Shown: piece after piece, positions 1 through 32,000 of the stretch | Layout: every line of letters starts with the position of its first letter | Position numbering within the stretch: position 1 is the first letter of the stretch | Assembly (NCBI GenBank): GCA_964510585.1 | Contig: CAZECW010000072.1 | Location: forward strand, 1 to 32,000 | Length of the DNA: 32,000 nt | DNA from: an uncultured archaeon | GTDB taxonomy: Archaea > Asgardarchaeota > Jordiarchaeia > Jordiarchaeales > Jordiarchaeaceae | Direction of reading: 5' to 3' | Notes under the pieces: generated by a model | The model's database searches: none | What the model saw: the letters and a program-made list of their open reading frames with translations, nothing else | Told to the model about the DNA's origin: nothing | Translations under genes and position numbers: made by a program

Positions 1-309
1 TGAAGTTCCTCTTCTACAACTCCATCCTGAAGTTTGATGCTACAGGTGAGCTACCCTGGGCAACCATCAGCCAAAAATAAATATGTGAAACACGGATACC
101 TAGCTTAAACTACAAAAATCAAGGAATTATGCAACACAGCATTTTCAATTGCTTAATCTAATTATAAATTAGACCGATTTTCGTTCCCCGCATTACCAGA
201 ACAGCTGAAAAAGCTACTAAGTCAAAAAAATAAAAAAATTAGACAAAAACAGCGGAAAATAAAAATTTTCAGGTTGAAATAGTGGATAATCTGTAGTCGG
301 TAATCAAAG

Positions 310-455
310 TGGCGCAGGAGGCGGGGTTTTCTTGACCAATAAATTTTTTGGATCAATTCGAACCCGCGCTCTCCATCGGAGAACTGGCTTAGCAGGCTTG
401 CGCCCTGAGAATTGTTAATTCTCTGGACAGCGCCTTACCGCTTGGCTACTCCTGC
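310..455 (-). tRNA. tRNA-Ser(GCT) with two 30-nt BHB introns (29/30 at 398-427; 59/60 at 327-356), CCA encoded
   Basis: After removing both introns the minus strand reads GCAGGAG TA GCC AAGCGGTAA GGC G CTGGC CT GCT AA GCCAG TTCTCCGATGGAGAGC GCGGG TTCGAAC CCCGC CTCCTGC G CCA. Acceptor, anticodon and T stems pair fully; the long variable arm and G73 fit Ser. Both introns fold into bulge-helix-bulge motifs. Confidence 0.95.
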
Positions 456-646
456 GCTTTTATGGATGTTTCCAATCTTTTTTAGTTAATTACTTGTTTT
501 TAACCTTTTTTCATATCTTAATTTTTGGAGGTTTGAATTCCAATTTATAGAAAGAGTTAAGTGGAGTATTAAATTATCGTATTCTAAATTCTATTAAGAA
601 GACGCGCCAATAAATTGAAAGTTTGGAATTCGTTGGAGGTTAGACC

Positions 647-1294
647 TTGTCTAGTGAAATGATTGCCGGGATACATCCAACGCGAATGGAGCTCCTAATT
701 TTAAAGAGGAGAAGAAGTCTTGCCGAAAAAGGACATGATTTATTAAAAGAAAAAAGAGACGCTCTGATAATGGAATTTTTTGATATTCTAGAAGACACTC
801 GAAAACTAAGAAGCGATGTAAACAACGCTCTTAAAGAAGCTTACGAAGCGTTAGCCATGGCAAAAATGGTTATGGGACCCCTGAAGGTGGAAGAAGTGGC
901 ATCAGGCGTGCCTCCTATCCTCGCATTAGATGTAAGTACTAGAAACGTTATGGGTGTTCGCGTTCCCCTCTTACGGGTAGAGGAAAAACCCGAAACTGCT
1001 GTGATTTCCTCCTATGGTTTTACAGACACTTCTGCAAAACTAGATGAAGCGGTTGAAAAGTTCCGGAATGCTTTAAAAGCAATAATTAGGTTAGCAGAAA
1101 CAGAAGCTGCGGTTAAACGGTTAGCGGAAGAGATCGAAAAGACTAAAAGACGGGTTAACGCATTGAAATACATTATCATACCGCGCATCACAAACACCAT
1201 TAAATTTATTGAGTTACATTTAGAGGAAAGAGAAAGAGAAGATTTATTCAGAATGAAAAGAATAAAATCAATCTTGGCTTCAAAAGCCTCTTAA
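647..1294 (+). CDS. atpD: A/V-type ATP synthase subunit D
   Basis: PTRMEL...KGHDLLKEKRDAL N-terminus and EIEKTKRRVNAL...IIP...LEERERED C-terminus; GGAGGT at 635-640 before a TTG start. Confidence 0.95.
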   Translation: MSSEMIAGIHPTRMELLILKRRRSLAEKGHDLLKEKRDALIMEFFDILEDTRKLRSDVNNALKEAYEALAMAKMVMGPLKVEEVASGVPPILALDVSTRNVMGVRVPLLRVEEKPETAVISSYGFTDTSAKLDEAVEKFRNALKAIIRLAETEAAVKRLAEEIEKTKRRVNALKYIIIPRITNTIKFIELHLEEREREDLFRMKRIKSILASKAS

Positions 1295-1384
1295 ACTCTT
1301 CAATTACCAATAAAAACTAGTTTAAAACAATAAAAAATTAAATTCTGCACAAAATAGCAAGTCTTGAAAAATTTTAGAAAAAAC

Positions 1385-1726
1385 TTATTTTTTAACTAAA
1401 AGTATTGCTTTAGCCAAGTTTCCATTTGCCTCAATAAGTGCCCGTTTAGCTTCTTCTTCTGTAACGCCTGCTTGCTGCGCTACTAATTGAATGTCTGCTA
1501 GTGGGATTTCCTTCTCTTCTTTCTCTTGTAATTTCCTTTCTTGAATGCTACCTATAACCTGGAAAATAGTTTGCTTCGCTATTTCCAACTGTGTAACTTG
1601 GGGGTTACTTATGATTATATCCTTATCAGCACACTTAATTATTACCTCACTAGCATTTATCTCTACAGGTTTAATTCCCATTTGTTGCATTGCTTTCTTC
1701 ATTTGTCGAGGATTTAGTCGACGCAT
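1385..1726 (-). CDS. nac: Archaeal nascent polypeptide-associated complex protein (NAC + UBA domains)
   Basis: NPRQMKKAMQQMGI N-terminus, NAC domain, C-terminal UBA DIQLVAQQAGV...AKRALIEANGNLAKAIL; SD GGAGGT at 1733-1738 (minus strand). Confidence 0.95.
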   Translation of the reverse strand: MRRLNPRQMKKAMQQMGIKPVEINASEVIIKCADKDIIISNPQVTQLEIAKQTIFQVIGSIQERKLQEKEEKEIPLADIQLVAQQAGVTEEEAKRALIEANGNLAKAILLVKK

Positions 1727-1784
1727 TTATTGACCTCCTTCTAAATCTAGTTTCCATTCAATTAATATAATATGATCGCGTCCA

Positions 1785-2270
1785 TTAATCCATAATATTT
1801 CCCGTTCTCGTTTTTACGGCAACTCCTGATAGGAAGGCTAGCATTTCCTTTGCGCTGAGAACTGCTCTTCCGATTGCTATTAAATTGTCATCAGGATCCA
1901 CAATTATTACTTCGTCTCCGGGTCTAATATTTGGGTCAACATCCACAACATGTTTCGCGAACACATTACGCCCTCGTTGTATAAAGGGGACGATATCTTT
2001 TAGGATTACTACCCTTAATTTCGGTTTTTCGATACTTTTTAGTAATATTTCAGCTCCTTTCATATGCAGCGCGATTTTTCCATCTTTAGGGCGAATGGTT
2101 GAGAGTAAATTCCCATTGAGGTATATAAACCTAATTTTTCCAGTTTTCGGTGAACGGGATATAGTGATTTCTCTGGGAAACAATTTATTTCCTATTCCAG
2201 GGAAAAATTGATAATCCGCAATACATCTTATTTTTCTAAGCGTCTGATAATCCACCTCAATTTTTTCCAT
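1785..2270 (-). CDS. PUA-domain RNA-binding protein (resembles the C-terminal domains of archaeosine TGT)
   Basis: IADYQF and SPKTGKIRFIY motifs followed by PUA domain GRNVFAKHVVDVDPNIRPGDEVIIV...AIGRAVLS. Confidence 0.85.
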   Translation of the reverse strand: MEKIEVDYQTLRKIRCIADYQFFPGIGNKLFPREITISRSPKTGKIRFIYLNGNLLSTIRPKDGKIALHMKGAEILLKSIEKPKLRVVILKDIVPFIQRGRNVFAKHVVDVDPNIRPGDEVIIVDPDDNLIAIGRAVLSAKEMLAFLSGVAVKTRTGNIMD

Positions 2271-2292
2271 TTAGATTACATCCTTCCCAATT

Positions 2293-3141
2293 TTACGAGC
2301 TGGGAACAACAGTAATATCCATAACTACGTGGTCAATACTTGGAGCATACTTTTTAACTCTTTTAAAATCCAAATGTTCAACTTTAAAAGACTCTTGCTG
2401 AATCTTCTCCTCTATTACCTTTATTTTATCTTTCAATAGCCTTTTGGGAATCGCCTCATGATAATGTAAGGTGCCTCCCTCCATTTTAAGGGAATTAAGC
2501 GCCGTATCTAAATATTTTTCAGCTCCATTTATTAACCCCATAATCACTCTATCAGCAACCCCTACCGGAGCCACCTCTTTACAATCCCCAAGAATTGGTT
2601 CTACTACTTCACTAACTTTGTTCAATAAAATATTTGTAACTAGATAATTGTATGCTACAGGATTTATTTCAATTGCATAAACTTTTAGCGGCTTAGAGTG
2701 AACTGCTATTGGAATGGAGAATTGCCCGACGCATGAAAAGAGATCAACCACTATCTCTCCCTCTTTTACTAGTTGACTTAGTCTTAAACGTTCATTACTG
2801 TTGCCTGGCGAAAAAAGAACTTTAAATGGGTCAAGTTTAAAAACGCAGTGATTTTCCCTATGAATTGTCTCTGTGCTTCCTCCACCAGCTATTATCTTTA
2901 ATTGGGGAATCCGCATCTCACCCTGCGGGGGAGTGAGCTTTCTAGCGACAATTCTTGCCCGTTTCTCTATTTTACTAAGCACTGCCCCAATTTCGTACTC
3001 ATAGGGTAAAAGTTCCTGTTTAATGTTACAAATCAGAATATTTCCTAAAAGTTGCCAGCCACGAGGAGCCAACTCTAGAAGATCCTTGGGGATAACCGCT
3101 TCATAGAGTTTCTTCAGCCTTTTCCAAGAGACATCTCCCAA
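2293..3141 (-). CDS. taw2: Trm5/TYW2 (Met-10+) family SAM-dependent tRNA enzyme, most like Taw2 aminocarboxypropyltransferase
   Basis: IHRENHCVFKLD, FSPGNSNERLR, VVDLFSCVGQFSIPIA, EINP, ADRVIMG and GTLHYHE motifs; lacks the Trm5-type NLP motif. Confidence 0.75.
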   Translation of the reverse strand: MGDVSWKRLKKLYEAVIPKDLLELAPRGWQLLGNILICNIKQELLPYEYEIGAVLSKIEKRARIVARKLTPPQGEMRIPQLKIIAGGGSTETIHRENHCVFKLDPFKVLFSPGNSNERLRLSQLVKEGEIVVDLFSCVGQFSIPIAVHSKPLKVYAIEINPVAYNYLVTNILLNKVSEVVEPILGDCKEVAPVGVADRVIMGLINGAEKYLDTALNSLKMEGGTLHYHEAIPKRLLKDKIKVIEEKIQQESFKVEHLDFKRVKKYAPSIDHVVMDITVVPSS

Positions 3142-3256
3142 AGTAATCCATCCCGACTGAATTCCAAATTCGGTTGGGGGAGCAGTTTCTACCAGTAACC
3201 ATAGTTAAAATTAGCGTCTATTAACTGACTGCCCGCAAACCAATTGAAAAATGTGC

Positions 3257-4462
3257 TTATGCATACATGCCCACAGGGCCCTCTGTACAAGATATGGTCT
3301 TGCCTAGAACCTTTTTTATTGCCTCTTCAAACTCTTTTTGACTCACCTTATCTTTGAGCTTTCGAATCGCAAACATACCTGCCTCAGTGCAGATTGCCTT
3401 AATGTCCGCCCCAGAACAATTTTCAGTCAATGGAACCAATTTCTTAAAATCAACATCAGTATCAATGTTCATACGGCGTGTATGAATTTTGAAAATATCT
3501 AGCCTCGCTGTCTCATTTGGCATTGGAAATTCGATTATCCTGTCAAAACGCCCTGGGCGAAGAAGTGCTGGGTCTAGTATATCTGGTCGGTTTGTAGCTG
3601 CAAGTACACGTACATCGCCCCGCACGTCAAAACCATCTAGAACACTTAAAAGCTGCATCAAGGTTCTTTGAACCTCACGATCACCACTGGTGGCAATCTC
3701 AAGTCTCTTGCCTCCAATAGCATCGATTTCATCAATAAACACTATACTTGGGGCTTTATTTTTAGCCATCTGGAAGATCTCTCTAACGAGCCTAGCGCCC
3801 TCCCCAATAAACTTTTGGACTAATTCTGATCCGATTACTCTTATGAAAGTTGCTTTTGTTTCATGTGCTACCGCTCGCGCAAGGAGTGTTTTCCCTGTGC
3901 CTGGAGGACCGCTTAAAAGTACTCCCTTTGGAGGGTCTATACCTACTTTCTCAAATAGCTCTGGGTGACTCAGGGGTAATTCAACAGTTTCTTTTATTTC
4001 CCTGATTTGTTCTTCTAAACCTCCAATATCATTGTATGAAACTGGAGGGGCTTCTTCAACTTCCATTCCTCTAACAAAGGGATCTCGTGCTGCTGGTAAC
4101 ACTTCTACTACAGCAAAAGTTCTCTGATTCAGAGCTACTCTGGTCCCCGGTACTAAATCTTTCTGAGGTATGCTTTTTGATACATGAACAACAAAATGTG
4201 GCCCAGTTGAGCTTTTTACCACGATACGATTATCACTCAGAACATCTATTATGCTCGCCGCGATTAGAGGGGGTTGCCTTATTTTATCAATCTCAGCTCT
4301 AAGAGAGTGAATTTCCCGTTCAAGTCTCATACGCTCTGCATCTAGCCACTGTTTTTCGGTTTCAAGTGCCCTAAGTCTTTTCTCAATATGTCTCGTATAG
4401 GAGAGCAAATAGGACGTATCAGAATTGTAAACAGTTTTTCCCGAATCAGCAGAGTCTGGCAA
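3257..4462 (-). CDS. pan: Proteasome-activating nucleotidase
   Basis: N-terminal coiled coil and OB domain, Walker A GPPGTGKT, Walker [20 protein letters not shown]-terminal HbYX (MYA); SD at 4469-4474. Confidence 0.97.
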
Positions 4463-5398
4463 TAGACTACCTCCAAACTGACATTATTATTCCAAATATA
4501 TTAAATATTTTGGTGGTACAATTATGTTTTGCTCCTTCAGAAAGTATGGAGACCTCGTATATAAGATAAATATAGATGACTTTTAGCTTGATTTAATTCT
4601 CTAAAACCTACAATAAAGTTTTAACAACAGTATTTAAAAATAAAGTTTTTATTCTGATATTGTATTTTCATACTTTTAATCTCGTTCATATGGCCGTCTT
4701 CTAAAATTTAGTGCTTCTAGTTAGGAGTTGCTTCAAGATAAAAAGTAGACAAATTTATCTACCGAATTCTATCGAGCAATAAATAGTATAGCCCCGTTTC
4801 GAATTGCGCCCCGAGGCTCCATTCAAGTAGAACTCCAAAAGCGAAAAACAGACTTTTGCAAATCTACATCAAATATGCCTTTTTTGAAAATAACTCGAAA
4901 AGGCGCTTTTGTTTAGTTTGCTTCTTAATTACGGGTCGATGTAGATTTATTTGTTTCCATTTTACTCAATAAGCCCCTAAATAACGAAGCCTTGTGTTGG
5001 GTTATTCAAGATTTGATTGGATTCTATCTCCTCTTTTGTTTTTGATAACATATTGAATAAAGGGAGACAGTCAATTGAACAGAAAAAGTTAAACAAATGG
5101 CAGATAAAAACAATTTTTTGCTGTCGTTTCAATGGAAGAGGTTGTGTTTAAATTATTGTTTAGAGGGGCTTCACAGTTGGATTTGGAGTACAAGAAGCGT
5201 GCGCTTTAAAGTGTAAAACATGAATTAACAATTTAGTAAAAAGCATCACATAAGAGGTGAGGGGCTAATCATGATGTGTAAGTGTATGTACATATAGTGA
5301 ATAAAAGAAAAGGTTCTCTAACTTATGTAAGCAAGAAATTTAGACTATGGCATACTTTATATATGGTTTTATATAGTCTTATGTAGGAGGTTTAGCCC

Positions 5399-5920
5399 TT
5401 GTTATGCGAGGTTTGTGGTAAAAAAATAATAGGAAAACCTAAAAAAGTGAACATTGAGGGAGCGGAGCTAACTGTTTGTGGAAATTGCGTAAAATTCGGA
5501 GATTCTTTAAAGGATTTAAGTGTAACATCGAAAGGGTCTAAAACGGTCCTCGCCAGCCCTAAAAAAGTTATTAGAGTTAAAAGGCCTAAAGCCAAACTCG
5601 ACAGTAAAGATTTTTTCTCGGATGAGGATTTAGTAGAAGATTATGCGTACAAAATTCGGAGAGCTAGAGAGGGAAAGGGATTGTCACATGAAGAACTGGC
5701 AAAAAAAATTAATGAAAGAGTTACCATAATTAAAAAAATCGAATCGGGCAAAATGCAACCATCTCTAACACTAGTTAAGAAACTAGAAAAAGAACTTCAA
5801 ATCAACCTCACCGAAAAATCGGACTCTAAAATAATAACCACCACCTCTAAAGATCAAAGTAAAGAACTGACTTTGGGAGACATTATTAAAATTAAAAAGA
5901 GGAGGAGCAACGACACGTAA
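5399..5920 (+). CDS. mbf1: Archaeal multiprotein bridging factor aMBF1 (Zn ribbon + HTH)
   Basis: CEVCG...CGNC Zn ribbon, LVEDYAYKIRRARE...KIESG HTH, LTLGDI C-terminal motif; AGGAGGT at 5385-5391. Confidence 0.93.
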   Translation: MLCEVCGKKIIGKPKKVNIEGAELTVCGNCVKFGDSLKDLSVTSKGSKTVLASPKKVIRVKRPKAKLDSKDFFSDEDLVEDYAYKIRRAREGKGLSHEELAKKINERVTIIKKIESGKMQPSLTLVKKLEKELQINLTEKSDSKIITTTSKDQSKELTLGDIIKIKKRRSNDT

Positions 5921-6072
5921 CAGTAAGCTATTTTTAGAATGCAATCCAAGAAAATAACAAAATTCCAACTTTTAATTCTAACATACCGCAGAATATTTTT
6001 AATTAATTAGCACATTAAAAATGATGAGTATCAAGGTTCAAAAAGCTAATTAAACAAACATATTTTATTTTT

Positions 6073-6669
6073 TTGGGGTATACAAAAATGGAAGAAAGAA
6101 CAACCCATTGCACTTTTGATTCGAATCTTTTAAACAAATCAAAGCAAAAATTATTTGCTTTAAGATTGGAACATCGCCCTCACAGGGATATGCGTGTATC
6201 TACCCATATTGCTCTTGTGGCAAGAGCTTTTGGTATGGACGGTATCTTTTTTAGTGGTGTTCCTGACACGAGATTATGTGAAAGAATTAACAACGTTACC
6301 AAAAATTTTGGCGGAGATTTTTTAATAGAAACCGGCTGTGACTGGAAAAAGGTTATAAAAAATTGGTTGTGCCAAGAGGGGGAAGTAATTCATTTAACAA
6401 TGTATGGTTTGCCTCTCCCCGAAGTTATTGATAAAATTAGAAACTCATCTAAAGACAAGCTAGTAGTGGTAGGGGGACCAAAAGTTCCACCAGAAGTTTA
6501 CTCATTTGCGACCCATAATGTGTCTGTAACCAATCAACCGCACTCCGAAATAGCAGCTCTAGCGGTTTTTCTAGACCATTATTATGAGGGCCGAGAGTTT
6601 TATTTCGAATTTAAGAATGCAAAAATAAGAATAATTCCTAGCAAAAATGGAAAAAAGGTCGCTGTTTAA
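6073..6669 (+). CDS. trm56: tRNA (cytidine56-2'-O)-methyltransferase aTrm56 (true start may be ATG 6088)
   Basis: LRLEHRPHRDMRVSTHIALVARAFG, HLTMYG, VVGGPKVP, VTNQPHSEIAALAVFLD. Confidence 0.95.
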   Translation: MGYTKMEERTTHCTFDSNLLNKSKQKLFALRLEHRPHRDMRVSTHIALVARAFGMDGIFFSGVPDTRLCERINNVTKNFGGDFLIETGCDWKKVIKNWLCQEGEVIHLTMYGLPLPEVIDKIRNSSKDKLVVVGGPKVPPEVYSFATHNVSVTNQPHSEIAALAVFLDHYYEGREFYFEFKNAKIRIIPSKNGKKVAV

Positions 6670-7036
6670 ATGTCCTTTTTTGGAATATCCACCTGTTGAG
6701 ACAGAAAAAAGGGTAATTATTCTTAAAACCCTGAAGGAGAAGGTATATTACATCTTTGGCAAAGGTCGATTCCTTAAGAAGCCCCTCATTTGAATCCTTC
6801 TTACAAAAAGGAGGGAGGTAAACACAAGAAACGTTTCAGTGCACAAAATACATACCCTTTTACACACCAGACCTAGATGTGCCGCAAAAATTTTTAGTTA
6901 CACTTCATTACCGAAAGGTTGATGTAGGATCATTTGATTCCACATCGGAAATAAACAATCATACGCTTTGCGTTTCAGATAAAAGTATGGAAACAAGTTT
7001 TTCATGGAAAAAATTGCTCATTATTTTGAAAAAGAT

Positions 7037-7831
7037 TTAATGTTTCGTCTCGATAAATCCTTTAATAACTTTTGGAAGGAAACCTTTCATAGGCACCTTC
7101 GGAAGAAATTCTCCAATTTCAGAAATCATACCCGGTGCTTCAGTACCGTACTTACAAACAACCGCGTGTTCCAGAAGCCCAAGGCGGTCAATAGAAAGGA
7201 TATCCTGTAAATGCCCAGATTTAATAATTGCCTTTCTTACCTGTTGACGTGTAGCACCACAAATTATAATCCTATCCAACGAACTTTTGATCCATTCCTC
7301 AAAAATGTTTATTTGACTCTCGCTTAATTCTGCCTCAATATTATAAGTCGCTTTATCGATATTCTTAAGTTTAATTTCGAGCGGAAAATTCTCGACAAGA
7401 GCAAAATTATCAGTAATTTTACGTAAAGGCTTCCGAATATTATTTACCAACTGTTTTCTTAACGTATAAAGGGGTATAAAGGCGTCCTTTTTCACGGAAA
7501 GTAAACCTATATCGACATAAACACCATGCCCAAACTTTGTAGGATCAACCAATTTACCCTTTAAAACCATGCCAGGATAAAAACTATCTAACTCATAAAT
7601 TGAACCATACTTATGGTCTAAAAAGTTTTTAGCTGCCTCAGCGTCTTCTCCCTCTAAAACTAACTTAACCCACCCCCTATTGGTAACATCTATCTGTATT
7701 ATTTCAGCATTTAAGCCCGAAATTTCCCTTCTAACGCTGCTACGGATGGAATGCAACGCCAATTCTCTTTGTGGCCCGTAAACTTTTTCTGGAATTAAAA
7801 AAGCTTGTCTCATAAGTTTAAAAACATTCAA
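7037..7831 (-). CDS. DUF2110-family conserved archaeal protein with an OB/S1-like fold (start probably ATG 7813)
   Basis: EKVYG, GKLVDPTKFGHGVYVDIG and IERLG-like SIDRLGLLEHAVVCK..TEAPG motifs; located downstream of tfe, a known context for this family. Confidence 0.8.
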   Translation of the reverse strand: MNVFKLMRQAFLIPEKVYGPQRELALHSIRSSVRREISGLNAEIIQIDVTNRGWVKLVLEGEDAEAAKNFLDHKYGSIYELDSFYPGMVLKGKLVDPTKFGHGVYVDIGLLSVKKDAFIPLYTLRKQLVNNIRKPLRKITDNFALVENFPLEIKLKNIDKATYNIEAELSESQINIFEEWIKSSLDRIIICGATRQQVRKAIIKSGHLQDILSIDRLGLLEHAVVCKYGTEAPGMISEIGEFLPKVPMKGFLPKVIKGFIETKH

Positions 7832-8135
7832 CCTCTTTTGAGTTTTTTCATTGATAGTATTTTCCAGAAGCTACATCATACTGGTTTACGCTCCAAACCT
7901 AGCTTATCAGCCTTTTGCTAGAGCGCCGCAAATGTTTGGTTGACTTGAGCCTCTTTGTTCTGAGACGTTTTTACAAGGCTTTTATTTTCAGTGTAGGATT
8001 GTAAATGTCTTAAAAAAGTTATTCTTCTCAAATCGAAGAATCCAGAAACCAGCAGGGAAGACACTAAAAACAGTGATGGATTCGGTTTCCAGTTCCAATC
8101 AAAAATCTTGGGGGATTAATATTTTTTGGGAAATT

Positions 8136-8714
8136 TTAGTATTTAAGAGTTTTTAACTCTTCTTCCAACTCACCGATTTTAGTCTCTAAAAGTTCAATCG
8201 ACTTGTCGTTTTTAACGAAGATCAGCGGTTTTGTACAATTAGGGCATTTAAAAGAAACATCCATTGCATCATCAAAAGTTAATTGTTCACACTCTGAATT
8301 GCCGCAGTGGAAAAGCATGTTCTCTTTTTCAAAATAAAGTCTCTCCTTCAGGCGTTGGTATACCATCTGTTTTCTGGAGATTATGAGAGTTCTAAGCCTT
8401 TCAGGGTTTAGCTTCCAAAAATATATAAACCAACCTGTTCTTGTATCTCTGGTTCTTCTATAAGACGCCAGCCGATTCTCATACAACCTATACAAGACTT
8501 TTCTTACTGCGTTTAAACGCATATCTGTTTTCTCAGCAATCTCTTCATCCGTAGCCTCATCCTTATCGGATAAAGCATTAGCAACTTTCACCGCATTCTC
8601 GCCGCCGATCTCCTCAATTATAGATACAAAAAGGTTATCTCCTCCCTGTTTTTTAACAGCGGTTATAATCATATTATTCACCATAACTGTTTTTTTTAGA
8701 TAGGCTACACGCAT
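8136..8714 (-). CDS. tfe: Transcription factor E alpha subunit
   Basis: wHTH TDEEIAEKT...VRKVLYRLYE...RTGWFIYFW and Zn ribbon C...C...TFDDAM...FKCPNCTKPL. Confidence 0.95.
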   Translation of the reverse strand: MRVAYLKKTVMVNNMIITAVKKQGGDNLFVSIIEEIGGENAVKVANALSDKDEATDEEIAEKTDMRLNAVRKVLYRLYENRLASYRRTRDTRTGWFIYFWKLNPERLRTLIISRKQMVYQRLKERLYFEKENMLFHCGNSECEQLTFDDAMDVSFKCPNCTKPLIFVKNDKSIELLETKIGELEEELKTLKY

Positions 8715-9096
8715 CCTCCGATGAAAATCAAAACTACAGTATATATTAGTATTTTCTCATTAAAAAAAGTTACTATTTTCAGTAGTATTTTTTGGTTGAA
8801 AAATAAAAAATATGTAGTTATTTAATCTTGGATTGAAAAATTTATAGATTAGCGCCTTAAAATAAATTCCTCAATAAAAATATATAATAATAAAAATAAA
8901 GTCTAAAATTATCTTCGCAAAATTATAAAAATTCAATTATAACTACGTTATTCAAGAATCAGTTTGCCAAAAAATTGAGTTATTTCAAGTACCTTTTTGT
9001 AGATTTTTATTCTCTATTCAAGGGAAATTTTTATTTCCAAGGGCAAAATTAAAAATAGTAGTCTACAATATTGTCAATGCATTTAGGGCAAAATTT

Positions 9097-9189
9097 GGGC
9101 GTATGGTCTAGCGGTTATGACACCGCGCTTACACCGCGGTAATTCCTTTTTCGGGAGCCGAATCCCCGGTTCGAATCCGGGTACGCCCA
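9097..9189 (+). tRNA. tRNA-Val(TAC) with a 20-nt BHB intron in the variable loop (9143-9162)
   Basis: GGGCGTA/TACGCCC acceptor stem, CCGCG CT TAC AC CGCGG anticodon arm (TAC 9130-9132), CCCGG TTCGAAT CCGGG T arm, A73. The 20 extra nt form a BHB: CGGT/GCCG helix, AA|T bulges, TCCT/GGGA outer helix. CCA is not encoded (CCT). Confidence 0.95.
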
Positions 9190-9632
9190 CCTATACATTT
9201 CGTCTTTTGTTGGTAAATCAAATAGAGAGTATTTTGAACTGTGTTTAATTTGTTGCAATCTTATCTTTCCATCTAAGTTTTGTCCTCCTCTTTTTTCGGG
9301 TTATGCTTAGAAATGTAGTCTCCACCAGTAAAAACAAATGAAATTGCATTTTGGAAGAAACAGAGGTTAAAACCTTGCCTCATAATGATTTAGACCTCCA
9401 TACTGTGCTCAAAAAATCTGTAGGGCGTACTTTGCTAGCACCTCAAACTCTGGAAAAATCTTCAAAAAATACCAGATCTCAAATAGAGAGTAATTTAGAC
9501 TAATCCAGAAATTCGTTCAAGAAAATACGGGCCGCCTGCCAATGTGTTCTAAGGAAAACCATAATGGAAATGAGAATAGGTAACCAGACAAATATGGTAA
9601 AGGTCAGATTAGAGTAACCAAACGTTACTTAC

Positions 9633-9911
9633 AAAACCTTGGCGAGAAAGCCCCCGACTTCAAGTCGTGGGGATGAATCGCCAAAAAAGTTTATTTGAAA
9701 GTAGGGTACATAAATAGTTGTTGGTAGCTGAAGGGTTTGGCTTGGGCTTAAGAGGCTAAACAAGACGCAGCCCCCATGAGGGTGCCAACATAGACGCCGT
9801 TCCCTTTGAGGGAAGGGCGTGCTAACTGGGTGATGGCACACCCATTGCTTCGAAGGCTCCCGATGAGCCAGAAGCAAGAATCTCCCGACTTCAAGTCGCG
9901 GAGAGTGTCAA
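9633..9911 (+). mobile_element. Non-autonomous IS200/IS605 (IS608-type) element with no tnpA or tnpB (MITE/PATE-like)
   Basis: Target TTAC at 9629-9632. Left guide AAAG (9647-9650) precedes the bulged hairpin CCCC-CGAC-TTCAA-GTCG-T-GGGG (9651-9672). Right guide GAAT (9878-9881) precedes the hairpin CTCC-CGAC-TTCAA-GTCG-C-GGAG (9882-9903). Terminal TCAA at 9908-9911. These match the IS608 AAAG/TTAC and GAAT/TCAA guide/cleavage pairs. In-silico excision restores an in-frame CTG TAA end for rpsJ. Confidence 0.9.
9654..9898 (+). repeat. 14-nt direct repeat CCGACTTCAAGTCG at 9654-9667 and 9885-9898 (subterminal palindromes of the element)
   Basis: Identical sequence in both end hairpins. Confidence 0.9.
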
Positions 9912-9931
9912 AGAAGCTCAACTTCAATATA
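9735..9931 (+). ncRNA. Putative TnpB omega-RNA (reRNA) scaffold plus about 20 nt of flanking guide
   Basis: Consecutive well-paired hairpins at 9767-9785, 9794-9820, 9827-9844, 9845-9877 and the right-end hairpin 9882-9903. The translation ...GRANWVMAHPLL...KQESPDFKS resembles a tnpB 3' tail. The 5' boundary is a guess. Confidence 0.65.
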
Positions 9932-10231
9932 AACATCTTCAGGTACTCGGATACGCATAATCTGTCTTAATGTTCTTTCGTCTGCATCAAGATCAATTAA
10001 TCTTTTGTGGATCCTGATTTCCCACCTTTCCCACGTTGCATTACCCTCTCCACTGGGGCTTTTGCGAACAGGAACTCTTAACCTTTTAGTAGGGAGGGGA
10101 ACTGGCCCTGACATACGAATCCCGGTCTTTTGTGTAATGTTTTTAACTTGGTCACATATCGTGTCTAGCTTCGATGGATTGGTTCCAGAAAGCCTAATTC
10201 TAGCCTTTTGCACCACAACTTGTCCATCCAA
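9908..10231 (-). CDS. rpsJ: 30S ribosomal protein uS10; stop codon supplied by the IS element end
   Basis: KARIRLSG...[10 protein letters not shown]...[24 protein letters not shown]...VYIEVEL. Confidence 0.97.
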
Positions 10232-10407
10232 ATACCTTTTTTTATAATAACAACCGCAAAACCTTCATAAAATCCGAAACTTAAAAAACTTTTCCTTTAA
10301 ATTACTAGTACTACCAACTTATTTATTTTTAGGATAATACTTTCACTAGGTTATTTACGTATTACCTTCTAGGGGAGGGAAATTTACTGGAGATTATTTC
10401 ATCTAAT

Positions 10408-10998
10408 ATGAATTTATACTTAGTTAAGCTGAAGCTTACATAGGTGGAGCTACATATCTTCCCTCGCGAATTTGGCCTTGGGAGAAGACATGAGGTAGAG
10501 CACTAGTGGCTGAAGAGGATCGACAACACCAATCAATGAGCACTTCACAAATCCTCCAAAAAGGATAGCTGAATCATTTTGGACGAGTTCCAAGTACCAG
10601 TCGACGGGAAGTGGTGTTTGCCCTCGGTATCCCTGAACTAGGGTAGGACGAATGGTTCTTGAAGACCCATTTTTTAAAAGACCAGAAAGGAATTGATGGT
10701 TACTATAAGGAAAAATACTTTGCTTTTTGTGATTGACTGAAATGCTATCTCTGAGTGACCAAGATTATGACTGTTGGGTGAAAAGCGTAGTGTGATACTT
10801 ACATGTAGCACTATTCAGCGACATAAGGAACGCATAAAGGTATTTAACTATATCTTCATGAAAAGCAGCTGTGAAATTGAGACCATACTTTATATTGCTC
10901 CATTTCTTGCGCGGCAGGCTATTAAAAATCTTGTTTGTCTCCACAAGTCACCAAATCAAAAGGCCTCACCCAAAAACTACAAAAGACTCTCGAGGTGA
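10408..10998 (+). pseudogene. Degraded IS6-family-like DDE transposase
   Basis: One frame from ATG 10408 with in-frame stops (10441, 10504, 10537, 10570) reads NLYLVKLKLT*VELHIFPREFGLGRRHEVEH*WLKRI and IILDEFQVPVDGKWCL. A frameshifted stretch gives TKIMTVG*KA* and the 10774 ORF gives STIQRHKERIKVF. By eye these resemble the IS6 motifs LYLAGLS..LGV.RSH.AI..WV, VDET.V.VNG.W.Y, IVTDG..AY and IER....KER.K.F. Confidence 0.45.
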
Positions 10999-11096
10999 CA
11001 AAAACCTCAAGTTAACAATTTTATGAAAACACGATTAACTTTATCTACCCAAAAAGAAAATAGAAGGTAATACTAAATTTTTGATGAGAATTTGAG

Positions 11097-11609
11097 GTGC
11101 GTATTTTGTCCATTAAAATTGAGGACATCATGATTAGGGATGTCTTAACAGCCGATGTTTCCGAAAACGTTTTAAGCGCTACCATAAAAATGAATGAGAG
11201 AGAGGTTGGTTCTATAATTATACTTGATGGAAAAAAACCTGTGGGAATCCTCACTGAAAGAGACATCTTGAAGAGAATTGTCGTTGAAAGAAGAGATCCT
11301 GAAAAAACCAAAGTGGAAGAGGTAATGTCAGCCCCACTTATTTCAGCTAAACCGGAAATGAGCCTCGACGACGCAGTAAAAATCATGATTCTTAAAAGAG
11401 TGAAAAAACTACCAATACTCAAAAATGACAAACTTGTAGGAATAATAACACTATTCGACGTAGTCAGATTAAAACCCATAACCATGAATATACTCAAAAG
11501 CTATGAAACAAAAGAAGTCCCTAAAAGTATTGAGAAATACGTAACAAAAATAAAGGGTAAACCCTCTGAATACGAAAAGCATCTGAAAAAAAGGATACCA
11601 GTAAAGTAA
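11097..11609 (+). CDS. CBS-domain pair protein
   Basis: Two CBS repeats (IEDIM...VGSIIIL...PVGILTERDI and VEEVM..PL...VKKLPIL..DKLVGIITLFD); GAGGTG SD overlapping the GTG start region. Confidence 0.9.
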   Translation: MRILSIKIEDIMIRDVLTADVSENVLSATIKMNEREVGSIIILDGKKPVGILTERDILKRIVVERRDPEKTKVEEVMSAPLISAKPEMSLDDAVKIMILKRVKKLPILKNDKLVGIITLFDVVRLKPITMNILKSYETKEVPKSIEKYVTKIKGKPSEYEKHLKKRIPVK

Positions 11610-11657
11610 AGAACTAAAAAAATGATAAATCCATGAGTTAATCGAAAAGCTTGGGTT

Positions 11658-13463
11658 CTACGACATTTTTGCAGCTTCCTCTCTCAGAACGCGTCTAAGA
11701 ACTTTGCCTGCCAAGCTAATAGGTAGCATATCCTTGAAAATAACATCCCTAATTTTTTTGTAAGGGGCGACTTGCTTCTCAACGAACTCCATAAGCTCTT
11801 CCTTAGTAGCGGAGGCGCCCTCTTTAAGGACTACGAAGGCTACAGGAATCTCACCGACACTCTCATCTGGCTTTCCAACAACAGTACACTCCTTAACGGC
11901 CGGATGCATGTGAAGCACCTCCTCAATATCCCTTGGAAACACGGAATAACCTTTATACTTGAGTAGATCCTTTTTACGGTCCACTATGTAGAAGTAACCG
12001 TCCTCGTCCATTTTTCCTAGATCGCCGGTGTAAAGCCAGCCGTTTCTGAGCACACTTTTTGTTTCTTCTGGTTTGTTCCAATAGCCTCTCATAATTTGAG
12101 GCCCTTTAACTATAATCTCGCCCAACTCACCTGGAGGGAGCTCCCTAGTCCCTGTTTCAACATCAACAATCTTTGCATCTGTATCAATTATGGGAATACC
12201 CACTGAACCTGGCTTTCTTATGGAGTCTTTAGCGGCAGGATTATATAAAACACCCATAGTTACTTCAGTTAAGCCATAAGCCTCAATAACTATTCCACTT
12301 ATAGCTTCCTGCAATCTCTTTAGATTCGTAACTGGTAATGGAGCGGCTCCTGAAGCTATGAGTTTTATTGAGGATAGGTCGTATTTTTTAAAGTCTGGGT
12401 GGTTTAGTAGGGGCACGAACATGGGCGGCGCTCCGCCAATTGCATCCGGCTTATATTTTTGTATTGCTTCTAGGTACTCTTTGGGATCAAAACGTAAGAA
12501 TATTACCATAGTTTGCATGCTGCATATGGGCAGACACAGATAGGCTATCATCCCCATAGCGTGGAACCATGGAACCGCTGAGAAGGTTACACGTCTTCTG
12601 TTTACCAAATTGTTTACGTCTTCCGGGCTGATTTCTAGACCTGCAGCTTGAAGTTCTTCAGCTATTTGTTCATTGCTTTTTTCTGGATGTATCATCAACT
12701 TTTGCCATATTGGAATGTCAGTATTTTTTTCCATTGTTAGGGGCATCATCCAGAAAGTGTTTTGCATAATGTTTGCTGTAACGTTGAAGTGTGTTAACAT
12801 TACGCCTTTGGGTGTTCCGGTTGTACCCCCGGTGTAGCTTAAATGGGCTAGGTCTTCTCTGGGATTAATGTTTACCCCAGTTGTTTTTGTACTCACTTTA
12901 AGTAATTCTGTGAAAATGTAATCCTCATTCCTTTTCGCTTCTTCGACTTCTATCCTTTCCATACTTGGGGATAAAATTTTTTCAGGGAACAACAGATAAT
13001 CATCGAGACCGGTTGTAATTATGTTTCTTAATTTTGTTTTGTTTTTGATGTTGGTGATTTTTTTGTAAGTTAAATCTATGTTAAATGTGATTATGGTTTC
13101 TGCTCCAGAGTCATTTAATATAATTTCTAGTTCTCTCTCAGAGAATAGAGGGTTACAGGGAACAATAGCAGCCCCTGCTTTAAGGGCACCAAAATAGCTT
13201 ATTATGAATTGAGGAACATTAAGTAGGTGAATAGCAACCCTGTCTCCTTTTTCAACCCCCAACTCGACTAGGGCCGACGCAAATCGATTAGTTAATTCTT
13301 CGTACTCTCCATAAGTGATTTCACGATCATTATATATACTCAGAATTTTCTTTGGAACCCTTTTAGCAGCGTAACTCAAAAATTTATACACAGGCATTTC
13401 AGGATATTCCAAGGATTTGGGAACCATACTAGGCCAGTGTTTCATCCAAGGTTTCTCCAACAC
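11658..13463 (-). CDS. Long-chain fatty acid--CoA ligase (FadD/LcfB-like, ANL superfamily)
   Basis: YTGGTTGTPKG, AYGLTE, GEIIVKGPQIMRGYW, LYTGD, IVDRKKD and GKVLRR motifs. Confidence 0.92.
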   Translation of the reverse strand: MLEKPWMKHWPSMVPKSLEYPEMPVYKFLSYAAKRVPKKILSIYNDREITYGEYEELTNRFASALVELGVEKGDRVAIHLLNVPQFIISYFGALKAGAAIVPCNPLFSERELEIILNDSGAETIITFNIDLTYKKITNIKNKTKLRNIITTGLDDYLLFPEKILSPSMERIEVEEAKRNEDYIFTELLKVSTKTTGVNINPREDLAHLSYTGGTTGTPKGVMLTHFNVTANIMQNTFWMMPLTMEKNTDIPIWQKLMIHPEKSNEQIAEELQAAGLEISPEDVNNLVNRRRVTFSAVPWFHAMGMIAYLCLPICSMQTMVIFLRFDPKEYLEAIQKYKPDAIGGAPPMFVPLLNHPDFKKYDLSSIKLIASGAAPLPVTNLKRLQEAISGIVIEAYGLTEVTMGVLYNPAAKDSIRKPGSVGIPIIDTDAKIVDVETGTRELPPGELGEIIVKGPQIMRGYWNKPEETKSVLRNGWLYTGDLGKMDEDGYFYIVDRKKDLLKYKGYSVFPRDIEEVLHMHPAVKECTVVGKPDESVGEIPVAFVVLKEGASATKEELMEFVEKQVAPYKKIRDVIFKDMLPISLAGKVLRRVLREEAAKMS

Positions 13464-13917
13464 TCATTCCTCCCATAAAAAGTTTATATAATATAGTAAT
13501 TATAAATAATAAAAAGTTTACTATAATTAAAGATTCTTTAACTCATTATGTGTCTTAGCTGGATTCCAACAGAGGATTGACTGATGACCGAAGCATTACA
13601 ATTAACAAAAGGCTGTAAAGACCTCTTTGGAGAAAGGAAGGGAGGGGGGAATTTGAATGAATAGTATTTGGCAATTCCCCTCGAATAATTTTGGGGAATT
13701 CTTGTACACAGTATTCTGTAAAACCCATCAAATAAACTGGATATTAAGTAGCTTATTTGTTTGATGCAAAGAATTGCACTCTTTGGGGGTGAAAGATAGG
13801 AAAATATTCCTGATATACTAGGATATTAAGAGAAAAAATGTTTATTAGGACAATTTAATCTAATTGATTCACTAAGTTATTCACCGATTACGAAGTTTAT
13901 TCTGAGTGTGCCATCAT

Positions 13918-13983
13918 ATGAGGGAAAAATGGAAGAAAAAAAGACTGCGGAGACAGAGACGAAAAAGGAGAAAAAGAAAGTAA
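13918..13983 (+). CDS. rpl41e: Ribosomal protein eL41 (eS32), 21 aa: MREKWKKKRLRRQRRKRRKRK
   Basis: Translated by hand from ATG 13918 to TAA 13983. It fits the MRxKWxKKRxRRxxRKRRK pattern of eL41 and is below the ORF-track size cutoff. Confidence 0.88.
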   Translation: MREKWKKKRLRRQRRKRRKRK

Positions 13984-14205
13984 AATCAAATTTATTATTA
14001 AGGTACTTATTTTAGAAATAACATTTTACGTTGTAAGTAAAACTCGTTGAATGAGGAAAAGTTAGCTATTTTTGAGTATGCCATGAAAAATTTGAATGCC
14101 TTTTCATCCTTTTTCTAAGACGCGAAGTTTATGAGGGCTTGACATAAAGATTAAAAAAAGAGAATATATGTAGAGGGTTAATCGTCGTAACATTTAGAGT
14201 GGTAT

Positions 14206-15399
14206 TTAGCCAACTATTTCTGGCTCTATTGGCGTCTTTGGCAGAACTTCATTGCCCTTCTCTTTTATCCAAACAGGCCTCTCCAGTCGAAAACCGCCAA
14301 CGCCGGGTTTATTCAGAACCACTGCCGCTATCTCGACCATATTTGGCTCCAGTTCCATCTCGCTCCAAGGCTCCAAATCAACAATAATCGGGTAAGACTC
14401 GTTGCCCACACCTCCAATGCCATGCGAAAAAGCAAATAATATGTCGTTTCCGTAACCATGCTTTGTAGCTATTTTTACTAGATTTGTTGCAATTTCTCCC
14501 CGATTTGCCCCTGCCTGCATTGAATCGATTAGAGCGTAGCTTATTTCTATATATGCTTCCGCAAGTTTTTTCTGATCTTTTGTAGGTTGGCCTACGAAGT
14601 AGTTGTGGGATAAGTCACCGTAATACAATTGGTACATCGCGTGTAAATCAACAAGTACGTTATCCCCAGGCTGGATTATTTTTGTAGTTGCAGGTGTGCA
14701 ACCACCCATAGCATAAGCAGTTCTGTAGCCGGATGCTATTTCTTGCCCACCTGTAAGTGTCCATGCCCAATCGCTCCCAGCTTTCCTCATAGCATACTCA
14801 GCTATACCTGCTACTTCCGTTTCAGTCATACCAACGCAGAGTTCTTCTTTCACTGCCTTCTGACCTACATCAGTAATTTCGGAGGCTCTTTTTAAGAGTT
14901 TAATTTCCTCTGGTTCTTTAATGCTTGTGATATAATCTATTATTGGTGTTGCGTTTTTAAATTCGGCTTCTGGTAACATGCTTTTCAGTTTGTCATACTC
15001 AGCCGCTAGTATGTGTCCAGATGCCAAAATCATTTCCTGCCCATACTCAACACCTATTCTGCCCTTCTCATAACCAAGTTTCTTAATTGACTCAACGATT
15101 TGGGGCTCAAGGTACATACCCTCAGCAGGCCCCCAAATTTTGACGTTTTTAATCCAACTATCGTCCTTCACTCGTTCTGCATCAAGTAGTAGAGTAAATA
15201 TTTCCGGGTCTCCATCCATAGGAATCACTATCGCACTTCTCCACGGGATGAACGCCCCACTGAAATATCCAAGACTTCGGAGGCGAGTTCCAATTATGAC
15301 GTCAATTTTTTCTTCTTCCATTTTTGCCCTAACTTTTTTCAATCTTCCCTCAAAATTTATGGTAACTGGTGCACTCATTTTTTTCACCTCAGTGAACAT
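14206..15399 (-). CDS. M24 (Xaa-Pro peptidase/creatinase fold) hydrolase with a non-canonical active site (start probably ATG 15378)
   Basis: Creatinase-N domain, IKEPEEIKLLKRA, D-x10-D, HGIG and RLE motifs; GAGGTG SD at 15385-15390 (minus strand). Confidence 0.85.
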   Translation of the reverse strand: MFTEVKKMSAPVTINFEGRLKKVRAKMEEEKIDVIIGTRLRSLGYFSGAFIPWRSAIVIPMDGDPEIFTLLLDAERVKDDSWIKNVKIWGPAEGMYLEPQIVESIKKLGYEKGRIGVEYGQEMILASGHILAAEYDKLKSMLPEAEFKNATPIIDYITSIKEPEEIKLLKRASEITDVGQKAVKEELCVGMTETEVAGIAEYAMRKAGSDWAWTLTGGQEIASGYRTAYAMGGCTPATTKIIQPGDNVLVDLHAMYQLYYGDLSHNYFVGQPTKDQKKLAEAYIEISYALIDSMQAGANRGEIATNLVKIATKHGYGNDILFAFSHGIGGVGNESYPIIVDLEPWSEMELEPNMVEIAAVVLNKPGVGGFRLERPVWIKEKGNEVLPKTPIEPEIVG

Positions 15400-15662
15400 A
15401 ATGTATGAATGGAGGTTGATAAAAATAATGTCTAAAAATATATTTTTAAATGGCTAGAATTACCTTTTATTTTAAAAATATATTTTACGGGGTAAATGAG
15501 AAGGAGAGCACCGTCAGTTTGCTAATAGCTTCTCTTCTGGTTCGGTGAAAGATTTGTTTCCTAAAAAAGGCACCGGATATCCATATCTCCTCCAATTTTT
15601 AATATTTAAACAATGTATGCGTGCCTAATTTTCATTATCTTCCGAGGAAAAAACCGTTATGT

Positions 15663-16454
15663 TTATTGGCGGCCCTCTAGTTCTCTATAACATCTTTCTG
15701 TGGATTTTCGATCCCGCAGAAGCTCATAACAGATACCTAAGTATTGCCAAGCTTTTTCATAGTAGGGATCTATTTCTATTGCCTTTTCATAGTAGGGAAT
15801 TGCCTTTTCTGGATTCAAATGTTTCATGTAATAGTTGCCTAGATTAACCCATGCACACTTATTTTCTGGATCGCTTTTTAGTGAGTTTTGGTAGCATTCC
15901 AAGGCCTTTTCTTCTTTAGTTAGCTTATCATAAATTACACCTAGATTATACCAAGCAATTCCGTTTTTGGGATTTGAATTTATGGCATTTTGATAACATA
16001 CTATAGAGTCATCAAGTTTATCTATGGCTTCGTATATTATTCCAAGAGTAATCCAGGCTTGGCAGTCTCTCGGATCAAGCTCTACACATCTATTTAAACA
16101 TTTGAGAGCCTTTTCGTATTCGCCTGTTTTATTGTATATTTCTCCCATTTCACGTAGTGCTAACGGGTCTTCAGGTTGAAGTTTTAATGCTTCATCAAAA
16201 CATTTGAGGGCTTCACTTGTTTTACCTAGAAACTTGTACAGGTTCCCTAAGTTGCATAAGGCATTAACTAAATTTATTGCCGCTTCCTCCTCATCAGGCT
16301 TCAAAATCTTGCAACCTGACCTCAAGTCAATATAATGTTTGGAAGCTTCATTAATAAACTTCTGGTAATATTCAATTGCTTCGGTGTAGTTCCCCATTAT
16401 GCTATTCTTCATTGCATACTTAAATAACTTCATTACCATAGACACACAACCCAT
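15663..16454 (-). CDS. Tetratricopeptide repeat protein
   Basis: About six tandem 34-aa TPR units (ALCNLGNLY..., AWITLGIIY..., AWYNLGVIY..., AWVNLGNYY..., AWQYLGICY...). Confidence 0.9.
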   Translation of the reverse strand: MGCVSMVMKLFKYAMKNSIMGNYTEAIEYYQKFINEASKHYIDLRSGCKILKPDEEEAAINLVNALCNLGNLYKFLGKTSEALKCFDEALKLQPEDPLALREMGEIYNKTGEYEKALKCLNRCVELDPRDCQAWITLGIIYEAIDKLDDSIVCYQNAINSNPKNGIAWYNLGVIYDKLTKEEKALECYQNSLKSDPENKCAWVNLGNYYMKHLNPEKAIPYYEKAIEIDPYYEKAWQYLGICYELLRDRKSTERCYRELEGRQ

Positions 16455-16868
16455 AATATGGTAAAAATCTATTCCAAAATAATATTGTGAGTATTTGGTT
16501 AAGTTCTAATTTTACATGTTACAATTTATTCGCATCTCCATTGTTTCCAAAAAGGTATTTAAACCAAACAATTTTAAAACAAAATATAGATTAAACAAAA
16601 CTAAATTTTCCAAAAAATAGATTCAAAAAGGTAAGTTCAATAGAAATCTGTAATTACTTATTTCTAAAGGCCCTCTCCTTGTGCATCAGCTTTAAGCTTA
16701 GTTCTACAGTTAACGGTTAACCTACCCAATACTTGCTCTATTCTTCTTTTCTGTGCCAATTTAACATTCAGAAGTTTGAATACAATTAGTATAAAACTTA
16801 ATTAATTAATAGATTTTATTAAGCACTTTTAGAGATTATTTGGTAGAATTGGAGAAGATGAGTTAAGA

Positions 16869-17567
16869 ATGGCTACGGAAAAAAGAAAAAATAAGGATTA
16901 TCAGAGAATTCCTACAAATATACCCTCTCTTGACAATATGCTTGGTGGGGGGATACCTTTTGGCGTAATAACTCATATTTTTGGAGCCTCTGCGACTGGA
17001 AAAACTACTCTTGCACTTCAGTGCACATTAAATACTTTAAGAAAAGGTATGAAAACAATTTATATAGATACTGAAAAGGGTGTCCATCCTAGTAGGATAT
17101 TGCAAATGGCGGATTCTAAGGATCTTTTACAAGCCCTATTAATTATAAGGCCCCAATCTTTTGCTGAACAATCCACTTTGATTGATAAGATGGAATCATT
17201 CACAGTTAGAGGGGTGAAGCTGATAGTCCTTGATACCGCAACAAGACTTTACAGAGTTGAGTTGGGAACTATTCTAAAAAACGTTGCCCTAAATCGTGAG
17301 CTTAACAGGCAAATGGCAGTGCTACTAAATTTAGCAAGCAATCACAACGTAGCTGTCATTGTAACAAATCAGGTTTCAGCAGTTACCCAAGAAAATGGTT
17401 ACCAAAACAAACCCGCGGGTGGGACTATATTATCATATTGGTCTTCGTTAGATTTAAAAATGGAACACTTCGAGATGGGGGTAAGGCGCATAACTATACT
17501 TAAAAATCTTGAAGACCGTAAAGAAAAAATGATTAATGTTTTATTAACAAAAAAAGGGCTACATTGA
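16869..17567 (+). CDS. RadA paralogue (RadB-like RecA-superfamily ATPase, no N-terminal domain)
   Basis: IPTNIPSLDNMLGGGIP..ITHIFG, Walker A GASATGKT, YIDTE, Walker B LIVLD, VIVTNQV. Confidence 0.85.
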   Translation: MATEKRKNKDYQRIPTNIPSLDNMLGGGIPFGVITHIFGASATGKTTLALQCTLNTLRKGMKTIYIDTEKGVHPSRILQMADSKDLLQALLIIRPQSFAEQSTLIDKMESFTVRGVKLIVLDTATRLYRVELGTILKNVALNRELNRQMAVLLNLASNHNVAVIVTNQVSAVTQENGYQNKPAGGTILSYWSSLDLKMEHFEMGVRRITILKNLEDRKEKMINVLLTKKGLH

Positions 17568-18334
17568 AAGTTGGCTGGTACGGGCTGTATAACAAAATTA
17601 TTAAGTGTGACAGTAATAGACTTATTATTTGTTGGAGGTATAACAAGAGTATGGACATTTTACCCGCTATTATCCTTGCCCTCTGGTTTATTCTACCCGC
17701 GTATGCATCAAACGGACTTGCTGTGGTTTTTGGAAGAGGCAGTAGGCTGAATAAACCTTTGGATTTTGGACATAACTTTATAGATGGAAGGCGTATTTTT
17801 GGAGATGGAAAAACATTCCGTGGACTTATAGGAGGAACTGCATTTGGAACATTAATAGGCGCCATACAATTATTATCAGGAGAAAAAATAGCTCTACCAT
17901 GGTTAAGCTCAAATACGCCAATTGGATTATGGATTTACCTCGCCTCATACTTGGGTGCTTCTTATGACCTTTTGTACTTTTTAATTTATCAGTGGTTAAC
18001 CTTTTCTCCATTATTCTTTATTCTATTGGGTTTACCAATAAATTCCAAGTCAATATTGGCTCCCACAGTGTTTCACGGGTTTCTTTTATCTTTTGGCGCC
18101 TTGTTAGGCGACTTGGTAGGCTCATTCATAAAAAGAAGACTTAATCTTGAAAGAGGACACCCCGCACCATTTCTGGATCAGCTAGACTTTGTAGTTGGTG
18201 CATTAGCACTCTCGTTCATCGAATTCATTCCCCAAATAGAAATCATTATCGCATTACTAGTTTTCACACCAATAATACATCTTACTGCAAATATAATAGG
18301 CTATAAATTAAAACTCAAAAAGGAACCCTGGTAA
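17564..18334 (+). CDS. carS: CDP-archaeol synthase (start probably ATG 17651)
   Basis: LPAYASN, PLDFG..FIDGRRIFGDGKTFRG, GDLVGSFIKRR, PFLDQLDF, KKEPW C-terminus. Confidence 0.95.
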   Translation: MKVGWYGLYNKIIKCDSNRLIICWRYNKSMDILPAIILALWFILPAYASNGLAVVFGRGSRLNKPLDFGHNFIDGRRIFGDGKTFRGLIGGTAFGTLIGAIQLLSGEKIALPWLSSNTPIGLWIYLASYLGASYDLLYFLIYQWLTFSPLFFILLGLPINSKSILAPTVFHGFLLSFGALLGDLVGSFIKRRLNLERGHPAPFLDQLDFVVGALALSFIEFIPQIEIIIALLVFTPIIHLTANIIGYKLKLKKEPW

Positions 18335-18364
18335 CACCCTATCTTTAAGATTATTCTTCCTAAA

Positions 18365-18775
18365 CTATCTAGCCCAAGGATATAACCAAGTAGCCTTCGA
18401 TATCATCATCCAATGCAACAATATTACCGAAATTGCTATCATTGCTATCCCTAGCCATAGTAATTTTGTAGCATAGCTAGCATTGTAAACATGTTTTGTG
18501 GACTCATAGATCAACAAAAATCCAACGAAACCAACGAATATGAGCGTTATTGATAGTACCATTTCTATACCATACTGATCTTGTAGGCTAGAATTGACCA
18601 GCGAGGTACCTGAAGGATTAGTAAATGAAGGGCTGTTAACTAAATAGAAAACGCCGCCACCCATAGCAAAAAGAACCACGGCTAGAACAATACCAAAAGC
18701 TATTAGAGGTGAAAGACCTGCAGGTAAACTAATTTTAAGTCTTTTCATAGTAAGGCACCTTTTTAATAGAGGCAC
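18365..18775 (-). CDS. OST3/OST6-family, DC2/OSTC-like oligosaccharyltransferase subunit with 3 TM helices (start probably ATG 18748)
   Basis: LFAMGGGVFYLVNSP, QDQYGIEMVLSITLIFVGFVGFLLIYES and KLLWLGIAMIAISVILLHWMMISK align by eye with OSTC [43 protein letters not shown] and LLLFIGFVCVLLSF..VFMRMK. Confidence 0.75.
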   Translation of the reverse strand: MPLLKRCLTMKRLKISLPAGLSPLIAFGIVLAVVLFAMGGGVFYLVNSPSFTNPSGTSLVNSSLQDQYGIEMVLSITLIFVGFVGFLLIYESTKHVYNASYATKLLWLGIAMIAISVILLHWMMISKATWLYPWAR

Positions 18776-18836
18776 TAAAAAGGGCTAAGAATTTTTGCCA
18801 GTTCTAGCTTAAATAATTTCCCATAGTATAAGGGAA

Positions 18837-19055
18837 TTATTCTAAATTTTCATTTAGCAGATGAATAGCGAGTTCTCTGACCCATTCTCCAGTATTTTCA
18901 TTTTCTATTACCTTCTTTAGATATTCTTGCCAAGTAATATCCATGGCTTTTTTCCATTCGTTATACGCTTCTTTAAGGTTAATGTAGGCGGATAGGTGAT
19001 TCTCGCAGTAATTGGACCCCTCATTTGTATTAACACCACAAATGATGCAATTCAT
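18837..19055 (-). CDS. Small Cys/His Zn-finger-like protein translationally coupled to topA
   Basis: CIIC...YCENH motif, amphipathic helical C-terminus; 4-nt ATGA overlap with the topA stop. Confidence 0.7.
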   Translation of the reverse strand: MNCIICGVNTNEGSNYCENHLSAYINLKEAYNEWKKAMDITWQEYLKKVIENENTGEWVRELAIHLLNENLE

Positions 19056-21148
19056 TGAGTCTCACCTCCTCGTTGAATTTTGTTTTTTCCTCCGGGGCAA
19101 TTCTGCCAATTAATACACATGTTCCAAGGCTTCTTCCTAGACCGCCTAATTCTAACCATGGGAAAACCGCAGTATTGGCAATTTTCACCAGTAGTTTCTA
19201 TATCTCCCTCTTGAGGTATCGGAACGCTGAAGCTGCATTTTTTTGTCCAGTAATTAGAACATCCTATAAACCTTTTCCGTGTTTTTTTCGAATGCATTAT
19301 AGTAAGTGAGCCCTCCTTACAGATAGGACAAATGCCAATGGTGCTTTTTTCTCTCCTTAAAGACGCTAGCGCTTCGGAGAGCCCTTGACCGATGACCTTC
19401 TCTTTTAGTTTGAGCTCTTTTAGAATGGGAGTGAGTTTTTCCACGGCGTCAATGATTACTTCTTGTCTCGTCCTTCTGTTTGTCTCGATTTCCTCCATTT
19501 CCTGCTCCAGTTCGCGGGTAAGCTCTACGGATAAAACTTTAGGACAATACTTTGATAGTATGTTGATTACCGAAAAACCAAGCGGAGTCATAAATATTCT
19601 TTCACCCGTAATGTAGCCTCTACTGTATAAAGTATCAATTATTTCTGCCCTTGTGGCCTTAGTACCTATGTGTTGGTTTTCCATCAACATTAGAACACTT
19701 TTCGGGTTATAACGTGGAGGCGCCGTAGTGTATTTATCAACAAGTTCTATTGAATCTAATTCAATTTTTTGCCCCTCTTTTAATTGTGGCAAAATTGTTT
19801 CTTCACTTCTAATGTAGGGTGAATAGTATTTCTGCCAGCCTTGCTCTAAGATTCTACTTCCACGCAGATGAAAAAGATGTCCATTAATAGTTATCTCTAT
19901 TTTTAGACTTTCTCGAATAGAGGGATCCCCAAAAACTGCTAAAAACCTTCTAACCACTAGATCAAATATTTTTCTATTATCCTCTTTTAGTTTCTTTTCT
20001 GGCAAATTTCCCGTTGGGTGAATTGGTGGATGCGCCAAGTCTTCCTTTTTGCCTTGAGTGGGAACCAGTTTTTCCTTTGACAAGAGCTCTCTAGCCATTT
20101 GAGAATACTCCTCAATATTTGATAACGATTTAAGAATAGCGTGTACATCAATTGAGGGTGGAAATTTTTGGCTACCGGAACGAGGATAAGAAATCAATGC
20201 GTCAAGATACAATTGTTCGGCTATTCTTAAAGTACGACTGGGTGTAAATCTGAAGTAAGTATACGCCTCTGACTGTAGAGTGCCTATGTCAAGGGGTACA
20301 GGAGGCTTTTGCAAAGTTTTCCTTGTCTGAATTTGGGAAACTGCTCCTACTCTGTTATTACACTCGTTTATCACCTTCTCTGCTTCCTTCTTTATCCAAA
20401 TCTTTTTTTGGGAATACTCGAGGAGATATTTTTTGCCATCTATTAGAGCTACTGCATTAATTGTCCAGAAAGGCTTTGGAACAAAACTTCGAATTTTTTT
20501 CTCCCTCTCTGCTATGAAGGCTAAGGTGGGGCCCTGTACACGCCCAGTACTTAAAGCTTTATACATCCCTGAAACTTTCTTCAAAGATAGTATCATGGCT
20601 CTAGAAAGGTTGATGCCATAAATCCAATCTATCTCGTGGCGTGTTCGTCCCGCTTCTATTAACTCCCAATCTAGTGTAGGCGACAATGAGTTAAACCCCT
20701 TAATTATATCCCGATTAGTTAATGTTGAAAATTTCATTCTTTGAGCTCTAGTGAGGCTTGATTCACCGCAGGCGTATTTTAATACGCAATAAGCTATTTG
20801 ACTGCCCTCTATATCAAAATCTGTAGCAGAGATAAAATTTTTGGCTTCTCTTGAAAGTTTTGATATAACCCTTATGAAGTTCTCTGTATTCCTTGATTGC
20901 TTGTTAGCAATATATGAGGGAACCCATTTTGTTTGAAATATTGGGTATGTCCAACCCTTCCCTTCTTGAGCAACTGAATAGAGATGCCCAATAGCAGGCA
21001 CCACTCTAATCCTTTCACCATTCCTGACAATATCATAATAGGTAATACCGTGCTCTTCATGTTTCACAGGCGTACCCTTCTCATTTAATGCGTCTGCAAT
21101 TCGTTTGGCGGCAGTCGGCTTCTCAGTTATCAATAAGGTATAGCTCAT
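19052..21148 (-). CDS. topA: DNA topoisomerase type IA with C-terminal Zn ribbons
   Basis: TOPRIM ITEKP...GHL...ATDFDIEG, STGRVQGPTL, catalytic ISYPR, HPPIHPT, IGTKATRAEII; CPIC/GCSNY/CQYC/CINW Zn ribbons. Confidence 0.96.
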   Translation of the reverse strand: MSYTLLITEKPTAAKRIADALNEKGTPVKHEEHGITYYDIVRNGERIRVVPAIGHLYSVAQEGKGWTYPIFQTKWVPSYIANKQSRNTENFIRVISKLSREAKNFISATDFDIEGSQIAYCVLKYACGESSLTRAQRMKFSTLTNRDIIKGFNSLSPTLDWELIEAGRTRHEIDWIYGINLSRAMILSLKKVSGMYKALSTGRVQGPTLAFIAEREKKIRSFVPKPFWTINAVALIDGKKYLLEYSQKKIWIKKEAEKVINECNNRVGAVSQIQTRKTLQKPPVPLDIGTLQSEAYTYFRFTPSRTLRIAEQLYLDALISYPRSGSQKFPPSIDVHAILKSLSNIEEYSQMARELLSKEKLVPTQGKKEDLAHPPIHPTGNLPEKKLKEDNRKIFDLVVRRFLAVFGDPSIRESLKIEITINGHLFHLRGSRILEQGWQKYYSPYIRSEETILPQLKEGQKIELDSIELVDKYTTAPPRYNPKSVLMLMENQHIGTKATRAEIIDTLYSRGYITGERIFMTPLGFSVINILSKYCPKVLSVELTRELEQEMEEIETNRRTRQEVIIDAVEKLTPILKELKLKEKVIGQGLSEALASLRREKSTIGICPICKEGSLTIMHSKKTRKRFIGCSNYWTKKCSFSVPIPQEGDIETTGENCQYCGFPMVRIRRSRKKPWNMCINWQNCPGGKNKIQRGGETQ

Positions 21149-21461
21149 CGCACTTCACGCCATATTTAATTGATTCAAGCAAATATGATGAGGATTGAGA
21201 ACAGTCATTAATATAGGAAATTTTTATATAGCTTCCCCCAATGGGGGTTTACAAATAAAGTTATGATGGTTAAATCAATTGCCTCCTTAAGAATTTTTCA
21301 GCACCACGTTATATACAAATATGTTAGCGGTGAAAAAAGGTTTAATCAATCTAAAAATAGGATGAAGCATTAAAAACTCTAGGGCGGCATTAGTTAAAAA
21401 AATAAGCAAAAACTTTAATAGCAAAAACCAATCGAGTTAAGAATCGATGGAGGAATTATAA

Positions 21462-21881
21462 ATGGTTAAAGTACAGGATATAAACATACCAGATGACCTC
21501 CTCTACATAGAGGAACATCAGTGGGCAAAAATCGAAGACACAAATGTACGAGTTGGCATAACAGACTATGCTCAAAAGGCGTTGAGAGATATTGTGTACG
21601 TGGAACTTCCAGAAAAGGGAACAGAAGTGGAAAGTATGAGCGAGTTCGGTAGTATCGAGTCTGTGAAGGCGGTTTCAGAGTTATATGCTCCAGTTAGCGG
21701 TGAGATAATCGATGTAAACGGCGAGTTAGAAGATGCGCCCGAACTTGTAAACGAAGATCCTTATAAAAAAGGATGGATGATAGTAATCAAAGCAACAAAC
21801 CTCGAAAAGGAAAAAGAAAAATTACTTACGGCCGAACAATACGCCGAAATCGTTAAAGAAGCCCTTAAAGAAGGCGGTTAG
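21462..21881 (+). CDS. gcvH: Glycine cleavage H protein / lipoyl carrier
   Basis: HQWAK...VGITDYAQ..L.DIVYVELP, lipoyl-Lys IESVKAVSELYAPVSG, VNEDPY..GW; GGAGG at 21449-21453. Confidence 0.95.
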   Translation: MVKVQDINIPDDLLYIEEHQWAKIEDTNVRVGITDYAQKALRDIVYVELPEKGTEVESMSEFGSIESVKAVSELYAPVSGEIIDVNGELEDAPELVNEDPYKKGWMIVIKATNLEKEKEKLLTAEQYAEIVKEALKEGG

Positions 21882-22070
21882 AAAAGGTTAATTTTTTAAC
21901 CTCCAATTTCTTTTTTTCCAAATGCAACGAAAGTATGAGAAAAATAAAATTAGCTTCGAGAAAAGATTTAATTAGAGATTAGATTGAAAATCTTAAAAGG
22001 GGAGTAATTTACTTTAAAACTGAAGTTCCATATTTTCCTATTGCTTTAAGAGGATAGAAGGTTAAAAATT

Positions 22071-24011
22071 GTGACAAAAGCATCCATATTCCTCGGAAAG
22101 ATTAAACTCGGTTGGTGTACTTCATGCAATTTGCCCCTCCTAGATGAAACGCCATGTGGAATTTGTGGTAATAATGCCGAGAAGATTCAGGTATCTCCCC
22201 CTGGGGATTTTCGCCCAAGTTTTAGTAAAGACTTGGAGCGGATCAGGAAGGTAATAGACGAGCAGTATGGAGAAACACTTGGAAGGAAACTGATTCCTGA
22301 TGACAAGATAGTTCTGCTAAACAAAGTCTCTTACTCTGATCACATGGATGAAATAATAATTGATGGCAGGGTTATTGGGAATATTCGATTTAACCCTTCT
22401 TCGAAGAGCTGGCAATTTGTTCCTAAAATAATTGGTGCTAGGAGACTTTGGCAAGCAGGTTGTAGTAAGTGGATAAAGGTAGATAAGGGCGCTGTAGAGC
22501 CAATTACGAAGGGCGCCAATATTTTGGGCCCTGGTGTAACTGATTGTAGTGAAGACATTCAGGAGGGGGATCAAGTCATAGTTGTCTCTCCAAATAATGA
22601 TGTTATAGCCACGGGAACCGCGAAAAGAAACGCGATAGATATTTTAACGAAAATAAAAGGAATTGTTGTTAAGCCGAGAGAATATGGTGCTCCGGGGGAT
22701 ACTTTTACATTAAAAGGCGGCCAAAGCTGGGAGGATGTTGTGGAGGCTAATAAGGAGGTTTTACGAAAATATGAGAAGGACGCTATAGATTTTATACACA
22801 AGGTTTGCAAATCTTATAATAAACCCGTAACAGTTGCTTTTTCTGGCGGCAAAGATTCGCTTGTAACACTTTTACTAACTTTAAAGGCTTTGGGAAAGAA
22901 TTTCTGGATACTATTTGTAGATACCGGGGTGGAATTTAAGGAAACAGTTGATTACACGCATAATGTTGTTAAGGAGTTGGGGCTTGCGGAAAAATTGTTA
23001 GAGAGAAAAGTGAATCCAGATACCTTTTGGAGCTTGTCTGAAAAATTCGGTCCACCAGGTCGTGACTATAGAATTTGTTGCAAAAGTATTAAGCTTGGAC
23101 CTACCAGCTTATTAATCGAAGAAAACTTTCCTGATGGTTGCTTAACTTTTATTGGTCAAAGAAGATACGAATCAGAAGCTAGGGCTAGAGAGAAAAAAGT
23201 GAGCGTAAATCCCTGGGTTTCAAAACAGGTGTCAGCTACCCCAATACAGGACTGGACTGCTTTACATGTTTGGCTCTACATCTTTCAGCAAAAGGTTCCC
23301 TATAACCCTTTATATAACAAAGGTTTTATTAGAATAGGATGCTGGCCGTGCCCCGCTTCAAAGTTGGCAGAGTTTGAAATGTTAAGAGAGGAGTATCCGG
23401 AAAACTGGGAAAAATTGCGTAATATGCTAGAAAAATGGAGGAAGAAGTATAATTTCCCTAAGGAATGGATAGACTATGGTTTCTGGAGGTGGAAAACTCT
23501 ACCTGAGGGGCAGTTTAAACTTATTGAAGAGCTCAAAATAACTCAAAACATAAAAACGAGACCTCTCACCAAGGAGAAGCTGCGTTTTAAAATAGAGGAA
23601 GTACCGCCAACACTCGAAGAGAAAGAATATTCACTAAAAGTGGTATTTAATTGCACCTTTGACATGGAGCAAATTGCCAATTTTTCGAATATTTTAGGAA
23701 AAGTGAAATATTTACCAGAATTAGGCTTTATCCAAATAGAGATGGATGATTCAATTTGTAAAATCTTTAAGGATGGAAAATTCATAGTTATAACAAAAGG
23801 CGCCGACAATGCTAAGAAAATTTGTAAAAATGTGGCTTCAATTATCATCAGATCAATGAAGTGCCTAGGGTGTGGTTCATGTATACCTTGGTATGGCTCC
23901 TGCAACGCGTTTTCATTAAAAGAAGGAAAGTTAAGAATCATTGAGAGTAAGTGTACTCACTGCTCGAGTTGTTTGGAGGCGCCTTGCACTGCTCTATACG
24001 CTAATACATAA
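22071..24011 (+). CDS. PUA + PAPS-reductase-like PP-loop + 4Fe-4S ferredoxin multidomain protein
   Basis: N-terminal WCTSC...CGIC, PUA (VDKGAVEPITKGANILGPGV), PP-loop FSGGKDS, RICCKSIK, GQRRYES..R, RIGCWPCP, C-terminal CLGCGSC...CTHCSSC. Confidence 0.88.
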   Translation: MTKASIFLGKIKLGWCTSCNLPLLDETPCGICGNNAEKIQVSPPGDFRPSFSKDLERIRKVIDEQYGETLGRKLIPDDKIVLLNKVSYSDHMDEIIIDGRVIGNIRFNPSSKSWQFVPKIIGARRLWQAGCSKWIKVDKGAVEPITKGANILGPGVTDCSEDIQEGDQVIVVSPNNDVIATGTAKRNAIDILTKIKGIVVKPREYGAPGDTFTLKGGQSWEDVVEANKEVLRKYEKDAIDFIHKVCKSYNKPVTVAFSGGKDSLVTLLLTLKALGKNFWILFVDTGVEFKETVDYTHNVVKELGLAEKLLERKVNPDTFWSLSEKFGPPGRDYRICCKSIKLGPTSLLIEENFPDGCLTFIGQRRYESEARAREKKVSVNPWVSKQVSATPIQDWTALHVWLYIFQQKVPYNPLYNKGFIRIGCWPCPASKLAEFEMLREEYPENWEKLRNMLEKWRKKYNFPKEWIDYGFWRWKTLPEGQFKLIEELKITQNIKTRPLTKEKLRFKIEEVPPTLEEKEYSLKVVFNCTFDMEQIANFSNILGKVKYLPELGFIQIEMDDSICKIFKDGKFIVITKGADNAKKICKNVASIIIRSMKCLGCGSCIPWYGSCNAFSLKEGKLRIIESKCTHCSSCLEAPCTALYANT

Positions 24012-24068
24012 ACAAGGAATTGATTTGCAAAAGGCCTCATTTTTTTAAAGTATTTGAAGATGAAAGCT

Positions 24069-24422
24069 TCATGGGCTTTTGCCTATTATTTGGCGAATTT
24101 CTTCGATGAGTTCCTTACGTAGCCTCTGCACGTCCCTTAGCTCAACAGTTTCTGCTTCCTTTGCCACGTTCTTCAGTTGTACTACGGAACCCACCGCTGC
24201 AACATTGGACACATCTACTGGAAACTCGACTTCTAATCCCTTAATTATTAGTTCAACGCGAAGAGGGGGTAGACTGAGGCGTATGCTTCTGATAATCCCC
24301 ACCATGCGGGCTGCGGAGTCTACAACCACTTTTCCAACTAGTTGACCAGGAATTACAAGTTCATAAAGTTCCGATTCTGCACCAGGTGATAGTTCATCTT
24401 GAACCACACAGATAACCTCCAT
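24069..24422 (-). CDS. PRC-barrel-like protein (start probably GTG 24407)
   Basis: LVGKVVVDSAARMVGIIRSI...VDVSNVAAVGSVVQLK matches the PRC-barrel pattern; GGAGGT SD at 24415-24420 (minus strand) is 7 nt before the GTG. Confidence 0.6.
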   Translation of the reverse strand: MEVICVVQDELSPGAESELYELVIPGQLVGKVVVDSAARMVGIIRSIRLSLPPLRVELIIKGLEVEFPVDVSNVAAVGSVVQLKNVAKEAETVELRDVQRLRKELIEEIRQIIGKSP

Positions 24423-24800
24423 TTTTCTGCCATTAAAGACAAGTAATAAACAAATCTAAATCTATTTATTTTCTCTCCTACAAAGAAGGTAATATTATGT
24501 AGTAATATTTGAGAAATAGATAGGAATATCCTCCGTAACATTAACAAAGACCTCATCATGCACCGTTCTAAAAATTGTCAATTCTTTTCACTATAAAAAA
24601 CCTTTTTCGTTCTTTGAAAAGCGAAGCGTATTTTAGGTTTTTAATGAAAAAGGATCCTTGAGGTAGCCGAATATAAATAGAGGGGATTGAATTTGCTGAC
24701 TAGAAAGAATTTAAAAAGTTGGATGAAGTTAAAAATTACTAAAATTGAATGTATTTCTGGCTACGCACACATTATATGCCCCGTTGGAACGCTGATATAA

Positions 24801-27065
24801 ATGGATAGTAAGTACATTAATCACCCATACCTAAAGGAAAATACTATCGAACATAGACTTTATCAAGAAACTATAACTGCAAGTTGTGCCGAGCAAAACT
24901 CTCTCGTGATTCTGCCAACGGGCCTCGGTAAGACGCTAATAGCAGTTATGATTGCTGCTCTTCGTCTTCAGAAAATGAGTGGGGGGTTCATAGTTTTTTT
25001 AGCGCCAACGCGCCCTCTAGTACTCCAACATGCTGAAACTTTCAAGTCCACTTTAAGGGTAGACGAAAATGAGATTATGATTTTTACAGGTGAAATCCCT
25101 CCAGAAGAAAGAATAGAGAGATGGAGGAAAGCAAAGGTTGTTTTGGCCACGCCACAAATTGTGGAAAACGACATAATTACAGGGAGAGTTGACTTGAAAA
25201 ATTGCGTTTTATTAGTTTTGGATGAGGCGCATAGAGCGGTTGGAAACTATTCATATGTGTTTGTTGCAGAGCAATATTTGAAGCACGCTGTTAACCCCCT
25301 TATTCTGGGTTTAACCGCATCACCAGGAGTTGAGAAGGAGAAGATAGAAGAGGTTTGTAAAAACCTCAACATTGAAAACATTGAAGTTAGAACAGAGAAG
25401 AGCCCAGATGTGCTTCCATATATAAAGGAAATTAAGGTAGACTGGGTGTTGATTAGTCTTCCTCCAAGCATTTTGGATATCAAAAAAATTTTAGAAAATG
25501 CTCTTGTAAAACGTTTAAAGACTTTGAAGGAAGAAGGGTTTATTGAATCCTATAATATTAAAACTATTTCTCGAAAGCAGTTAATAGAACTTCAAAGTCA
25601 ATTAGCAAAAGAGAGACAGACGCAACCTTCTTTATTTGAATTGATGGCAAAAACTGCAGCAGCGATCAGATTAACCTATGCACTTGAGCTTTTAGAAACA
25701 CAGGGTCTAAAAGCTCTCCAAAATTTTTTCAACAAATTGGAGGAGAGATCAAAAATATCTGGTTCTCCAAGAGGCATCAAAGATTTACTCGCGGACGACG
25801 AGATTATTAATGTAAGAATCAAAATAAAGAATCTAATCGAAAGCCAAGTAAGACATCCCAAAATCGAAAAAACGCTTCAAATAGTCAAAGAACAACTTTC
25901 ACAAAAGAGTAATTCAAGAATAATAATTTTTACACAGTTCAGGGATTCTGCAAGCGAAATAAATGAGGTTTTACGAAAAGAAAAGTATAATGTGGAAAGA
26001 TTCATAGGTCAGGCAAACAAAATTGGGGATAAGGGGCTCTCTCAGAAGCAACAAAAGGAGATAATTGAAAAATTTAAAGAGGGCATCTATAATATTCTAG
26101 TCGCCACCAGCGTTGCTGAGGAAGGCTTGGACATCAGTGAATGCGATTTGGTTATATTCTATGACACAGTGCCTAGTGCAATAAGATATATCCAGAGAAA
26201 AGGAAGGACTGGACGAAAAAGACCCGGAAATGTAGTATTACTTATTACAAAGGAAACTCGAGATGAGGCTTATTACTGGTCGGCAAAGAGAAAAGAGCGG
26301 GAAATGAAAGACACCCTAAAAACTATGGCAAAAACAATGACAGAATCCTTAAAGGAAGAAGATAAACAGCAAATTAAACTCGAAAAATATCTACAAGAAG
26401 AGAAAGAAAAAGCAATTACGGTTTATGTAGATAACAGAGAAATTGGTTCTGATGTGGTACGAGAATTAACAAGACTGAATGTCAAAATCATCCCAATGCA
26501 ACTACAAGTTGCAGATTATCTGGTTTCAGAGAAGGTTGCCATAGAGAGAAAAGCAGCGGAAGACTTTCTACAATCAATAATAGATAAAAGGTTATTCCCA
26601 CAGGTTAAGGAAATCACGTCAAATTATGAAAAGCCAGTACTTATTATTGAGGGGCGAGACTTTTACGGAAAACATGCAGTTCATCCTGAATCTATCAGAG
26701 GTGCACTGGTAAGCATAGCAATAGATTTTAAACTACCGATAATCTGGACGACTGACCCTCAAGAAACAGCGCGAATGATACATACAATTGCTCGAAGAGA
26801 ACAAACAGAGAGGGAAACTAAAATTTATGTTGCTGAGAAAGTCCCTGGAAGCTTGAAAGATGTGCAGGAAAGGGTTCTAATAGGACTCCCGGGAGTGGAT
26901 CAAACTTTAGCAAGAAGACTACTTTGTACTTTTAATTCTTTGGAGAAAATTTTCACTACACCAGAAGAGGAGCTATCCAAGGTTAGAGGAGTGGGTGAGA
27001 AAAAGGCTGAAAAAATAAGGAAGGTTATCACTTCCAGCTACAATGAGGAAAACCAAGCTTACTGA
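24801..27065 (+). CDS. hef: Hef/FANCM-type SF2 helicase-ERCC4 nuclease
   Basis: RLYQ, LPTGLGKT, DEAH, LTASPG, ATSVAEEGLDI, QRKGRTGR; ERCC4 VDNRE...ADYLVS...IERK; C-terminal HhH2. Confidence 0.95.
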   Translation: MDSKYINHPYLKENTIEHRLYQETITASCAEQNSLVILPTGLGKTLIAVMIAALRLQKMSGGFIVFLAPTRPLVLQHAETFKSTLRVDENEIMIFTGEIPPEERIERWRKAKVVLATPQIVENDIITGRVDLKNCVLLVLDEAHRAVGNYSYVFVAEQYLKHAVNPLILGLTASPGVEKEKIEEVCKNLNIENIEVRTEKSPDVLPYIKEIKVDWVLISLPPSILDIKKILENALVKRLKTLKEEGFIESYNIKTISRKQLIELQSQLAKERQTQPSLFELMAKTAAAIRLTYALELLETQGLKALQNFFNKLEERSKISGSPRGIKDLLADDEIINVRIKIKNLIESQVRHPKIEKTLQIVKEQLSQKSNSRIIIFTQFRDSASEINEVLRKEKYNVERFIGQANKIGDKGLSQKQQKEIIEKFKEGIYNILVATSVAEEGLDISECDLVIFYDTVPSAIRYIQRKGRTGRKRPGNVVLLITKETRDEAYYWSAKRKEREMKDTLKTMAKTMTESLKEEDKQQIKLEKYLQEEKEKAITVYVDNREIGSDVVRELTRLNVKIIPMQLQVADYLVSEKVAIERKAAEDFLQSIIDKRLFPQVKEITSNYEKPVLIIEGRDFYGKHAVHPESIRGALVSIAIDFKLPIIWTTDPQETARMIHTIARREQTERETKIYVAEKVPGSLKDVQERVLIGLPGVDQTLARRLLCTFNSLEKIFTTPEEELSKVRGVGEKKAEKIRKVITSSYNEENQAY

Positions 27066-27403
27066 GAAATACGTTTAAGCCGTTCCAGAGCGTCTAATAT
27101 GCCGGCAATGATTCCGAGCAACTCTTGCAACTTGGAGGGGTCACGCTCATTTTTTATAGCTTCCCCAGTCTCCCTTAATTTTTCATGTAAAATTAGAGAT
27201 ACATCTGATAAAGTGGAGCCTTCAACATTTAGAGGAATTTGCTCGCCTTCTTTAACAATCACTACTTTTTTCTCACAAGCGGGACAGTATATTTCGCCTT
27301 TAATTTTGAACAATGGCGCTCCACACTGAGGACAGCTTTGAGAGAGTAAAGACGCCCCTTTTCTCAACATATTTGCCATCTTTTTGATATTTTCCTCACT
27401 CAA
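27059..27403 (-). CDS. UPF0148 / SSSCA1 (autoantigen p27) family Zn-ribbon protein
   Basis: IKKMANMLRKGASLLSQSCPQCGAPLFK..GEIYCPAC; its stop overlaps the hef stop region (convergent genes). Confidence 0.85.
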   Translation of the reverse strand: MSEENIKKMANMLRKGASLLSQSCPQCGAPLFKIKGEIYCPACEKKVVIVKEGEQIPLNVEGSTLSDVSLILHEKLRETGEAIKNERDPSKLQELLGIIAGILDALERLKRISQ

Positions 27404-28042
27404 AAGAACAGCCCTCCAGATTGTAAGTCAAATAATACAAAGCGACAAACAAAGGGAACTAGTTTTTTTCTTGTTATATTTGCCACCTGCTAGCATTAAA
27501 AACATTCCCTTAGATATTGAAAGCAACATACATGTAAAATTATTGCATCATAAATTTAAGAGAGGGGGGCTAATAGCAGAATATAGAAGAAAACAATATA
27601 GGAGGGACTCAACCGAAAATGCACATTCTCGGACTAATTAAAAATCATGAACTCAAGATGAGGAAAACCAAAAAACCACCCAAAGATGTGCCATACAAGT
27701 TGCCCACCACAAGAAGAAAATGCAAGTCTGGGGGGAGGGTCGCACCCTTGAGGTTTCCAAGCAGGATTACCGCCAGTAACTGAGGGGAGGATTTGAGTTA
27801 GTTAAAATCGATTATCTATAATGGTAGTGGGAATCGGACTCGGAATAAGAGTACTGACGGAAGTCATATTAACAACAGAATCTTCCATTTAACTATGATT
27901 GGGTGGCAAGGTTTAGTGTTCATTTGTTCTTTCTGCTTTGTTGCACAATTTTACTTTTTTTAATAGATTTATTTAATACGCCTAATTTTTTTCAGATTAA
28001 CATTGTGAAATTGCAAAAAATTCATCAAAGTATATAAATAAA

Positions 28043-29125
28043 TTGAAAAAAATAAAATTATGCAACAACGCAGTTCTTTCAGAAAATTTAAATATATTAA
28101 ATCTTACACTTAATAGAACTGAAATGGACTCAAAACGTGAATTGACAAAACCACAAATAATATGTGATAGAATCTACCAACTTAAGCTACCGATTCCTTC
28201 ATCGGAATTCATGTATTTGTTATCATATTTTGTGGAGGGGGAGAGTGAATATTTACTTGTGGATTCGGGTTGGAATTCAACAGTGGGCCTTGATGCTCTC
28301 GAGAAGCAACTTTCAGAGATTAAAGTCGATTTATCAGATATATCTTTAATCTTGGTGACTCATCTCCATCCAGACCATTACGGTTTAGCCCACGAGATCC
28401 GGAAAAAATCCAAGTCAAAAATAGTGATGGGAATTAAAGCAGACGAATTCATAAAACGATTTAAAAGTTTTAAGGACTATTTTGATAAGCTCATAGATTG
28501 GTTGAAGATAAATGGTTATCCAATTAAAGATCTAGGAGACTGGGTAAAAGAGAGCCCAGCGGTGATGAAATCCTTCGAACCGCAAAAGCCAGACATTTTT
28601 ATGAAAGATAATGAGATTTTGGATCTAGGAAATTTTAGTTTTAAAGTTGTTGAAACTCCGGGGCACTCACCAGATCATATTTGCCTCTACGAGCCCCGTA
28701 GTAAGCTCCTTTTTTCGGGCGATCACATTCTACCCACTATAACACCTAACGTTAGCCTCCCAATAAAGGACTTTGGGAATCCACTAAAAGATTACTTGGA
28801 ATCTCTTGAAAAAATTAGAAATTTAGGAGTAGAAAAGGTACTTCCAGCGCATGAGTACGCCTTTAATAACCTTAATAAAAGAGTATCAGATATAGAAAAG
28901 CATCACGAAGTTAGACTTAGGGAGGTTTTAAGAGTTTTAAAAAATCCCAAAACCGCATACCAAATTGCACAAGAGGTAACTTGGTCAACCGGTTCCTGGA
29001 AAAGGCTTCAGAAATGGGAACAGAGAGCCGCCGTCTTTGAGACTTTGGCCCACCTAGAGTATTTAAAGTACGAAGGGAAACTGTTTTCAGTAATAAGAAA
29101 TGAAAATGTTCTTTTTTATAAATAA
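28043..29125 (+). CDS. MBL-fold metallo-hydrolase with C-terminal wHTH (start probably ATG 28124)
   Basis: LLVDSG, THLHPDHYG, TPGHSPDH, LFSGDH, VLPAHE; C-terminal TAYQIAQEVTW...ETLAHLEYL. Confidence 0.9.
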   Translation: MKKIKLCNNAVLSENLNILNLTLNRTEMDSKRELTKPQIICDRIYQLKLPIPSSEFMYLLSYFVEGESEYLLVDSGWNSTVGLDALEKQLSEIKVDLSDISLILVTHLHPDHYGLAHEIRKKSKSKIVMGIKADEFIKRFKSFKDYFDKLIDWLKINGYPIKDLGDWVKESPAVMKSFEPQKPDIFMKDNEILDLGNFSFKVVETPGHSPDHICLYEPRSKLLFSGDHILPTITPNVSLPIKDFGNPLKDYLESLEKIRNLGVEKVLPAHEYAFNNLNKRVSDIEKHHEVRLREVLRVLKNPKTAYQIAQEVTWSTGSWKRLQKWEQRAAVFETLAHLEYLKYEGKLFSVIRNENVLFYK

Positions 29126-29173
29126 TAATATTAATTAATGCATCTATGGTTTAATTTTCTGCTTTTCCTCTGA

Positions 29174-30172
<999 letters not shown>

Positions 30173-30228
30173 TCTCTTTTTATTTTGTTGAAATTCACTA
30201 TTAGCCATTCTCAATACAGACTAAATTT

Positions 30229-32000
30229 TTAACGGTTATCTCTTGATTGGAGTGTTTTATTCCAGAACTCTCTTGTTCTTACGAATTCCTTCTCCGCATC
30301 AATGATTGCTCTGTAAAAATCGCTCTCGGTTTTTAGCTCTTTAGATAGAATGCGATTAGCTGCTAATGGTCCTATACCCCTTCCAGCTAGACAAATTATC
30401 GCCTTTTTTCCATAATTAATTACTAAGTTAGCAGTTTTAATGCCATTTTGAAAAATTTTTTCTTCTTCTTTTGAAAGTTTTGCTCCGTTTTTTCTTAGTT
30501 TTAAAATTTTGCTAAATTCAGAATCTTCGTAGTGTAATACTGCTAACAAACGCGATTTACATTTTGGGCATTGCGGGTATTCAGGTAAAGTTTCCACTGT
30601 TCTCACGGTTTCCCATCCTTCGCACGAAGCCCATACACAAACGAGCTTAACTCTTTTGTTAAGCAAGCGTTCCTTAACCACTGTTAATAACTCAGATAGG
30701 GGAAGGGGTGGAGAAATAATTTCTTTAGCTCCCCACTGTATTGCCATTTCAGTGAGCGGGCTTGGTTTTTCACTTTTTAGGAAGCAAACTTGAATTCCTC
30801 CCTCTTTTATTGCCTTTAGAATACTTTCTGTCTCTTTTATGTCAAGTTTTTCTGTGAGTAGCTCCCTTATAGTTTCTTCTGCAATGGGTGTATTATTAAA
30901 TATAAATGCAAGCTTTCTGGAGTTAATCTGATAGTCTCCACCGTTTTTTTCGATTGTCCCAAATCTTTTTGCCACCTGTGTGAGCCGCCACCGATACAAA
31001 TTGGATCTTTTAAGTGTTATTTTCAATATGTTATCAATTAGCTGTGGTTCTAGCTCCCCTAATACATTAACCACTATTTCTGAGTCTACATTCTTGGGCA
31101 TTTGAAGGAGTATATGGTAGGGTGTGCTCCTCATAGCGACTGAAGTTCCTATTCTCGTAGTTAAAAGATCAGAGATTATCCTTCCTAAGGTTTCATTAAC
31201 TTTACTCCCAAAACATGCATGTATAACTACAAAATCGCCAACACCTTCAATTAGGATTCGGTTATGAACCGGCACCACACCTACAGCGTCTATTTGTTCC
31301 TTAATTTTTTCAACTACAATTCTCATCGATTCTTCATCCATGGGGTAGCCCTCAAATGGATTCTCACCACTAGGATCTCTAATCCATCTACAAATACTAT
31401 CCCTAAGCCTTCCAACTTTTTGGGCTACCTCAAATGAAACAGGTATAAGTTCTCCCTCCCAAGAGGGCACAGCACCGATTATGTTATCGACTTTCTCGAC
31501 ATTTACTCTGCCCTCCTCAATGCTCACTATTCTCCAAGGTTGTCCATGAATTATGAATTTTAATCCCTTTTCCGCTTTTGTAGAAACAAACTCCTCATCA
31601 AGTGTTCCAATACTTCTTTCAGAAGCTAAATCAAAAACCTCGTAATGTTTAACATCAGGTATCATGGAGAGATTTTCATAGTAGTATTTCCATGTTTTAA
31701 CTCTCCTTCGGAGCTTGCCTCCATCAAGGCTAATCAGCCATAGTTCTTTCATCAAATTTGTAACTTTATAAATAGTTTCATAATCAATATTTTGATACAG
31801 CCAAGATCTTCTAAAAATATTATATAGCTCCTCGATTGTTGTTTCCCCTTTATCCAGAAGTACCCCAGCAATCTGATGAGCAAGTACGTCAAGTGCCATA
31901 TTATGCATAACTATGCTTTCTAAATTATCATTAATCGCATCCCTTATTAAAACAGCCGATTCACATATATCGTCTATGTCCATCGAAAGTATAGTTCCTC
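30229..32000 (-). CDS. lhr: Lhr-family ATP-dependent helicase, C-terminal portion (5' part lies beyond the window)
   Basis: The frame is open from ATG 31983 to the window edge. LDVLAHQI, YYYENLSMIPD, IGTLDEEFV, VPSWEGELIPV, IHACFGSKVNETLG, CPKC finger, GRGIGP. Confidence 0.9.
   Translation of the reverse strand, partial: GTILSMDIDDICESAVLIRDAINDNLESIVMHNMALDVLAHQIAGVLLDKGETTIEELYNIFRRSWLYQNIDYETIYKVTNLMKELWLISLDGGKLRRRVKTWKYYYENLSMIPDVKHYEVFDLASERSIGTLDEEFVSTKAEKGLKFIIHGQPWRIVSIEEGRVNVEKVDNIIGAVPSWEGELIPVSFEVAQKVGRLRDSICRWIRDPSGENPFEGYPMDEESMRIVVEKIKEQIDAVGVVPVHNRILIEGVGDFVVIHACFGSKVNETLGRIISDLLTTRIGTSVAMRSTPYHILLQMPKNVDSEIVVNVLGELEPQLIDNILKITLKRSNLYRWRLTQVAKRFGTIEKNGGDYQINSRKLAFIFNNTPIAEETIRELLTEKLDIKETESILKAIKEGGIQVCFLKSEKPSPLTEMAIQWGAKEIISPPLPLSELLTVVKERLLNKRVKLVCVWASCEGWETVRTVETLPEYPQCPKCKSRLLAVLHYEDSEFSKILKLRKNGAKLSKEEEKIFQNGIKTANLVINYGKKAIICLAGRGIGPLAANRILSKELKTESDFYRAIIDAEKEFVRTREFWNKTLQSRDNR

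Follow-up and report, generated by a model that had tools for sequence, protein, structure and literature searches.

The window (the whole stretch of 32,000 nt that was analysed) belongs to assembly G000, an Asgard genome of the Freyarchaeia/Jordarchaeia (3.78 Mb in 217 contigs, 41.7% GC). On its minus strand it carries rpsJ (rps10), encoding ribosomal protein uS10, a gene present in a single copy (one match in the genome). The 3' end of rpsJ was found to be occupied by a 279-nt element of the IS200/IS605 type, the features of which are collected in Table 1. On the plus strand, the left and right junctions (marked by slashes) read ...GTTACTTAC/AAAACCTTGG...GAGAGTGTCAA/AGAAGCTC..., or, in a second rendering, ...GTTACTTAC/AAAACCTTGGCGAGAAAG...GAGAGTGTCAA/AGAAGCTCAAC.... 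With the element in place, rpsJ ends in GAG CTT CTT TGA on the minus strand, and deletion of 9633-9911 restored the end GAG CTT CTG TAA. Read as its reverse complement, the TTAC tetranucleotide directly before the element comprises the ancestral rpsJ stop codon and, in front of it, the closing G of the final Leu codon. Element sequence now supplies both the TGA stop (9908-9910) and position three of that Leu codon (9911). The insertion exchanged G-TAA for T-TGA on the opposite strand; at rpsJ this exchange was silent (Leu CTG to Leu CTT), and the uS10 protein was left unchanged, with E-L-L-stop at its end before and after.

The ancestral 3' flank of rps10, TAA-GTAAC-GTTTG-GTTAC (window 9614-9632 and the empty sites of sister genomes), is a small inverted repeat with two TTAC/GTAAC motifs. 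Of these, insertion took place at the TTAC that overlaps the stop codon and not at the one located 4 nt upstream on the plus strand. A tRNA-Val(TAC) gene of 95 nt was observed at 9097-9191 (+), between rps10 and the TFE gene. It exceeds the standard tRNA length, so it probably contains an intron.

Table 1. Features at the 3' end of rpsJ and within the inserted element (window positions).
Feature	Position	Strand	Description
TTAC target / left cleavage tetranucleotide	9629..9632	+	Sequence; reverse complement is G+TAA
Non-autonomous IS200/IS605 (IS608-like) element, PATE/MITE without tnpA or tnpB	9633..9911	+	279 nt; repeat family
Left-end structure	9639..9684	+	Outer stem 9639-9645 / 9678-9684
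AAAG guide tetranucleotide	9647-9650	+	Directly 5' of left hairpin
Left subterminal imperfect hairpin, bulged T	9651-9672	+	ssDNA fold
TATA-box-like motif	9707..9716	+	TACATAAATA here; TATATAAATA in family consensus
Right-end half	9771..9911	+	tnpB 3' end remnant and strongly folding RNA region
GAAT	9878-9881	+	Directly 5' of right hairpin
Right-end hairpin	9882-9903	+	ssDNA fold
Terminal TCAA	9908-9911	+	Sequence
rpsJ / rps10 (uS10)	9908..10231	-	107 aa; Pfam PF00338 Ribosomal_S10, E 2.6e-31
Flank 3' of right end	9912..9931	+	Last ~6 codons of rpsJ, antisense

The element has no terminal inverted repeats and carries subterminal imperfect hairpins at both ends. The hairpin is a direct repeat (9648-9673 and 9879-9904), lying on the same strand at the two ends and containing a bulged base. 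The left end was predicted to fold as single-stranded DNA with -14.9 kcal/mol (z -4.17). The guide tetranucleotides AAAG and GAAT were present 5' of the hairpins, as IS608-type ends require; GAAT is the right guide of IS608, pairing with TCAA. In IS608, cleavage takes place at TTAC and TCAA, which are recognised by guide tetranucleotides situated on the 5' side of the hairpin feet; the left one, for TTAC, is AAAG (PMC3201880).

A remnant of the tnpB C-terminus was recognised in the plus frame of the right half, reading ..NWVMAHPLL.. as compared with ..NWVVAHPLL.. in the TnpB-containing ORF on contig C81. The right half was also predicted to fold strongly as RNA (-66 kcal/mol, z -4.96 vs shuffles). 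Judged by its position and by analogy with published PATE-like elements that retain omega-RNAs (PMC10055086), this half is most likely the scaffold of a TnpB omega-RNA (guide RNA). Searching Rfam at gathering and permissive thresholds returned no family for the element, the sole match being a chance one (E 2.9). The TATA-like box is a possible archaeal promoter for the structured RNA downstream of it. According to the IS200/IS605 TnpB model (PMC10055086), the flank 3' of the right end would serve as the guide of an omega-RNA produced from the rps10 copy, and this RNA, together with a compatible TnpB, would cut the restored TTAC-flanked empty site.

The pattern at rpsJ is not due to chance, as the element is repeated throughout G000: 29 copies were complete, and the left end was found 91 times and the right end 72 times. 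Three further right ends belong to a variant subfamily, giving a total of 75, and the right-end pattern itself occurred 66 times. All 72 right ends read ...GGAGAGTGTCAA, finishing GTGTCAA. TTAC preceded 86 of the 91 left ends, and 4 more were preceded by it after a register shift of 1 nt. Beyond TTAC, T was found at position -5 in 51 of 91 sites; at position +1, A was found in 41 of 72 sites and G in 1 of 72, as compared with 29% A and 21% G in the genome. Identity of the full copies to their consensus was 90-98.6%, and this indicates that the family expanded recently, to about 80-90 copies. In about 60 copies the sequence breaks off at a contig end, leaving one readable flank each, and more than 60 contig ends of G000 stop 135-141 nt inside a copy. 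The 279-nt repeat is the main cause of the fragmentation of the G000 assembly and accounts for most of its contig breaks.

Outside G000, the right-end pattern was found 1-3 times in each of the related genomes G001, G003 and G004; of 400 genomes searched, three more Asgard genomes, from two other genera, had it 1-2 times. These numbers are too small to extend the enrichment test. Compensatory changes in the right hairpin, GACTT..AGTC to GGCTT..AGCC and CTCC..GGAG to CCCC..GGGG, were observed across G000, G001, G003, G004, G036, G135 and G137. Such double changes fit selection on the DNA hairpin. The element represents a new IS608-type family of palindrome-associated transposable elements (PATEs), hosted by an Asgard archaeon.

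Full-length relatives of the element are also present in G000. Full-length elements on contigs C7, C162, C169, C42, C49 and C15 have the initial ~62 nt of their left end in common with the 279-nt element; these are followed by a Y1_Tnp gene (E 9e-35) and, after it, by the N-terminus of tnpB (HTH_OrfB_IS605). On C7, C162 and C169, the Y1_Tnp ORF lies directly after a left end with these shared ~62 nt. The best solved-structure match of the resident TnpA was the ISHp608 transposase (2a6m, E 1.6e-28), and the HUH motif and the position of Tyr127 were aligned. The 279-bp copies are presumably mobilised in trans by this TnpA, as implied by the presence of ~90 near-identical copies and by the strain-polymorphic insertion described below. 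An intact tnpB matching this right end was not found in the assembly, where contigs end inside the gene and the C7 copy looks frameshifted. Of the matching tnpB, C169 carries the N-terminal part (HTH_OrfB_IS605), and C81 contains a related fusion. The latter (C81:5072-6745, minus strand; locus L034:211-1884) is a 557-aa ORF fusing Y1_Tnp, OrfB_IS605 and the TnpB zinc-ribbon domain. It extends to the terminal nucleotide of the right end (..GAG TGT CAA), and its TGA stop comes from flanking DNA; the C-terminus encoded by this ORF therefore depends on the site of the element.

The empty site was found in G001 and G004, which represent two sister species of the same genus (Ca. Freyarchaeota SQRJ_82 and Ca. 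Jordarchaeia QZM_A3). Both genomes are colinear with the two flanks in the window, and uS10 shares 97% amino-acid identity with their orthologues. In both, TTAC is joined directly to the right flank, and rps10 ends in GAG CTT CTG TAA GTAACGTTTGGTTAC. In a more distant complete genome of the genus, rps10 ends in TTA TAA, and hence no TTAC exists there. The locus was also compared with public hot-spring metagenome contigs from runs X1, X3, X4 and X6. Contigs of 7.1 kb (X4) and 7.3 kb (X6) contained the empty allele, with 9632 joined to 9912 and exactly 9633-9911 skipped. Contigs from X1 led from unique flank into the element at both junctions, and a contig from X3 crossed the rpsJ-side junction, in all cases with zero flank mismatches. 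Occupied and empty alleles coexist among populations that differ at this locus by a few bases per several hundred.

The description of the locus in the first-pass annotation was confirmed. It had placed an element after TTAC at 9633-9911, ending in TCAA within the last codon of rpsJ, and this was exact to the base; its assignment to the IS608 type, with a TTAC target, a TCAA end and no target duplication, agrees with the left ends counted above and with the precise empty sites. The empty allele that it had predicted, CTG TAA GTAAC, was matched in G001 and G004, and the X4 and X6 contigs also skip the element.

Among the six genomes of the genus, the 279-nt form was found only in G000; it was sought in the five others and was absent. 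Because the family is missing from the other genomes of the genus, the empty state is ancestral and is not a product of excision, and the alternative of ancestral presence followed by precise excision in the relatives was rejected. It was also considered that a repeat-induced chimeric join might have put a MITE copy beside rps10, as the assembly is heavily broken at this very repeat. However, both flanks are syntenic with the empty site of the sister genomes, so the junction is no assembly chimera, and independent metagenome contigs cross both junctions (X1) or the rpsJ-side junction (X3). Such an artefact retains practically no probability and was rejected. The 279-bp insertion at rpsJ is real, recent and strain-polymorphic.

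To count landings on stop codons, genes were called crudely as ORFs of 100 aa or more (3,131 genes, 78% coding). G000 contains 26,770 TTAC sites; 6,648 of them lie outside genes, and 238 coincide with the G-TAA ends of genes on the opposite strand. One of the 75 right ends was located on a stop codon (95% interval 0.03-7.2%), as compared with an expectation of 0.7 if all TTAC sites are equal and of 2.6 if survival is restricted to non-genic sites. When the preferences for T at -5 and A at +1 were weighted in, the expectation stayed at 0.7-2.6. Strong enrichment at stop codons is excluded by this count, and enrichment of two-fold over neutral sites, or up to about eight-fold over all TTAC sites, remains compatible with it. 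The opposite strand was also read at each of the 75 right ends in the frame of the TGA of the element. A long ORF in this frame was found only at the rps10 copy (117 codons); the next longest frames had 69, 57, 51 and 50 codons, and their number was about that predicted by chance. Open frames of 49-69 codons at C11, C146, C216, C165 and C101 were rejected as genes because of this chance number and, in one case, overlap by a longer ORF. The last codon was four-fold degenerate in 53 of the 238 candidate gene ends, and a fully silent landing was expected 0.2-0.6 times in the family of the 279-nt element. One such landing is unremarkable.

In the first-pass annotation, replacement of stop codons had been proposed as an insertion strategy, to be tested by the enrichment of insertion sites at stops relative to all TTAC sites. 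The count does not bear this out, and the rps10 copy is to be regarded as a single lucky survivor, the outcome that the annotation itself had named for a lack of enrichment. The idea is also not as new as had been assumed there. No paper presenting stop-codon replacement by IS200/IS605 elements as a strategy was found in the open-access literature searched, but the overlap of MITEs with the 3' ends of genes has been described (PMC5896051, PMC2775950).

The surroundings of the other copies were studied as well. None of the full copies with both flanks was located mid-gene. Several copies were located 4, 5, 14, 22 or 23 codons before the original stop, the tail of the gene being replaced by element-encoded residues; one of the genes with a replaced tail was a complete DUF1152 gene. 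ORFs of at least 100 codons adjoined 16 of the 72 right ends and 11 of the 91 left ends. A gamma-glutamyltranspeptidase gene was cut by a copy at profile position 312 of 512, with positions 2-312 left (C153:120-1178, locus L137), and a P-type ATPase gene was cut inside the hydrolase domain (C17:2777-4370, locus L134). A stop swap is unnecessary for tolerance, as other copies replace gene tails or disrupt genes. It appears as one end of a continuum that is produced by random TTAC insertion and filtered by selection. In the case of the small, highly conserved and essential uS10, the exact position of the stop may be the only tolerated site.

The state of the locus is very probably explained by the recent, polymorphic insertion of an IS608-like PATE into the rps10 stop codon, as a chance result of the insertion rule and not of targeting. 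The resident ISHp608-like Y1 (HUH) TnpA of the full-length relatives would mobilise the 279-bp element in trans, its single-stranded circle being inserted on the 3' side of any TTAC and no target being duplicated. In the case of rps10, the TTAC hit by chance is the complement of the closing G plus TAA. Since the obligatory right end TCAA reads T plus TGA on the gene strand, CTG TAA became CTT TGA with uS10 unchanged, and the copy would persist because it is neutral for the protein. The new rps10 3' UTR is presumably neutral as well. Stop-type sites are hit about as often as random choice of TTAC and purifying selection predict, and there was no sign of an evolved preference for stop codons.

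It could be proposed instead that IS608-type elements prefer opposite-strand G-TAA stops, including those of essential genes, because the TTAC/TCAA code rebuilds the stop. The sequence logic is indeed valid for any gene ending in G-TAA, and G000 offers 238 such ends, 53 of them four-fold degenerate. However, one of 75 right ends at a stop does not exceed the expected 0.7-2.6, and other copies land inside gene ends or disrupt genes. Moreover, TnpA recognises the tetranucleotide alone, via guide pairing (PMC3201880), and since nothing but the tetranucleotide is read, no mechanism is known by which a reading frame could be sensed. A preference of this kind is considered quite improbable, although the present genome is compatible with a modest one, up to ~2-fold over neutral sites. 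In a broader form, IS608-type elements throughout the prokaryotes would repeatedly find a safe harbour at opposite-strand G-TAA stops, a niche favoured by selection, with TTAC and TCAA kept partly as complements of stop codons. This is judged to be very unlikely; if it were true, the niche would let the elements and TnpB guides reside at the ends of essential genes and guard them without splicing.

The element might also have been recruited for a function at rps10, either as an omega-RNA that has the last rps10 codons as its guide and works with TnpB, or through convergent transcription regulating uS10. In the TnpB variant, loss of the element would be lethal through cutting of the restored TTAC plus target in an essential gene. 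The TnpB homing model and PATEs that bear omega-RNA are published (PMC10055086), and in this variant TnpB would be predicted to cleave TTAC+AGAAGCTCAACTTCAA. The strong folding of the right half and the TATA-like box upstream, from which transcription would read into the rps10 end, are consistent with such a role. In addition, the rps10 transcript must run antisense through the element before it meets the first T6 tract, located about 225 nt downstream. Nevertheless, all ~80 copies share this architecture whatever the neighbouring gene, so that nothing in it is specific to rps10; the intact matched tnpB was not found in the assembly; and the empty allele persists in closely related strains, which means that the element is dispensable. 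Recruitment is therefore held to be very improbable, and chance insertion into the stop codon remains the preferred explanation.

No new mechanism is revealed by the rps10 copy, and the landing on stop codons at chance rate in this genome is a useful negative result. The copy provides a base-perfect natural example in which the IS200/IS605 code puts an element on the stop of an essential, universally conserved gene while the protein is unchanged, and natural populations have kept both the occupied and the empty rps10 alleles. The recent expansion, in an Asgard archaeon, of a mini-transposon that putatively bears a guide RNA matters for the assembly and annotation of such genomes. Barring a contrary multi-genome count, similar stop landings are best read as a by-product of AT-rich, stop-like targets and purifying selection.

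The element closely resembles IS608 (ISHp608) of Helicobacter pylori. Like IS608, it inserts 3' of TTAC, ends in TCAA and makes no duplication; it has AAAG and GAAT 5' of the hairpin feet and subterminal imperfect hairpins with a bulged base; and the resident TnpA matches the ISHp608 transposase, with HUH and the catalytic Tyr conserved. The spacing is slightly different, with 18 nt from TTAC to the left hairpin and 8 nt from the right hairpin to the end, as compared with 19 and 10 in IS608 (PMC3201880). Unlike IS608, the element resides in an Asgard archaeal host and is a 279-bp derivative without tnpA or tnpB, and in one full-length relative (C81), TnpA and TnpB are fused in a single ORF.

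PATEs were described in Haloquadratum walsbyi (PMC3119063), and PATE-like mini-elements bearing omega-RNA were described in Geobacillus stearothermophilus (PMC10055086). The element shares their organisation: it is an ORF-less fusion of IS605-type left and right ends without inverted terminal repeats or target duplication, it forms a homogeneous high-copy family with strain-specific insertions, and its right half matches the 3' end of tnpB and would include the guide-RNA region. Compared with these PATEs, it is a new sequence family in a different phylum, with ~80-90 copies in one 3.8-Mb genome, and landing on a stop codon is not discussed in the accessible parts of the two papers.

Small elements over the 3' ends of genes are known from bacteria. 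In Coxiella, QMITE1/2 extend over the final 1-50 bp of functional genes, and the protein size is not materially altered (PMC5896051), and in Borrelia, IS605 stem-loops overlap the end of a lipoprotein gene (PMC2775950); the authors attributed such overlap to the tolerance of C-termini (PMC5896051, PMC2775950). The rps10 copy is likewise a small non-autonomous element over a gene 3' end with the protein length kept. However, the Coxiella MITEs are inverted-repeat elements with another transposition chemistry, whereas here the stop codon is replaced base for base as a consequence of the TTAC/TCAA code of a Y1 transposase. A further comparison may be made with IStrons, chimeras of a group I intron and an IS605-type element (PMC4227781), which also combine mobility of the IS200/IS605 type with a means of being harmless inside genes. 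IStrons need RNA splicing for this, whereas the rps10 element is unspliced and is harmless by landing on a stop codon and supplying another.

Follow-up and report, generated by a model that had tools for sequence, protein, structure and literature searches.

The window analysed here, a stretch of 32,000 nucleotides from an uncultured archaeon of the Jordiarchaeia (Asgardarchaeota; GenBank assembly GCA_964510585.1, contig CAZECW010000072.1), contains a 279-bp ORF-less insert at 9633-9911, placed at the stop codon of rpsJ, the gene for ribosomal protein S10. The gene lies on the minus strand, and its TGA stop is the complement of the TCA at 9908-9910 of the element, so that the last bases of the insert and the last codon of the gene coincide. 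The features of the locus are collected in Table 1. The hairpins, the AT-rich boxes, the TTAC and TCAA motifs and the flank from which the initial annotation of this DNA argued are all in the sequence where it had placed them.

Table 1. Features of the element and of its insertion site in rpsJ (positions in the window)
Feature	Position	Strand	Description
TTAC	9629-9632	+	Outside the left end; TnpA target and left cleavage motif, predicted TAM for TnpB
Left end	9633-9689	+	AAAG guide tetranucleotide 9647-9650; subterminal bulged hairpin 9651-9672
TTGGCGA/TCGCCAA	9639-9645 / 9677-9683	+	Enclose the left hairpin
TATA-like boxes	9690-9716	+	TTTATTT 9690-9696; (T)ACATAAATA 9708-9716 (ATAAATA 9710-9716); TATATAAATA in most copies
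5' structured domain	9719-9786	+	Closed by GUUGGUA/(U)GCCAAC in the RNA fold
Omega-RNA-like core	9787-9911	+	AACATAG anchor, H1, H2, H3, GAAT, right-end hairpin, terminal GUGUCAA
H1	9794-9820	+	ACGCC/GGCGT with TTCCCT/AGGGAA
H2	9827-9844	+	TGGGTG/CACCCA
H3	9845-9877	+	TTGCTTC-GGCTC/GAGCC-GAAGCAA
GAAT	9878-9881	+	Guide tetranucleotide directly 5' of the right-end hairpin
Right-end bulged hairpin	9882-9903	+	
TCAA	9908-9911	+	Right cleavage motif, final bases of the element; terminates all aligned full copies
Right flank AGAAGCTCAACTTCAATATA	9912-9931	+	Predicted to supply the guide of a transcript that reads through TCAA; antisense to the final codons of rpsJ
rpsJ (ribosomal protein S10)	9908-10231	-	107 aa, ends ..EVELL; Pfam Ribosomal_S10, E 2.6e-31

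Regarding its coding content, Pfam gives no match for any of the three short ORFs overlapping the element. Both tnpA and tnpB are missing from it, only a short piece of the C-terminus of tnpB (..NWVMAHPLL..) being left. This remnant can still be read against the tnpB of contig C8 in the same genome, where NWVMAHPLL of the element corresponds to NWAMAHPLE. The description of the insert as a protein-free element of the IS200/IS605 type, already given in the initial annotation, therefore holds.

Both allelic forms of the locus can be recognised among close relatives. In two congeneric genomes (G001 and G004) the flanks of the window are contiguous and read ..AACGTTACTTAC|AGAAGCTCAACTTC.., which constitutes an exact empty site. 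The same junction is found in a 7094-nt contig from a hot-spring run (X4), which is about 98-99% identical to the window and joins 9632 to 9912 exactly, and in a contig from an RNA library (X20), which likewise joins 9632 to 9912 and represents the empty allele of a relative. The occupied form appears in runs X1 and X3, whose contigs pass from the flanks into the element. The presence of empty (G001, G004, X4 and X20) alongside occupied (X1 and X3) alleles indicates a recent insertion that is polymorphic among close relatives. The empty rpsJ allele with its TTAC flank, which had been postulated from the letters alone, is thus a real one.

At the level of the codons, the target TTAC is the complement of the rpsJ stop with the base before it (G-TAA), and the TCAA of the element rebuilds a stop at the same place (T-TGA). 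The gene ends in ..CTT CTG TAA in the empty allele and in ..CTT CTT TGA in the occupied one, and both are translated as ..ELL-stop. Since the stop derived from the element leaves the S10 protein unchanged, the insertion can be tolerated in an essential gene. The locus is hence a natural example, with both alleles seen, of an IS608-type insertion that remains silent in an essential gene by means of a stop-codon swap.

The ends of the element follow the code of IS608, in which TTAC (C_L) and TCAA (C_R) are the cleavage sites and AAAG and GAAT are the guide tetranucleotides, located 5' of bulged subterminal hairpins (PMC5934647). All four motifs are present, TTAC and AAAG on the left and GAAT and TCAA on the right. 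Both ends have subterminal imperfect hairpins on the same strand, each with its guide tetranucleotide ahead of it. Folded as single-stranded DNA, the left end forms the subterminal hairpin at -14.9 kcal/mol (z -4.2 against shuffles), and the right end also forms its subterminal hairpin, with a more modest z of -2.8 and one shuffle equally good. As in other members of the IS200/IS605 group, the insertion lies 3' of TTAC, terminal inverted repeats are absent and there is no target-site duplication: the empty sites read ..TTAC|AGAAGC.., with nothing doubled.

A source of transposase is available in the same genome. Genes for Y1 TnpA (PF01797, Y1_Tnp, E 1e-32 to 1e-37) immediately follow left ends of this type on contigs C169, C7 and C162, and the start of tnpB comes next. 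On these three contigs the identity to the first 60-68 nt of the element is 88-97%, and the same range applies to the left end (9633-9689) when the tnpA/tnpB elements on C15, C49, C67 and C150 are included; at least eight left ends of this type are present, all the full-length tnpA-tnpB elements being interrupted by contig ends. A co-resident autonomous element with matching ends and a Y1 (HUH) TnpA thus exists. Box 1 of the element (9690-9696) aligns with the TTTATAGG box that the full-length elements carry about 37 nt ahead of the start codon of tnpA, and an internal deletion probably set the module that follows behind what was the tnpA promoter. Both TATA-like boxes are conserved in the family consensus, and they represent a candidate archaeal promoter for an RNA from the plus strand, an activity suggested by their sequence and position.

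The copy at rpsJ is one of many. A BLAST search against the assembly from which the window comes (3.78 Mb in 217 contigs) returned 136 matches to the element. These include 30 full-length copies, 83-98% identical and most of them 93-98%, and 89 half copies (50 left and 39 right) that are cut by contig ends only, which amounts to a total of about 75 element copies, or roughly 0.5% of the genome. Of the 434 contig ends in the assembly, 89 fall inside the element, which in this way accounts for a large share of the repeats and of the assembly breaks of this genome. When the full copies are aligned, similarity begins directly after TTAC (the motif precedes 29 of the 30, and is also retained in G001 and G004, where the allele is empty) and stops at TCAA, beyond which the right flanks are unrelated. 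A pattern scan collected 76 right ends, each with a distinct flank. In three hot-spring runs the depth of the family, when summed, is also very high. A scan of metagenomes with the H3 motif of the family found it in 27 contigs, which come from several JGI metagenomes; among these 27 the internal cases were all mini-elements, and no tnpB-linked parent with a short H3 was seen. The metagenome scan with the right flank at rpsJ gave no exact match.

These data bear directly on the possibility that the sequence is a structured RNA gene of the host, or a terminator downstream of rpsJ, instead of a transposon remnant. Such an origin might be suggested by a strong predicted structure adjoining a highly expressed gene, but the approximately 75 copies with unrelated flanks, the exact empty sites in relatives and the IS608 end code speak against it, and no Rfam family is matched. 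The copy flanks and the empty sites suffice to refute this explanation, to which we attach practically no probability. The same counts alter the view of the locus itself. The initial annotation had proposed a homing parasite at an essential locus; the element is not dedicated to rpsJ but belongs to a family of about 75 copies, and just one of the 76 right ends, that of rpsJ, lies on a stop codon and closes an ORF in this manner. A preference for stop codons as a property of the family was consequently rejected. The element is a recently mobile, protein-less IS608-type PATE/MITE, of a kind that has already been described.

What distinguishes the element from a simple pair of transposon ends is the sequence between them. 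A length of about 190 nt homologous to the 3' end of tnpB and the right end has been retained. Its last 125 nt (9787-9911) are 74-79% identical to the 3' end of the C8 tnpB together with its right end. A covariance model (R1), built from 21 tnpB-linked right ends alone with the mini-elements left out, matches 9787-9911 over all of its 163 positions with 82.1 bits (E 2e-25), and it identifies 84 modules in the genome of the window. The homology of the internal part to the omega-RNA region at the tnpB 3' end and right end, as initially claimed, is supported by both the R1 hit (E 2e-25) and the identity to C8 (74-79%). Judged from this homology, what the element retains corresponds to the part of its tnpB-bearing relatives in which the guide RNA is encoded. 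Upstream of the core, the 5' domain (9719-9786), of uncertain origin and role, resembles the tnpB coding sequence ahead of the core weakly and with gaps. A search of Rfam, including the archaeal sotRNA families, yielded no family that reaches its gathering threshold for the element; the sole hit at E <= 10 is a chance-level match of 20.9 bits to an unrelated sRNA.

The tnpB-linked right ends were gathered from the genus and, with the TnpB of contig C81 as query, from the relatives of this protein. The latter are 67-73% identical to it and come from MAGs labelled Bathyarchaeia, Nitrososphaeria, Methanomethylicia, Culexmicrobium, Thermoprotei and others. The layout of anchor, H1, H2, H3 and right-end hairpin is common to the genus and to MAGs of at least six other archaeal lineages. 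In detail, the shared order consists of AAYATAG, an H1 whose sequences are quite different, GTTAAC, H2 (GGGYG-NTGGCA-CRCCC), H3, GAAT, the right-end hairpin and GAGTGTCAA. When H1 is folded sequence by sequence, a hairpin is obtained in eight of ten lineages, the parsing having missed the window copy and C81. H1 was left out of the model, MAFFT having aligned it, like the C8-type H3, without regard to structure.

Across the 24 aligned sequences, 95.4% of the cells are paired in H2, the base of H3, the right-end hairpin and a possible pseudoknot, whereas sliding the same pairs by 1-3 columns leaves 37-51% paired. Pairs in which both sides have changed number 11, compared with 4.8 +/- 1.2 in shuffles (0 of 500). 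The pseudoknot candidate joins the H2 loop UGGCA (9834-9838) to UGUCA (9906-9910) at the terminus; only one-sided changes are seen in it, and a contact between the H2 loop and the end of the module is put forward as a suggestion from the sequence. The covariation resides mostly in the tnpB-linked copies and not within the mini-element family. By itself it cannot separate a role as RNA from a role as DNA, because TnpA acts on the same strand in its single-stranded form. As RNA, 9700-9911 folds at -88.3 kcal/mol compared with -66.6 +/- 4.5 for 200 shuffles (z -4.9), and the opposite strand of the same interval also folds strongly (z -3.9), so the choice of strand is not decided by folding energy alone.

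This last observation is one of several that would suit a passive leftover, namely a mobile mini-element in which the tnpB-derived region has no functional guide RNA to offer and the hairpins would do no more than extend the DNA structure of the right end for TnpA. In this view the end point of the internal deletion that gave rise to the family fell there by chance. Within the family (about 115 copies), substitutions affect 1.5% of paired and 2.2% of unpaired positions, and 105 of the variant cells break a pair while 46 keep it. Variation of this sort, with no clear structure-preserving bias, is to be expected after a recent burst and does not speak for selection on an RNA. The family is young, most copies being 93-98% identical, and in a young family the conservation of sequence needs no selection. 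A passive leftover would also agree with the deletion of the distal H3 relative to tnpB-linked relatives: compared with the closest modules, those of the C81 type, the element is without about 50 nt of it, a loss that could impair the binding of TnpB. The C8-type elements, which carry tnpB, have a short H3 too.

On the other side, a passive leftover does not readily account for the retention of about 190 nt, given that the TnpA of IS608 requires no more than the subterminal hairpin and the guide tetranucleotide (PMC5934647). Nor does it account for the recurrence of the same module. The sister species G004 has its own mini-element, which arose independently from the full-length element of that species by a deletion with other end points and preserves the same 113-nt core. 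A second mini-element family in the genome of the window, of about 330 bp and with a related 5' domain, carries a long H3 and a full-length module. The promoter-like box, moreover, is placed just upstream of the module, and PATEs are reported often to encode omega-RNAs (PMC10055086). The G004 mini-element, the second family and the upstream box are independent hints that the module has been kept on purpose. On balance, we consider a passive leftover rather unlikely.

If the module is made as an RNA and used, a TnpB must be supplied from elsewhere. Contig C81 contains one intact TnpB of 424 aa (P0001; PF01385 OrfB_IS605, E 2e-16; PF07282 TNB, E 2e-14), for which the best matches among solved structures are TnpB and Cas12f chains. 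H2 and the base of H3 recur in its right end, and the 46-nt terminus there is 95% identical to that of the element. Contamination as the origin of this contig was considered and rejected, its flank being syntenic with, and 78-83% identical to, four congeners. A tblastn search of the genome for a second complete tnpB of the C81 type found none, and the tnpB fragments of the C8/C169 type sit at contig ends. Together with the Y1 TnpA elements, the intact C81 tnpB answers the expectation that cognate tnpA and tnpB genes with like ends would be found elsewhere in the genome. By these comparisons the element is a mosaic, its left end being nearest to the tnpA-tnpB element and its H3 and right end nearest to the C81-type tnpB element.

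In the C81 TnpB and in all the relatives aligned, the position of the canonical RuvC-II Glu is occupied by Gly. This substitution could mean that the RNA binds a TnpB which does not cut, so that the complex would act only as an RNA-guided DNA binder, or that the RNA would be an antisense regulator of the 3' end of rpsJ, to whose last codons it is predicted to be antisense. Conversely, Asp at both RuvC-I and RuvC-III, the cysteines of the zinc finger and a Glu immediately ahead of a TSS motif are kept in 11 of the 11 aligned TnpBs. On this sequence basis the C81-type TnpB fits the 'rearranged' catalytic-site class, the activity of which has been predicted from structure models (PMC10691335), and the conserved residues would then belong to a rearranged but active enzyme. 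The elements are in addition mobile and multi-copy, as expected of active OMEGA systems. Concerning antisense control, a single copy out of 76 abuts a gene end, and for this reason it is not the purpose of the family. A role without cleavage is, in our judgement, improbable. Close relatives of these TnpBs with Gly at RuvC-II (67-73% identity) are spread over many lineages of hot-spring archaea, and whether the enzymes are active would also bear on the 'rearranged' class.

Taken as a whole, the explanation towards which we lean, with moderate confidence, is that of a PATE/MITE with an omega-RNA used in trans, cutting of empty sites and retention of the element. In this mechanism the TnpA of the full-length relatives in the same genome would move the element as single-stranded DNA ('peel and paste'), recognising the subterminal hairpin at each end together with the pairings of AAAG with TTAC and of GAAT with TCAA, and would insert it directly 3' of TTAC. 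From the AT-rich promoter-like stretch, retained from the region upstream of tnpA, a plus-strand RNA of about 170-210 nt would start near 9720-9740, adopt the conserved hairpins and read through TCAA into the flank. At rpsJ the flank opens with AGAAGCTCAAC, and the guide role predicted for 9912-9931 derives from the established mechanism of TnpB (PMC10055086). A TnpB produced by another element would bind this RNA, and the complex would cut element-free sites, consisting of TTAC followed by the flank sequence, while sparing the occupied site. Recombinational repair would then restore or spread the insert.

Some of the properties that had drawn attention to the locus lose their special character in this light. 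That the guide matches the empty allele, which the initial annotation had singled out, is automatic for any IS200/IS605 insertion: the insertion mechanism itself makes the guide identical to the empty allele and puts TCAA in the place of the TAM. The relevance to polyploid cells, also raised there, is speculation. Nor is the concept of an RNA-only element a new one, having already appeared in the literature (PMC10055086).

A further extension may be offered tentatively, and with more doubt than conviction. The approximately 75 copies could form a dispersed library of trans-acting guide RNAs, in which the TnpA of one IS moves the copies and the TnpB of another, either the single C81-type or a C8/C169-type enzyme, destroys empty sites. 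The family would in that case be an RNA-only, self-retaining parasite of two autonomous elements. If this is true, a parasite of an archaeon in an Asgard lineage would be able to hold its position even in the last codon of an essential gene. The system would also be a compact one to examine, with one 424-aa TnpB, an RNA of about 190 nt and a TTAC motif. The idea for which it could serve is that the omega-RNAs of mini-transposons are kept so that TnpB made elsewhere guards them against loss. The use in trans of omega-RNAs borne by PATEs has been proposed already and, as far as could be found, the literature consulted on it holds no experimental test. The current understanding of these systems is not changed by the present finding.

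Three types of known system can be compared with the element. The first is that of the TnpB omega-RNAs, such as those of ISDra2 from Deinococcus radiodurans and the archaeal sotRNAs (RF02656/RF02657), which, like the module described here, overlap the 3' end of tnpB and end at the right-end boundary. Multiple hairpins and a possible pseudoknot beside the guide are further points of likeness, and in both the guide would come from the flank. The module differs from known omega-RNAs in matching no Rfam family, in being uncoupled from tnpB, apparently behind a promoter derived from upstream of tnpA, and in its associated TnpBs, which have Gly at RuvC-II. The second is IS608 from Helicobacter pylori, with which the element shares an identical TTAC/TCAA and AAAG/GAAT code and insertion 3' of TTAC without duplication. 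IS608, however, is about 1.8 kb long and has both tnpA and tnpB, whereas the element has 279 bp and neither gene, and beyond the motifs no nucleotide homology between the two is detectable.

Finally, the closest likeness in kind is to the PATEs. Protein-less derivatives of IS200/IS605 of this sort occur in Geobacillus stearothermophilus (Meers et al. 2023, PMC10055086) and, as the HqIRS PATEs, in Haloquadratum walsbyi (Dyall-Smith et al. 2011, PMC3119063). According to Meers et al., PATEs often encode omega-RNAs, for which the TnpB would have to come from other elements. Like these, the element is protein-less and multi-copy, carries the ends of a co-resident IS200/IS605 element and is presumed to be mobilised in trans by TnpA. 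It differs from them in its hot-spring archaeal host, in its approximately 75 copies, in its mosaic ends and in the one copy that lies on the stop codon of an essential gene.

In G000, the genome from which the window comes, the 279-bp mini-element, a protein-less element of IS608 type, is one of the main reasons why the metagenome-assembled genome (MAG) is fragmented. Of its 434 contig ends, 89 break ~140 nt into the mini-element, the word size of the assembler being ~141, and the full-length copies of the insertion sequence (IS) were in no case assembled whole. G000 also contains a second family of protein-less mini-elements, of ~330 bp, which have TTAC/TCAA ends and combine a TATA-like box with a 5' domain akin to window 9719-9786 and an omega-RNA-like module at full length, with a long H3 hairpin (TTGCAGATAGC.../...GCTGTGTGCAA) unlike in sequence to that of the window element. 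The mini-element of the sister species G004 was derived independently, its source being that genome's own tnpA-tnpB IS (G004:C141), and it consists of ~100 nt of left end and, immediately after it, the final 113 nt (H1-H2-H3-right end).

Coordinates of the features discussed
Feature	Coordinates	Strand	Remarks
Full-length IS	G000:C81:5072-6840		locus L079
G004 mini-element	G004:C176:4194-4400	minus	~205 bp; L091:1453-1659
Second family, copy	C107:6905-7233		
Second family, copy	C58:28225-28557		
Second family, copy	C32:13043-13380	minus	
Second family, copy	C21:~140-398		
tRNA-Val(TAC)	window 9097-9191	+	95 nt; ARAGORN; Rfam 59.8 bits

Close to the window element, rpsJ and a tRNA-Val(TAC) gene are convergent, and the tRNA probably carries an intron, as its length exceeds that of a standard tRNA. 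Upstream of rpsJ, no ORF of at least 80 aa was found across ~800 bp (window 10232-11045). The gene for elongation factor 1-alpha lies immediately before rpsJ in many archaea; the locus may therefore have undergone rearrangement, or it may contain unrecognised features.

In the full-length IS of contig C81, tnpA carries a frameshift close to the N-terminus; with its stop lost, it runs in frame into tnpB, forming an open frame of 571 aa. The tnpB gene is intact (P0001, 424 aa); its reading frame crosses the right-end hairpin and TCAA, and its TGA stop is provided by the flanking DNA. TnpBs 67-73% identical to P0001, with near-identical right ends, are encoded at loci L092-L121 in MAGs labelled as Bathyarchaeia, Nitrososphaeria/Terraquivivens, Methanomethylicia, Archaeoglobales, Culexmicrobium and Thermoprotei, which suggests a wide horizontal spread of this IS among archaea of hot springs and hydrothermal sites. 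Throughout this TnpB family, P0001 and its relatives included, the canonical RuvC-II Glu position is occupied by Gly (..SKIVLGRL.., residues ~270-275 of P0001), and a Glu directly preceding the TSS motif is conserved. This pattern matches that of the 'rearranged catalytic site' class (Altae-Tran et al. 2023), the activity of which was predicted from models.
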